Program-made: the position numbers and the translations under genes
Part shown: piece after piece, positions 1 to 32,198 of the stretch
How positions within the stretch are numbered: the first letter of the stretch is position 1
How the letters are laid out: every line of letters starts with the position of its first letter
Source of the DNA: Bacteriovoracaceae bacterium
GTDB taxonomy: Bacteria > Bdellovibrionota > Bacteriovoracia > Bacteriovoracales > Bacteriovoracaceae
NCBI GenBank assembly: GCA_018649885.1
Contig: JABIHA010000062.1
Location: forward strand, 62,001 to 94,198
Direction: 5' to 3'
DNA length: 32,198 nt
The notes under the pieces: model-generated
Told to the model about the DNA's origin: nothing
Database searches by the model: none
The model's input: the letters and a program-made list of their open reading frames with translations, nothing else

Positions 1-1242
1 GTTGTCGTTGGTCATCAAAGAGAGTTGGTTTCTGATCACCTCGAAAAGTATCGATCCAAAATAAAAAGTTCACTAAAAATTGCTGTGCAAGAAGTCCAAA
101 ATGGAACTGGTGGAGCCCTTAGGGAGTATTTTGAGCAAATCCCTCATGCAAAAGATACTGTGTACACAATGGTGCTTTGTGGGGATACCCCCATTATTGG
201 ATCAAAGGACTTACAAGAATTATTTGCAAGTCTTAGCGCGGACCCCAAGTTAAATGCAGTTGCAGCAAGCTTTATTGCTAAAAACCCCAAAGGATACGGG
301 CGTATTGTAAGAGGCGGCAGTGGGTTTCGAATTGTTGAGGAAAAGGATGCAACTGATGATATTAGAAAAATTTGTGAGGTAAACTCGGGATTGTATATTG
401 CGAAGACTGAATTTGTACTAGCAAATCTCTACCAAATTGATGATAAAAACAAATCGAATGAGCTTTATTTAACTGACTTATTTAAAGAAAATCACCATGT
501 TCGCCCGGTATGCTTTCCGAGTGAAGAAGTATTCGTAGGGGTTAACACACTTAAACAGCTCCAAGTCGTAAGTAAAACATTATATCAAATGAAATGTGAT
601 GACTTACTTGAATCAGGAGTAAGGCTTTTTGATTCAAGCTCTACATATGTTGATTGGACTGTTGAAATTGGCAGAGGAAGTTATCTTTATCCAAATGTAA
701 TAATAGAGGGCAACTCCTCTATAGGTGAAAATTGCTGTATTATGGCCAATTGCCACCTAATAGATACCAAGATTTCAAATGATGTCACTGTGAAATCATT
801 TTGCTCTATGGAAGGTGCCTCTATTCAAAATTCAGCAGTTGTTGGCCCATTTGCAAGGCTCAGACCTCTCGCCAATATTGGTGAAGGCTCTAAGGTCGGA
901 AATTTTGTTGAGATAAAAAAATCAAACCTCGGCAAGGGCGTAAAGGTAAGTCATCTGAGCTACGTTGGGGACGCAGAGATTGGAGAAAACACTAATATTG
1001 GATGCGGTTTTGTTTCCGTTAACTATGACGGAGTTAATAAGCACAAGACCAGTATTGGCAAAAATTCTTTTATAGGATCTGGATGCAATCTAATCGCCCC
1101 GATTAAAGTGGGAGATAGCAGTTTTGTTGCTGCTGGATCAACAGTAAATAAAGATATTCCTGAAGGCAGCTTTGCGATTGCCAGGGGAAGGCAGACCAAT
1201 AAAGATGGGCTTGCAAAAAAATTCCTTCCCAAAAAAGACTAG
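1..1242 (+). CDS. glmU: Bifunctional UDP-GlcNAc pyrophosphorylase / glucosamine-1-phosphate N-acetyltransferase, 5'-truncated by the window edge
   Basis: Frame is open from base 1 (VVVGHQ...). Motifs Q-x-GTG, LCGDTP, GYGRIVR, IVEEKDA, EVNSG, YLTD, hexapeptide repeats, GPFARLRP, GNFVEIK, HLSYVGDA, NYDG. Directly upstream of glmS. Confidence 0.97.
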   Translation, partial: VVVGHQRELVSDHLEKYRSKIKSSLKIAVQEVQNGTGGALREYFEQIPHAKDTVYTMVLCGDTPIIGSKDLQELFASLSADPKLNAVAASFIAKNPKGYGRIVRGGSGFRIVEEKDATDDIRKICEVNSGLYIAKTEFVLANLYQIDDKNKSNELYLTDLFKENHHVRPVCFPSEEVFVGVNTLKQLQVVSKTLYQMKCDDLLESGVRLFDSSSTYVDWTVEIGRGSYLYPNVIIEGNSSIGENCCIMANCHLIDTKISNDVTVKSFCSMEGASIQNSAVVGPFARLRPLANIGEGSKVGNFVEIKKSNLGKGVKVSHLSYVGDAEIGENTNIGCGFVSVNYDGVNKHKTSIGKNSFIGSGCNLIAPIKVGDSSFVAAGSTVNKDIPEGSFAIARGRQTNKDGLAKKFLPKKD

Positions 1243-1254
1243 CTGCGCCATTTT

Positions 1255-1338
1255 TTTTATGAAAGGGGATATTTAGGCCAAAAAAGCTGTAATAACTACA
1301 TCTTTTTGCACTAAATATTTTCATGAAAGGTCCCTTTT
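1255..1338. promoter_or_regulatory. Long imperfect inverted repeat with two near-identical dyad boxes in the glmU-glmS spacer
   Basis: ATATTTAG (1269-1276) pairs with CTAAATAT (1311-1318); inner AAAAAG/CTTTTT and TGTA/TACA arms; boxes TTTTATGAAAGG (1255-1266) and TTTCATGAAAGG (1319-1330). Function is inferred only. Confidence 0.4.
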
Positions 1339-1400
1339 GATAGCTTCACCTTAATAATTTTACTTATTTGGGGAAATTGAATTTATAGGAGTGATTTAAT

Positions 1401-3218
1401 ATGTGTGGAATTGTAGGCCATATTGGGGATGGAAATTCTGTAGAAGTAATATTAGCCGGTCTAAAAAGACTTGAGTATCGAGGCTATGACTCAGCCGGAC
1501 TTTGTATCAAGACAGCTGAAGACGAGCTGGTACTTTATAAAAAAGCAGGCAAATTAGAAAATCTTGAAAATCTAGTTCGACCACTTAATTTAGCAGCATC
1601 AATTGGAATTGGTCACACTCGGTGGGCCACACACGGTGGCGTTACTGATTTTAATGCCCACCCACACGTAAATGGAAATATAGCACTTGTTTGCAACGGT
1701 ATAATTGAAAATGCGGGCTCTATTAAAAAAGAACTCTTAGCTGAAGGCTGGGAATTTAAATCAGAGACCGACACAGAGGTTTTCTTAATATTAGTAAAAA
1801 AGGCCTTGAGCCAAGGCATGAACTTTAGAGAATCAGTGTGTGATTCTTTTAAAAAGGTTCGCGGAAATAGTGCACTCGTTGTCCTTGATAGATTTTCTAA
1901 TGAAATTGTATGCATCAGAAGGTCTGCCCCTATTGTCATGGGCCTAGGCGCTGATCACCACAATGGTTTTATTGCCTCAGACCCTTATGCACTTGTTGGT
2001 CACGTTGAAAAAATATTTTTTCCAGAAAATGAAGTCCTTGGTGTTATTTCTGAAGAGGATGGTGAGTATACGGCTAAATTTTTTGAGTTAGACCTAACGC
2101 CTTCAACAAGATTTAGCTCACAAAAACAATCAATGAGTATTGATGTTCAAGATAAAGGCGAGCATGAACACTTCATGCTCAAAGAAATACATGAACAGCC
2201 TCATCTAATTAGAAATTTAATTAGTTACTATTTTGATGGTGAGGGAAGTACTGAGCTAGAAAAGGCTTCTGAAATTAAAGGAAAATCGGTACATATTTCA
2301 GCTTGTGGGACTGCATGGCACGCAGGGCTTATGATTAAGAATTATATAGAATCTACAAATCGAATTCCAACTCACGTAGAATTGGCGAGTGAATTCAGAT
2401 ATAGAAACCCTCTTTTAAACTCTGATGAGATTGGACTTTTTATCAGTCAATCAGGAGAAACTGCAGATACTTTAGCTGCATGCGAGCTTTGCAAGGAAAA
2501 AGATCTTAAGACATTGTCTATAGTAAATGTTGAAGGATCTACCCTTTACCGAGAATGTGATCGAAATCTTTTGATCCAAGCAGGAAGAGAAATTGGTGTT
2601 GCATCTACCAAGGCATTTACATTACAAGTTCTAACTGGATTTCTTTATTCACAGTCCCTTGCTTCTGAAAAATTGGATACGATAAATTTAAAAAAATCTC
2701 TACTTCTTCTTGCAGATGGGATTGATGAGGTTCTAGCGGCCAGTGAAGAAATAAAAAAAGTTGCTGAAAGTATTTATAACTTAAAAGGTTTTTTATTTAC
2801 TGGTAGAGGAAGTTACTTTCCAGTAGCGCTTGAGGGTGCATTAAAATTAAAAGAAATTGCTTATGTTCACGCTGAAGGCTATGCATCAGGCGAGCTTAAA
2901 CATGGTCCACTAGCGTTAATTGACGAAGAAATGGCCAATATTGCTATTGTAGCACCTGAATTATTTGAAAAAACAATTTCAAATGTGGAAGAGATAAAGG
3001 CCAGAAAGGGCGTCATTGTAATTATCGGGCCTGATGACAGTGAAATCGCTAGAGAGCTAAGTGATTATTATATTCCAGTGAATTTTTCAGGTCTGGGTGA
3101 GCTTAGTCCGCTCCTCGTCAATGTTGTTAACCAGCTTCTTTCTTACTATATGGCTAAATATAAAGGCACTGATATAGATAAGCCTAGAAATTTGGCAAAA
3201 TCTGTCACTGTAGAGTAG
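1401..3218 (+). CDS. glmS: Glutamine--fructose-6-phosphate aminotransferase (isomerizing)
   Basis: N-terminal MCGIVG, LEYRGYDSAG, GHTRWATHG, SQSGETADT, VASTKAFT, ELKHGP, C-terminal PRNLAKSVTVE; RBS AGGAG. Confidence 0.99.
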   Translation: MCGIVGHIGDGNSVEVILAGLKRLEYRGYDSAGLCIKTAEDELVLYKKAGKLENLENLVRPLNLAASIGIGHTRWATHGGVTDFNAHPHVNGNIALVCNGIIENAGSIKKELLAEGWEFKSETDTEVFLILVKKALSQGMNFRESVCDSFKKVRGNSALVVLDRFSNEIVCIRRSAPIVMGLGADHHNGFIASDPYALVGHVEKIFFPENEVLGVISEEDGEYTAKFFELDLTPSTRFSSQKQSMSIDVQDKGEHEHFMLKEIHEQPHLIRNLISYYFDGEGSTELEKASEIKGKSVHISACGTAWHAGLMIKNYIESTNRIPTHVELASEFRYRNPLLNSDEIGLFISQSGETADTLAACELCKEKDLKTLSIVNVEGSTLYRECDRNLLIQAGREIGVASTKAFTLQVLTGFLYSQSLASEKLDTINLKKSLLLLADGIDEVLAASEEIKKVAESIYNLKGFLFTGRGSYFPVALEGALKLKEIAYVHAEGYASGELKHGPLALIDEEMANIAIVAPELFEKTISNVEEIKARKGVIVIIGPDDSEIARELSDYYIPVNFSGLGELSPLLVNVVNQLLSYYMAKYKGTDIDKPRNLAKSVTVE

Positions 3219-3258
3219 ATTGGAAGGGAATTTTTAATCCTAAACTAACTGGAATTAA

Positions 3259-5490
3259 ATGATCCCCGATAACCTTAATGGTGCGCAAAAAAGAGCAGTA
3301 GAAAAGACTGATGGTCCTGTGATGATTCTTGCAGGAGCTGGCTCTGGCAAGACCAGAACCCTCGTTGCAAAAGTAAGCTACCTATTAGATGTACTTGAAG
3401 TAAGTCCCTATAAAATTTTAGCAGTCACTTTTTCCAATAAAGCGGCTAGAGAAATGAGAGACAGAGTAGGTGCAAACTGCAACTTAAGTCCAGGGGCCCT
3501 CCAGATAACCACCTTTCATTCATTTTGTGCCAATATTCTGAGATCAGAAGCAAGACATCTTGGTCTTAGTAGAAATTTCACTATTTACGATGACAGTGAA
3601 AGTAAATCAGTAGTTAAAGTAATTCTAAATAAAAGAGGTATTAATTTAAAGGAACTCCCACCATCACATGTTTTACATTTTATTAGTGATTTAAAAAATA
3701 GAGGCTACTACGAGGGAACTCCAAGTGATGAATTTGATGAAGACAAACAAGATGAACTCTTTGGACTTTTTCTTGAATATGAATCAGAGCTGCATAGATC
3801 CAATGCTGTTGATTTTGGCGGGCTCATAACTGCTGTCATTCAGCTATTTGAAAAGTTCCCGGAAGTCAGACAGAGGTATGAAGATAGATATCAATATATA
3901 ATGGTTGATGAGTACCAAGATACAAATAGAGCGCAATTTGAGCTAGTCAGAATCCTTAGCGAGAAAAAGCAAAATATTTGTGTGGTAGGAGATGAGGATC
4001 AATCAATTTATTCTTGGCGTGGAGCTGATATAAGAAATATTTTAGATTTTGAAAAAGTATTTCCTCATGCTGAGATCATCAAGCTTGAACAAAATTATCG
4101 TTCCTCAAAAACAATTATTGAAGCAGCTACACAAGTTATTTCTAAAAACTTACAAAGAAAGGGAAAGTCCATGTGGACTGACAATATTGATGGTGATGCT
4201 ATCGATGTTATTGAGTGCCACAATGACAAAGTTGAAGGTGAGTTTTTAGCAAAAGAAATAAAAAAGTTAAAAGAAGATGGTGAATCTTATGACGATATGG
4301 CCATTTTCTATAGAAGTAATGCCCAGTCTAGAATAATTGAAGACTCACTTCTTAAAGGTGGGATTCCTTATAGAGTTGTTGCTGGGATTAAATTTTACGA
4401 AAGAAAAGAAGTAAAAGATCTTTTGGCTTATATAAGAGTTGTCGTTAATAGTAAGGATTCACTGGCCCTAAGCAGGATTGTAAATGTACCGACTAGGGGT
4501 ATTGGCGCCACAACTTTAAGAAAGATTGAAGGAGAGGCAATTAGAATGGGTTGTTCTCTCTGGGAAATAGTTGAGAAAATTTCGCAATTTCCAGAAGATT
4601 TTTCACATATCAAGCTAAGTGCAAGAATTAAATCTTCCTTTCAAGCCTTTGAATCCCTTGTAAATGAAGTAAAGCTTGGAGAACAAAACGGTATTGCACC
4701 ATCTGCAGGCTACGATAAATTATTAATCGAATCAGGTTACTTACAAAGTTTAAAGGCAAGTCGTGATTATGAAAGCCTTGCACGTATTGAAAATTTACAA
4801 GAACTTTTTAGCGCTATTAGGCAGTATGAAGAGTCATCTACAAGTCCCACACTTTCTGGATTTTTAGAGACCATCACACTTGATACTAGTAGGGATGAAG
4901 AGGAAAACCCTGCAGGACAAGTGGCATTAATGACAGTCCATAGCTCCAAAGGGCTTGAGTTTCCCTATGCCTTTATTACTGGTGCTGAAGAAAATGTTTT
5001 TCCTAGTTATCAAAGTCTTGAGTCAGACAGTGAGACAGCAATTGAGGAAGAGAGAAGACTTTTTTACGTGGCCATGACAAGGGCCATGAAAAAACTGTAT
5101 ATAACATTTGCACAAGGCAGGATGGTTTTTGGCAACTTGAGATTTAACGGACCCTCAAGGTTTATAGAAGAAATTCCTAAGAATTTTTATAAATGGGTGA
5201 GAAAGGGTGCCAGAAGGACTGATGCCTCGTCTTGTTATGATAATGATGAAGATTTTAATCAAGATACCGGACCCTCTGAGGTAAATTACCATGATGTGCA
5301 GATAAACATAGGTAACCCTGTGAAAAGGCAGAGTGCTAGCTATCAAAAAGGCCAAAAAGTGACCCACAGTCTTTATGGTGAAGGTGTTGTTTGGACCACC
5401 GAAGGCTTTGGAAGTGAGGAGAAGGTAACCATAAAATTCCCTGGAGGAGTTTTGAAAAAATTCATGGTTAAATTCGCTCCTCTTTCATAA
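3259..5490 (+). CDS. pcrA: SF1A ATP-dependent DNA helicase PcrA/UvrD
   Basis: AGAGSGKT, VTFSNKAA, TFHSF, VDEYQDTN, VGDEDQSIYSWRGA, LEQNYRS, MTVHSSKGLEF, EEERRLFYVAMTRA, plus a C-terminal Tudor-like domain (GQKVTHSLYGEG). Confidence 0.96.
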   Translation: MIPDNLNGAQKRAVEKTDGPVMILAGAGSGKTRTLVAKVSYLLDVLEVSPYKILAVTFSNKAAREMRDRVGANCNLSPGALQITTFHSFCANILRSEARHLGLSRNFTIYDDSESKSVVKVILNKRGINLKELPPSHVLHFISDLKNRGYYEGTPSDEFDEDKQDELFGLFLEYESELHRSNAVDFGGLITAVIQLFEKFPEVRQRYEDRYQYIMVDEYQDTNRAQFELVRILSEKKQNICVVGDEDQSIYSWRGADIRNILDFEKVFPHAEIIKLEQNYRSSKTIIEAATQVISKNLQRKGKSMWTDNIDGDAIDVIECHNDKVEGEFLAKEIKKLKEDGESYDDMAIFYRSNAQSRIIEDSLLKGGIPYRVVAGIKFYERKEVKDLLAYIRVVVNSKDSLALSRIVNVPTRGIGATTLRKIEGEAIRMGCSLWEIVEKISQFPEDFSHIKLSARIKSSFQAFESLVNEVKLGEQNGIAPSAGYDKLLIESGYLQSLKASRDYESLARIENLQELFSAIRQYEESSTSPTLSGFLETITLDTSRDEEENPAGQVALMTVHSSKGLEFPYAFITGAEENVFPSYQSLESDSETAIEEERRLFYVAMTRAMKKLYITFAQGRMVFGNLRFNGPSRFIEEIPKNFYKWVRKGARRTDASSCYDNDEDFNQDTGPSEVNYHDVQINIGNPVKRQSASYQKGQKVTHSLYGEGVVWTTEGFGSEEKVTIKFPGGVLKKFMVKFAPLS

Positions 5491-5593
5491 TCAAGATTTT
5501 ATATTTTTTTGTGTATTCATCCCTAAATAGGGTAAAATTCCGCATAGGATTTTAAACTAGGTTGCATTGCAGCTAACAGGTGGTGAAAACTCA

Positions 5594-7855
5594 ATGAATA
5601 AGACGACAAAAATATTACTAGTTTCTCTAATTGTTGTAGGCGTAGCTTTTAGTGGTGCTCTATTTTTTGCATCTCAAAAACTAAAGAACTTGGACCTGGT
5701 TAAATTGGCTAAAGAAAATATTGAAAAAAGCCTACCTGGTGCCAAGGCCAATATTACAAAAATAGATTATTCACTTGGTGCAAGTATTGAGTTTAAAGCT
5801 GAGAATACAAGCTTAACGCTTAAAAGAAATGGAACTCCTCTAATTGATCTTAAAGATATTGTGATCAAAATTCCACTTTGGGCCATTTTAACAGGTGGAG
5901 GGAATTTACAGGTAGATATAGATAATCCCAAAATTTCATTTGTCCAATATTCTAAAACAAAAAATAATTGGCTTGAAGCAACAGGTGGATCCAAAAAGAG
6001 AACACCCCAATCTGTAGAGGCAAAATCTAAATCAATGCAAATTCCAAGATTTTTGGCAAAATCAACTGTCAATATTAGTTTCAGAAATATTTCAGTGAAT
6101 TATCGATTGGCTGATAAGTCTAAGGGCGAGCTCAAGGTAGCGAAATTTTTAATTAAAAATCTAAATTTAAAAAAAGAAACGGCTTTTGAAATTGTTTCAA
6201 GAATTGAGAGCAAGATGGCATCGGGAGAGAAACTTTCCCTAGATGCAATGCTTATTGGTCAGGCTAATTTGCACCAAGTTGTAGAAGGAGGAGATTTAAA
6301 ATCAAAAATTATGATCACTTTAAATAAGCTTTCTCTTCCTGGTCTCAAGCATCAAATTGGTGAAGTTAAGTTAGATTTAAATGTTGAAGCAAATCAAAAG
6401 GGTGATGGAGTAGTCGTGTTGGCGGCTAGTTCACCTAAGTTTTTTAAACTTGATGCTAAAGTCGCTGCGAATGCTGGTAATTATGAAGTAACAAATATCC
6501 AGTTCAATACTTCAATGGCAGAGGCCATGAGGTTGACTGGTTTTTCTATGCCAGAGCTTAAGGTTGGAGAGACCAAGCTTTATTTGGAAGGAAATTTAAA
6601 GGCCACTGCAAAAAAAGAGATTATCCCAGATTTAAACTTTAAGACACAACCAGCATTTGTATACAAGGCACCTGAGAAAATAGATGTAAAAGTATTGATG
6701 AATGGCTCTCTCGTAAGAAATCAATTTAATGTAAAAGTTTCGAACTCACTTCTCGGTGGAACTATTAATTTGAAAGTGAGAAATTCAATTAATTTATCAA
6801 AACCTCAAATGAATCCTAAAAAGATGCCAACAACTTATGTCGATATTGTGATGGCGGGATTAAATGTAAAAAAGAGTTTTATTAGAAAGATTATGTATCC
6901 AGAAGGAAAAAAAGTTTCAAGTTTAGTTCATGAAGCGAGAAGATTTCCCTCTTCACAGAAAAAAATCAAACCGATGTATATTCCTTCAAGTAAAATTAGC
7001 TTTAAGGCAGAGGCAGTAAAAATAGGAAGTGCAGACTTTTCAGCAAATGGATTAGTAATTGCGAAAGGAACAAAAATAGGAAGTGATAACTTTAGATTCC
7101 ACTTTGGTAAAGGTGATGGGAAGTTGATATTTAATACGGCCTTAAATCCCAACGGTTTTAAAAAGACCAATTTAAAATTCACGCTAAATAAATTAGATAT
7201 GTCTACACTCTCAGCATTTCTTCCAGCGAGCATAGATGGTGTAGAGGGGATATTTTCAGGACTTGTAAAAGGTTGGGTTAATACTGGTACCAAACCCACA
7301 GATCTAAACTACAAGTTAAATGTCAATGTTAAGGCCACCAATGGAAAGATAAAGGGAATAAATCTTACTCAAAAAATTAAGTCATTGGTTTCCAATATCC
7401 CAATGCTAAAAAAGAAGCTTGAAAAAAAGAATTATAAAGTCAGTGATGAATTTGAAAGATTCATTGTGAGTGGTGACTTTAAAAGTAATCTTTATCAATT
7501 GAAAACATTTCATTTTATTGGAATTAGAAATACTTCGGAATTTAAAGGGAATGGAAAAATCATTCCAGCTCCTCATAAGGGAAATGGAGAAGTATATATG
7601 ACCTATAAGGATCTTTCTGGAGCTATCGCGAAAGAGCTCAAGAAAAATATTGGAAGAGAAGACCTACCAATGAGACTCGTGGGCAATGGATTTAATTTAA
7701 AACCTGACTATGGATACACAATGAAAAAAATTGCCAAGTCAGCAGTAAAATCCCAAGCCACTCAAAAAGTTAAGAAAAAGGCTAAAGATAGTATTAAAAA
7801 AGTCATTGATAAAAATAAAGGTCAATTGAAAAAAATGTTTAAGGGGTTATTCTAA
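5594..7855 (+). CDS. AsmA-family / repeating beta-groove envelope protein
   Basis: Single N-terminal TM anchor, IKIPLWAILTG...IDNPKI segment resembling the AsmA N-terminus, beta-rich body, C-terminal G-x-IKGINL and LPMRLVG. ATG 5594 after AGGTGG is preferred over TTG 5567. Confidence 0.65.
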   Translation: MNKTTKILLVSLIVVGVAFSGALFFASQKLKNLDLVKLAKENIEKSLPGAKANITKIDYSLGASIEFKAENTSLTLKRNGTPLIDLKDIVIKIPLWAILTGGGNLQVDIDNPKISFVQYSKTKNNWLEATGGSKKRTPQSVEAKSKSMQIPRFLAKSTVNISFRNISVNYRLADKSKGELKVAKFLIKNLNLKKETAFEIVSRIESKMASGEKLSLDAMLIGQANLHQVVEGGDLKSKIMITLNKLSLPGLKHQIGEVKLDLNVEANQKGDGVVVLAASSPKFFKLDAKVAANAGNYEVTNIQFNTSMAEAMRLTGFSMPELKVGETKLYLEGNLKATAKKEIIPDLNFKTQPAFVYKAPEKIDVKVLMNGSLVRNQFNVKVSNSLLGGTINLKVRNSINLSKPQMNPKKMPTTYVDIVMAGLNVKKSFIRKIMYPEGKKVSSLVHEARRFPSSQKKIKPMYIPSSKISFKAEAVKIGSADFSANGLVIAKGTKIGSDNFRFHFGKGDGKLIFNTALNPNGFKKTNLKFTLNKLDMSTLSAFLPASIDGVEGIFSGLVKGWVNTGTKPTDLNYKLNVNVKATNGKIKGINLTQKIKSLVSNIPMLKKKLEKKNYKVSDEFERFIVSGDFKSNLYQLKTFHFIGIRNTSEFKGNGKIIPAPHKGNGEVYMTYKDLSGAIAKELKKNIGREDLPMRLVGNGFNLKPDYGYTMKKIAKSAVKSQATQKVKKKAKDSIKKVIDKNKGQLKKMFKGLF

Positions 7856-8895
7856 TGAAAAGTGAAGGTGCACTTAATCCAATTAGATGGGAAGAAGATC
7901 ATTTGGTATTGATCGACCAAAGAAAACTCCCATTAACTGAAAGTTACGAGAAAATTACGACTCTAGAGCAGTGTCATGATGCGATTAAGGTCATGGTTGT
8001 TAGAGGAGCTCCCTGTATTGGCTTTACAGCTATATTTGGAATGGCCCTATTCGCTAAAAATGAGTCGCAAATTGATGATACTAAACTAAAAATTGCAGCC
8101 GCTTTTTTAAAGTCTGCAAGGCCCACGGCCGTTAATTTGGCCTTTGAAGTTGATCGTTGTGTTGACTTAATTTTAAGTGATCCTAAAAGTGCTTTTGATC
8201 GGTTAGTTAGTTTTGGTCAAGAGCAAATGGAAAAAGCTTATCACGAAAATTTATCTATGGCGGAAACAGGATTAAAAGAATTAACTGCACGCTATGGGGA
8301 TAAAAAACTTCGATTGATGACCCATTGTAATACAGGTCACTTGGCCTGTGGCTGTCTTGGAACTGCTCTGGGTGTGATCTCTCACTCATTCAAAAAAGGT
8401 GCGGTTGAGAAAGTTTGGGTAGATGAAACAAGACCTTATTTGCAAGGTACGAGACTATCAAGCTTTGAACTTTGGAAGGAAAGTATTCCTCACCAGGTAG
8501 TAGTTGAAGGGGCAGCATCTGAGTTAATGAGGCAGGGGCTAGTTGACGCTGTTTTTGTTGGAGCGGATAGAATTGTTAAAAACGGGGATACTGCCAATAA
8601 GGTTGGAACTGCAACTTTGGCAATCACGGCCAAAAATTATGGAGTTCCTTTTTATGTTATTGCTCCAACAAGTAGTTTCGATATGGCTTCGAGTTGTGGT
8701 GAGGAAATTGAAATTGAGATGAGACCTGAAGAAGAGGTTCTGTCTATCCAGGGAGTGAGACTTGCTGCTGAAGGAGTAAGTGCCTATAACCCAAGTTTTG
8801 ATATTACCAAATCAGAGTTTATAACCGGCATAATTTCCGAAAAAGGTATTGCAAAAGGAAATTACGTCGAAGAAATAGAGAAGTTTTTTAGGTAA
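7855..8895 (+). CDS. mtnA: S-methyl-5-thioribose-1-phosphate isomerase
   Basis: IDQRKLP, MVVRGAP, SARPTAVNL, MTHCNTG, DETRPYLQG, GADRI, GDTANKVGT, NPSFDIT. TAATG overlap with the upstream gene. Confidence 0.96.
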   Translation: MKSEGALNPIRWEEDHLVLIDQRKLPLTESYEKITTLEQCHDAIKVMVVRGAPCIGFTAIFGMALFAKNESQIDDTKLKIAAAFLKSARPTAVNLAFEVDRCVDLILSDPKSAFDRLVSFGQEQMEKAYHENLSMAETGLKELTARYGDKKLRLMTHCNTGHLACGCLGTALGVISHSFKKGAVEKVWVDETRPYLQGTRLSSFELWKESIPHQVVVEGAASELMRQGLVDAVFVGADRIVKNGDTANKVGTATLAITAKNYGVPFYVIAPTSSFDMASSCGEEIEIEMRPEEEVLSIQGVRLAAEGVSAYNPSFDITKSEFITGIISEKGIAKGNYVEEIEKFFR

Positions 8896-8897
8896 CC

Positions 8898-9818
8898 ATG
8901 ATGGAGAGTACTGCTTTGAGATGCTCTATTGATATTGGCTCCAACTCAATTAATTGTTTGATCGCGGAGTATGATAGTGTTTCGAAGGTCTTACAAGAAT
9001 GTTATGTAGAAAGTTTAGTAACAGAGCTTGGAAGAGGTGTCGATGCCACAGGCAACTTACAACTAGACACTATGGAAGCAAGTCGCAATGCTCTTGAAAC
9101 CTATTGTCAAAAGGCCAAGGGTTTTGGAATTGACCCCGATAGGATTATTGTTACAGCAACAGAAGCTTCTCGCGTGGCCAGCAATGCATCGAAATTTTAC
9201 AATGGCATCCAAAGTAATTTGGGATTGAACGTCTCAATCATATCAGGTGAAAAAGAAGCCTACTTCTCGGCCCTTGGGGCTTCCCAGGGTACTACCGATG
9301 AGCAGATCCTTCTATTAGATATAGGCGGAAGTTCAACTGAATTTGTTCATGCGCATTTAAGAGACTTTAAAATTAAACACTCAATTAGTCTCCCTTTTGG
9401 ATCAGTCAGATCTACTGAGTGGCTTTCTAAGGGATCATTTGATACCAACTTTTCAAAAATTTGGGAGTCCATGGAAGGTATTGAAAGTATTTTTCGTGGA
9501 AAAAAACTTCTTTGCGTTGCTGGTACTATGACATCCTTGTTCACCATGGTACTTGGAGGCAAAGTATTTAGTAGTGAGCTAATACACCAAAAAAGTGCAG
9601 CTATTGACCAATTTGATGGTTTTTTTAGGGAGTACTCTAGTTCTACTGGGGACAAACTACTGCAAGAATTTCCTTTTCTAGGGAAAAGGTCTAAAGCAAT
9701 TATGGGAGGTCTTTATCTTGCAAGTTCAATATTTGGAAGTTTGAAAACGCCCGAAATAATTTGTTCAACTAGAGGACTTAGGTACGGCACACTTATTGAT
9801 GGAGGACTTTCACTATGA
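8898..9818 (+). CDS. Ppx/GppA-family phosphatase, short ASKHA-only form
   Basis: IDIGSNS, ATEASRVASN, ISGEKEA, DIGGSSTE, SLPFGSV, AGTMT, GLRYG; no C-terminal HD domain. Confidence 0.9.
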   Translation: MMESTALRCSIDIGSNSINCLIAEYDSVSKVLQECYVESLVTELGRGVDATGNLQLDTMEASRNALETYCQKAKGFGIDPDRIIVTATEASRVASNASKFYNGIQSNLGLNVSIISGEKEAYFSALGASQGTTDEQILLLDIGGSSTEFVHAHLRDFKIKHSISLPFGSVRSTEWLSKGSFDTNFSKIWESMEGIESIFRGKKLLCVAGTMTSLFTMVLGGKVFSSELIHQKSAAIDQFDGFFREYSSSTGDKLLQEFPFLGKRSKAIMGGLYLASSIFGSLKTPEIICSTRGLRYGTLIDGGLSL

Positions 9819-10267
9819 ACATTGATGCCGGGGATTATGAAAGAGTAACTTTTGAAAAGGATCAACCCCTTTTTATAGAAGGAGGCTCAATTGATTATTT
9901 TTACATTATTGTGTCTGGGCGAGTTCGGATAATAAAGGAGTCCAGTGGTAGAGTCCTGTCGCTTGCATTATTAGGTGATAAAGCATTTGTAGGAGAAGCC
10001 GCTGTTTTTGGCGACGTTGGAAAAAGAATTGCTTCGGCTGTTGCGGAAACATCAACTGAATTGATTCGAATTCCAGCAGGAGATATAAAAAAAGTTCTTT
10101 CAGTAACACCAGAGTGGGTGAGAAATATAATGAAAACGCTATCTCAGCGTTTGCAGCATACCAATGATATTATTGCTGAACATAAAATTAAAGATGAAAC
10201 AGGTGGAACTTATAACTATCTAAGTGAAGAAGAAGAAGCTCATTACTTAAAAATCTTAAAGATTTAA
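9815..10267 (+). CDS. Stand-alone cyclic-nucleotide-binding domain protein
   Basis: LFIEG, YIIVSGRVRI, phosphate-binding cassette FVGEAAVF...RIASAVA; no HTH. ATGA overlap with the Ppx gene. Confidence 0.85.
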   Translation: MNIDAGDYERVTFEKDQPLFIEGGSIDYFYIIVSGRVRIIKESSGRVLSLALLGDKAFVGEAAVFGDVGKRIASAVAETSTELIRIPAGDIKKVLSVTPEWVRNIMKTLSQRLQHTNDIIAEHKIKDETGGTYNYLSEEEEAHYLKILKI

Positions 10268-11937
10268 TTTGGCAAATTGTCTCTTATTCTTGCTCTCTGA
10301 CAAGAGTATTTGTGTTTTTTCCAATATTTTGATTTCCAATTTCTAAGTAACACTTGATATTTGTTAAAGTAGATGCAGGACTCTTTGTACTTTCTAATAA
10401 AGCCGTATGCATGTGCAATACCTGCCAGGGTAGGGAGATGATTTGGCATAGACTCAAGGTTTTTGTGGTATTTCTGAATGGCCGTTCTAAGGTCTTTTTT
10501 CTGTAGAGACATATCAGCACTGTGACCACATACTTTCCAATTGGATGGAAATATTCGACATGCGACTTCAAGCTTTTTGGGATCTTTAAAATGCTTCAAA
10601 AACATATGATAAGACCTATAAAATTGTGTGGAATAAAATGAAATCCCTACGATTACAAGTAGCATAGGGATTGCTCCATACTTGGCAGCGATCACCACAG
10701 GCTTGTCTTTTTCAATGTAATAGTGAAGTGCAATACCTAGCAATATACAAAAGATGAAAAATGGAAAGGCCCTTTCCATAGGAAAGTGGAAAAGAGCTTC
10801 TATGGAAAAATACCAAGTAATTGGCCACAGAAATTTTAAGAGTTGATCGTCTTTTAGAGAAGATAAATTTTCAAAGGTTTTTCTACTAAAAAACATGAGT
10901 GAGAAAAGAAATAAAAGCCCTGCCGGGAAACCATATTCTGCAATAATTTCCAGATATCCATTGTGTGGATTATTGGCGTACCACATTTGAGTTTCACTGA
11001 AATTATGAATCAATTTTGCCTGATAGGGAGGAAATGAATCTGCAAAACGTGAGGGACCAACTCCAACTACGGGGTGATCTTTGATTAGGAGAAGACTGGA
11101 ATATAGAAGGTTCACTCTGTCATAAAATGATCTAAGATAGTTTAAGTCTGTTTTAATTAACTCAACCTTATCAAAGCTTTGGGTCTGAGAATTGTAGATT
11201 TTTGATAAGTTAAATCCTATTCCAAGAGCACCTACAATCAAAAAAGCGACTAGAACTCTTGCTCCGATCTTTCTGGCGATATCAAATGGTTTGTAGCGAA
11301 GTAATAGAAATGCCATGGCATAGAAGGTGAGAGCAAATATAGATGCTTTTCCTCTAGTGGAGAGAAGATAAATAGCCTCAGATCCTATGAGAATGTAAGA
11401 GAGGTATTTGAATCTGGCATGTTTAATGGTGCCTATTTGAAAAGCGATTAAGAACCCGAGACTTTGTGAAGTTAGCTTTGGATTTCCTGTAAAAGACTCT
11501 CTTCCAGGAAGCTTATAGAGAATCTTCATGAAATCTACCCCGTAAAGGAAGAAGATTCTTTGAAATAATATGATGGCAGCAGATAGTGAGGCTGAGTTGT
11601 GAATATATTTAAGTATTTTTGGATCTTTTTTATCAAAGAATTTGTATCCAAATAGCGCTATGATCAATCCACAGCTGATATCGAGTAGAACTTTTTCATA
11701 AAATCCTGTGTGATTAATCAGCATGCTAAGGGCCGATAGACCTGCAAATGAAGAAAGTACAATAGCTTCCTTCTTACCTATCTTGGGAAGATTGATGCCC
11801 TTAAATAGCAAAATTAGGCCATAGATTAGTGCGAAACCATAGAGCAGTGCCCACTTTGTAGTGAAAAAAGGATTTGCAAATAATTTGGAGTGCGCCAAGG
11901 GAAGAAGTAAAAAGGGAAGGGCAATCAGTTTATTCAA
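10264..11937 (-). CDS. O-antigen ligase (Wzy_C) family polytopic membrane protein with C-terminal TPR-like region
   Basis: About 12 hydrophobic segments, FTGNP, R...HPVVGVG...F, PHNGYLEIIAEYG, HFPM, helical TPR-like tail. TTG start is uncertain. Confidence 0.8.
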   Translation of the reverse strand: MNKLIALPFLLLPLAHSKLFANPFFTTKWALLYGFALIYGLILLFKGINLPKIGKKEAIVLSSFAGLSALSMLINHTGFYEKVLLDISCGLIIALFGYKFFDKKDPKILKYIHNSASLSAAIILFQRIFFLYGVDFMKILYKLPGRESFTGNPKLTSQSLGFLIAFQIGTIKHARFKYLSYILIGSEAIYLLSTRGKASIFALTFYAMAFLLLRYKPFDIARKIGARVLVAFLIVGALGIGFNLSKIYNSQTQSFDKVELIKTDLNYLRSFYDRVNLLYSSLLLIKDHPVVGVGPSRFADSFPPYQAKLIHNFSETQMWYANNPHNGYLEIIAEYGFPAGLLFLFSLMFFSRKTFENLSSLKDDQLLKFLWPITWYFSIEALFHFPMERAFPFFIFCILLGIALHYYIEKDKPVVIAAKYGAIPMLLVIVGISFYSTQFYRSYHMFLKHFKDPKKLEVACRIFPSNWKVCGHSADMSLQKKDLRTAIQKYHKNLESMPNHLPTLAGIAHAYGFIRKYKESCIYFNKYQVLLRNWKSKYWKKHKYSCQRARIRDNLPN

Positions 11938-12021
11938 AAACTAGCTTCTTTTTATATTGTTTATAGACTAATTTGAATTTTAAGGCCCAGGCGACATAAA
12001 AAGAAGGAAAATCAGCAAGCT

Positions 12022-12465
12022 TTAAATTATATTTATTTTTCTATCTCTAGCGAGCTTGTTGATAATTTGCATGACTTTGTTCTGAGCTCTTTTACAGTCG
12101 CGTGACTCATTATTTATAGGTGTGAGCATGGTAGTGTAGGCATTCTCAGCATATGATCTTGCAGGAATCGAAAGAATTCTTCTTTGGAGCCCAGGATCCA
12201 TTCCTTTTAAGGCCACTCCAAGTATTGTGGGTGATACATATCTTAGGAGTTGCTTGATATCATCATCAGATATGCGAGCAATACATTCGAAGTTGATGCT
12301 TTCTTCAGATAGCTCCATTGCAAGTGTGGGATTTCTAAGTCTTATGGATTTTAATAATTTGGCTTTTTCAGCATCAGGTAAGAATTTTAAAAGCTCAACA
12401 ACTTGTGCCCTGCCATTAATATAATAACCTTCTTTTTTTTGCTCTGTCTTGATTTCGCTTTCCAT
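12022..12465 (-). CDS. Stand-alone FliG C-terminal domain protein
   Basis: NG...VVELL, NPTLAMEL...INFECI..ISDDDIKQLLR.V....LGVALKG, AQNKVMQII resemble FliG_C; FliG N and M domains are absent. RBS GGAG. Confidence 0.7.
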   Translation of the reverse strand: MESEIKTEQKKEGYYINGRAQVVELLKFLPDAEKAKLLKSIRLRNPTLAMELSEESINFECIARISDDDIKQLLRYVSPTILGVALKGMDPGLQRRILSIPARSYAENAYTTMLTPINNESRDCKRAQNKVMQIINKLARDRKINII

Positions 12466-12474
12466 GAATTACTC

Positions 12475-12897
12475 CTAAGATGTTTCGTACTTGGCCTTCT
12501 CTTCTAGGAATTTTTTACGGGCATTTTCCATAAAATTTCGATGTGATTTTTCAACCGTTTCGGCTTCTGCGGCGTGAGAGTTAGTCACTTCACCCCTTTG
12601 TTCATCGTGTGCTTTTCTTAGATCCCTAATTTCAGCCTCAAACCTTGAATTTTCCTTTCTCTTCATTTCAGCATATTTGGCCCTAATGAAGTTGAGTTCT
12701 CTTTCAAGCTGAATTTTTTCTTTTGATTCTTCAGTTTTAAATGTTTTTTCTAGCTTTTCGATAGAAACATCGTGATTTTCAACGATTTCTTGCCGCTGTT
12801 TTTGATTTTCTTCACGAATCTTTTTCATTTCAAATCTGTGTCGTGCCGTTTCAGCTTCTTTAAACCTTGCACGTTTTATTGTAGAAATATCAGCCAT
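12475..12897 (-). CDS. Hypothetical highly charged coiled-coil protein
   Basis: 140-aa E/K/R-rich ORF with RBS AGGA, 9 nt upstream of the FliG_C gene. Confidence 0.7.
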   Translation of the reverse strand: MADISTIKRARFKEAETARHRFEMKKIREENQKQRQEIVENHDVSIEKLEKTFKTEESKEKIQLERELNFIRAKYAEMKRKENSRFEAEIRDLRKAHDEQRGEVTNSHAAEAETVEKSHRNFMENARKKFLEEKAKYETS

Positions 12898-12990
12898 GTA
12901 ATATCCTATCTATATTCTATAAAGGTGATGCCACCTAAGGCATTGTTATATATCATACCTATTGAATAGGGTTAGCCACAAGGAGGCAAA

Positions 12991-14157
12991 ATGGGCCAGA
13001 GAGTATTTGTTATTGGGGGTAAGAGAACTCCTTTTGGAAAATTTGGTGGTTCATTGAAGGGGACCCTTCCTGTAGACCTAGCTGTAAACTGTACTAAACA
13101 GGCGATGGAAGAGGCGAGTATTAATCCCGAGGAAGTTGATCAGGTAATACTGGGCAATGTGATTCCTTCAAGCACCGACACTCTTTATGGTGGCCGACAT
13201 TTGGCCTTAAAAATTGGCTGCAAACAAAGCACTCCAGGTATCACCATTAACAGACTATGTGGGTCGGGAATTGAAGCGATCGTTTCCGCTGGAAGATTGA
13301 TCCAATTAGGCGAGGCTGAGCTTGTTGTTGCTAGTGGAACCGAAAATATGTCTATGACACCACACCTTACATACGGTGGGCGTTTTGGAACAAAGTATGG
13401 CGCCCTCAAGACGGAAGATTTACTTCTTGATGCTTTAACAGATAAATATGCTGGATCTCCCATGGGGATAACAGCTGAAAACCTGGCCGAAAAGTATGGA
13501 ATTACGAGAGAGGAATGTGATCAGTTTTCACTGGAGTCCCACAAAAAGGCAGCTGCGGCACTAGAGAATGGACATTTTAAGCATGAAATAGCTCCCATTG
13601 AATTAAAGCGAGGAGTGCTCGATCGTGATGAGCATGTAAGAGCTGAAGTTTCTATTGAAGAGATGAGAAAACTCAGAGCAAGTTTTAAAAAAGATGGCAC
13701 TGTTACTCCCGCTACGGCTTCGGGGATTGTAGATGGGGCTTCCACAGTTATTGTCGCTTCGGAAAGCTATGTAAATTCAAAGGGAATCAAACCCCTCGCA
13801 GAAGTCATTGGGCACTCAGTGATTGGAGTTGATCCAAATATAATGGGAATTGGCCCAGTTGATTCCATAAGACTTTTACTCGACAAGACTGGTATGAGTC
13901 TTGATCAAATTGATTTAGTGGAAATCAATGAAGCTTTTGCGGCTCAAGCACTTGCTTGCGTAAAAGAGTTAGGTCTTGATCAGACCAAGTTGAATATCTG
14001 GGGTGGTGCTACTGCAATTGGGCATCCACTGGCCGCAACAGGGACAAGAATTACTCTAAGCCTTGCGCATCAATTGAGAGAAACTGGAAAGACTTATGGT
14101 ATTGCCTCTGCTTGCATTGGTGGCGGTCAAGGTATTGCCATACTTTTAAAGGTCTAA
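12991..14157 (+). CDS. Acetyl-CoA C-acyltransferase (thiolase)
   Basis: RTPFGKFGG, NRLCGSG (catalytic Cys), MGITAENLA, EINEAFA, GGATAIGHPLAATG, CIGGGQG; RBS AGGAGG. Confidence 0.97.
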   Translation: MGQRVFVIGGKRTPFGKFGGSLKGTLPVDLAVNCTKQAMEEASINPEEVDQVILGNVIPSSTDTLYGGRHLALKIGCKQSTPGITINRLCGSGIEAIVSAGRLIQLGEAELVVASGTENMSMTPHLTYGGRFGTKYGALKTEDLLLDALTDKYAGSPMGITAENLAEKYGITREECDQFSLESHKKAAAALENGHFKHEIAPIELKRGVLDRDEHVRAEVSIEEMRKLRASFKKDGTVTPATASGIVDGASTVIVASESYVNSKGIKPLAEVIGHSVIGVDPNIMGIGPVDSIRLLLDKTGMSLDQIDLVEINEAFAAQALACVKELGLDQTKLNIWGGATAIGHPLAATGTRITLSLAHQLRETGKTYGIASACIGGGQGIAILLKV

Positions 14158-14158
14158 A

Positions 14159-15457
14159 ATGGAAGGAATTGACTTTTCCAAAGAAGATATCAAAGACTTC
14201 AAGAACTGGTTGAATCTAAACTGGGAGGGAGTTACTTGGTATGGAAAATTTGAAGGAGAGTTCAATACTTTTTGGGATGCAACTTTTGCTGCTGATATCA
14301 AGTTAAATGAAATAGTTCGAAGAATTGATTATATAAAATCTCTTATAAAATCGGGGCCACTGACAGCTTGGTTTGATTGGTTGAAGCACAAATGTGTTTG
14401 CTACACCTTTATTTTTAAATCTATTTCGATTTTAGATTTATCTAGGTTTTCGGGAATCGATGAAGATGAAATTGGGCTTCTTTTAAGAGATGCTTTTGTC
14501 GATATTTTGCCTCAACACGAAGATTATCTTAACGAGAAATTTCATATTGGGACAATAATATCAGAAAATATTTATCTCAATATGGATGAAATTAAAGAGG
14601 ATCTAAATTTAGGGGACTATTTTAGAGGAAGTTCATCTGATGAAATAATGGTTTCCCTCGAGGTAACTCTCTATGAAGAGTGGAATAAAATTATTCGTCA
14701 TATAGAAAATGAATTCAGAGAAGATTCTCCCGATTTAAAGAAATATAAAAGAAAGCTCAATGCCAGAAAACAGTTTCGAGTTGTTCAAGACTTTGTCATT
14801 TTGTCGATTATTGGAGTCCTACTAATTTCAGGTGTAAAATTCATCAATAAATATTATGAAAAACACCTTTCAGATAAAATTAGTATTTTTGAACCCGATT
14901 TTTTATGGCTTGATAAAACTTTAACCTTCAAAGAAAGGACAGAGTTGGCATCTGAATCCACCGAAGATATTAAAAAACTTGAAGATATCGAAAATGCGGA
15001 AAGTTTAGGATTTGGGGATGCACCTATAGAAGAAGAACGTTACGAGACTGAATCAGAAGTTTCGGTAACTTCATGGGATGAACTACCAAGAGATTTAGAG
15101 GCTTCTGGTTTTGAGCAATCAGAATACGAGGAAGTAAAAAAAGGCGGCATTAGAGATTCTAGCTATGGAAACAGAAAAGTTTACAGAGTCATGGTTAAGT
15201 CAATTGATCCAGATGCTGCTACGGTTAAGTTGAAAAACTTACTTGAAGAATATCATGTAGGGCAAGTAGACAATGTTAAGCCAGGTACAAATGTTCCCGG
15301 CGGAGTTTATTACAATTTATATGTGCCTATTGAAAATATGCGAGAATTTTTAGCTGAAGTAGAATATGTAGATGATTCCATGGTGTTTGAGAGTCGAACC
15401 AGATGGAGGAACCCTCCAGGGAAAAACCGTGTATTTATTTGGCTAAAGAAAATCTAA
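14159..15457 (+). CDS. Hypothetical bitopic membrane protein
   Basis: 432-aa ORF starting 1 nt after the thiolase stop, with one central TM (FVILSIIGVLLISGV) and an acidic C-terminal half. Confidence 0.75.
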   Translation: MEGIDFSKEDIKDFKNWLNLNWEGVTWYGKFEGEFNTFWDATFAADIKLNEIVRRIDYIKSLIKSGPLTAWFDWLKHKCVCYTFIFKSISILDLSRFSGIDEDEIGLLLRDAFVDILPQHEDYLNEKFHIGTIISENIYLNMDEIKEDLNLGDYFRGSSSDEIMVSLEVTLYEEWNKIIRHIENEFREDSPDLKKYKRKLNARKQFRVVQDFVILSIIGVLLISGVKFINKYYEKHLSDKISIFEPDFLWLDKTLTFKERTELASESTEDIKKLEDIENAESLGFGDAPIEEERYETESEVSVTSWDELPRDLEASGFEQSEYEEVKKGGIRDSSYGNRKVYRVMVKSIDPDAATVKLKNLLEEYHVGQVDNVKPGTNVPGGVYYNLYVPIENMREFLAEVEYVDDSMVFESRTRWRNPPGKNRVFIWLKKI

Positions 15458-15483
15458 ATTGGTCTTTGTGGGAGAAAACAGTA

Positions 15484-15900
15484 GTGTCAATTAAAGGAAT
15501 AAATCACATTACACTCAGTACTAACAATATTGAGAAGTCATTCAACTTTTATAAAGACGTACTTGGCTTCAAGCCACTTGTTCGGTGGGATCGCGGAGCC
15601 TATTTCACCACCGGCGAGACCTGGTTTTGCCTTTCACTTAATAAAATTCCACGAGACATGGACCACGAGGACTATCGACATATTGCTTTTAGCGTTGATC
15701 AAGACCAATTTGAAAACATGAAAAAAATCCTACAAGCAGAGGGCGTCGAAGAGTGGTCACTAAATACGAGTGAGGGGGACTCATTCTACTTCCTAGATCC
15801 TGACGGTCACCACTTAGAAATTCATGTCGGCACATGGGAGTCCCGTCTCAAAAAACTAAAAGAAATATCTTGGGAAGGAAATATAGAATTCTTCGAATAA
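15484..15900 (+). CDS. FosA-like VOC-family metallo-glutathione transferase
   Basis: GINHITL, FYKDVLGF...RWDRGAY...WFCLS, DYRHIAF, NTSEGDSFYFLDPDGHHLEIHVG...SRL closely follow FosA. In-frame GTG at 15484 after GGAG (15471-15474) is more plausible than ATG 15403. Confidence 0.8.
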   Translation: MSIKGINHITLSTNNIEKSFNFYKDVLGFKPLVRWDRGAYFTTGETWFCLSLNKIPRDMDHEDYRHIAFSVDQDQFENMKKILQAEGVEEWSLNTSEGDSFYFLDPDGHHLEIHVGTWESRLKKLKEISWEGNIEFFE

Positions 15901-15921
15901 AAAAACTACCTGTACTTAGCC

Positions 15922-15943
15922 CTGGACCTAGGTTTAGGTCTAG
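15922..15943. terminator. Hairpin between convergent genes, possible terminator
   Basis: CTGGACCTA-GGTT-TAGGTCTAG, a 9-bp stem with one G-U pair; the U-tract is weak. Confidence 0.35.
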
Positions 15944-15983
15944 CCTATTTTAATGATTTTAGATTTAAGTCAATTTTTGAAAT

Positions 15984-17795
15984 CTACAAACAATCATCCG
16001 CACCAGTAGCACTTGTCCCAGACGACTTAGCCCCAAGGATAATTAATTCAAGGGCACTGGTATTAAAACATAAATTATCTTTTTCATCATCAGAGTTAAA
16101 AACTTCAGATTTCCCTAAATCACCAAGTGCATCATTATCTGTTTTACCATATTGATCATCGCCAGTTCCTTCATCTTTTGTATCCATAAACGCTGAATCT
16201 TCAACTTCTCGTAAAAGACTTTGGTTTGTTCTACTTTCTTTTCCCGTTTTCGGATCCTTAACAGCAATAAAGGAAGTAACCACATTATTAAAATGTATTA
16301 GCTGGGTATATTGCTCTTCTTGATTATCAAAGTTCTCTTTCACCTCTTCTGCAGCCGTACTGCCCTCTATGATGTCAGCATTTATTTCAGTGGTTTCAAT
16401 TGTATTGGAGACCATTTTTGCCTTGGTTCTGGCAAGAATCGACTCTCTTTTGAGTTTGAGTAGATTTTTTAACTCATTGGCCATATTTAATTCGGGATCA
16501 GCTCCTGTAAGTAGTGACTCAATTTTATCATCAGAATATCCTTTCTCTTTTAATTTTTCTTTTAACACTTCTTTTTTTAAATTTTGTGGATCATTGTATT
16601 CACTTTCAGCAATCAAGCTTTCCACTAAGAACTCTTGGCTTCTCTTATTGTAATCTTTCCAGTCTTCCTCTCCGTAGGTAACTTTGTCACAACCTTCTGT
16701 GCCAGGGTTTTTACATTCCTCATTTTCAAAAGGTTTTTTTTGAGAATCAAATTCATCATGAAGACCTGCTTCATTTACTAGTTCATCAGAGGTTATGCTA
16801 GTCAATTCATCGATAGATTTGCCAGAGTTACCATCACCATTGTAAACCTCTACTTTTTCGGAGTTTACAGCAAGGCCTTTGTGACCAAGCTTTTCATCAT
16901 AGATTTTTTTGACATCGGCTAGTTCTTTCATTTTTGTTCGAACAATATCCAGGTAATTTGTCACCTCACATGCTCTTGTTCTTGTATACTTTACACCTGG
17001 GTCTGTTTCCTCCCCTATGCTCGTAAGATTTTCACATTCTCTTTTACTTGAGCCATTTTCTTTTATTTCTTTTGCTTTTTGCTCTTCACAGATTGATGGA
17101 TCACATATTCCACTGATAGAAGTCATGCAACCACCATATTTAGGGTCATCAGGATTAAATTTTTGTAGATCATTTACATTTCTGTCTCTCATACTCTTTC
17201 TTGCACTGGCTTCTTTCGAAATGTGGTACTTAGTTAAAGTAGTGCCATTTAAATCAGCCTCCAGGCAGTATGATGTAATGGCCAAAATAGCATTTTTAGT
17301 AAGCTGAGAATTATAAAGGGTTACAAAATCAGCTTGGCTTACAATTTTCTTTGTACTGTCACTTGCTCCCTTAAAAAGAGTTTCTTCCATCCTCTTGGAC
17401 AGGTAATCCGTCAATTTTTTGGAAGCCTCAGATTTTTCAAATGTAAGAGATGTTTCTTTTTTCTCACCCAAGTAATCTTTAATCTGTTTGATTTGATCTG
17501 CGTTTAAAGGTGTTATATCTTTAAATTTACTGGAGGCTGGATTGCCTTCACCCCTAAACATTGCCTCAATACAGCCATTTATGTCTTTAGGTGTTTTAAA
17601 ATCTTCATTATCGTAGCATGTACCTTTTATGAGTGGATGATCTATAGCATATACATCTTCACTATCAGCAGTATCTTCAGCAGAGACACTGGCCCCAACT
17701 TCACCGATCACCTTATCCGAGTCATTGCCCTCATCTTCTTCAGCAAAAGAAGCAAAGCAAATCATAAGAATCAAAATCGCAGTAATTATTTTCAT
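15984..17795 (-). CDS. Secreted acidic Cys-rich hypothetical protein
   Basis: MKIITAILILMICFASFA is a Sec signal peptide (start at 17795 or 17807); many Cys; D/E-rich. Confidence 0.8.
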   Translation of the reverse strand: MKIITAILILMICFASFAEEDEGNDSDKVIGEVGASVSAEDTADSEDVYAIDHPLIKGTCYDNEDFKTPKDINGCIEAMFRGEGNPASSKFKDITPLNADQIKQIKDYLGEKKETSLTFEKSEASKKLTDYLSKRMEETLFKGASDSTKKIVSQADFVTLYNSQLTKNAILAITSYCLEADLNGTTLTKYHISKEASARKSMRDRNVNDLQKFNPDDPKYGGCMTSISGICDPSICEEQKAKEIKENGSSKRECENLTSIGEETDPGVKYTRTRACEVTNYLDIVRTKMKELADVKKIYDEKLGHKGLAVNSEKVEVYNGDGNSGKSIDELTSITSDELVNEAGLHDEFDSQKKPFENEECKNPGTEGCDKVTYGEEDWKDYNKRSQEFLVESLIAESEYNDPQNLKKEVLKEKLKEKGYSDDKIESLLTGADPELNMANELKNLLKLKRESILARTKAKMVSNTIETTEINADIIEGSTAAEEVKENFDNQEEQYTQLIHFNNVVTSFIAVKDPKTGKESRTNQSLLREVEDSAFMDTKDEGTGDDQYGKTDNDALGDLGKSEVFNSDDEKDNLCFNTSALELIILGAKSSGTSATGADDCL

Positions 17796-17816
17796 AGTCT
17801 TATACATACTAACGCT

Positions 17817-17843
17817 ATTTCGGCGTAACAGTGTAAAAATTGA
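17817..17843 (-). promoter_or_regulatory. Putative sigma28 (FliA) promoter
   Basis: Minus strand reads TCAA-N15-GCCGAAAT versus the consensus TAAA-N15-GCCGATAA, immediately upstream of the secreted protein start. Confidence 0.6.
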
Positions 17844-17923
17844 TAAAATTGGGGAAAACCAGCAAAATTACTAGGGCTTCAAAGAATCAAATAAATTTTA
17901 TTTTGGCAGGTATTGTTTGCTCT

Positions 17924-18472
17924 TTACATTGAATTGTCTGGAATTTCAAAAAGGGCCTTGAGCTCCCTTAGAAGTTTATGAGTTCTACCGAGGTGAATCC
18001 ACTGTCTGTAAAAACCAATTGTCATGGCAAGAACGAATCCGTAAACCACACCAACATGGATTTTTTTGGCAACCATTCCTGTGTCGTGAGCACCTCCAAG
18101 AAAAAAGGCAATCATTCCAAGAGTCAGCATCATCATAGTCCAAGGGATAGTTTTTCTTTTGGATAAAGTAGAGGACTGAACATATCTTTCAACTTTCTTT
18201 TTGTAGGGATCTAAGTCAGCGGGAGGATTGTCAAAAAGCTCATCCATATCTCCAGCTCCACTTAGTGTTGAGTGGATATTATCCACAAGCCTAGAAGTGC
18301 CAATAAAATAAAACATGATAAAGGCCTGGCAAAATATCACATATAAAAATGAAGGAATGGCGATTTGAATGTGACCAAAGGAAAATGGAGAGTGGCCCAT
18401 GGCCGTAAGGGTTGTTAGTAGTATTGCGAAAACCATTAAAATATCCAAAAATCTCAGTAAGTAAGCCATCAT
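17924..18472 (-). CDS. Hypothetical four-TM membrane protein with His residues near the helices
   Basis: Four hydrophobic segments, FYFIGT motif, His in MGH/FGH and GAHD/KIHV; RBS GAGGA; divergent from the respiratory locus. Confidence 0.75.
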   Translation of the reverse strand: MMAYLLRFLDILMVFAILLTTLTAMGHSPFSFGHIQIAIPSFLYVIFCQAFIMFYFIGTSRLVDNIHSTLSGAGDMDELFDNPPADLDPYKKKVERYVQSSTLSKRKTIPWTMMMLTLGMIAFFLGGAHDTGMVAKKIHVGVVYGFVLAMTIGFYRQWIHLGRTHKLLRELKALFEIPDNSM

Positions 18473-18530
18473 TTTCCTCTTGTTGAGATTCTTTCTACTT
18501 AAAAAAGAGTAATTTCGGCAAGGTTGTATA

Positions 18531-18551
18531 TGTCATGACAACTTCTTGTCA
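18531..18551. promoter_or_regulatory. Overlapping palindromes, candidate operator
   Basis: TGTCATGACA (18531-18540) and TGACAA-CTTC-TTGTCA (18536-18551) in the divergent intergenic region. Confidence 0.45.
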
Positions 18552-18602
18552 GATTATTTTGGCCCATGCTAAAGCTAGTTTGATCGAAATTATCGCAAAT
18601 TA

Positions 18603-19496
18603 ATGAGAGCTAATATGTCGAATAGTGCATCCAAAGGCAGTCCTAAGAAAAAATTATTAGAAAAATCAGCAATGGCCCCTATCATGATGCCTGTCGCAAT
18701 TGTCCTTTTGGGCTCGCTTCTGGTTTTTGGAATCGTTAAAATGCTTAGCACCGAAAGATCTCACCGCGATTTGATTAGAGAAATGGAATCAAAAACCTTT
18801 GGGAATCGCTGGGTGGCAGCATTTGAATTGTCTAAATTATTGGCCCGCAAGTCCATTCCTGAAAAAGAAAATCAGTGGGTTATTGAACGCCTTTCAAAAC
18901 TCTACGATAGATCTAATGACGCAAGAACGAAAAACTTTTTGATATTGGCGCTATCTACATTTAAAACACAAGATATTCTCCCTGTTTTATACAAGGGCCT
19001 AAAAGACTCCGACTCACAGGTTCAATTCAATGCAGTTATTGGAATTGGAAATATGAAAGTGGGCACTGTTTATGATTGGGTTCCACTTATGGAGCTGATG
19101 AAAGCTGAAGATCAAGGCCTTAAGCAAGTTTTGATGTACACATTTTCTAAACATTCAGTACCAGGTGCGGACCTTCTTATGGAAGCCGATTTAAAATCTT
19201 CTATTCCTCTCACGAGATACGTAGCAGCAATATCACTAATCTCTTATGGAAATAAAAAGTTGGGGCCCGTTTTGAAAGAGATCCTAGACCTTGCCATGGT
19301 GGACAAAGCAGCTCCTGGCCAGCTTCGTTCAGATAAAGTCATGGCACTAAAACTTAATGTGATTAATGGAGTCAGGAAATCTAATAGTAACCACTATAGT
19401 GCTTTGCTGCAAGACGCCTTACCTAAAGAAAGAAATCCTAAAATAGAGGTCAAACTAAAAGAAACTATTAGGCTTTTACTAAAAAATAACTCGTAG
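18603..19496 (+). CDS. Membrane-anchored HEAT-repeat (PBS-lyase-like) protein
   Basis: N-terminal TM followed by helical repeats (RWVAAFEL, LKDSDSQVQFNAVIGIG, RYVAAISL). Start may be 18615. Confidence 0.7.
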   Translation: MRANMSNSASKGSPKKKLLEKSAMAPIMMPVAIVLLGSLLVFGIVKMLSTERSHRDLIREMESKTFGNRWVAAFELSKLLARKSIPEKENQWVIERLSKLYDRSNDARTKNFLILALSTFKTQDILPVLYKGLKDSDSQVQFNAVIGIGNMKVGTVYDWVPLMELMKAEDQGLKQVLMYTFSKHSVPGADLLMEADLKSSIPLTRYVAAISLISYGNKKLGPVLKEILDLAMVDKAAPGQLRSDKVMALKLNVINGVRKSNSNHYSALLQDALPKERNPKIEVKLKETIRLLLKNNS

Positions 19497-19619
19497 CCAC
19501 CTTAATCAATATATAGTATTTTAATGAGATAAATCATCGCTTATTTTTTAGAGTTGTGTAGCTGACTCTTGGCTCAGCGGGCCTTGGTCTGAAGTATTTT
19601 TGAAATGGGGAAATAATCC

Positions 19620-20120
19620 ATGAGTGAAAGTAAGAAATCACTAAATAGAAGGGAATTCTTTAGCTTTTTAGCAGTTGGTTGGATTACCTTTACGGCGGCA
19701 ACTGCTGGCCTTTTAGGTTTAGTCTTTAGATTCTTGTATCCAAATGTAAATTTTGAACCAGAAATGGAATTTATTGCAGGTATCCCAGGCGACTATGATA
19801 ATGGCGTTGATGAGAGATGGAAAAATGGTTTTGGCGTTTGGATTATTAAACGTGAAGGAAAGCTAGTTGCTCTTTCTAATATCTGTACCCATCTCGGTTG
19901 TATTCCCAATTGGCTTCCAGGTGAATTAAAATTTAAGTGTCCATGCCACGGTTCTGGTTTCTACCCTTCAGGTATTAACTTCGAAGGCCCAGCTCCAAGA
20001 CCTCTTGAGAGATTTAAAATCACAACTCTTCCCGATGGAAGATTGAAAATCGATAAAACTAAAAAATATAGATATGAGAAAGGACAGTGGAATAACCCTG
20101 ATTCCTATATTGAGGTTTAA
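19620..20120 (+). CDS. Rieske 2Fe-2S subunit of a Rieske/cytochrome b complex (QcrA/PetC-like)
   Basis: Tat-type NRREFF plus TM, CTHLGC, CPCHGS, GPAPRPL. Confidence 0.95.
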
Positions 20121-20125
20121 TTAAA

Positions 20126-20908
20126 ATGTCTGATAAAAGTATTGTAGATCAAGTTAGAGAAACACAAGTTTGGAAATCAATTTTTCGTCATGGTCCACCA
20201 AACAATGCTCGTAATAGAGCAGCCATAGTTGCTGGAAACGTATTCCTTCACCTGCATCCCATTAAGTTAAAAAAATCTGGGGTTCAGCTTGGCTACACAT
20301 GGTGTATGGGCGGACTAACATTTTTTATCTTTTTGTCACTTACAGTTACCGGTGTTCTTTTAATGTTTTATTACAGACCCACGGCTGAATATGCCTTTAA
20401 CGATATTGTAGCCCTTAGAGAGCATGTCCCTCTAGGTATTATGCGAGAAATTCACAGGTGGGGTGCCCACGCCATGGTTATTACTGTCTGGCTTCACATG
20501 TTTAGGGTCTTCATGACTGGATCATATAAACCACCTAGAGAATTTAATTGGGGTGTTGGTGTAATCCTCTTAGTTTTAACATTACTTCTTTCATTTACTG
20601 GCTATCTTCTTCCTTGGGATCAGCTAGCGATTTGGGCCATTACAGTTGGATCCAATATGGCAAAGGCCACTCCATTTTTAGGTCATGGTGGTCCTGGAGC
20701 AACACTAGCTCAGATCGGGGATTTTATTCTCGTCTCTGATAAAAACGACGTGCGTTTTCAACTTTTAGGCGGTCGTTTTGTTGGTGAGCCAGCACTACTC
20801 AGGTTTTATATTCTTCACTGTGTTTTTATTCCACTTGTTGTGGGAGTGCTTATAGCGATTCACTTTTGGAGAGTTAGAAAAGATGGTGGTATTTCAGCAC
20901 CTCTTTAG
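20126..20908 (+). CDS. Cytochrome b6-type N-terminal subunit (QcrB/PetB-like)
   Basis: WCMGG (heme ci Cys60), HRWGAH...[25 protein letters not shown]...IH, and a b6-like C-terminus GISAPL. Confidence 0.95.
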
Positions 20909-20943
20909 GTTTAGGCAGAGATTAGGGATAATCAGGAAATAAT

Positions 20944-22026
20944 ATGGAAGCTTTGAAAGAATTTGTTAACATTTTATCGGGTCCACAATACTCATTTACT
21001 TTGACCTTGATTATGTTCTATTTGTTAATGAAATATTACAGAATTATTGGAACAAAGAAATTTGCGTGGGGATTTGTTATTCTTATGACCCCTGTCTATC
21101 TTTGGTTTATGAGTGATGATGTTTTTAGAACTATTATTGCCACACCTGATAATATTCCAATTTCAATACTCCTTTTCTCAGTCTTTTTCTTCACTTGGCT
21201 TACCGTTCACAAAGCGGCGATCAACGATGAAAGAATTGAAGCGGGTGAGTGCCCTATAGAGGGATTACCGGAAAATAGAGAAAAGGTCTGGAGTTGGCCA
21301 AATTTAGTTTACAACGAATTATTTGTTATTATTGCGGGAACAATTTTTTTAATTGTTTGGGCAATAATTTTCAAGGCCCCACTTGAGGAGCCTGCCAACC
21401 CAACATGGGCACCGAATCCGGCTAAAGCTCCTTGGTACTTCCTTGGTTTACAAGAAATGCTTGTTTATTTCGATCCTTGGATGGCCGGCGTTGTTCTTCC
21501 TGTCTTTATCATTATTGGTCTTGTGGCCATCCCTTATATTGATACAAATCCAAAAGGAAATGGATATTACACATTTTCTGAAAGAAAGATGGCGATTTCC
21601 TGCTTTATGTTTGGATGGCTAGTTCTTTGGATCTTTTTGATAATTATTGGCACCTTCTTAAGAGGACCCAACTGGACCTTCTATGGACCTTTCGAATACT
21701 GGGATTTCCACAAAGTTGTTGCCGAGGCAAATATTAATTTGTCAGAAATTATTTGGATCAAGATGCTCGGAACCACAATGCCTTCAAATCTTATTGTGAG
21801 AGAGATTTTTGGAATATTTGTAATACTCGCTTACTTTGGAATCAGCGGAGCTATGATTACCAAAAAGTGGGGACAAGATATATTAGAGAAGACTGGGAAG
21901 ATTAGATATTATTTCTTCTTATTCTTAGTTCTGTTCATGGCAACACTTCCAATTAAAATGTATTTGAGATGGTTATTTACTCTGAAATACATTGTGGCCC
22001 TGCCAGAGTGGGAACTAAATCTTTAA
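20944..22026 (+). CDS. Extended subunit IV (cytochrome b C-terminal domain; QcrC/PetD-like)
   Basis: WPNL...ELF, APLEEPANP..PNPAKAPWYFL (PEWY-equivalent loop), AIPYID; extra TM helices at both ends. Confidence 0.85.
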   Translation: MEALKEFVNILSGPQYSFTLTLIMFYLLMKYYRIIGTKKFAWGFVILMTPVYLWFMSDDVFRTIIATPDNIPISILLFSVFFFTWLTVHKAAINDERIEAGECPIEGLPENREKVWSWPNLVYNELFVIIAGTIFLIVWAIIFKAPLEEPANPTWAPNPAKAPWYFLGLQEMLVYFDPWMAGVVLPVFIIIGLVAIPYIDTNPKGNGYYTFSERKMAISCFMFGWLVLWIFLIIIGTFLRGPNWTFYGPFEYWDFHKVVAEANINLSEIIWIKMLGTTMPSNLIVREIFGIFVILAYFGISGAMITKKWGQDILEKTGKIRYYFFLFLVLFMATLPIKMYLRWLFTLKYIVALPEWELNL

Positions 22027-22060
22027 TATAAAAGGAATTAAAAAAATAAGGATATATTGA

Positions 22061-24916
22061 ATGAAACTTGAACCAGGCATGGCATTTGATACGAAAGTAC
22101 AAAATAAAGTCTTTGCTTTTCTATCTATTCTACTTCTGCTTTCAACTGTTTGGGTTATCTTAGATGATTATATTAGACCGTGGAAAGCTGTTCAAATTAA
22201 GGCCCTAGACATTAAAAAAGAAGTTCTAGGTGAAAAACTAAAAGCTGTTAAAGCAAGTGTAAAACCTGAAGAAGTTGCAGCTCTAAAAAAGGCCATTGAA
22301 GCTGGTCAGAAAATTAGAGATTCACGGCAAGCGGAAGTTGACGCTCTTAAGAAAGAATTGGGTGAAACTCAGGCAAAAATTTACGCTCAAAAAATTATCA
22401 ATGGTGCTGATGGTTCCAGCTCATCAGCTATGACTTTTCAGTGGGAAATGAAAAAAGAGCACGGAAAAGACGCTGCCGCTAAAAAACTTAAGGGCAAACT
22501 CGATGCATTGAATATTAAATGGGGCAAAGGCAAGGATTATTTTAAGCAACTTACAACTGACGAAAAAAATGTTCTCAATGCCATCGCAGCAAAAAGTAAA
22601 GAGCTGAAGCTTGCTCAGAAAGACTACAAAGAAAAAGCTGGTAAATTAGATATGACCCAAGAGGCTTATGATAGTGCTAGCTTCTTTTCAGATCCTATTA
22701 ACTTTTTAAGAAATGCTCCATTTATCGATTACCTTGATCCTACAATTAAAATTCAACAAGTAGTGGCCGAGAATATTACTGAAGATCGTTATTTCAAACA
22801 AACAGAGAAAGTCGACAGGTGTATGACCTGCCACACTTTTATCGATAAACCAGGTTATGAGAAAAAAGATAATCCCTATAAAACTCACCCTAATCTTAAC
22901 TTAATGGTGGGAGCTGATTCACCACACCCTATGAAAAAAACAGGGTGTACAACATGTCATGGTGGAGAAGGACAAAGGGTTTTTGATTTTAACGCAGCTG
23001 AGCACAGACCTGAAAATGAAAAGCAAAAACAAGAGTGGATTGCAAAATATCACTACCATGAAGGCCATAAAATCGCTCAACCAATCAGAAAGAAATCTCA
23101 GACAGAAGCAGGCTGTGTTAAGTGTCACCAAGGTAAAGAATTTATTCCACAAGCAGATAGATTGAATAAAGGCCGCCAATTAGTACAGACTTACGGCTGT
23201 TACGGTTGTCATAAAATTAAAGGCTGGGAACATCTTAGAAAGCCAGGACCAAGTCTTTATAAAATTTCAAGTAAGGTGTCTAAAGAGTGGACTAAAAACT
23301 GGGTATGGTTTCCAAGACACTTTAATCCAAAAACAAAAATGCCTCACTACTTTAATCAAAGTAATAATTCTAAGCCAGAATTTTTAAAGAAAAACGTAGC
23401 GGAAGTGAATTCTATTGTTGAGTACCTCTTTAAGAACTCTAAGTCCTTTTCTCCTTTTACCAGATACAATGGCGGAAATGCTGATAAAGGGAAGGCCTTA
23501 ATTCAAAACGTAGGCTGTATTAGTTGTCACCAAGTTGAAGGCATTGGAAATGATTTTAATAAAGTGGGATCAAAAAAAGGTCCATACCTAACGGGCTTGG
23601 GATCAAAGGTTTCAGGGGACTGGTTAGTTTCATGGTTAATGAGACCTTCTCACTATCAAGAGGATACTGTGATGCCATCTTTTCGATTATCGAAAAGAGA
23701 AGCAAGTGACATGACCTCTTACCTTCTAACTCTCAAAAATAAAAAATTCTCTGAGATGAAATTTTCAGATCTAGATAGATCAGTTCGTGATGAGCTTCTT
23801 TTAGAGTACTTCAGCTCTTTCGATACAATCGCAGTGGCCAAGACAAAACTAGCAGGCCTCGATGACCACCAAAGAACACTAGAGCTCGGAAAGAGATCCA
23901 TTGGTAAATTTGGCTGCTACTCATGTCACAATATTGATGGCTTTGAAGGAAGATCACCTATTGGAGTTGATCTAACGAATGAGGGATCTAAACCAGTTAC
24001 TCAACTGGCCTTTGGACACGAGCACATTGAGCATAAAAGAGATGTTTGGTTTAAAAATCACATGCTCAACCCCAGAAGATGGGATAGAGGAAATAACAAA
24101 GGTTTTAAAGATCTCTTGAGGATGCCTAACTTTTTTATGTCAGAAGAGGATGCTGATTTACTTACAGTCTTCTTACTTGGACAAAATAGTGAAAAAGTTC
24201 CCATGGCAGGTCAGAAGAATTTAAATGAATATGAGGTTGCTGAGGAAAAAGGCCACCGTGTGATGAGCAAATATAATTGCTACGGTTGTCACAATATTGA
24301 TGGCATGGGCGGAGATATTTTAAAAGCAACTGCTTACGCTGATGATCCAAATGAGGCTCCACCGATTTTGGCAGGGCAAGGTCATAGAGTGCATACTGAT
24401 TGGTTCTATAATTTCCTAGGTAATGTTCACACTATTAGACCTTGGCTAAAAGTTAGAATGCCGACTTTTAATCTCTCAAATGAAGAAAAAAACACAATTG
24501 TCGATGGTTTTAGAGCAAGAAAGAAGCTTCCTGTTTTTGAAGAAAAACCTGAAAAAGTAGTTTGGGAGCCTGGTGAGAGAGCCGCTGCCAAAAAATTAAT
24601 TACTGAGTATGCTTGTGATAGTTGCCACACACTTGGGTTTAATAAAGATGAGCCCATGGCACCTAATCTTCATCATGCCAAGAATCGTTTGAGAGCTTCA
24701 TGGATTGAGAAATGGTTAAAAGACCCTCAATCAGTGATGCCTGGAACTACAATGCCTAACTTCTTCGCTGATGGAGAGGCCCAAGAGCCATCTATCCTTG
24801 GCGGAAGCGTAGATAGACAAGTAACAGCATTAAGAAAATATATACAAGAAATTGGTGAGAAAGAGTTTCCCGAAGCTGGCTGGTATGAAGCCACGGGTTT
24901 CAAAAAGCCAGAATAG
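22061..24916 (+). CDS. Membrane-anchored octaheme cytochrome c
   Basis: N-terminal TM, long coiled coil, eight CxxCH motifs: CMTCH, CTTCH, CVKCH, CYGCH, CISCH, CYSCH, CYGCH, CDSCH. Confidence 0.92.
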   Translation: MKLEPGMAFDTKVQNKVFAFLSILLLLSTVWVILDDYIRPWKAVQIKALDIKKEVLGEKLKAVKASVKPEEVAALKKAIEAGQKIRDSRQAEVDALKKELGETQAKIYAQKIINGADGSSSSAMTFQWEMKKEHGKDAAAKKLKGKLDALNIKWGKGKDYFKQLTTDEKNVLNAIAAKSKELKLAQKDYKEKAGKLDMTQEAYDSASFFSDPINFLRNAPFIDYLDPTIKIQQVVAENITEDRYFKQTEKVDRCMTCHTFIDKPGYEKKDNPYKTHPNLNLMVGADSPHPMKKTGCTTCHGGEGQRVFDFNAAEHRPENEKQKQEWIAKYHYHEGHKIAQPIRKKSQTEAGCVKCHQGKEFIPQADRLNKGRQLVQTYGCYGCHKIKGWEHLRKPGPSLYKISSKVSKEWTKNWVWFPRHFNPKTKMPHYFNQSNNSKPEFLKKNVAEVNSIVEYLFKNSKSFSPFTRYNGGNADKGKALIQNVGCISCHQVEGIGNDFNKVGSKKGPYLTGLGSKVSGDWLVSWLMRPSHYQEDTVMPSFRLSKREASDMTSYLLTLKNKKFSEMKFSDLDRSVRDELLLEYFSSFDTIAVAKTKLAGLDDHQRTLELGKRSIGKFGCYSCHNIDGFEGRSPIGVDLTNEGSKPVTQLAFGHEHIEHKRDVWFKNHMLNPRRWDRGNNKGFKDLLRMPNFFMSEEDADLLTVFLLGQNSEKVPMAGQKNLNEYEVAEEKGHRVMSKYNCYGCHNIDGMGGDILKATAYADDPNEAPPILAGQGHRVHTDWFYNFLGNVHTIRPWLKVRMPTFNLSNEEKNTIVDGFRARKKLPVFEEKPEKVVWEPGERAAAKKLITEYACDSCHTLGFNKDEPMAPNLHHAKNRLRASWIEKWLKDPQSVMPGTTMPNFFADGEAQEPSILGGSVDRQVTALRKYIQEIGEKEFPEAGWYEATGFKKPE

Positions 24917-24940
24917 AAATGACCATTAAGGAGTGAATAT

Positions 24941-25567
24941 ATGAGCGCCCACGCCCATGCAGATGATCCAGATTATGCACTAGTAGAACCAAATGATGAA
25001 TTATTTGGAAGTGCCACCCCAGGTAAGATTGCCATGTGGATCTTTCTCATTACGGATGCCATGTCCTTTTCTGGATTTCTCATTGCCTACGCGATTTTGC
25101 GTGCCACTAAAAGTTGGCCAAGCCCAGCTGAGCACCTTGGAATTGGTCTTTCAGGTTTTGCCACTTTCATTCTTATTTGTAGCTCCGTCTCTATGGTTTT
25201 AAGTATTGATGGTTGCAAGAGAAAGGACAGATCCTCCATGCTCAATTGGCTGGGTCTTACAATATTGGGTGGAGTGATCTTTCTCGGTATCCAGGCTTAC
25301 GAATACGCCCACCTTGTTCACGGTGGACTAACGCTTGTTAACTTCTCTGAGGGCACAAATTTATTTGCCTCAACCTTTTATATGATTACTGGCTTCCATG
25401 GTCTTCACGTTCTAACAGGGGTTATCTATTTAACAACTATTTTCGTTCAGGCCTATAATGGAAAGTACGATAATGGTGAATACAACAACCTTGAAATCGT
25501 TGGACTGTTTTGGCACTTTGTCGATTTAGTCTGGATCTTGGTCTTTACCTTTATCTATCTGTTGTAG
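24941..25567 (+). CDS. Heme-copper oxidase subunit III-like protein (short five-TM form)
   Basis: GKIAMWIFLITD, LICSS, FLGIQAYEY, TGFHGLHV, GLFWHFVDLVW; RBS AAGGAG. Confidence 0.92.
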   Translation: MSAHAHADDPDYALVEPNDELFGSATPGKIAMWIFLITDAMSFSGFLIAYAILRATKSWPSPAEHLGIGLSGFATFILICSSVSMVLSIDGCKRKDRSSMLNWLGLTILGGVIFLGIQAYEYAHLVHGGLTLVNFSEGTNLFASTFYMITGFHGLHVLTGVIYLTTIFVQAYNGKYDNGEYNNLEIVGLFWHFVDLVWILVFTFIYLL

Positions 25568-25780
25568 ATGAAAATCCTTAGCCTAATTCTTGGTGCATTT
25601 TGGATCAATTTTGCCATGGCCTGCCCGTACTGTGCAGGCTCTAACCCAGATGCCAGAGACAAGTACACCGTTTTTATCCTATTGATCTTTATCGTGGCCT
25701 GCTATGTACCGCTTGCTATGCTTTTCAACCTCATGAGAAAAAACCGCGCTCTCAATAATATAGAAAAAAATGACAATTAA
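25568..25780 (+). CDS. Small membrane protein with signal peptide and CPYC motif
   Basis: Abuts the upstream stop and overlaps the downstream start; signal peptide ending AMA, then CPYC, then one TM. Confidence 0.7.
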   Translation: MKILSLILGAFWINFAMACPYCAGSNPDARDKYTVFILLIFIVACYVPLAMLFNLMRKNRALNNIEKNDN

Positions 25781-26192
25781 CGACTTACCCTGCCTTAATG
25801 CTGGCCTCAATTCACTGTCATTCATTCTTCTTTTGGCAGGCTATTGTGCCATAAGAAAAAATCAAAAATCACTCCATATAAAGTTGATGCTCTCGGCAAC
25901 CGCAGTGTCTGCAGCTTTTCTAACAAGCTATCTAATCTATCACGCACATGCCGGCTCAAAAGCTTTCCCAGACCTTGGGTGGATCAAAACTATTTATCTC
26001 ATCATTCTAGTGCCACACATAATCCTCGCGGCCGTCATGGTCCCCATGATACTAGTAACCTTCTACCACGCCTTCAAACAAAACCATGATAGTCATAAAA
26101 AATGGGCAAAACTAACTTTGCCCATCTGGTTATTCGTCTCCATAACCGGAGTCATCATCTATCTAATGCTCTACGTTTTTTTTACTCAGTAA
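25770..26192 (+). CDS. DUF420 (YozB/CtaM-like) membrane protein
   Basis: LPCLNAGLN, H..LM..A...SAAFL.SYL.YH, HIILA, HKKWAK.T.PIWL.VS.TGV..Y; this family typically accompanies oxidase operons. Confidence 0.9.
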   Translation: MTINDLPCLNAGLNSLSFILLLAGYCAIRKNQKSLHIKLMLSATAVSAAFLTSYLIYHAHAGSKAFPDLGWIKTIYLIILVPHIILAAVMVPMILVTFYHAFKQNHDSHKKWAKLTLPIWLFVSITGVIIYLMLYVFFTQ

Positions 26193-27348
26193 CAGAACCT
26201 CCATCGCTATCAATGATTGTATCTATAAGAATTAAAACCTTTTTTGCGGCTTCAAGAGCTTCTTCTTCAGCAAGAGTTAAGGCCTTATCTGCGGCTTCAA
26301 GAGTATTTTTTGCATCGTTGACTTCCTCATCCATTCGAGAGGCAACATCTTTGAGAAGTGCTTCAGTGTACATAAAAAGGAGATCAAAATATTTACTATC
26401 TAATTCATTAATTTTGTCTAAGTATTTAGTTATTGCAATACCCGATATGAGACAATTTTCTTTGTAGGTTTGCAACATTCCAGTTATTTTAGCGTGACGA
26501 CTGAACTCCTCAAGCTCCTCTTCTGAAAAATTAGCTTCACGAAATTTTTCATAGTAGAGATCGTAATACTGATCTAGATTGTCACAATACAATCCAAATT
26601 TTTTCGATATATCTTCAAAGTTTAAGGTGTGTTTATCAAGGATTCCACCAAAGTAGTCTTTATTCTTTACTTCAAATGCCTTACTGACCATTTCAGCGGT
26701 CAGTTCTTCTAATCCTGCTAGCGCCAATAATCCAACGCCTTTAACTTCTTCATTATTTATTCTTTGTTCAATTTTTTCATAGAAGCTTTGAAAGCTATCA
26801 GAGCTCAGAACTTCATCCTTGTCTGCCACCTTTTCCGTAGCCGTCTGTGCTTCAACATCAGTTTCGCCAAGCAATATTTGCTCTTTCTTTTTTCCATATT
26901 CTTCAACTCTACCTTTAAGTTCCCTACATCCAGTACTAAATCTACTAAGTTTGGTATCAATGGGTATGTGAACTTCTAGGCCACTAACAGCACTATCAAC
27001 ATCATCACTACTGCCAATAGAAAAATGAGTTTTTTTAAAATTATCAGTGTAGTGGTTATATATCCTGACGAATTGTGAACAGTTTAAACTATAGGATTCA
27101 GAAAAAGCTGTGTCTTTAAGTTCAAGATCAGGAAGAAGGACTTCAAGGTTAGACTCAGGTGCAAATTCGTCGAGGTGGGCCACATATTGATCAATACTTG
27201 CGATAGACTCCTCAATGGTAAGCCCATCTGTTATGCGAGTAAGCTCAGCAAGGTAATCAGCAGCATTTTCTGTCAAAAATATAGGATCTTCTGCTGAAAT
27301 GGCACTTCCCATTCCCATTATTAAAACTAACGCAAAGATTGCTCTCAT
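26182..27348 (-). CDS. Secreted acidic helical hypothetical protein
   Basis: ATG 27348 (MRAIFALVLIMGMGSAISA signal peptide) follows GGGGA and is preferred over the 27447 start. Confidence 0.75.
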   Translation of the reverse strand: MRAIFALVLIMGMGSAISAEDPIFLTENAADYLAELTRITDGLTIEESIASIDQYVAHLDEFAPESNLEVLLPDLELKDTAFSESYSLNCSQFVRIYNHYTDNFKKTHFSIGSSDDVDSAVSGLEVHIPIDTKLSRFSTGCRELKGRVEEYGKKKEQILLGETDVEAQTATEKVADKDEVLSSDSFQSFYEKIEQRINNEEVKGVGLLALAGLEELTAEMVSKAFEVKNKDYFGGILDKHTLNFEDISKKFGLYCDNLDQYYDLYYEKFREANFSEEELEEFSRHAKITGMLQTYKENCLISGIAITKYLDKINELDSKYFDLLFMYTEALLKDVASRMDEEVNDAKNTLEAADKALTLAEEEALEAAKKVLILIDTIIDSDGGSVTE

Positions 27349-27399
27349 TACTGGTTCCCCTGGTCCAAGTCGTCTCTGATATAAAGTGGAAATATTAAG

Positions 27400-27416
27400 T
27401 GCAAATTGAATGCCGG
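27400..27416 (-). promoter_or_regulatory. Possible sigma54 -24/-12 promoter
   Basis: Minus strand CCGGCATTCAATTTGCA fits GG-N10-GC with TTGCA, about 50 nt upstream of ATG 27348. Confidence 0.4.
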
Positions 27417-27561
27417 CATAAGTCCCTAATAACTGGTTTAAAGCCACTTATCGTAATGATTAAAGTTTAGGCACCTGCCTTGGAAATATTACAAAGTTTC
27501 AAATATTTAGTGATGATTTTTCTGATTATAGGTAGAAATAAGTAACGGTAATGGAGCATAA

Positions 27562-27975
27562 ATGACTTTAAAAAAATGGCCCATATTTTTTGTACTACTC
27601 GCACTATATTCTAGTAGTGCATTTGCAGAGGGTCTTGGATACAAAACTTACCGCAGTCTTTTTGCCACCAATAATTGTGACATTCAAACCTGCACTCCTT
27701 CATATAGTCCTTTTAAAATGGATGAATGCATAGGGTTTATTGATTCAGAACTATTTGGCACAACTGAGCCTCAAGTTTGTTACGAGAAGGCATTGGAGCA
27801 TGCAAGAGCTCTTGGAGCCTATGGGCTAAACAGCTATGTGAAGTGGAAACTTGGGAACAGGTTTTGGGGTAACTCGGCTTATGGTGGAAAAGTTAGTAGT
27901 GGCTCCCCAGACGAGTACAGCGCGGGAGATCAAATAGTGAATGAAATAATTTTTAAAGCAGTAAAAGTAGAATAA
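27562..27975 (+). CDS. Small secreted hypothetical protein with four Cys
   Basis: Signal peptide ending SSAFA; RBS GGAG. Confidence 0.75.
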   Translation: MTLKKWPIFFVLLALYSSSAFAEGLGYKTYRSLFATNNCDIQTCTPSYSPFKMDECIGFIDSELFGTTEPQVCYEKALEHARALGAYGLNSYVKWKLGNRFWGNSAYGGKVSSGSPDEYSAGDQIVNEIIFKAVKVE

Positions 27976-28022
27976 TAATAGAGAGTGAGAGCTCTATTTA
28001 ATAATTTGTTTGGAGAGAGAAA

Positions 28023-30239
28023 ATGCAACACATCCTTAGATTATCTTTGATAATTTCCGTTTTATTCATTTCGACATTGGCCCATTCGGCAAAAAGAGTC
28101 ACCATTATGACTTACAATGTTCAAAACCTATTCGACGCCATTAATGATCCGGCCAAAAATGATGAAAGTTATCTTCCACTATCAGTTAAAAACCAAATTG
28201 AAGGACACGTTGATAATTGCATCAAAATACTGGGAAGTGAGCTCCCCGAAAATCCTGCTGAACTTCAAAAAGAAATCAAAAGAAGAAAAGGACATCCCTG
28301 GGTAAGAGAGTGCCTTGCGATGGATTGGAATGATGAAGTAATTGAGAAAAAGCTAAAGCGTCTAGCTGCTGTTATTCGATCTGTGAACGATGGAGCTGGA
28401 CCGGATATCTTATTTTTGCAAGAAATTGAAAACAAAGAAGTGGTTGAAAGGCTTCGTCTGAATCATCTAAGTGATTTGGGATATCAAGAAACTCTTCATC
28501 AAGAAGGCGATGATGCCAGAGGAATTGATATCGCTATTTTAACTAAGCTTAAAATCAGGGGGGGTGTAGAGCTTGAAAAAACTGACTTCAGCGAATCAAA
28601 CCCTGAAAAGATAGCCGATACTAGAGAAATAACTGGGGCACAAGTGCAACTTCCAAACGGAGATACAGTTAATCTCTTTGGCGTTCACATGCCTGGGCAG
28701 CATCTAGAAAATCCAGAAATGCGAGTAGAGCAAATAGAGCATTTGGCCAAATTGCAAAGAACAGGACGCTACAATAGGAATCCAAGTATTGCCGCTGGGG
28801 ACTTTAATATTTCAGCGCCCGAAGATAAAAAGAGCCAATTGTATGAGATGATCGGTAAGAATTGGGGCGTCTCACACCTTATGGGCTGTGACGACTGCGA
28901 AGGGACTTATTACTGGAGAGGCGAAAATCAGTGGTCCATGTTTGATGCAATCCTAGTGACCCAAAATCTTAAAAAATATGTCGACACAGATTCAATTAAA
29001 ATAATTAAGGGCCTTCCCAACCAAACCTGGTCTTCAAATGGAGGACCTAGAAAATTTAATCCATATAATTTCTCTGGAACCTCTGATCATTTTCCACTTG
29101 TAATGGACCTCGTTTTCCCTGAAGCGGATGACCTTGAAGCTCAAATCAATAGAAGAAAATGGATTGGAAGAAGGGATAAAGTTAAAGGGAAAAAAGTAAA
29201 AGTGGCTTTTTATGATGCAGATAGCACCCTTAGAGTTACTAAAAGTGGCAAATTTAGTAATGACTATGCTGAAGATGTTATACTCCTACCCCTTGTAGCG
29301 CAGGCCTTAAAGAAAGCACAGGATGAGGGTTATGTCATAGCTGTAATTTCAAACCAAGCCTCTGTGCCTGAAAGAAAGACTTATGAAGCTGCCAATGGAG
29401 GAATTGTAACAGTTATAGAACTCCTTAGAGCTCGAGGAGTAAGTGTTGATTACTACGATTTTGCAGAACATAAAGACCATGACAGAAAGCCAAACCCTGG
29501 AATGGGAGAGAGGCTTGGCAGTGAACTAAAGAGAATGTTTAATGGAGCCACAATTGATAAAGAAAACTCTTTTATGGTTGGAGATGCCACCTATAAAAAA
29601 GCAGAGATAGGTGGGTACAGACCTGACCCCAATGACCCATCAAAAAAGATTTTAATTACTAAAAAAGACACCTCATTTTCAAACTCTGACAGATTATTTG
29701 CCGCAAATTTTGGAATTGAATTCAAAATTCCTGCAGACTATTTTGGATGGAGAAAATATGGTGTTCACAAAATTGAACGCAAGTACCAAGCCTTTGATCT
29801 TTACAGGAAATTGATGGAGCCTCATATTCTTGACGATCTCAGTGCTTCTGTTGAACTGGAAGTGGGAGATAGTGGCGGAGATGGTCATGACAAGACTGAT
29901 TCAATAATTATTCGAACTAATTTCAACAAAGTTGCACTTAAGAGTGCTTACTATGTTGGAACTGCAGTAGCTGAATTTGATCTGATTGGAGATTTTGCTG
30001 AAGAATTTGAAGATAATTTGCTTCCCAAAAAACACTATGAGAAGTTAGTTGAGCTTGGCTACGACAAGGATCTTGAATTTGGCGATAGCGATGATGAAGA
30101 AAACCTAGAAATTTCCATAGAGGATTATTTCAATATTTACTTATTCATGATTAAGCTAGGAAATCCAAAATTCTCGTACGAAATTATTTCCGCAGACTCA
30201 TATCTAGATTTAGGTGGATATGGACTCTTCTTCTTTTAA
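28023..30239 (+). CDS. Exported EEP (endonuclease/exonuclease/phosphatase) protein fused to a PNKP-type HAD 3'-phosphatase and an acidic C-terminal domain
   Basis: Signal peptide ending AHSA. EEP motifs TYNVQN, LQEIE, AGDFN, SDHFP. HAD motifs FYDADSTL..TKSG, ISNQ, RKPNPGM, FMVGDA, FSNSDRLFAAN. Confidence 0.85.
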   Translation: MQHILRLSLIISVLFISTLAHSAKRVTIMTYNVQNLFDAINDPAKNDESYLPLSVKNQIEGHVDNCIKILGSELPENPAELQKEIKRRKGHPWVRECLAMDWNDEVIEKKLKRLAAVIRSVNDGAGPDILFLQEIENKEVVERLRLNHLSDLGYQETLHQEGDDARGIDIAILTKLKIRGGVELEKTDFSESNPEKIADTREITGAQVQLPNGDTVNLFGVHMPGQHLENPEMRVEQIEHLAKLQRTGRYNRNPSIAAGDFNISAPEDKKSQLYEMIGKNWGVSHLMGCDDCEGTYYWRGENQWSMFDAILVTQNLKKYVDTDSIKIIKGLPNQTWSSNGGPRKFNPYNFSGTSDHFPLVMDLVFPEADDLEAQINRRKWIGRRDKVKGKKVKVAFYDADSTLRVTKSGKFSNDYAEDVILLPLVAQALKKAQDEGYVIAVISNQASVPERKTYEAANGGIVTVIELLRARGVSVDYYDFAEHKDHDRKPNPGMGERLGSELKRMFNGATIDKENSFMVGDATYKKAEIGGYRPDPNDPSKKILITKKDTSFSNSDRLFAANFGIEFKIPADYFGWRKYGVHKIERKYQAFDLYRKLMEPHILDDLSASVELEVGDSGGDGHDKTDSIIIRTNFNKVALKSAYYVGTAVAEFDLIGDFAEEFEDNLLPKKHYEKLVELGYDKDLEFGDSDDEENLEISIEDYFNIYLFMIKLGNPKFSYEIISADSYLDLGGYGLFFF

Positions 30240-30377
30240 TTTTAAAAGACGACTTAGCCACATTGATATTGCTTTCTTTGAATGGCGGTATCAAGGGTGA
30301 TGATGGTGTTGAAATGTTCACGGTTACCAATTTTCAGCTAGATTGATAGGGCAAAATATTCCATTTTTTAATTTGCC

Positions 30378-31055
30378 ATGAGTTTCTCATCACAGCTATT
30401 TTTCCACCGAATAGATATGAGTATGAAGCTAGTACTCGAGGCATTTAAATTTTATCTATCGCTCATAAACCCCTTTCTTATGAAAAAGGTTTTATTCAAA
30501 TGGAATGGAAAAAAGCCTAGTACGTTGATGAGCTATAAACTATTTCGAGATCTTAAAAAAAGAGATATCAGTCAGTTATCTCTTCTTTCTTTTGAGGCGA
30601 TTAAGAAAATTCAAAGTAAATCTACAAAGTTAGAGAATCAATTGATTGAAAAGAATGGAATTTATGAACACAGTCTTTTAAAGAAGAGCTTTTTAAAATT
30701 TTTCCCTCATGAAGTTGCTAAGATACGCGTAGTAAGTGATCAAGGTGAAGATATTAGCTCTCGCTTCTACCATTGCAGTCAGTACCGTGCTCTCGATTTA
30801 ATGATTTTGCGAAAACAAGTAAGTCGCCTTTACTTTCTAGCTAGAAAAAAAGGACTAAATATCAAAGAGATCGAAATCTCTCATACTCACCCTTCCTTAG
30901 AAGTTCTGATTGTGGATCAATGTGGCTTTAACTTTATTACCAATGGACTTAGCGCAGGGGACCAAAATATTGGTTCAATTATAGCAAGAGATATATCTCA
31001 TCCTCTTAGAGTGAAGGCGATCACACCTCTTGCAAATTACTCTATGGTTTTTTAA
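30378..31055 (+). CDS. Hypothetical protein with a possible JAB/MPN-like HxH...SxxD motif
   Basis: IEISHTHP...LSAGD near the C-terminus; the true start may be 30417 or 30423. Confidence 0.55.
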   Translation: MSFSSQLFFHRIDMSMKLVLEAFKFYLSLINPFLMKKVLFKWNGKKPSTLMSYKLFRDLKKRDISQLSLLSFEAIKKIQSKSTKLENQLIEKNGIYEHSLLKKSFLKFFPHEVAKIRVVSDQGEDISSRFYHCSQYRALDLMILRKQVSRLYFLARKKGLNIKEIEISHTHPSLEVLIVDQCGFNFITNGLSAGDQNIGSIIARDISHPLRVKAITPLANYSMVF

Positions 31056-31062
31056 CTGAGCC

Positions 31063-31617
31063 TTATTTTTGAATAATTATAGAGAGCATCTTGTCGCCCT
31101 TGACCACTTTATCGATGACATCTAATCCCTCAATAACTTGCCCAAAAACCGTATATTTTCCATCGAGTTGAGATACAGTATCGAGGGCTATATAAAATTG
31201 CGAATCAGCACTGTCAGGGTTAGAGCTCCTGGCCATGGCAACTGATCCTTTTATATGCTTTGTTTGGTTAAATTCAGCCTTTAGATTTTTACCACTTCCC
31301 GATGTTCCTGTTCCGGTTGGGTCTCCTCCCTGGATTACAAATCCAGGAACTACGCGGTGAAACGTTAAACCATCATAAAAACCCATATTGGCCAGTTCAA
31401 TTATCCTGGTCACGGTATTGGGTGCCCTTTTTGGGTAGAACTTAAAAATAATATTTCCATGGATTGTTTTAATGATTGCTTGAATGCTTGAAAGCCCTTG
31501 TGAGTCGACCTTCATGTCTTTAGCATCTATAGAAGGAGTCGTTTTTTTGGGGGCTTTTTCTTTTTGACAGGAAACCAATAATCCAAAAATGAGTGTAAAT
31601 ATCAAAATTCGCTGCAT
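31063..31617 (-). CDS. Cyclophilin-type peptidyl-prolyl isomerase, lipoprotein
   Basis: Lipobox LVSC, APNT, FYDGLTFHRVVPGFVIQGGDP, AMAR, SQFYI, LDGKYTVFGQV. Confidence 0.95.
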   Translation of the reverse strand: MQRILIFTLIFGLLVSCQKEKAPKKTTPSIDAKDMKVDSQGLSSIQAIIKTIHGNIIFKFYPKRAPNTVTRIIELANMGFYDGLTFHRVVPGFVIQGGDPTGTGTSGSGKNLKAEFNQTKHIKGSVAMARSSNPDSADSQFYIALDTVSQLDGKYTVFGQVIEGLDVIDKVVKGDKMLSIIIQK

Positions 31618-31708
31618 TGCTATTCCCGTTTTTTTGTGTTGTTAGATTATATCCCGATATTATCTCAGAAAAAAGGTCCAAGTATTTTATTTTTTTTAAT
31701 ATTCACGG

Positions 31709-31737
31709 TTGACATTGAACAGTGGAAAACTTACTTT
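31709..31737 (+). promoter_or_regulatory. Sigma70 promoter of the tRNA/rRNA transcript
   Basis: TTGACA (31709-31714), 17-nt spacer, TACTTT (31732-31737), with a T-rich UP-like tract upstream. Confidence 0.75.
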
Positions 31738-31762
31738 CCACTAACGCAATTTGCACGGTTTT

Positions 31763-31838
31763 GGGGGTGTAGCTCAGTTGGGAGAGCATCAGATTTGCAT
31801 TCTGAGGGTCGCAGGTTCGATCCCTGTCATCTCCACCA
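31763..31838 (+). tRNA. tRNA-Ala(UGC)
   Basis: 76-nt cloverleaf: acceptor GGGGGTG/CATCTCC with G3:U70, D arm GCTC/GAGC, anticodon stem TCAGA/TCTGA with loop TT-TGC-AT, T loop TTCGATC, encoded CCA. Confidence 0.97.
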
Positions 31839-31951
31839 CACTTCGCATCAAAAAATGCCACTAGCATTTTTGACTTCGAGGTGACCAGATAAGGCACTGG
31901 CTGGAGCTAGACAGATACAAAGTAATTTTTAAGTTTTTGTTATATATATTT

Positions 31952-31964
31952 TGATCTTTGAAAA
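31952..31964 (+). promoter_or_regulatory. boxA-like rRNA antitermination element
   Basis: TGATCTTTGAAAA in the 16S leader. Confidence 0.6.
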
Positions 31965-32160
31965 TTTGAATAAAGAAAAAACCTTAGGATTAATTTTCTA
32001 AGGCAAGACGAGAAAGAAATCTGCTCAAGAAATTGAGTTTGGCGTAACTAAACAAATACCTCTTCATCGGGGTGTTTTGCCAAAGCTGATTTTTATAAAA
32101 TCAGAATGTTTAGAATTAAAAAATCAGAGTTAGATAAAAATCAAACTATAAAAAGATTTT

Positions 32161-32198
32161 TTCTTGGAGAGTTTGATCCTGGCTCAGAACGAACGCTG
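32161..32198 (+). rRNA. rrs: 16S rRNA 5' end (truncated by the window)
   Basis: AGAGTTTGATCCTGGCTCAG (27F primer site) at 32168 followed by AACGAACGCTG. Confidence 0.97.

Follow-up and report, generated by a model that had tools for sequence, protein, structure and literature searches.

The window, i.e., the whole analyzed stretch of 32,198 nt from a Bacteriovoracaceae bacterium, contains a cluster of seven co-oriented genes at positions 19620..26192 (Table 1). Seven open reading frames on the plus strand were confirmed, the gaps between them are 5, 35, 34, 24, 0, and -11 nt, and the Pfam assignments follow the order Rieske, cytochrome b N-terminal part, cytochrome b C-terminal part, cytochrome c, COX3, no family (70 aa), and DUF420. 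The coordinates and the Pfam results, thus, bore out the gene identities and the gaps of 35 nt or less that a sequence-only reading of this DNA had reported. An eighth conserved gene, which encodes a HEAT-repeat protein, was missing from the gene list of that reading. A scan for promoters and terminators remained at chance level (30 versus 26.2 promoters and 6 versus 8.1 terminators), and the single hairpin that was found lies within the DUF420 gene. The cluster architecture is not due to chance, because the same core of Rieske protein, cytochrome b6, subunit IV, and octaheme cytochrome recurs in 80 related loci of several phyla.

Table 1. Genes of the cluster and of its upstream neighbor, with positions in the window.
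Feature	Position	Strand	Basis
Membrane-anchored HEAT-repeat protein	18603..19496	+	Pfam HEAT_2; one N-terminal helix
Rieske [2Fe-2S] protein, twin-arginine leader	19620..20120	+	Pfam Rieske; best PDB match 9RK3
Four-helix cytochrome b6, 260 aa	20126..20908	+	Pfam cytochrome b N-terminal part; best PDB matches b6f cytochrome b6
Enlarged subunit IV, 360 aa, APWY	20944..22026	+	Pfam cytochrome b C-terminal part; at least 6 hydrophobic segments
Octaheme cytochrome c, 951 aa	22061..24916	+	Pfam cytochrome c; exactly 8 CXXCH, 16 Cys
Cytochrome c oxidase subunit III (cox3a, first of two paralogues)	24941..25567	+	Pfam COX3
CxxC mini-protein, 70 aa	25568..25780	+	Signal-like segment, CxxC, one membrane helix
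DUF420 / CtaM-like oxidase assembly protein	25770..26192	+	Pfam DUF420, E 2e-41

The four heme b ligands of cytochrome b6 (H110, H124, H231, and H246) are invariant in 82 of 82 sequences, and the same is true for H42, H44, H115, C232, and Arg251, while position 252 is Lys in 78 sequences and Arg in four. His42 was also found in 14 of 14 members of a second set. Cys60, the predicted attachment site of heme ci, is part of a CxGG motif, and C60, G62, and G63 are likewise invariant (82/82). The Qo motif of subunit IV is APWY, which aligns with PEWY of the b6f subunit IV and was present in 84/84 homologues, as was Glu125 near the heme ci site. The four-helix b, the separate subunit IV, and the CxGG cysteine point to a b6f-like split cytochrome b with a predicted heme ci. 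With the b6f complex of cyanobacteria and chloroplasts it shares, in addition, the 14/15 spacing of the histidines. It differs from b6f in having APWY instead of PEWY, a subunit IV of more than twice the length, and an octaheme cytochrome instead of cytochrome f. It also does not correspond to a proteobacterial cytochrome bc1, which has an unsplit cytochrome b, PEWY, and a monoheme c1. Thus, the view of the sequence-only reading that this is a b6f-like Rieske/cytochrome b complex with an octaheme cytochrome replacing c1 or f was supported.

The octaheme cytochrome was predicted to consist of a membrane anchor, a coiled-coil stalk, three bis-His hemes, and five repeated class-I His/Met domains, which resemble one another. 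The sixth ligands are conserved for all eight hemes, i.e., H276, H289, and H315 as well as M427, M538, M688, M800, and M898 are kept in 97-100% of 71 sequences. The structure was taken from an alignment-based AF2 model with a pLDDT of 85 (the pLDDT of a single-sequence fold was 35). A comparison with the PDB by sequence gave no match, Foldseek returned nothing with an E-value of 0.001 or below and only weak class-I cytochrome rows, and a wide VIA search, which hardly covered the heme domains, matched coiled coils only. An octaheme enzyme of the HAO/ONR/OTR type, which has a compact fold and one catalytic five-coordinate heme, was ruled out by the three His and five Met sixth ligands, the five class-I repeats, and the lack of a PDB sequence match. 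The conserved ligands and the model suggest that the protein would serve as an electron wire rather than as an enzyme of the HAO/ONR type.

The closest known system is encoded by Kustd1480-1485 of Kuenenia stuttgartiensis, for which a crystal structure of the Rieske protein (PDB 9RK3), a redox titration, and an AlphaFold3 model of the whole complex have been published (Hauser et al. 2025, PMC12954380). The structure 9RK3 is Kustd1480 (E 4e-43), which is 52% identical to the window Rieske protein over 116 aa, and Ser112/Phe114 correspond to its Ser114/Phe116. Cytochrome b6 is 60% identical to Kustd1481, and its residues H42, R251, and K252 are the counterparts of His62, Arg266, and Lys267 in Kuenenia; H42 may, therefore, be the ligand of the dimer-interface heme that has been proposed there. 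The enlarged subunit IV is the fusion equivalent of a 51-aa gene and the subunit IV of Kuenenia (44% and 51% identity, respectively), the latter also with APWY. The octaheme cytochrome is 27% identical to Kustd1485 over 768 columns (E 3e-72), and length, stalk, and the layout of three plus five hemes are the same. Judged by these alignments, the Rieske protein, cytochrome b6, subunit IV, and the octaheme cytochrome are orthologous to Kustd1480-1485. In contrast to Kuenenia, the window cluster lacks a gene for an NAD(P) oxidoreductase, has the 51-aa gene joined to subunit IV, and is preceded by a HEAT gene; its host is aerobic, with the cluster tied to an A-type oxidase operon, while Kuenenia is anaerobic. 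Membership in the anammox NAD(P)-reducing complex type was rejected, because the oxidoreductase subunit is absent from the window cluster.

The window Rieske protein has the signature S-F, 23 of 24 related loci have S-Y, and all 92 loci scored have one of the two, as is characteristic of the Mid+ to high-potential Rieske proteins of the APWY clade. The redox potential of Kustd1480 is +335 mV (PMC12954380). Because of the S-F signature and the potential of this orthologue, the window Rieske protein probably also has a high potential, and the complex is not the typical low-potential one that had been supposed.

Similar operons have been noticed before. For Nitrospina gracilis a b6f-like complex III operon with an "atypical octaheme cytochrome c" was described in a genomic remark only, and the same operon structure was stated for Kuenenia and Methylomirabilis (PMC3578206). 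By description, not by sequence, the Nitrospina operon shares the Fe-S subunit, the split cytochrome b, and the adjoining octaheme, but it belongs to a nitrite oxidizer with a cbb3 oxidase. The APWY clade was defined as a group of scattered taxonomy, called uncharacterized, and proposed to operate in reverse (Kao and Hunte 2014, PMC4122944); the window complex has its APWY motif and its Rieske signature. Our own cytochrome b tree contained APWY-type sequences only, without an outgroup from other clades. Neither Bacteriovorax nor Bdellovibrio occurs in the main text of PMC4122944, and Bacteriovorax does not occur in the searchable supplement file. A literature search, in which HEAT was not among the terms, found no paper on this complex in Bacteriovoracales, and a purified intact complex of this type was also not found. 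Nevertheless, to call the complex uncharacterized was too strong, in view of the structure, the titration, and the model of the Kuenenia orthologue (PMC12954380) and of the similar operon from 2013 (PMC3578206).

The last three genes of the cluster have a different affiliation. In 36 of the 47 related genomes that carry the complex, an A-type cox1 follows on the same strand at a distance of 6.1-20.9 kb downstream, and wherever the bc and the oxidase clusters part, subunit III stays with cox1. Orthologues of cox3a (69-71% identity) head the cox operon in the genomes G044 and G034, apart from or without bc genes. In the source genome (G000, 92% complete) a cox1 gene on another contig, C132, shares one clade with the linked cox1 genes (SH-aLRT 100, 9 rows), and the C132 genes upstream of ctaB are homologous to those just past DUF420 in the loci L017, L018, L020, L033, and L101. 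An A-type oxidase operon starts with the genes for subunit III, the CxxC mini-protein, and DUF420, and the rest of it is on C132; these three genes are part of the oxidase and not of the bc core. Synteny showed that the operon order is cox3a-CxxC-DUF420-ctaA/B-cox2-cox1-cox3b-diheme c-SCO-cox4, and that it is broken after DUF420 in the source genome. Hence, the description of subunit III as "lone" held for the window, but does not hold for the system as a whole. An assembly break was rejected as the explanation, because unrelated genes fill the 6 kb after DUF420 and ctaB is located 57.6 kb inside C132. Pairing with the oxidase on a further contig, C20, was rejected as well, since that oxidase is already provided with two subunit III genes and a CxxC gene and falls elsewhere in the tree.

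The C132 oxidase has the features of the A1 type, i.e., six metal-ligand His, the cross-linked Tyr, the helix VI Glu, the D-channel Asp, and the CuA motif in Cox2. The lysine of the K-channel in helix VIII has an established role in heme-copper oxidases; it is missing from the C132 cox1 clade, where Phe or Leu was found in 9/9 sequences. Both oxidase systems of the source genome have two subunit III genes and a subunit IV per oxidase. Two subunit III paralogues per oxidase are also the likeness to the CoxMNOP-type A1 oxidases, in which CoxO and CoxP presumably form the subunit III doublet. In contrast to that type, the operon starts with cox3a and includes a diheme lipoprotein, and its Cox1 is devoid of the K-channel lysine. 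CtaM, which contains DUF420, is described in a passage of PMC8239418 as needed for the assembly of active oxidase. The CxxC mini-protein has no Pfam family, and its Atlas clusters are unnamed. It belongs to a conserved ACxxC family in cox operons, including those of the bc-less G044 and the second oxidase operon of the source genome (C20), and it probably has a role in copper or thiol handling during oxidase assembly. The prediction that a heme-copper oxidase encoded elsewhere is the electron acceptor is, thus, most likely correct, and the C132 A-type oxidase was identified as this enzyme.

The adjacent subunit III had also been regarded as evidence for a supercomplex. This argument fails, because subunit III goes with cox1 and not with the bc genes when the clusters part. 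An obligate III-IV supercomplex of the actinobacterial style, in which the bc dimer would be attached to the oxidase through the enlarged subunit IV, the octaheme cytochrome, and subunit IIIa, does not conflict with forward operation, but we regard it as rather unlikely. The bc and oxidase genes are neighbors in 36 of the 47 genomes of the order, cox1 was inside the fetched flank in 10 of 58 loci of other phyla, Cox2 has no fused c domain, and the octaheme is membrane-anchored, all of which would fit. However, the flank has no oxidase or assembly gene in 40 of these 58 loci, and G044, a genome with alternative complex III (ACIII) but without bc genes, has kept the oxidase operon unchanged, including subunit IIIa. 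In addition, the anaerobic Kuenenia also has the enlarged subunit IV and the octaheme, no A-type cox1 was found in G003 and G043, which have the complex, and the source genome encodes candidate small soluble monoheme cytochromes.

The complex is present in 47 of 51 Bacteriovoracales genomes, which are kin and not independent samples. In the source genome the window cytochrome b is the only one found, and a second cytochrome b gene is absent from 43 of the 47 carriers. Strong matches to ActD of ACIII were found in 3/47 carriers versus 3/4 non-carriers, and in 37/47 carriers a second cytochrome b and ActD matches of any strength are both absent. A gene of the heme-copper oxidase superfamily occurs in 51/51 genomes. 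The source genome itself also encodes a complete ACIII. Because the complex is the only complex III candidate found in 37/47 carriers, and because ACIII replaces it in three of the four genomes lacking it, a forward direction of quinol oxidation is favored. We consider it likely that the complex is the working complex III of Bacteriovoracales, a group of marine predators, i.e., a b6f-like dimer from the APWY clade that works forward as a quinol:cytochrome c oxidoreductase. The complete ACIII of the source genome, and the menA/B/C/D/F genes that were not found there, count against this reading. Kao and Hunte tied APWY in combination with a Mid+ to high-potential Rieske protein to reverse flow (PMC4122944), and the Qo motif indeed lacks the usual glutamate. 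A reverse complex, which would use the proton motive force to reduce menaquinone with electrons from high-potential cytochromes, is nevertheless highly improbable here, in view of the sole complex III candidate in 37/47 oxidase-bearing carriers and the appearance of ACIII upon its loss; moreover, a single gene context, and no measurement, underlies the published proposal.

In the favored forward operation, a quinol, most likely menaquinol, would be oxidized at the APWY Qo site. Relatives have men clusters, while menA/B/C/D/F were not found in the 92% complete source genome, and the futalosine pathway was detected in 0/51 genomes; most relatives would make menaquinol themselves, and the source organism perhaps scavenges it from prey. 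Of the earlier proposal that a low-potential quinol is the substrate, menaquinone is, thus, plausible from the men clusters of relatives, whereas the complex itself is not of the typical low-potential kind. One electron would pass to the Rieske protein, of high potential to judge from its orthologue, and from there to the membrane-near bis-His trio and on to the five His/Met domains of the octaheme; the ligands are assigned by conservation, and the order is our suggestion. The octaheme may then reduce the diheme lipoprotein and CuA of the A-type oxidase, directly or through small soluble c-type cytochromes, or alternatively other c-dependent reductases. The other electron would travel via hemes bP and bN and the Glu-ligated ci and re-reduce quinone, as in a Q-cycle.

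The combination of a Rieske protein of about +300 mV with menaquinone departs from the usual symmetry around the quinone potential (PMC12954380), and a plain Q-cycle would, therefore, waste energy. The invariant His42 has no role in a plain Q-cycle, which counts against the forward Q-cycle reading. An O2-driven bifurcation would give this residue a function: the Rieske protein would oxidize menaquinol, the second electron, then of very low potential, would leave via the His42 dimer-interface heme to a soluble cytoplasmic carrier, and the high-potential electron would reach the oxidase through the octaheme. The acceptor would be ferredoxin or flavodoxin, as proposed for Kuenenia minus the dedicated reductase subunit, and the branch may exist beside the Q-cycle. 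The match of His42, Arg251, and Lys252 to the residues holding the proposed extra heme in Kustd1481, the S-Y or S-F signature throughout, the men clusters in relatives, and three small ferredoxin-like ORFs in the source genome are consistent with it. Still, we consider bifurcation improbable. A homologue of the Kuenenia reductase occurs in no other related locus and was not found in 50/50 relatives, and the match on contig C60 of the source genome resembles, judged by eye, an unlinked NfnAB-type pair without the C-terminal Fe-S domain. Furthermore, the extra heme is an AlphaFold3 prediction only, and heterotrophic predators have little obvious need of uphill reductant. The high-potential Rieske protein together with menaquinone, the invariant extra-heme histidine without the Kuenenia NAD(P) reductase, and the partner oxidase without the K-channel lysine are puzzling.

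Complexes of the APWY type occur widely among uncultured Acidobacteriota, Planctomycetota, and marine phyla; a reverse direction has so far only been proposed for them, and they appear anomalous in their energetics. The surprise is limited, because this architecture has been published before and there is an ordinary explanation for the lone subunit III. The distribution in Bacteriovoracales argues for forward operation and against the published reverse proposal for APWY complexes, and the order offers an aerobic system without the reductase, in which the direction of operation, the symmetry rule for quinone and Rieske potentials, the predicted extra heme, and an oxidase without the K-channel lysine can be addressed. 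Named Bacteriovorax and Halobacteriovorax strains are among the homologues.

The HEAT gene was found in 62 of 67 related loci with sufficient upstream DNA, in 58 of these at most 3 kb from subunit IV; it was not found in the Kuenenia locus (L122), and no HEAT-octaheme fusion was seen. A complex prediction with the HEAT protein, octaheme residues 8-365, and the Rieske protein gave a score of 0.00, which, as controls were not folded, is evidence neither way. The charge bias indicates an N-in/C-out orientation in 50 of 55 sequences, and the repeat domain is probably periplasmic. The co-location is observed, and the HEAT protein, which may bind to the complex, probably acts as an accessory subunit or as an assembly factor.

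All seven open reading frames named in the sequence-only reading were present, with intergenic gaps of 5, 35, 34, 24, 0 and -11 nt, and Pfam supported the family assignments; the gene cluster in the window is real. It consists of a core (Rieske protein, cytochrome b6, subunit IV, octaheme cytochrome c) and a tail (cox3a for subunit III, a CxxC gene, DUF420). The nearest named homologues of the octaheme cytochrome and subunit IV belonged to Bacteriovoracaceae and Halobacteriovoraceae, and the family reaches Acidobacteriota, Planctomycetota, Marinimicrobia and Omnitrophota. Octaheme matches were found in 29 of 151 genomes from the phylum of a Planctomycetota member, and subunit IV matches in 24 of 61 from the phylum of the window.

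The sequence-only reading proposed a candidate uncharacterised complex. A b6f-like operon with an octaheme cytochrome was noted already in 2013 for Nitrospina, Kuenenia and Methylomirabilis (PMC3578206), and split, ci-bearing cytochromes b of mixed taxa have been described (PMC5600118, PMC3509893). The structure closest to the window Rieske protein was 9RK3, Kustd1480 of Kuenenia, with an Em of +335 mV (PMC12954380), and its Ser/Phe pair was also present in the window. The locus encoding exactly this domain yielded the entire Kuenenia cluster, to which the b6 was 60% identical, subunit IV 51% (plus a separate 51-aa piece, 44%), and the octaheme cytochrome 27% over 768 columns. In contrast to the window, the Kuenenia cluster has an inserted NAD(P) oxidoreductase; searches for this reductase found none in any of 50 relatives and one unlinked match in the source genome, G000. 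Kuenenia His62, a proposed extra-heme ligand (PMC12954380), aligned with window His42, and retention of this site although the acceptor is gone remains odd. The window complex is a variant of a described type that is not known to have been purified.

The cytochrome b of the window is b6-like, the top PDB matches being b6f. The four heme ligands and the CxGG cysteine were invariant in 82 of 82 homologues, as were H42, H44, H115, C232, R249 and R251. Subunit IV has the Qo motif APWY where b6f has PEWY. Its Glu125 was invariant (84/84) and aligned beside the heme ci region; because glutamate ligation was modelled for Kuenenia (PMC12954380), it may be the heme ci ligand. The 951-aa octaheme cytochrome has eight CXXCH motifs and no cysteine outside them, and eight motifs were present in all 66 full-length homologues (loci L016-L095). 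A membrane anchor and a coiled coil are followed by three hemes with invariant H276/H289/H315 and by five class-I domains, which resemble one another and have conserved methionines. The protein reads as an electron wire, and an HAO-type enzyme is disfavoured; no solved relative was found by sequence in the PDB.

Next, the partner oxidase was considered. G000 carried one qNOR and two A-type oxidase loci, the latter on contig C20 (cox2, cox1, two subunit III genes, cox4, its own CxxC gene) and on contig C132 (ctaB, cox2, cox1, one subunit III, diheme lipoprotein, SCO, cox4). The bc cluster was carried by 47 of the 51 Bacteriovoracales genomes searched. Subunit III lay immediately 3' of the octaheme gene in 40 of the 47, and in 36 a same-strand A-type cox1 lay further downstream, at a distance of 6.1-20.9 kb. 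In five genomes with subunit III away from the bc cluster, some possibly reflecting contig breaks, and in two without the cluster, a subunit III gene was located 2.5-3.4 kb upstream of cox1; in G034 and G044 it was orthologous to the window gene and had the CxxC gene attached. Genome G041 had an unbroken operon, HEAT-Rieske-b6-IV-octaheme-cox3a-CxxC-DUF420-ctaAB-cox2-cox1-cox3b-diheme c-SCO-cox4. The C132 cox1 clustered with bc-linked cox1 genes of relatives, genes 5' of ctaB on C132 matched genes 3' of DUF420 in five relatives, and the oxidase assembly factor CtaM carries a DUF420 domain (PMC8239418). Together these observations show that the three tail genes are oxidase genes stranded by a rearrangement. 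The subunit III described as lone is thus alone in the window, but the remainder of its operon is on C132. The naming coxMNOP has been used for oxidase genes (PMC5492768). In the partner Cox1 the metal ligands and D-channel residues were intact and the K-channel lysine was missing (9/9 in its clade); the same pattern was seen in the C20 Cox1, in eight linked Bacteriovoracales Cox1 and in six from other phyla. This remains an odd feature.

A second cytochrome b gene was lacking in 43 of the 47 carriers; three full-length ones beside the b6 type were seen (G027:C1, G030:C92, G042:C2). ActD, the marker of alternative complex III (ACIII), gave strong matches in 3 of 47 carriers, weak ones in three more, and strong ones in 3 of 4 non-carriers. 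Forward quinol oxidation is favoured over the reverse role that Kao and Hunte proposed for APWY complexes (PMC4122944), because 37 of 47 carriers had no other complex III candidate with these queries, yet heme-copper oxidase superfamily genes occurred in all 51 genomes; these genomes are kin and not independent, and G000 itself has both the bc cluster and ACIII. Reverse operation is accordingly rated very improbable, and a forward complex III feeding the A-type oxidase is the likely function. An obligate supercomplex would be compatible with forward flow and is a minor possibility; O2-driven bifurcation is considered improbable.

Relatives encode the classical menaquinone pathway (menD in 33/51), and 5 of 6 UbiA-family loci examined in menD-negative genomes resembled men clusters of divergent sequence; apart from L129, these were assessed by eye. 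In G000 (92% complete) the only men gene seen was menG-like, and ctaB was the sole member of the UbiA family. Neither menD nor MqnA was matched in the mostly near-complete G000, G001, G016, G026, G041, G042 and G044, each with a single UbiA-family gene, apparently heme O synthase. Some predators may scavenge quinone from prey. The Rieske signature S-Y was found in 23 of 24 related loci, and pairing of a high-potential Rieske protein with menaquinone remains odd.

The sequence-only reading omitted a HEAT-repeat gene. Of 80 loci, 13 were too short and left out; the other 67 had 2.6 kb or more of upstream DNA, and 62 of them contained this gene, in 58 cases no further than 3 kb from subunit IV. 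The Kuenenia locus yielded no match to it. The HEAT-repeat protein probably has a periplasmic domain and probably acts as an accessory subunit or in assembly. Motifs seen by eye in relatives suggest a putative second promoter ahead of the Rieske gene.

Coordinates of features in the window and in related contigs
Feature	Sequence	Position (strand)	Remark
HEAT-repeat gene	window	18603-19496
182-aa protein, no known family	window	17924-18472 (-)	divergent, ahead of HEAT gene in almost every Bacteriovoracales locus inspected
Sigma-70-like elements	window	18460-18620	ahead of HEAT gene, common to relatives; weakly retained in window (by eye)
-10-like motif	window	19480-19625	right behind HEAT stop codon in relatives; weakly retained in window (by eye)
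Cox1 without K-channel lysine	G000:C132	59426-61153	L012:7427-9154
Cox1 without K-channel lysine	G000:C20	4181-5848	L011
COX3, 12 in-frame TGA codons	G031:C34	1250-2017	likely mitochondrial contig in bin
Complete ACIII operon	G000:C141	1-8736	L014; straight after nitrate reductase gamma-subunit genes
Large multiheme cytochrome cluster	G000:C16	15782-22579
Large multiheme cytochrome cluster	G000:C40	43037-52158
NfnAB-like gene pair	G000:C60	23281-26057	no such match in 50 relatives
FosA-like glutathione transferase	window	15403-15900 (+)	NF000496, 169 bits, below 180 cut-off
Exo/endonuclease-phosphatase domain fused to polynucleotide kinase 3'-phosphatase HAD domain	window	28023-30239 (+)
FliG C-terminal domain protein	window	12022-12465 (-)	stand-alone

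Contig C146 of G000 contained a second NrfD/multiheme cluster. The large subunit of the NfnAB-like pair seemed, by eye, to end in a rubrerythrin-like domain. The C16 and C40 clusters, with 30, 24, 14 and 11 CXXCH motifs, possibly form an extracellular electron transfer conduit, which is unexpected in a predator.

Follow-up and report, generated by a model that had tools for sequence, protein, structure and literature searches.

PNKP-type 3'-phosphatases are known from intracellular repair. Eukaryotic PNKP/Tpp1 (PF08645, TIGR01664; PDB 3u7g, 3zvn and 1yj5) is the close known system for the HAD phosphatase domain described here, and T4 Pnkp, bacterial Pnkp1 and the stand-alone PNK3P-like HADs of phages have the same DxDxT phosphatase chemistry. 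Among nucleases, DNase I and MnuA, the latter a sugar-nonspecific EEP nuclease, leave 3'-OH and 5'-phosphate ends, and staphylococcal nuclease leaves a 3'-phosphate; the passages of PMC12848938 that describe these products mention no HAD fusion for MnuA-type nucleases, unlike the gene reported here. During predation, Bdellovibrio is reported to release a number of signal-peptide nucleases one after another, and for Bd0934, Bd3507, Bd1244 and Bd1934 a sequential digestion of prey DNA has been proposed (PMC7925074). The words "phosphatase" and "EEP" are absent from the main text of PMC7925074, and we liken these predator nucleases to our protein by description, not by sequence.

The gene analysed here lies in the window, by which we mean the whole 32,198-nucleotide stretch of DNA, and forms one open frame on the + strand from an ATG at 28023 to 30239, encoding 738 aa. 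It is a genuine single chain in which a predicted export leader, an EEP domain and a PNK3P-type HAD domain are followed by an acidic domain of phage type. The sequence-only reading had ended the gene at 29750 and given it two domains; the frame in fact runs ~490 bases further, to 30239, and residues 598–738 form a third domain of undefined function (29814..30239, +; phrog_20092, E 2.4e-9). Because a Shine-Dalgarno-like GGAG is seen in the sequence upstream of ATG 28023 (28010..28022, +), we favoured this start; database entry P0002 instead begins at Met29. The same protein is recorded on three contigs, called from Met29, and P0002 so called lacks a signal peptide. Read from ATG 28023, residues 1–22 are predicted to form a Sec-type signal peptide (28023..28088, +), in which the basic, hydrophobic and AxS parts can be recognised by eye, in line with the leader proposed before; hydropathy peaks at 3.0, and the N-termini of stand-alone EEP homologues are similar. 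The EEP domain (residues 23–365; 28089..29117, +) is followed by a linker of ~11 aa (29118..29150, +), which holds no remnant of a signal peptide of the HAD's own, and by the HAD phosphatase domain (residues 377–597; 29151..29813, +). The paired-Arg strand typical of the HAD family comes straight after the linker, as in P0054, P0069, P0083 and P0017.

Matching public sequencing runs confirmed this layout. Among the 20 matching runs listed, all are marine or seawater metagenomes and 7 contain at least half of the sampled words; no RNA dataset is among the 20, which has no bearing on expression. We checked the junctions in four runs, none of which was flagged as a possible source of the assembly. 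The EEP/HAD junction was bridged in three of them (X4, X6 and X8) and X3 breaks there, while the HAD/third-domain junction was bridged in all four. The bridged junctions showed no differing letters, gaps or joints, and no single piece covers the entire gene. Since both junctions are bridged identically in public marine runs, an assembly artefact is ruled out: the fusion holds at the level of reads and is real in this population. Composition gave no signal of foreign origin, with a GC3 of 0.35, 0.29 and 0.30 for the three parts against 0.33 +/- 0.04, and a promoter and terminator scan returned counts at or below chance (4 versus 8.9 and 2 versus 2.2, respectively).

The EEP domain matched PF19580 (Exo_endo_phos_3; E 3.9e-24) and PF03372 (E 3.1e-10). 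Its motif set is complete, as the sequence-only reading had stated, with the N, E, H, D-x-N, D and D-H residues all present; each of the 16 aligned homologues retains N32, E134, H222, D260, N262, D308, D355 and H356, as well as the Cys pair C66/C97. The domain is likely an active nuclease. It resembles the MnuA/DNase I-like and ExeM/NucH enzymes in being an EEP with a predicted export leader, both catalytic His residues, the Asp/Asn/Glu set and a PF19580 match. It differs from them in belonging to a Cys-pair subfamily common in the window's phylum, and the ExeM/NucH model NF033681 reached only E 0.16, far under its cut-off. The solved relatives nearest to its profile were TDP2 (first), an uncharacterised EEP and a sphingomyelinase, not a nuclease. 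Thirty of 40 relatives carry EEP homologues, which are unfused, since all their frames are only 262–422 aa long, and the genome itself encodes two paralogues.

The HAD domain matched PF08645 over its full length (model positions 1–161 of 161, E 2.4e-27) with 96.1 bits against a gathering cut-off of 22, which is a weak test because GmhB-type genes also exceed it. On TIGR01664 it scored 72.6 bits, compared with 18.4 on the GmhB model TIGR00213 and 23.4 on HisB-N; the TIGR01664 equivalog cut-off of 107.65 was not reached, and relatives score 44–78. Its top PDB sequence matches were mouse PNKP, and its fold was also closest to PNKP; GmhB came next, superposing more tightly but on fewer residues (rmsd 1.9 over 145). 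The earlier assignment as a PNKP-like rather than a GmhB/HisB-like HAD is thus borne out by the model scores and by the best PDB match. The key residues are D398, D400, T402, S443-N444, K489 and D521, so that equivalents of human D171, D173, T217, N218, K260 and D289 are present as D398, D400, S443, N444, K489 and D521, and a PNKP-type tail follows (F552, D556, R557, F559 and P570). When the human DNA-contact residues K183, V184, F185, K226, K303, K304 and F306 were compared, K410, K452 and F552 aligned with PNKP contact residues, and F411 fell at or beside the F185 position, depending on the gap. The column of the base-stacking Phe185 of PNKP is Ser/Thr in most bacterial members, and the next Trp is Val. 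Net charge was 0 for the window domain, with a median of -3 for the bacterial domains, -3 for GmhB and +5 for PNKP; this GmhB-like charge of the bacterial HADs makes polymeric DNA less likely as their main substrate. The window HAD differs from PNKP/Tpp1 in its predicted export leader, in its fusion to an EEP and in having no Pfam kinase or FHA match, and its family differs in an Arg after motif I, in a YxDFAE strand, in scoring under the equivalog cut-off and in not conserving the Phe185 column or the positive charge. The absence of a kinase P-loop noted before was upheld, as no Pfam kinase or P-loop family and no AAA_33 or Zeta match was found, and the bifunctional kinase-phosphatase model TIGR01663 gave 75.1 bits against a cut-off of 502.8. 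In the ESM Atlas, phage PNK3P clusters ranked first (0.93), and a search with the HAD across annotated phages gave one weak match; phage proteins L163–L169 have the DAD-T-L-R motif in common with the window HAD.

Exported PNKP-like HADs are a little-noticed, uncharacterised bacterial family, and this is our main result. The sequence-only reading, which treated the domain as part of one unusual protein, overlooked that it belongs to an exported family of its own whose members usually stand alone. A search of representative proteins returned 705 at E<=0.001, and we examined the best 150; after removal of a repeat-like row and the 14 rows of eukaryote type, 135 remained, including the query. By a crude rule, a hydrophobic leader was found in 85 of the 106 members in which motif I is preceded by 35 residues or more (best 150 of 705), compared with 1 of 14 eukaryote-type rows, and many members carry lipoprotein-like cysteines. 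Source records give the members no name other than "HAD-IIIA family hydrolase" or "DNA 3'-phosphatase". The family was present in 19 of 401 genomes of the phylum, including 3 of 100 from the organism's own taxonomic family; one further candidate (G379/L039) proved to be a GmhB-type fusion and was removed, which lowered the count from 20 to 19. When 185,579 species genomes were scanned for the exact motif, 53 loci emerged, all in metagenome-derived genomes, labelled as Bdellovibrionota groups, Polyangiaceae, Riflebacteria, Elusimicrobiota, unplaced Deltaproteobacteria and others. In the literature outside subscription journals, neither a family of exported bacterial PNK3P proteins nor an EEP-PNK3P fusion was found described. 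Of the papers retrieved, the relevant part of PMC4878875 concerns an alga-derived PNK3P in corals, and the corresponding part of 10.1101/2023.11.21.568195 has no bearing on an exported PNK3P or the fusion.

Our best explanation, which we hold with about even confidence, is that the protein is an exported scavenger of nucleic acids whose two active sites share a fragment pool and do not act in series. The predicted leader would place it in the periplasm or outside the cell. There the EEP would cut DNA or RNA in the manner of DNase I/MnuA, giving 5'-phosphate and 3'-OH ends, and the HAD would strip 3'-phosphates, via an Asp398 phospho-enzyme, from oligonucleotides or nucleoside 3'-monophosphates. 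Under this division of labour, the HAD substrates would be made by others, namely staphylococcal-type nucleases, prey RNases (if the context is predatory) or oxidative breaks, and the HAD would act in parallel with the EEP or before it; phosphate and 3'-OH ends would be freed for further digestion and uptake. Harvesting of nucleic acids or phosphate is the best reading because EEP, PhoD and ComEC-type domains recur as fusion partners or near neighbours of the HAD family. The genome also has genes for PhoD and for proteins of the SNase and 5'-nucleotidase families, and the SNase as called has no clear export leader. Other points that weigh against this explanation are HAD fusions to domains with no tie to nucleic acids (such as cyclophilin in L079 and L196), the score under the TIGR01664 equivalog cut-off, the Phe185 column and charge of the bacterial HADs, and TDP2 and sphingomyelinase as the best solved EEP relatives. 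Another possible, if doubtful, role is that of an exported phosphate scavenger. Here the HAD would hydrolyse phosphomonoesters broadly or act on small molecules, and the EEP would be a phosphodiesterase for lipids or other esters. Such a route would run from diester to monoester on dissolved organic phosphorus and be unrelated to DNA ends. PhoD, the commonest named partner (5 of 135, from the best 150 of 705), points to it, as do the marine habitat, a HAD family that is not basic and is missing the Phe185 column, and solved EEP relatives that include sphingomyelinase and nocturnin. However, the HAD retains the PNKP-specific tail and has PNKP as its closest fold, the EEP falls in PF19580 with a full catalytic set, and the HAD partners also include a P-loop kinase and a nuclease domain of ComEC type.

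The fusion partners bear in turn on whether the three modules have any coupled function. Among the 135 proteins (best 150 of 705), the HAD was joined to an EEP in 4 (the window protein, P0050, P0054 and P0118), to PhoD in 5, to a ComEC-type MBL, an HD domain, a Zeta/AAA-type kinase and a tandem HAD in one each, and to many unknowns; four proteins have a common unnamed C-terminal domain, which we take to be acyltransferase-like. The EEP + PNK3P pairing recurs, with a different EEP subfamily, in P0050, P0054, P0118, L104 and L109. The earlier remark that no described protein is known to have this architecture survives in part: the three-domain architecture, which combines known domain kinds with one unknown domain, is apparently undescribed in the literature and was not found elsewhere among the best 150 of 705 representatives, and the pairing is not unique. 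A word-index search with the HAD region among proteins of 405–1292 aa returned the protein itself alone, which is no evidence of uniqueness because this search missed fusions that the search of representatives returned. The window EEP has no detectable similarity to that of P0054, and the EEPs of P0050 and P0054 are distant relatives (E 3e-8) in opposite domain order. The HADs of P0050, P0054 and P0118 form one clade (95/86) and are not independent; the window HAD adjoins this clade with a support of just 22/72 and may or may not be a member. Across 56 distinct genome loci, the EEP was fused in 3 and encoded by a separate upstream gene in 2, directly upstream in L066 and, as a third EEP type, two genes away in L071. 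Controls with shorter flanks had an EEP near 0 of 30 GmhB-type and 0 of 14 KdsC loci, and ~0.7 would be expected at the own-genome rate. The separate neighbours alone (2 of 56 versus ~0.7) are not above chance, in a count where the regex undercounts EEP genes. A further 27 metagenome loci added one EEP fusion and no EEP neighbour. The HAD-EEP link is therefore recurrent, with about three associations, yet modest, in a family that is also fused to unrelated domains. The protein might also be a chance concatenation, three separate modules joined in one lineage and each working independently. Each domain stands alone in relatives, the exact architecture occurs here alone among the best 150 of 705 representatives, the HAD has many unrelated partners, no neighbourhood is conserved across the 56 loci once within-lineage synteny and antisense frames are set aside, and the start of the third domain looks like a relic. 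We nevertheless regard such a concatenation as unlikely, given a clean EEP-HAD junction at which the HAD's own leader has been lost and an EEP-HAD linkage that turns up repeatedly, with the domains fused in either order or encoded by adjacent genes.

For the activity itself, the sequence-only reading had proposed an exported harvesting enzyme that cleaves and then dephosphorylates; the export leader and harvesting as the best reading stand, and the order, in which the EEP would leave a 3'-phosphate for the HAD to remove, has the fusion itself in its favour but is most improbable, since DNase I and MnuA are described as giving 3'-OH and 5'-phosphate (PMC12848938), the window EEP has the standard EEP catalytic set, and an EEP with these products would not supply the HAD with substrate.

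A role for the HAD in processing envelope precursors, as a sugar or histidinol phosphatase of the GmhB/HisB type, is equally improbable, although GmhB is the next structural match. The GmhB zinc motif CxH...CxCRKP is absent from the window HAD and from all 113 bacterial-family rows and present in 18 of 22 GmhB-type rows; motif I reads DAD-T-L-R instead of DRDG, the GmhB model gives only 18 bits, and two ordinary GmhB-type genes are already present in the genome. A long motif-IV insert and the export leader further set the window HAD apart from the GmhB/HisB-N HAD-IIIA enzymes. Trees were built from subsets of rows (85, 58 and 50), mostly from 148 excised domains. Bacterial and eukaryote-type rows split from GmhB and phage rows with a support of 99/94 (LG+G4), and the same split had an SH-aLRT of 90 under a mixture model with a quick search. 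Twelve eukaryote-type rows formed a separate group (100/99) with the window HAD outside it; of eight eukaryote-type rows looked up, four bear eukaryote names. In the best tree GmhB was a group of its own (100/100), but the AU tests left a grouping of the query with GmhB unrejected (p 0.18), as well as bacterial+GmhB (p 0.19) and bacterial+phage (p 0.23), and a KdsC-rooted tree did not resolve the groups. As no alternative was rejected, "sister to eukaryotic PNKP" describes the best tree only. The case for PNKP-likeness of the bacterial HADs thus comes mainly from motifs and fold, and less from the tree. Phage HADs L163, L164 and L167–L171 carry DAD-T-L-R with a short motif IV, three of them with a zinc-type Cys/His motif, and lie between GmhB and PNK3P in the tree.

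Returning to the exported HAD family, we tentatively suggest a wider reading, to which we give less than even weight: that predatory bacteria and their relatives (Bdellovibrionota, Myxococcota, Riflebacteria and Elusimicrobiota) possess undescribed, exported true polynucleotide 3'-phosphatases, the closest bacterial kin of the eukaryotic PNKP phosphatase, which serve an extracytoplasmic end-processing pathway. Ends bearing 3'-phosphates would be healed outside the cytoplasm, allowing nucleic acid from prey or the environment to be digested completely, or to be taken up with usable ends. The repeated coupling to EEP and ComEC-type domains, and once to a P-loop kinase (P0017), would mark this pathway, with the window gene as its fullest version in one chain. 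Such a family would be a new setting for PNKP-type chemistry and would fill a missing step in how predators finish digesting prey DNA and RNA and in how phosphate is released from nucleic acids by marine bacteria; the origin of the eukaryotic PNKP phosphatase would be touched as well if the tree placement holds. The three-domain fusion is a singleton whose value lies mainly in pointing to the exported HAD family, and the small stand-alone members of that family suit expression and assay.

The third domain belongs to a distinct phage-associated family. It is acidic (10 K+R versus 32 D+E) and contains GDxSxDGH and GGYGLF motifs, and the invariant D, D, G and H suggest a metal or catalytic site. 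Its relatives number 451 and are mostly small phage genes, the usual form being a stand-alone gene of ~135 aa (relatives P0153–P0272 and L041–L059, in tandem in L051 and L058); 22 of the 120 relatives listed are export-like. A PDB fold search with the domain gave no match, and 12 viral loci inspected by eye showed no recurrent neighbour except an HD-like gene in two. An in-frame ATG (Met598, at 29814) follows AGGA (29800..29816, +), possibly a relic of a start or one still in use. In the long ORFs of this genome, an SD-like word precedes Met at 561 of 16175 internal codons (3.5%) versus 680 of 2043 first codons (33%). The GD motif lies 18 residues from Met598, and in 91 short stand-alone members the offset is 8–19.5 (5th–95th percentile). 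Most likely the third domain was once a separate downstream gene that was appended recently and is dispensable for the mechanism.

The genome measures 5.45 Mb at 38% GC, and membership in the Bdellovibrionota is most likely because relatives are labelled Bdellovibrionota and Bacteriovoracaceae; we infer a marine bacterium that is probably a predator of other bacteria. An ORF with an export-like leader and no convincing family (27562-27975, +) ends 47 bases before the fusion gene and may be co-transcribed with it, and a second ORF of the same description (26182-27447, -) is divergent from the first. A 225-aa ORF (30378-31055, +) has no Pfam or NCBIfam match; its C-terminal HTHP...S..D pattern presumably resembles JAB/MPN metalloenzymes. 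Elsewhere in the window lie a cluster encoding Rieske, split cytochrome b, a 951-aa multiheme cytochrome c, COX3 and DUF420 proteins (19620-26192, +), a tRNA-Ala(TGC) (31763-31838, +) and three ORFs with no Pfam match above cut-off, of 762 aa (5567-7855, +), 432 aa (14159-15457, +) and 607 aa (15984-17807, -).

Several other associations of the same HAD were observed. An exported PhoD-like phosphatase lies N-terminal to it in P0069, P0083, P0094, P0102, P0127, L035, L037, L110 and L111, and such PhoD-HAD fusions recur in several genomes that are labelled Bdellovibrionota or unlabelled. P0017 combines an export-like leader with a Zeta/AAA_33-type P-loop kinase and PNK3P, which amounts to the kinase and phosphatase domains of PNKP, arranged as in T4, plus an apparent signal peptide. 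At L071 (2460-4690), an exported EEP gene, a transglycosylase-like gene (PF06737, E 3e-4) and an exported HAD gene stand in a row on one strand. In Riflebacteria-group loci (L078, L079, L081, L082 and L196) a cyclophilin is fused to the HAD, and the window holds a separate cyclophilin gene with a lipoprotein-like leader ~800 bases downstream of the fusion gene (31063-31617, -), possibly by coincidence.
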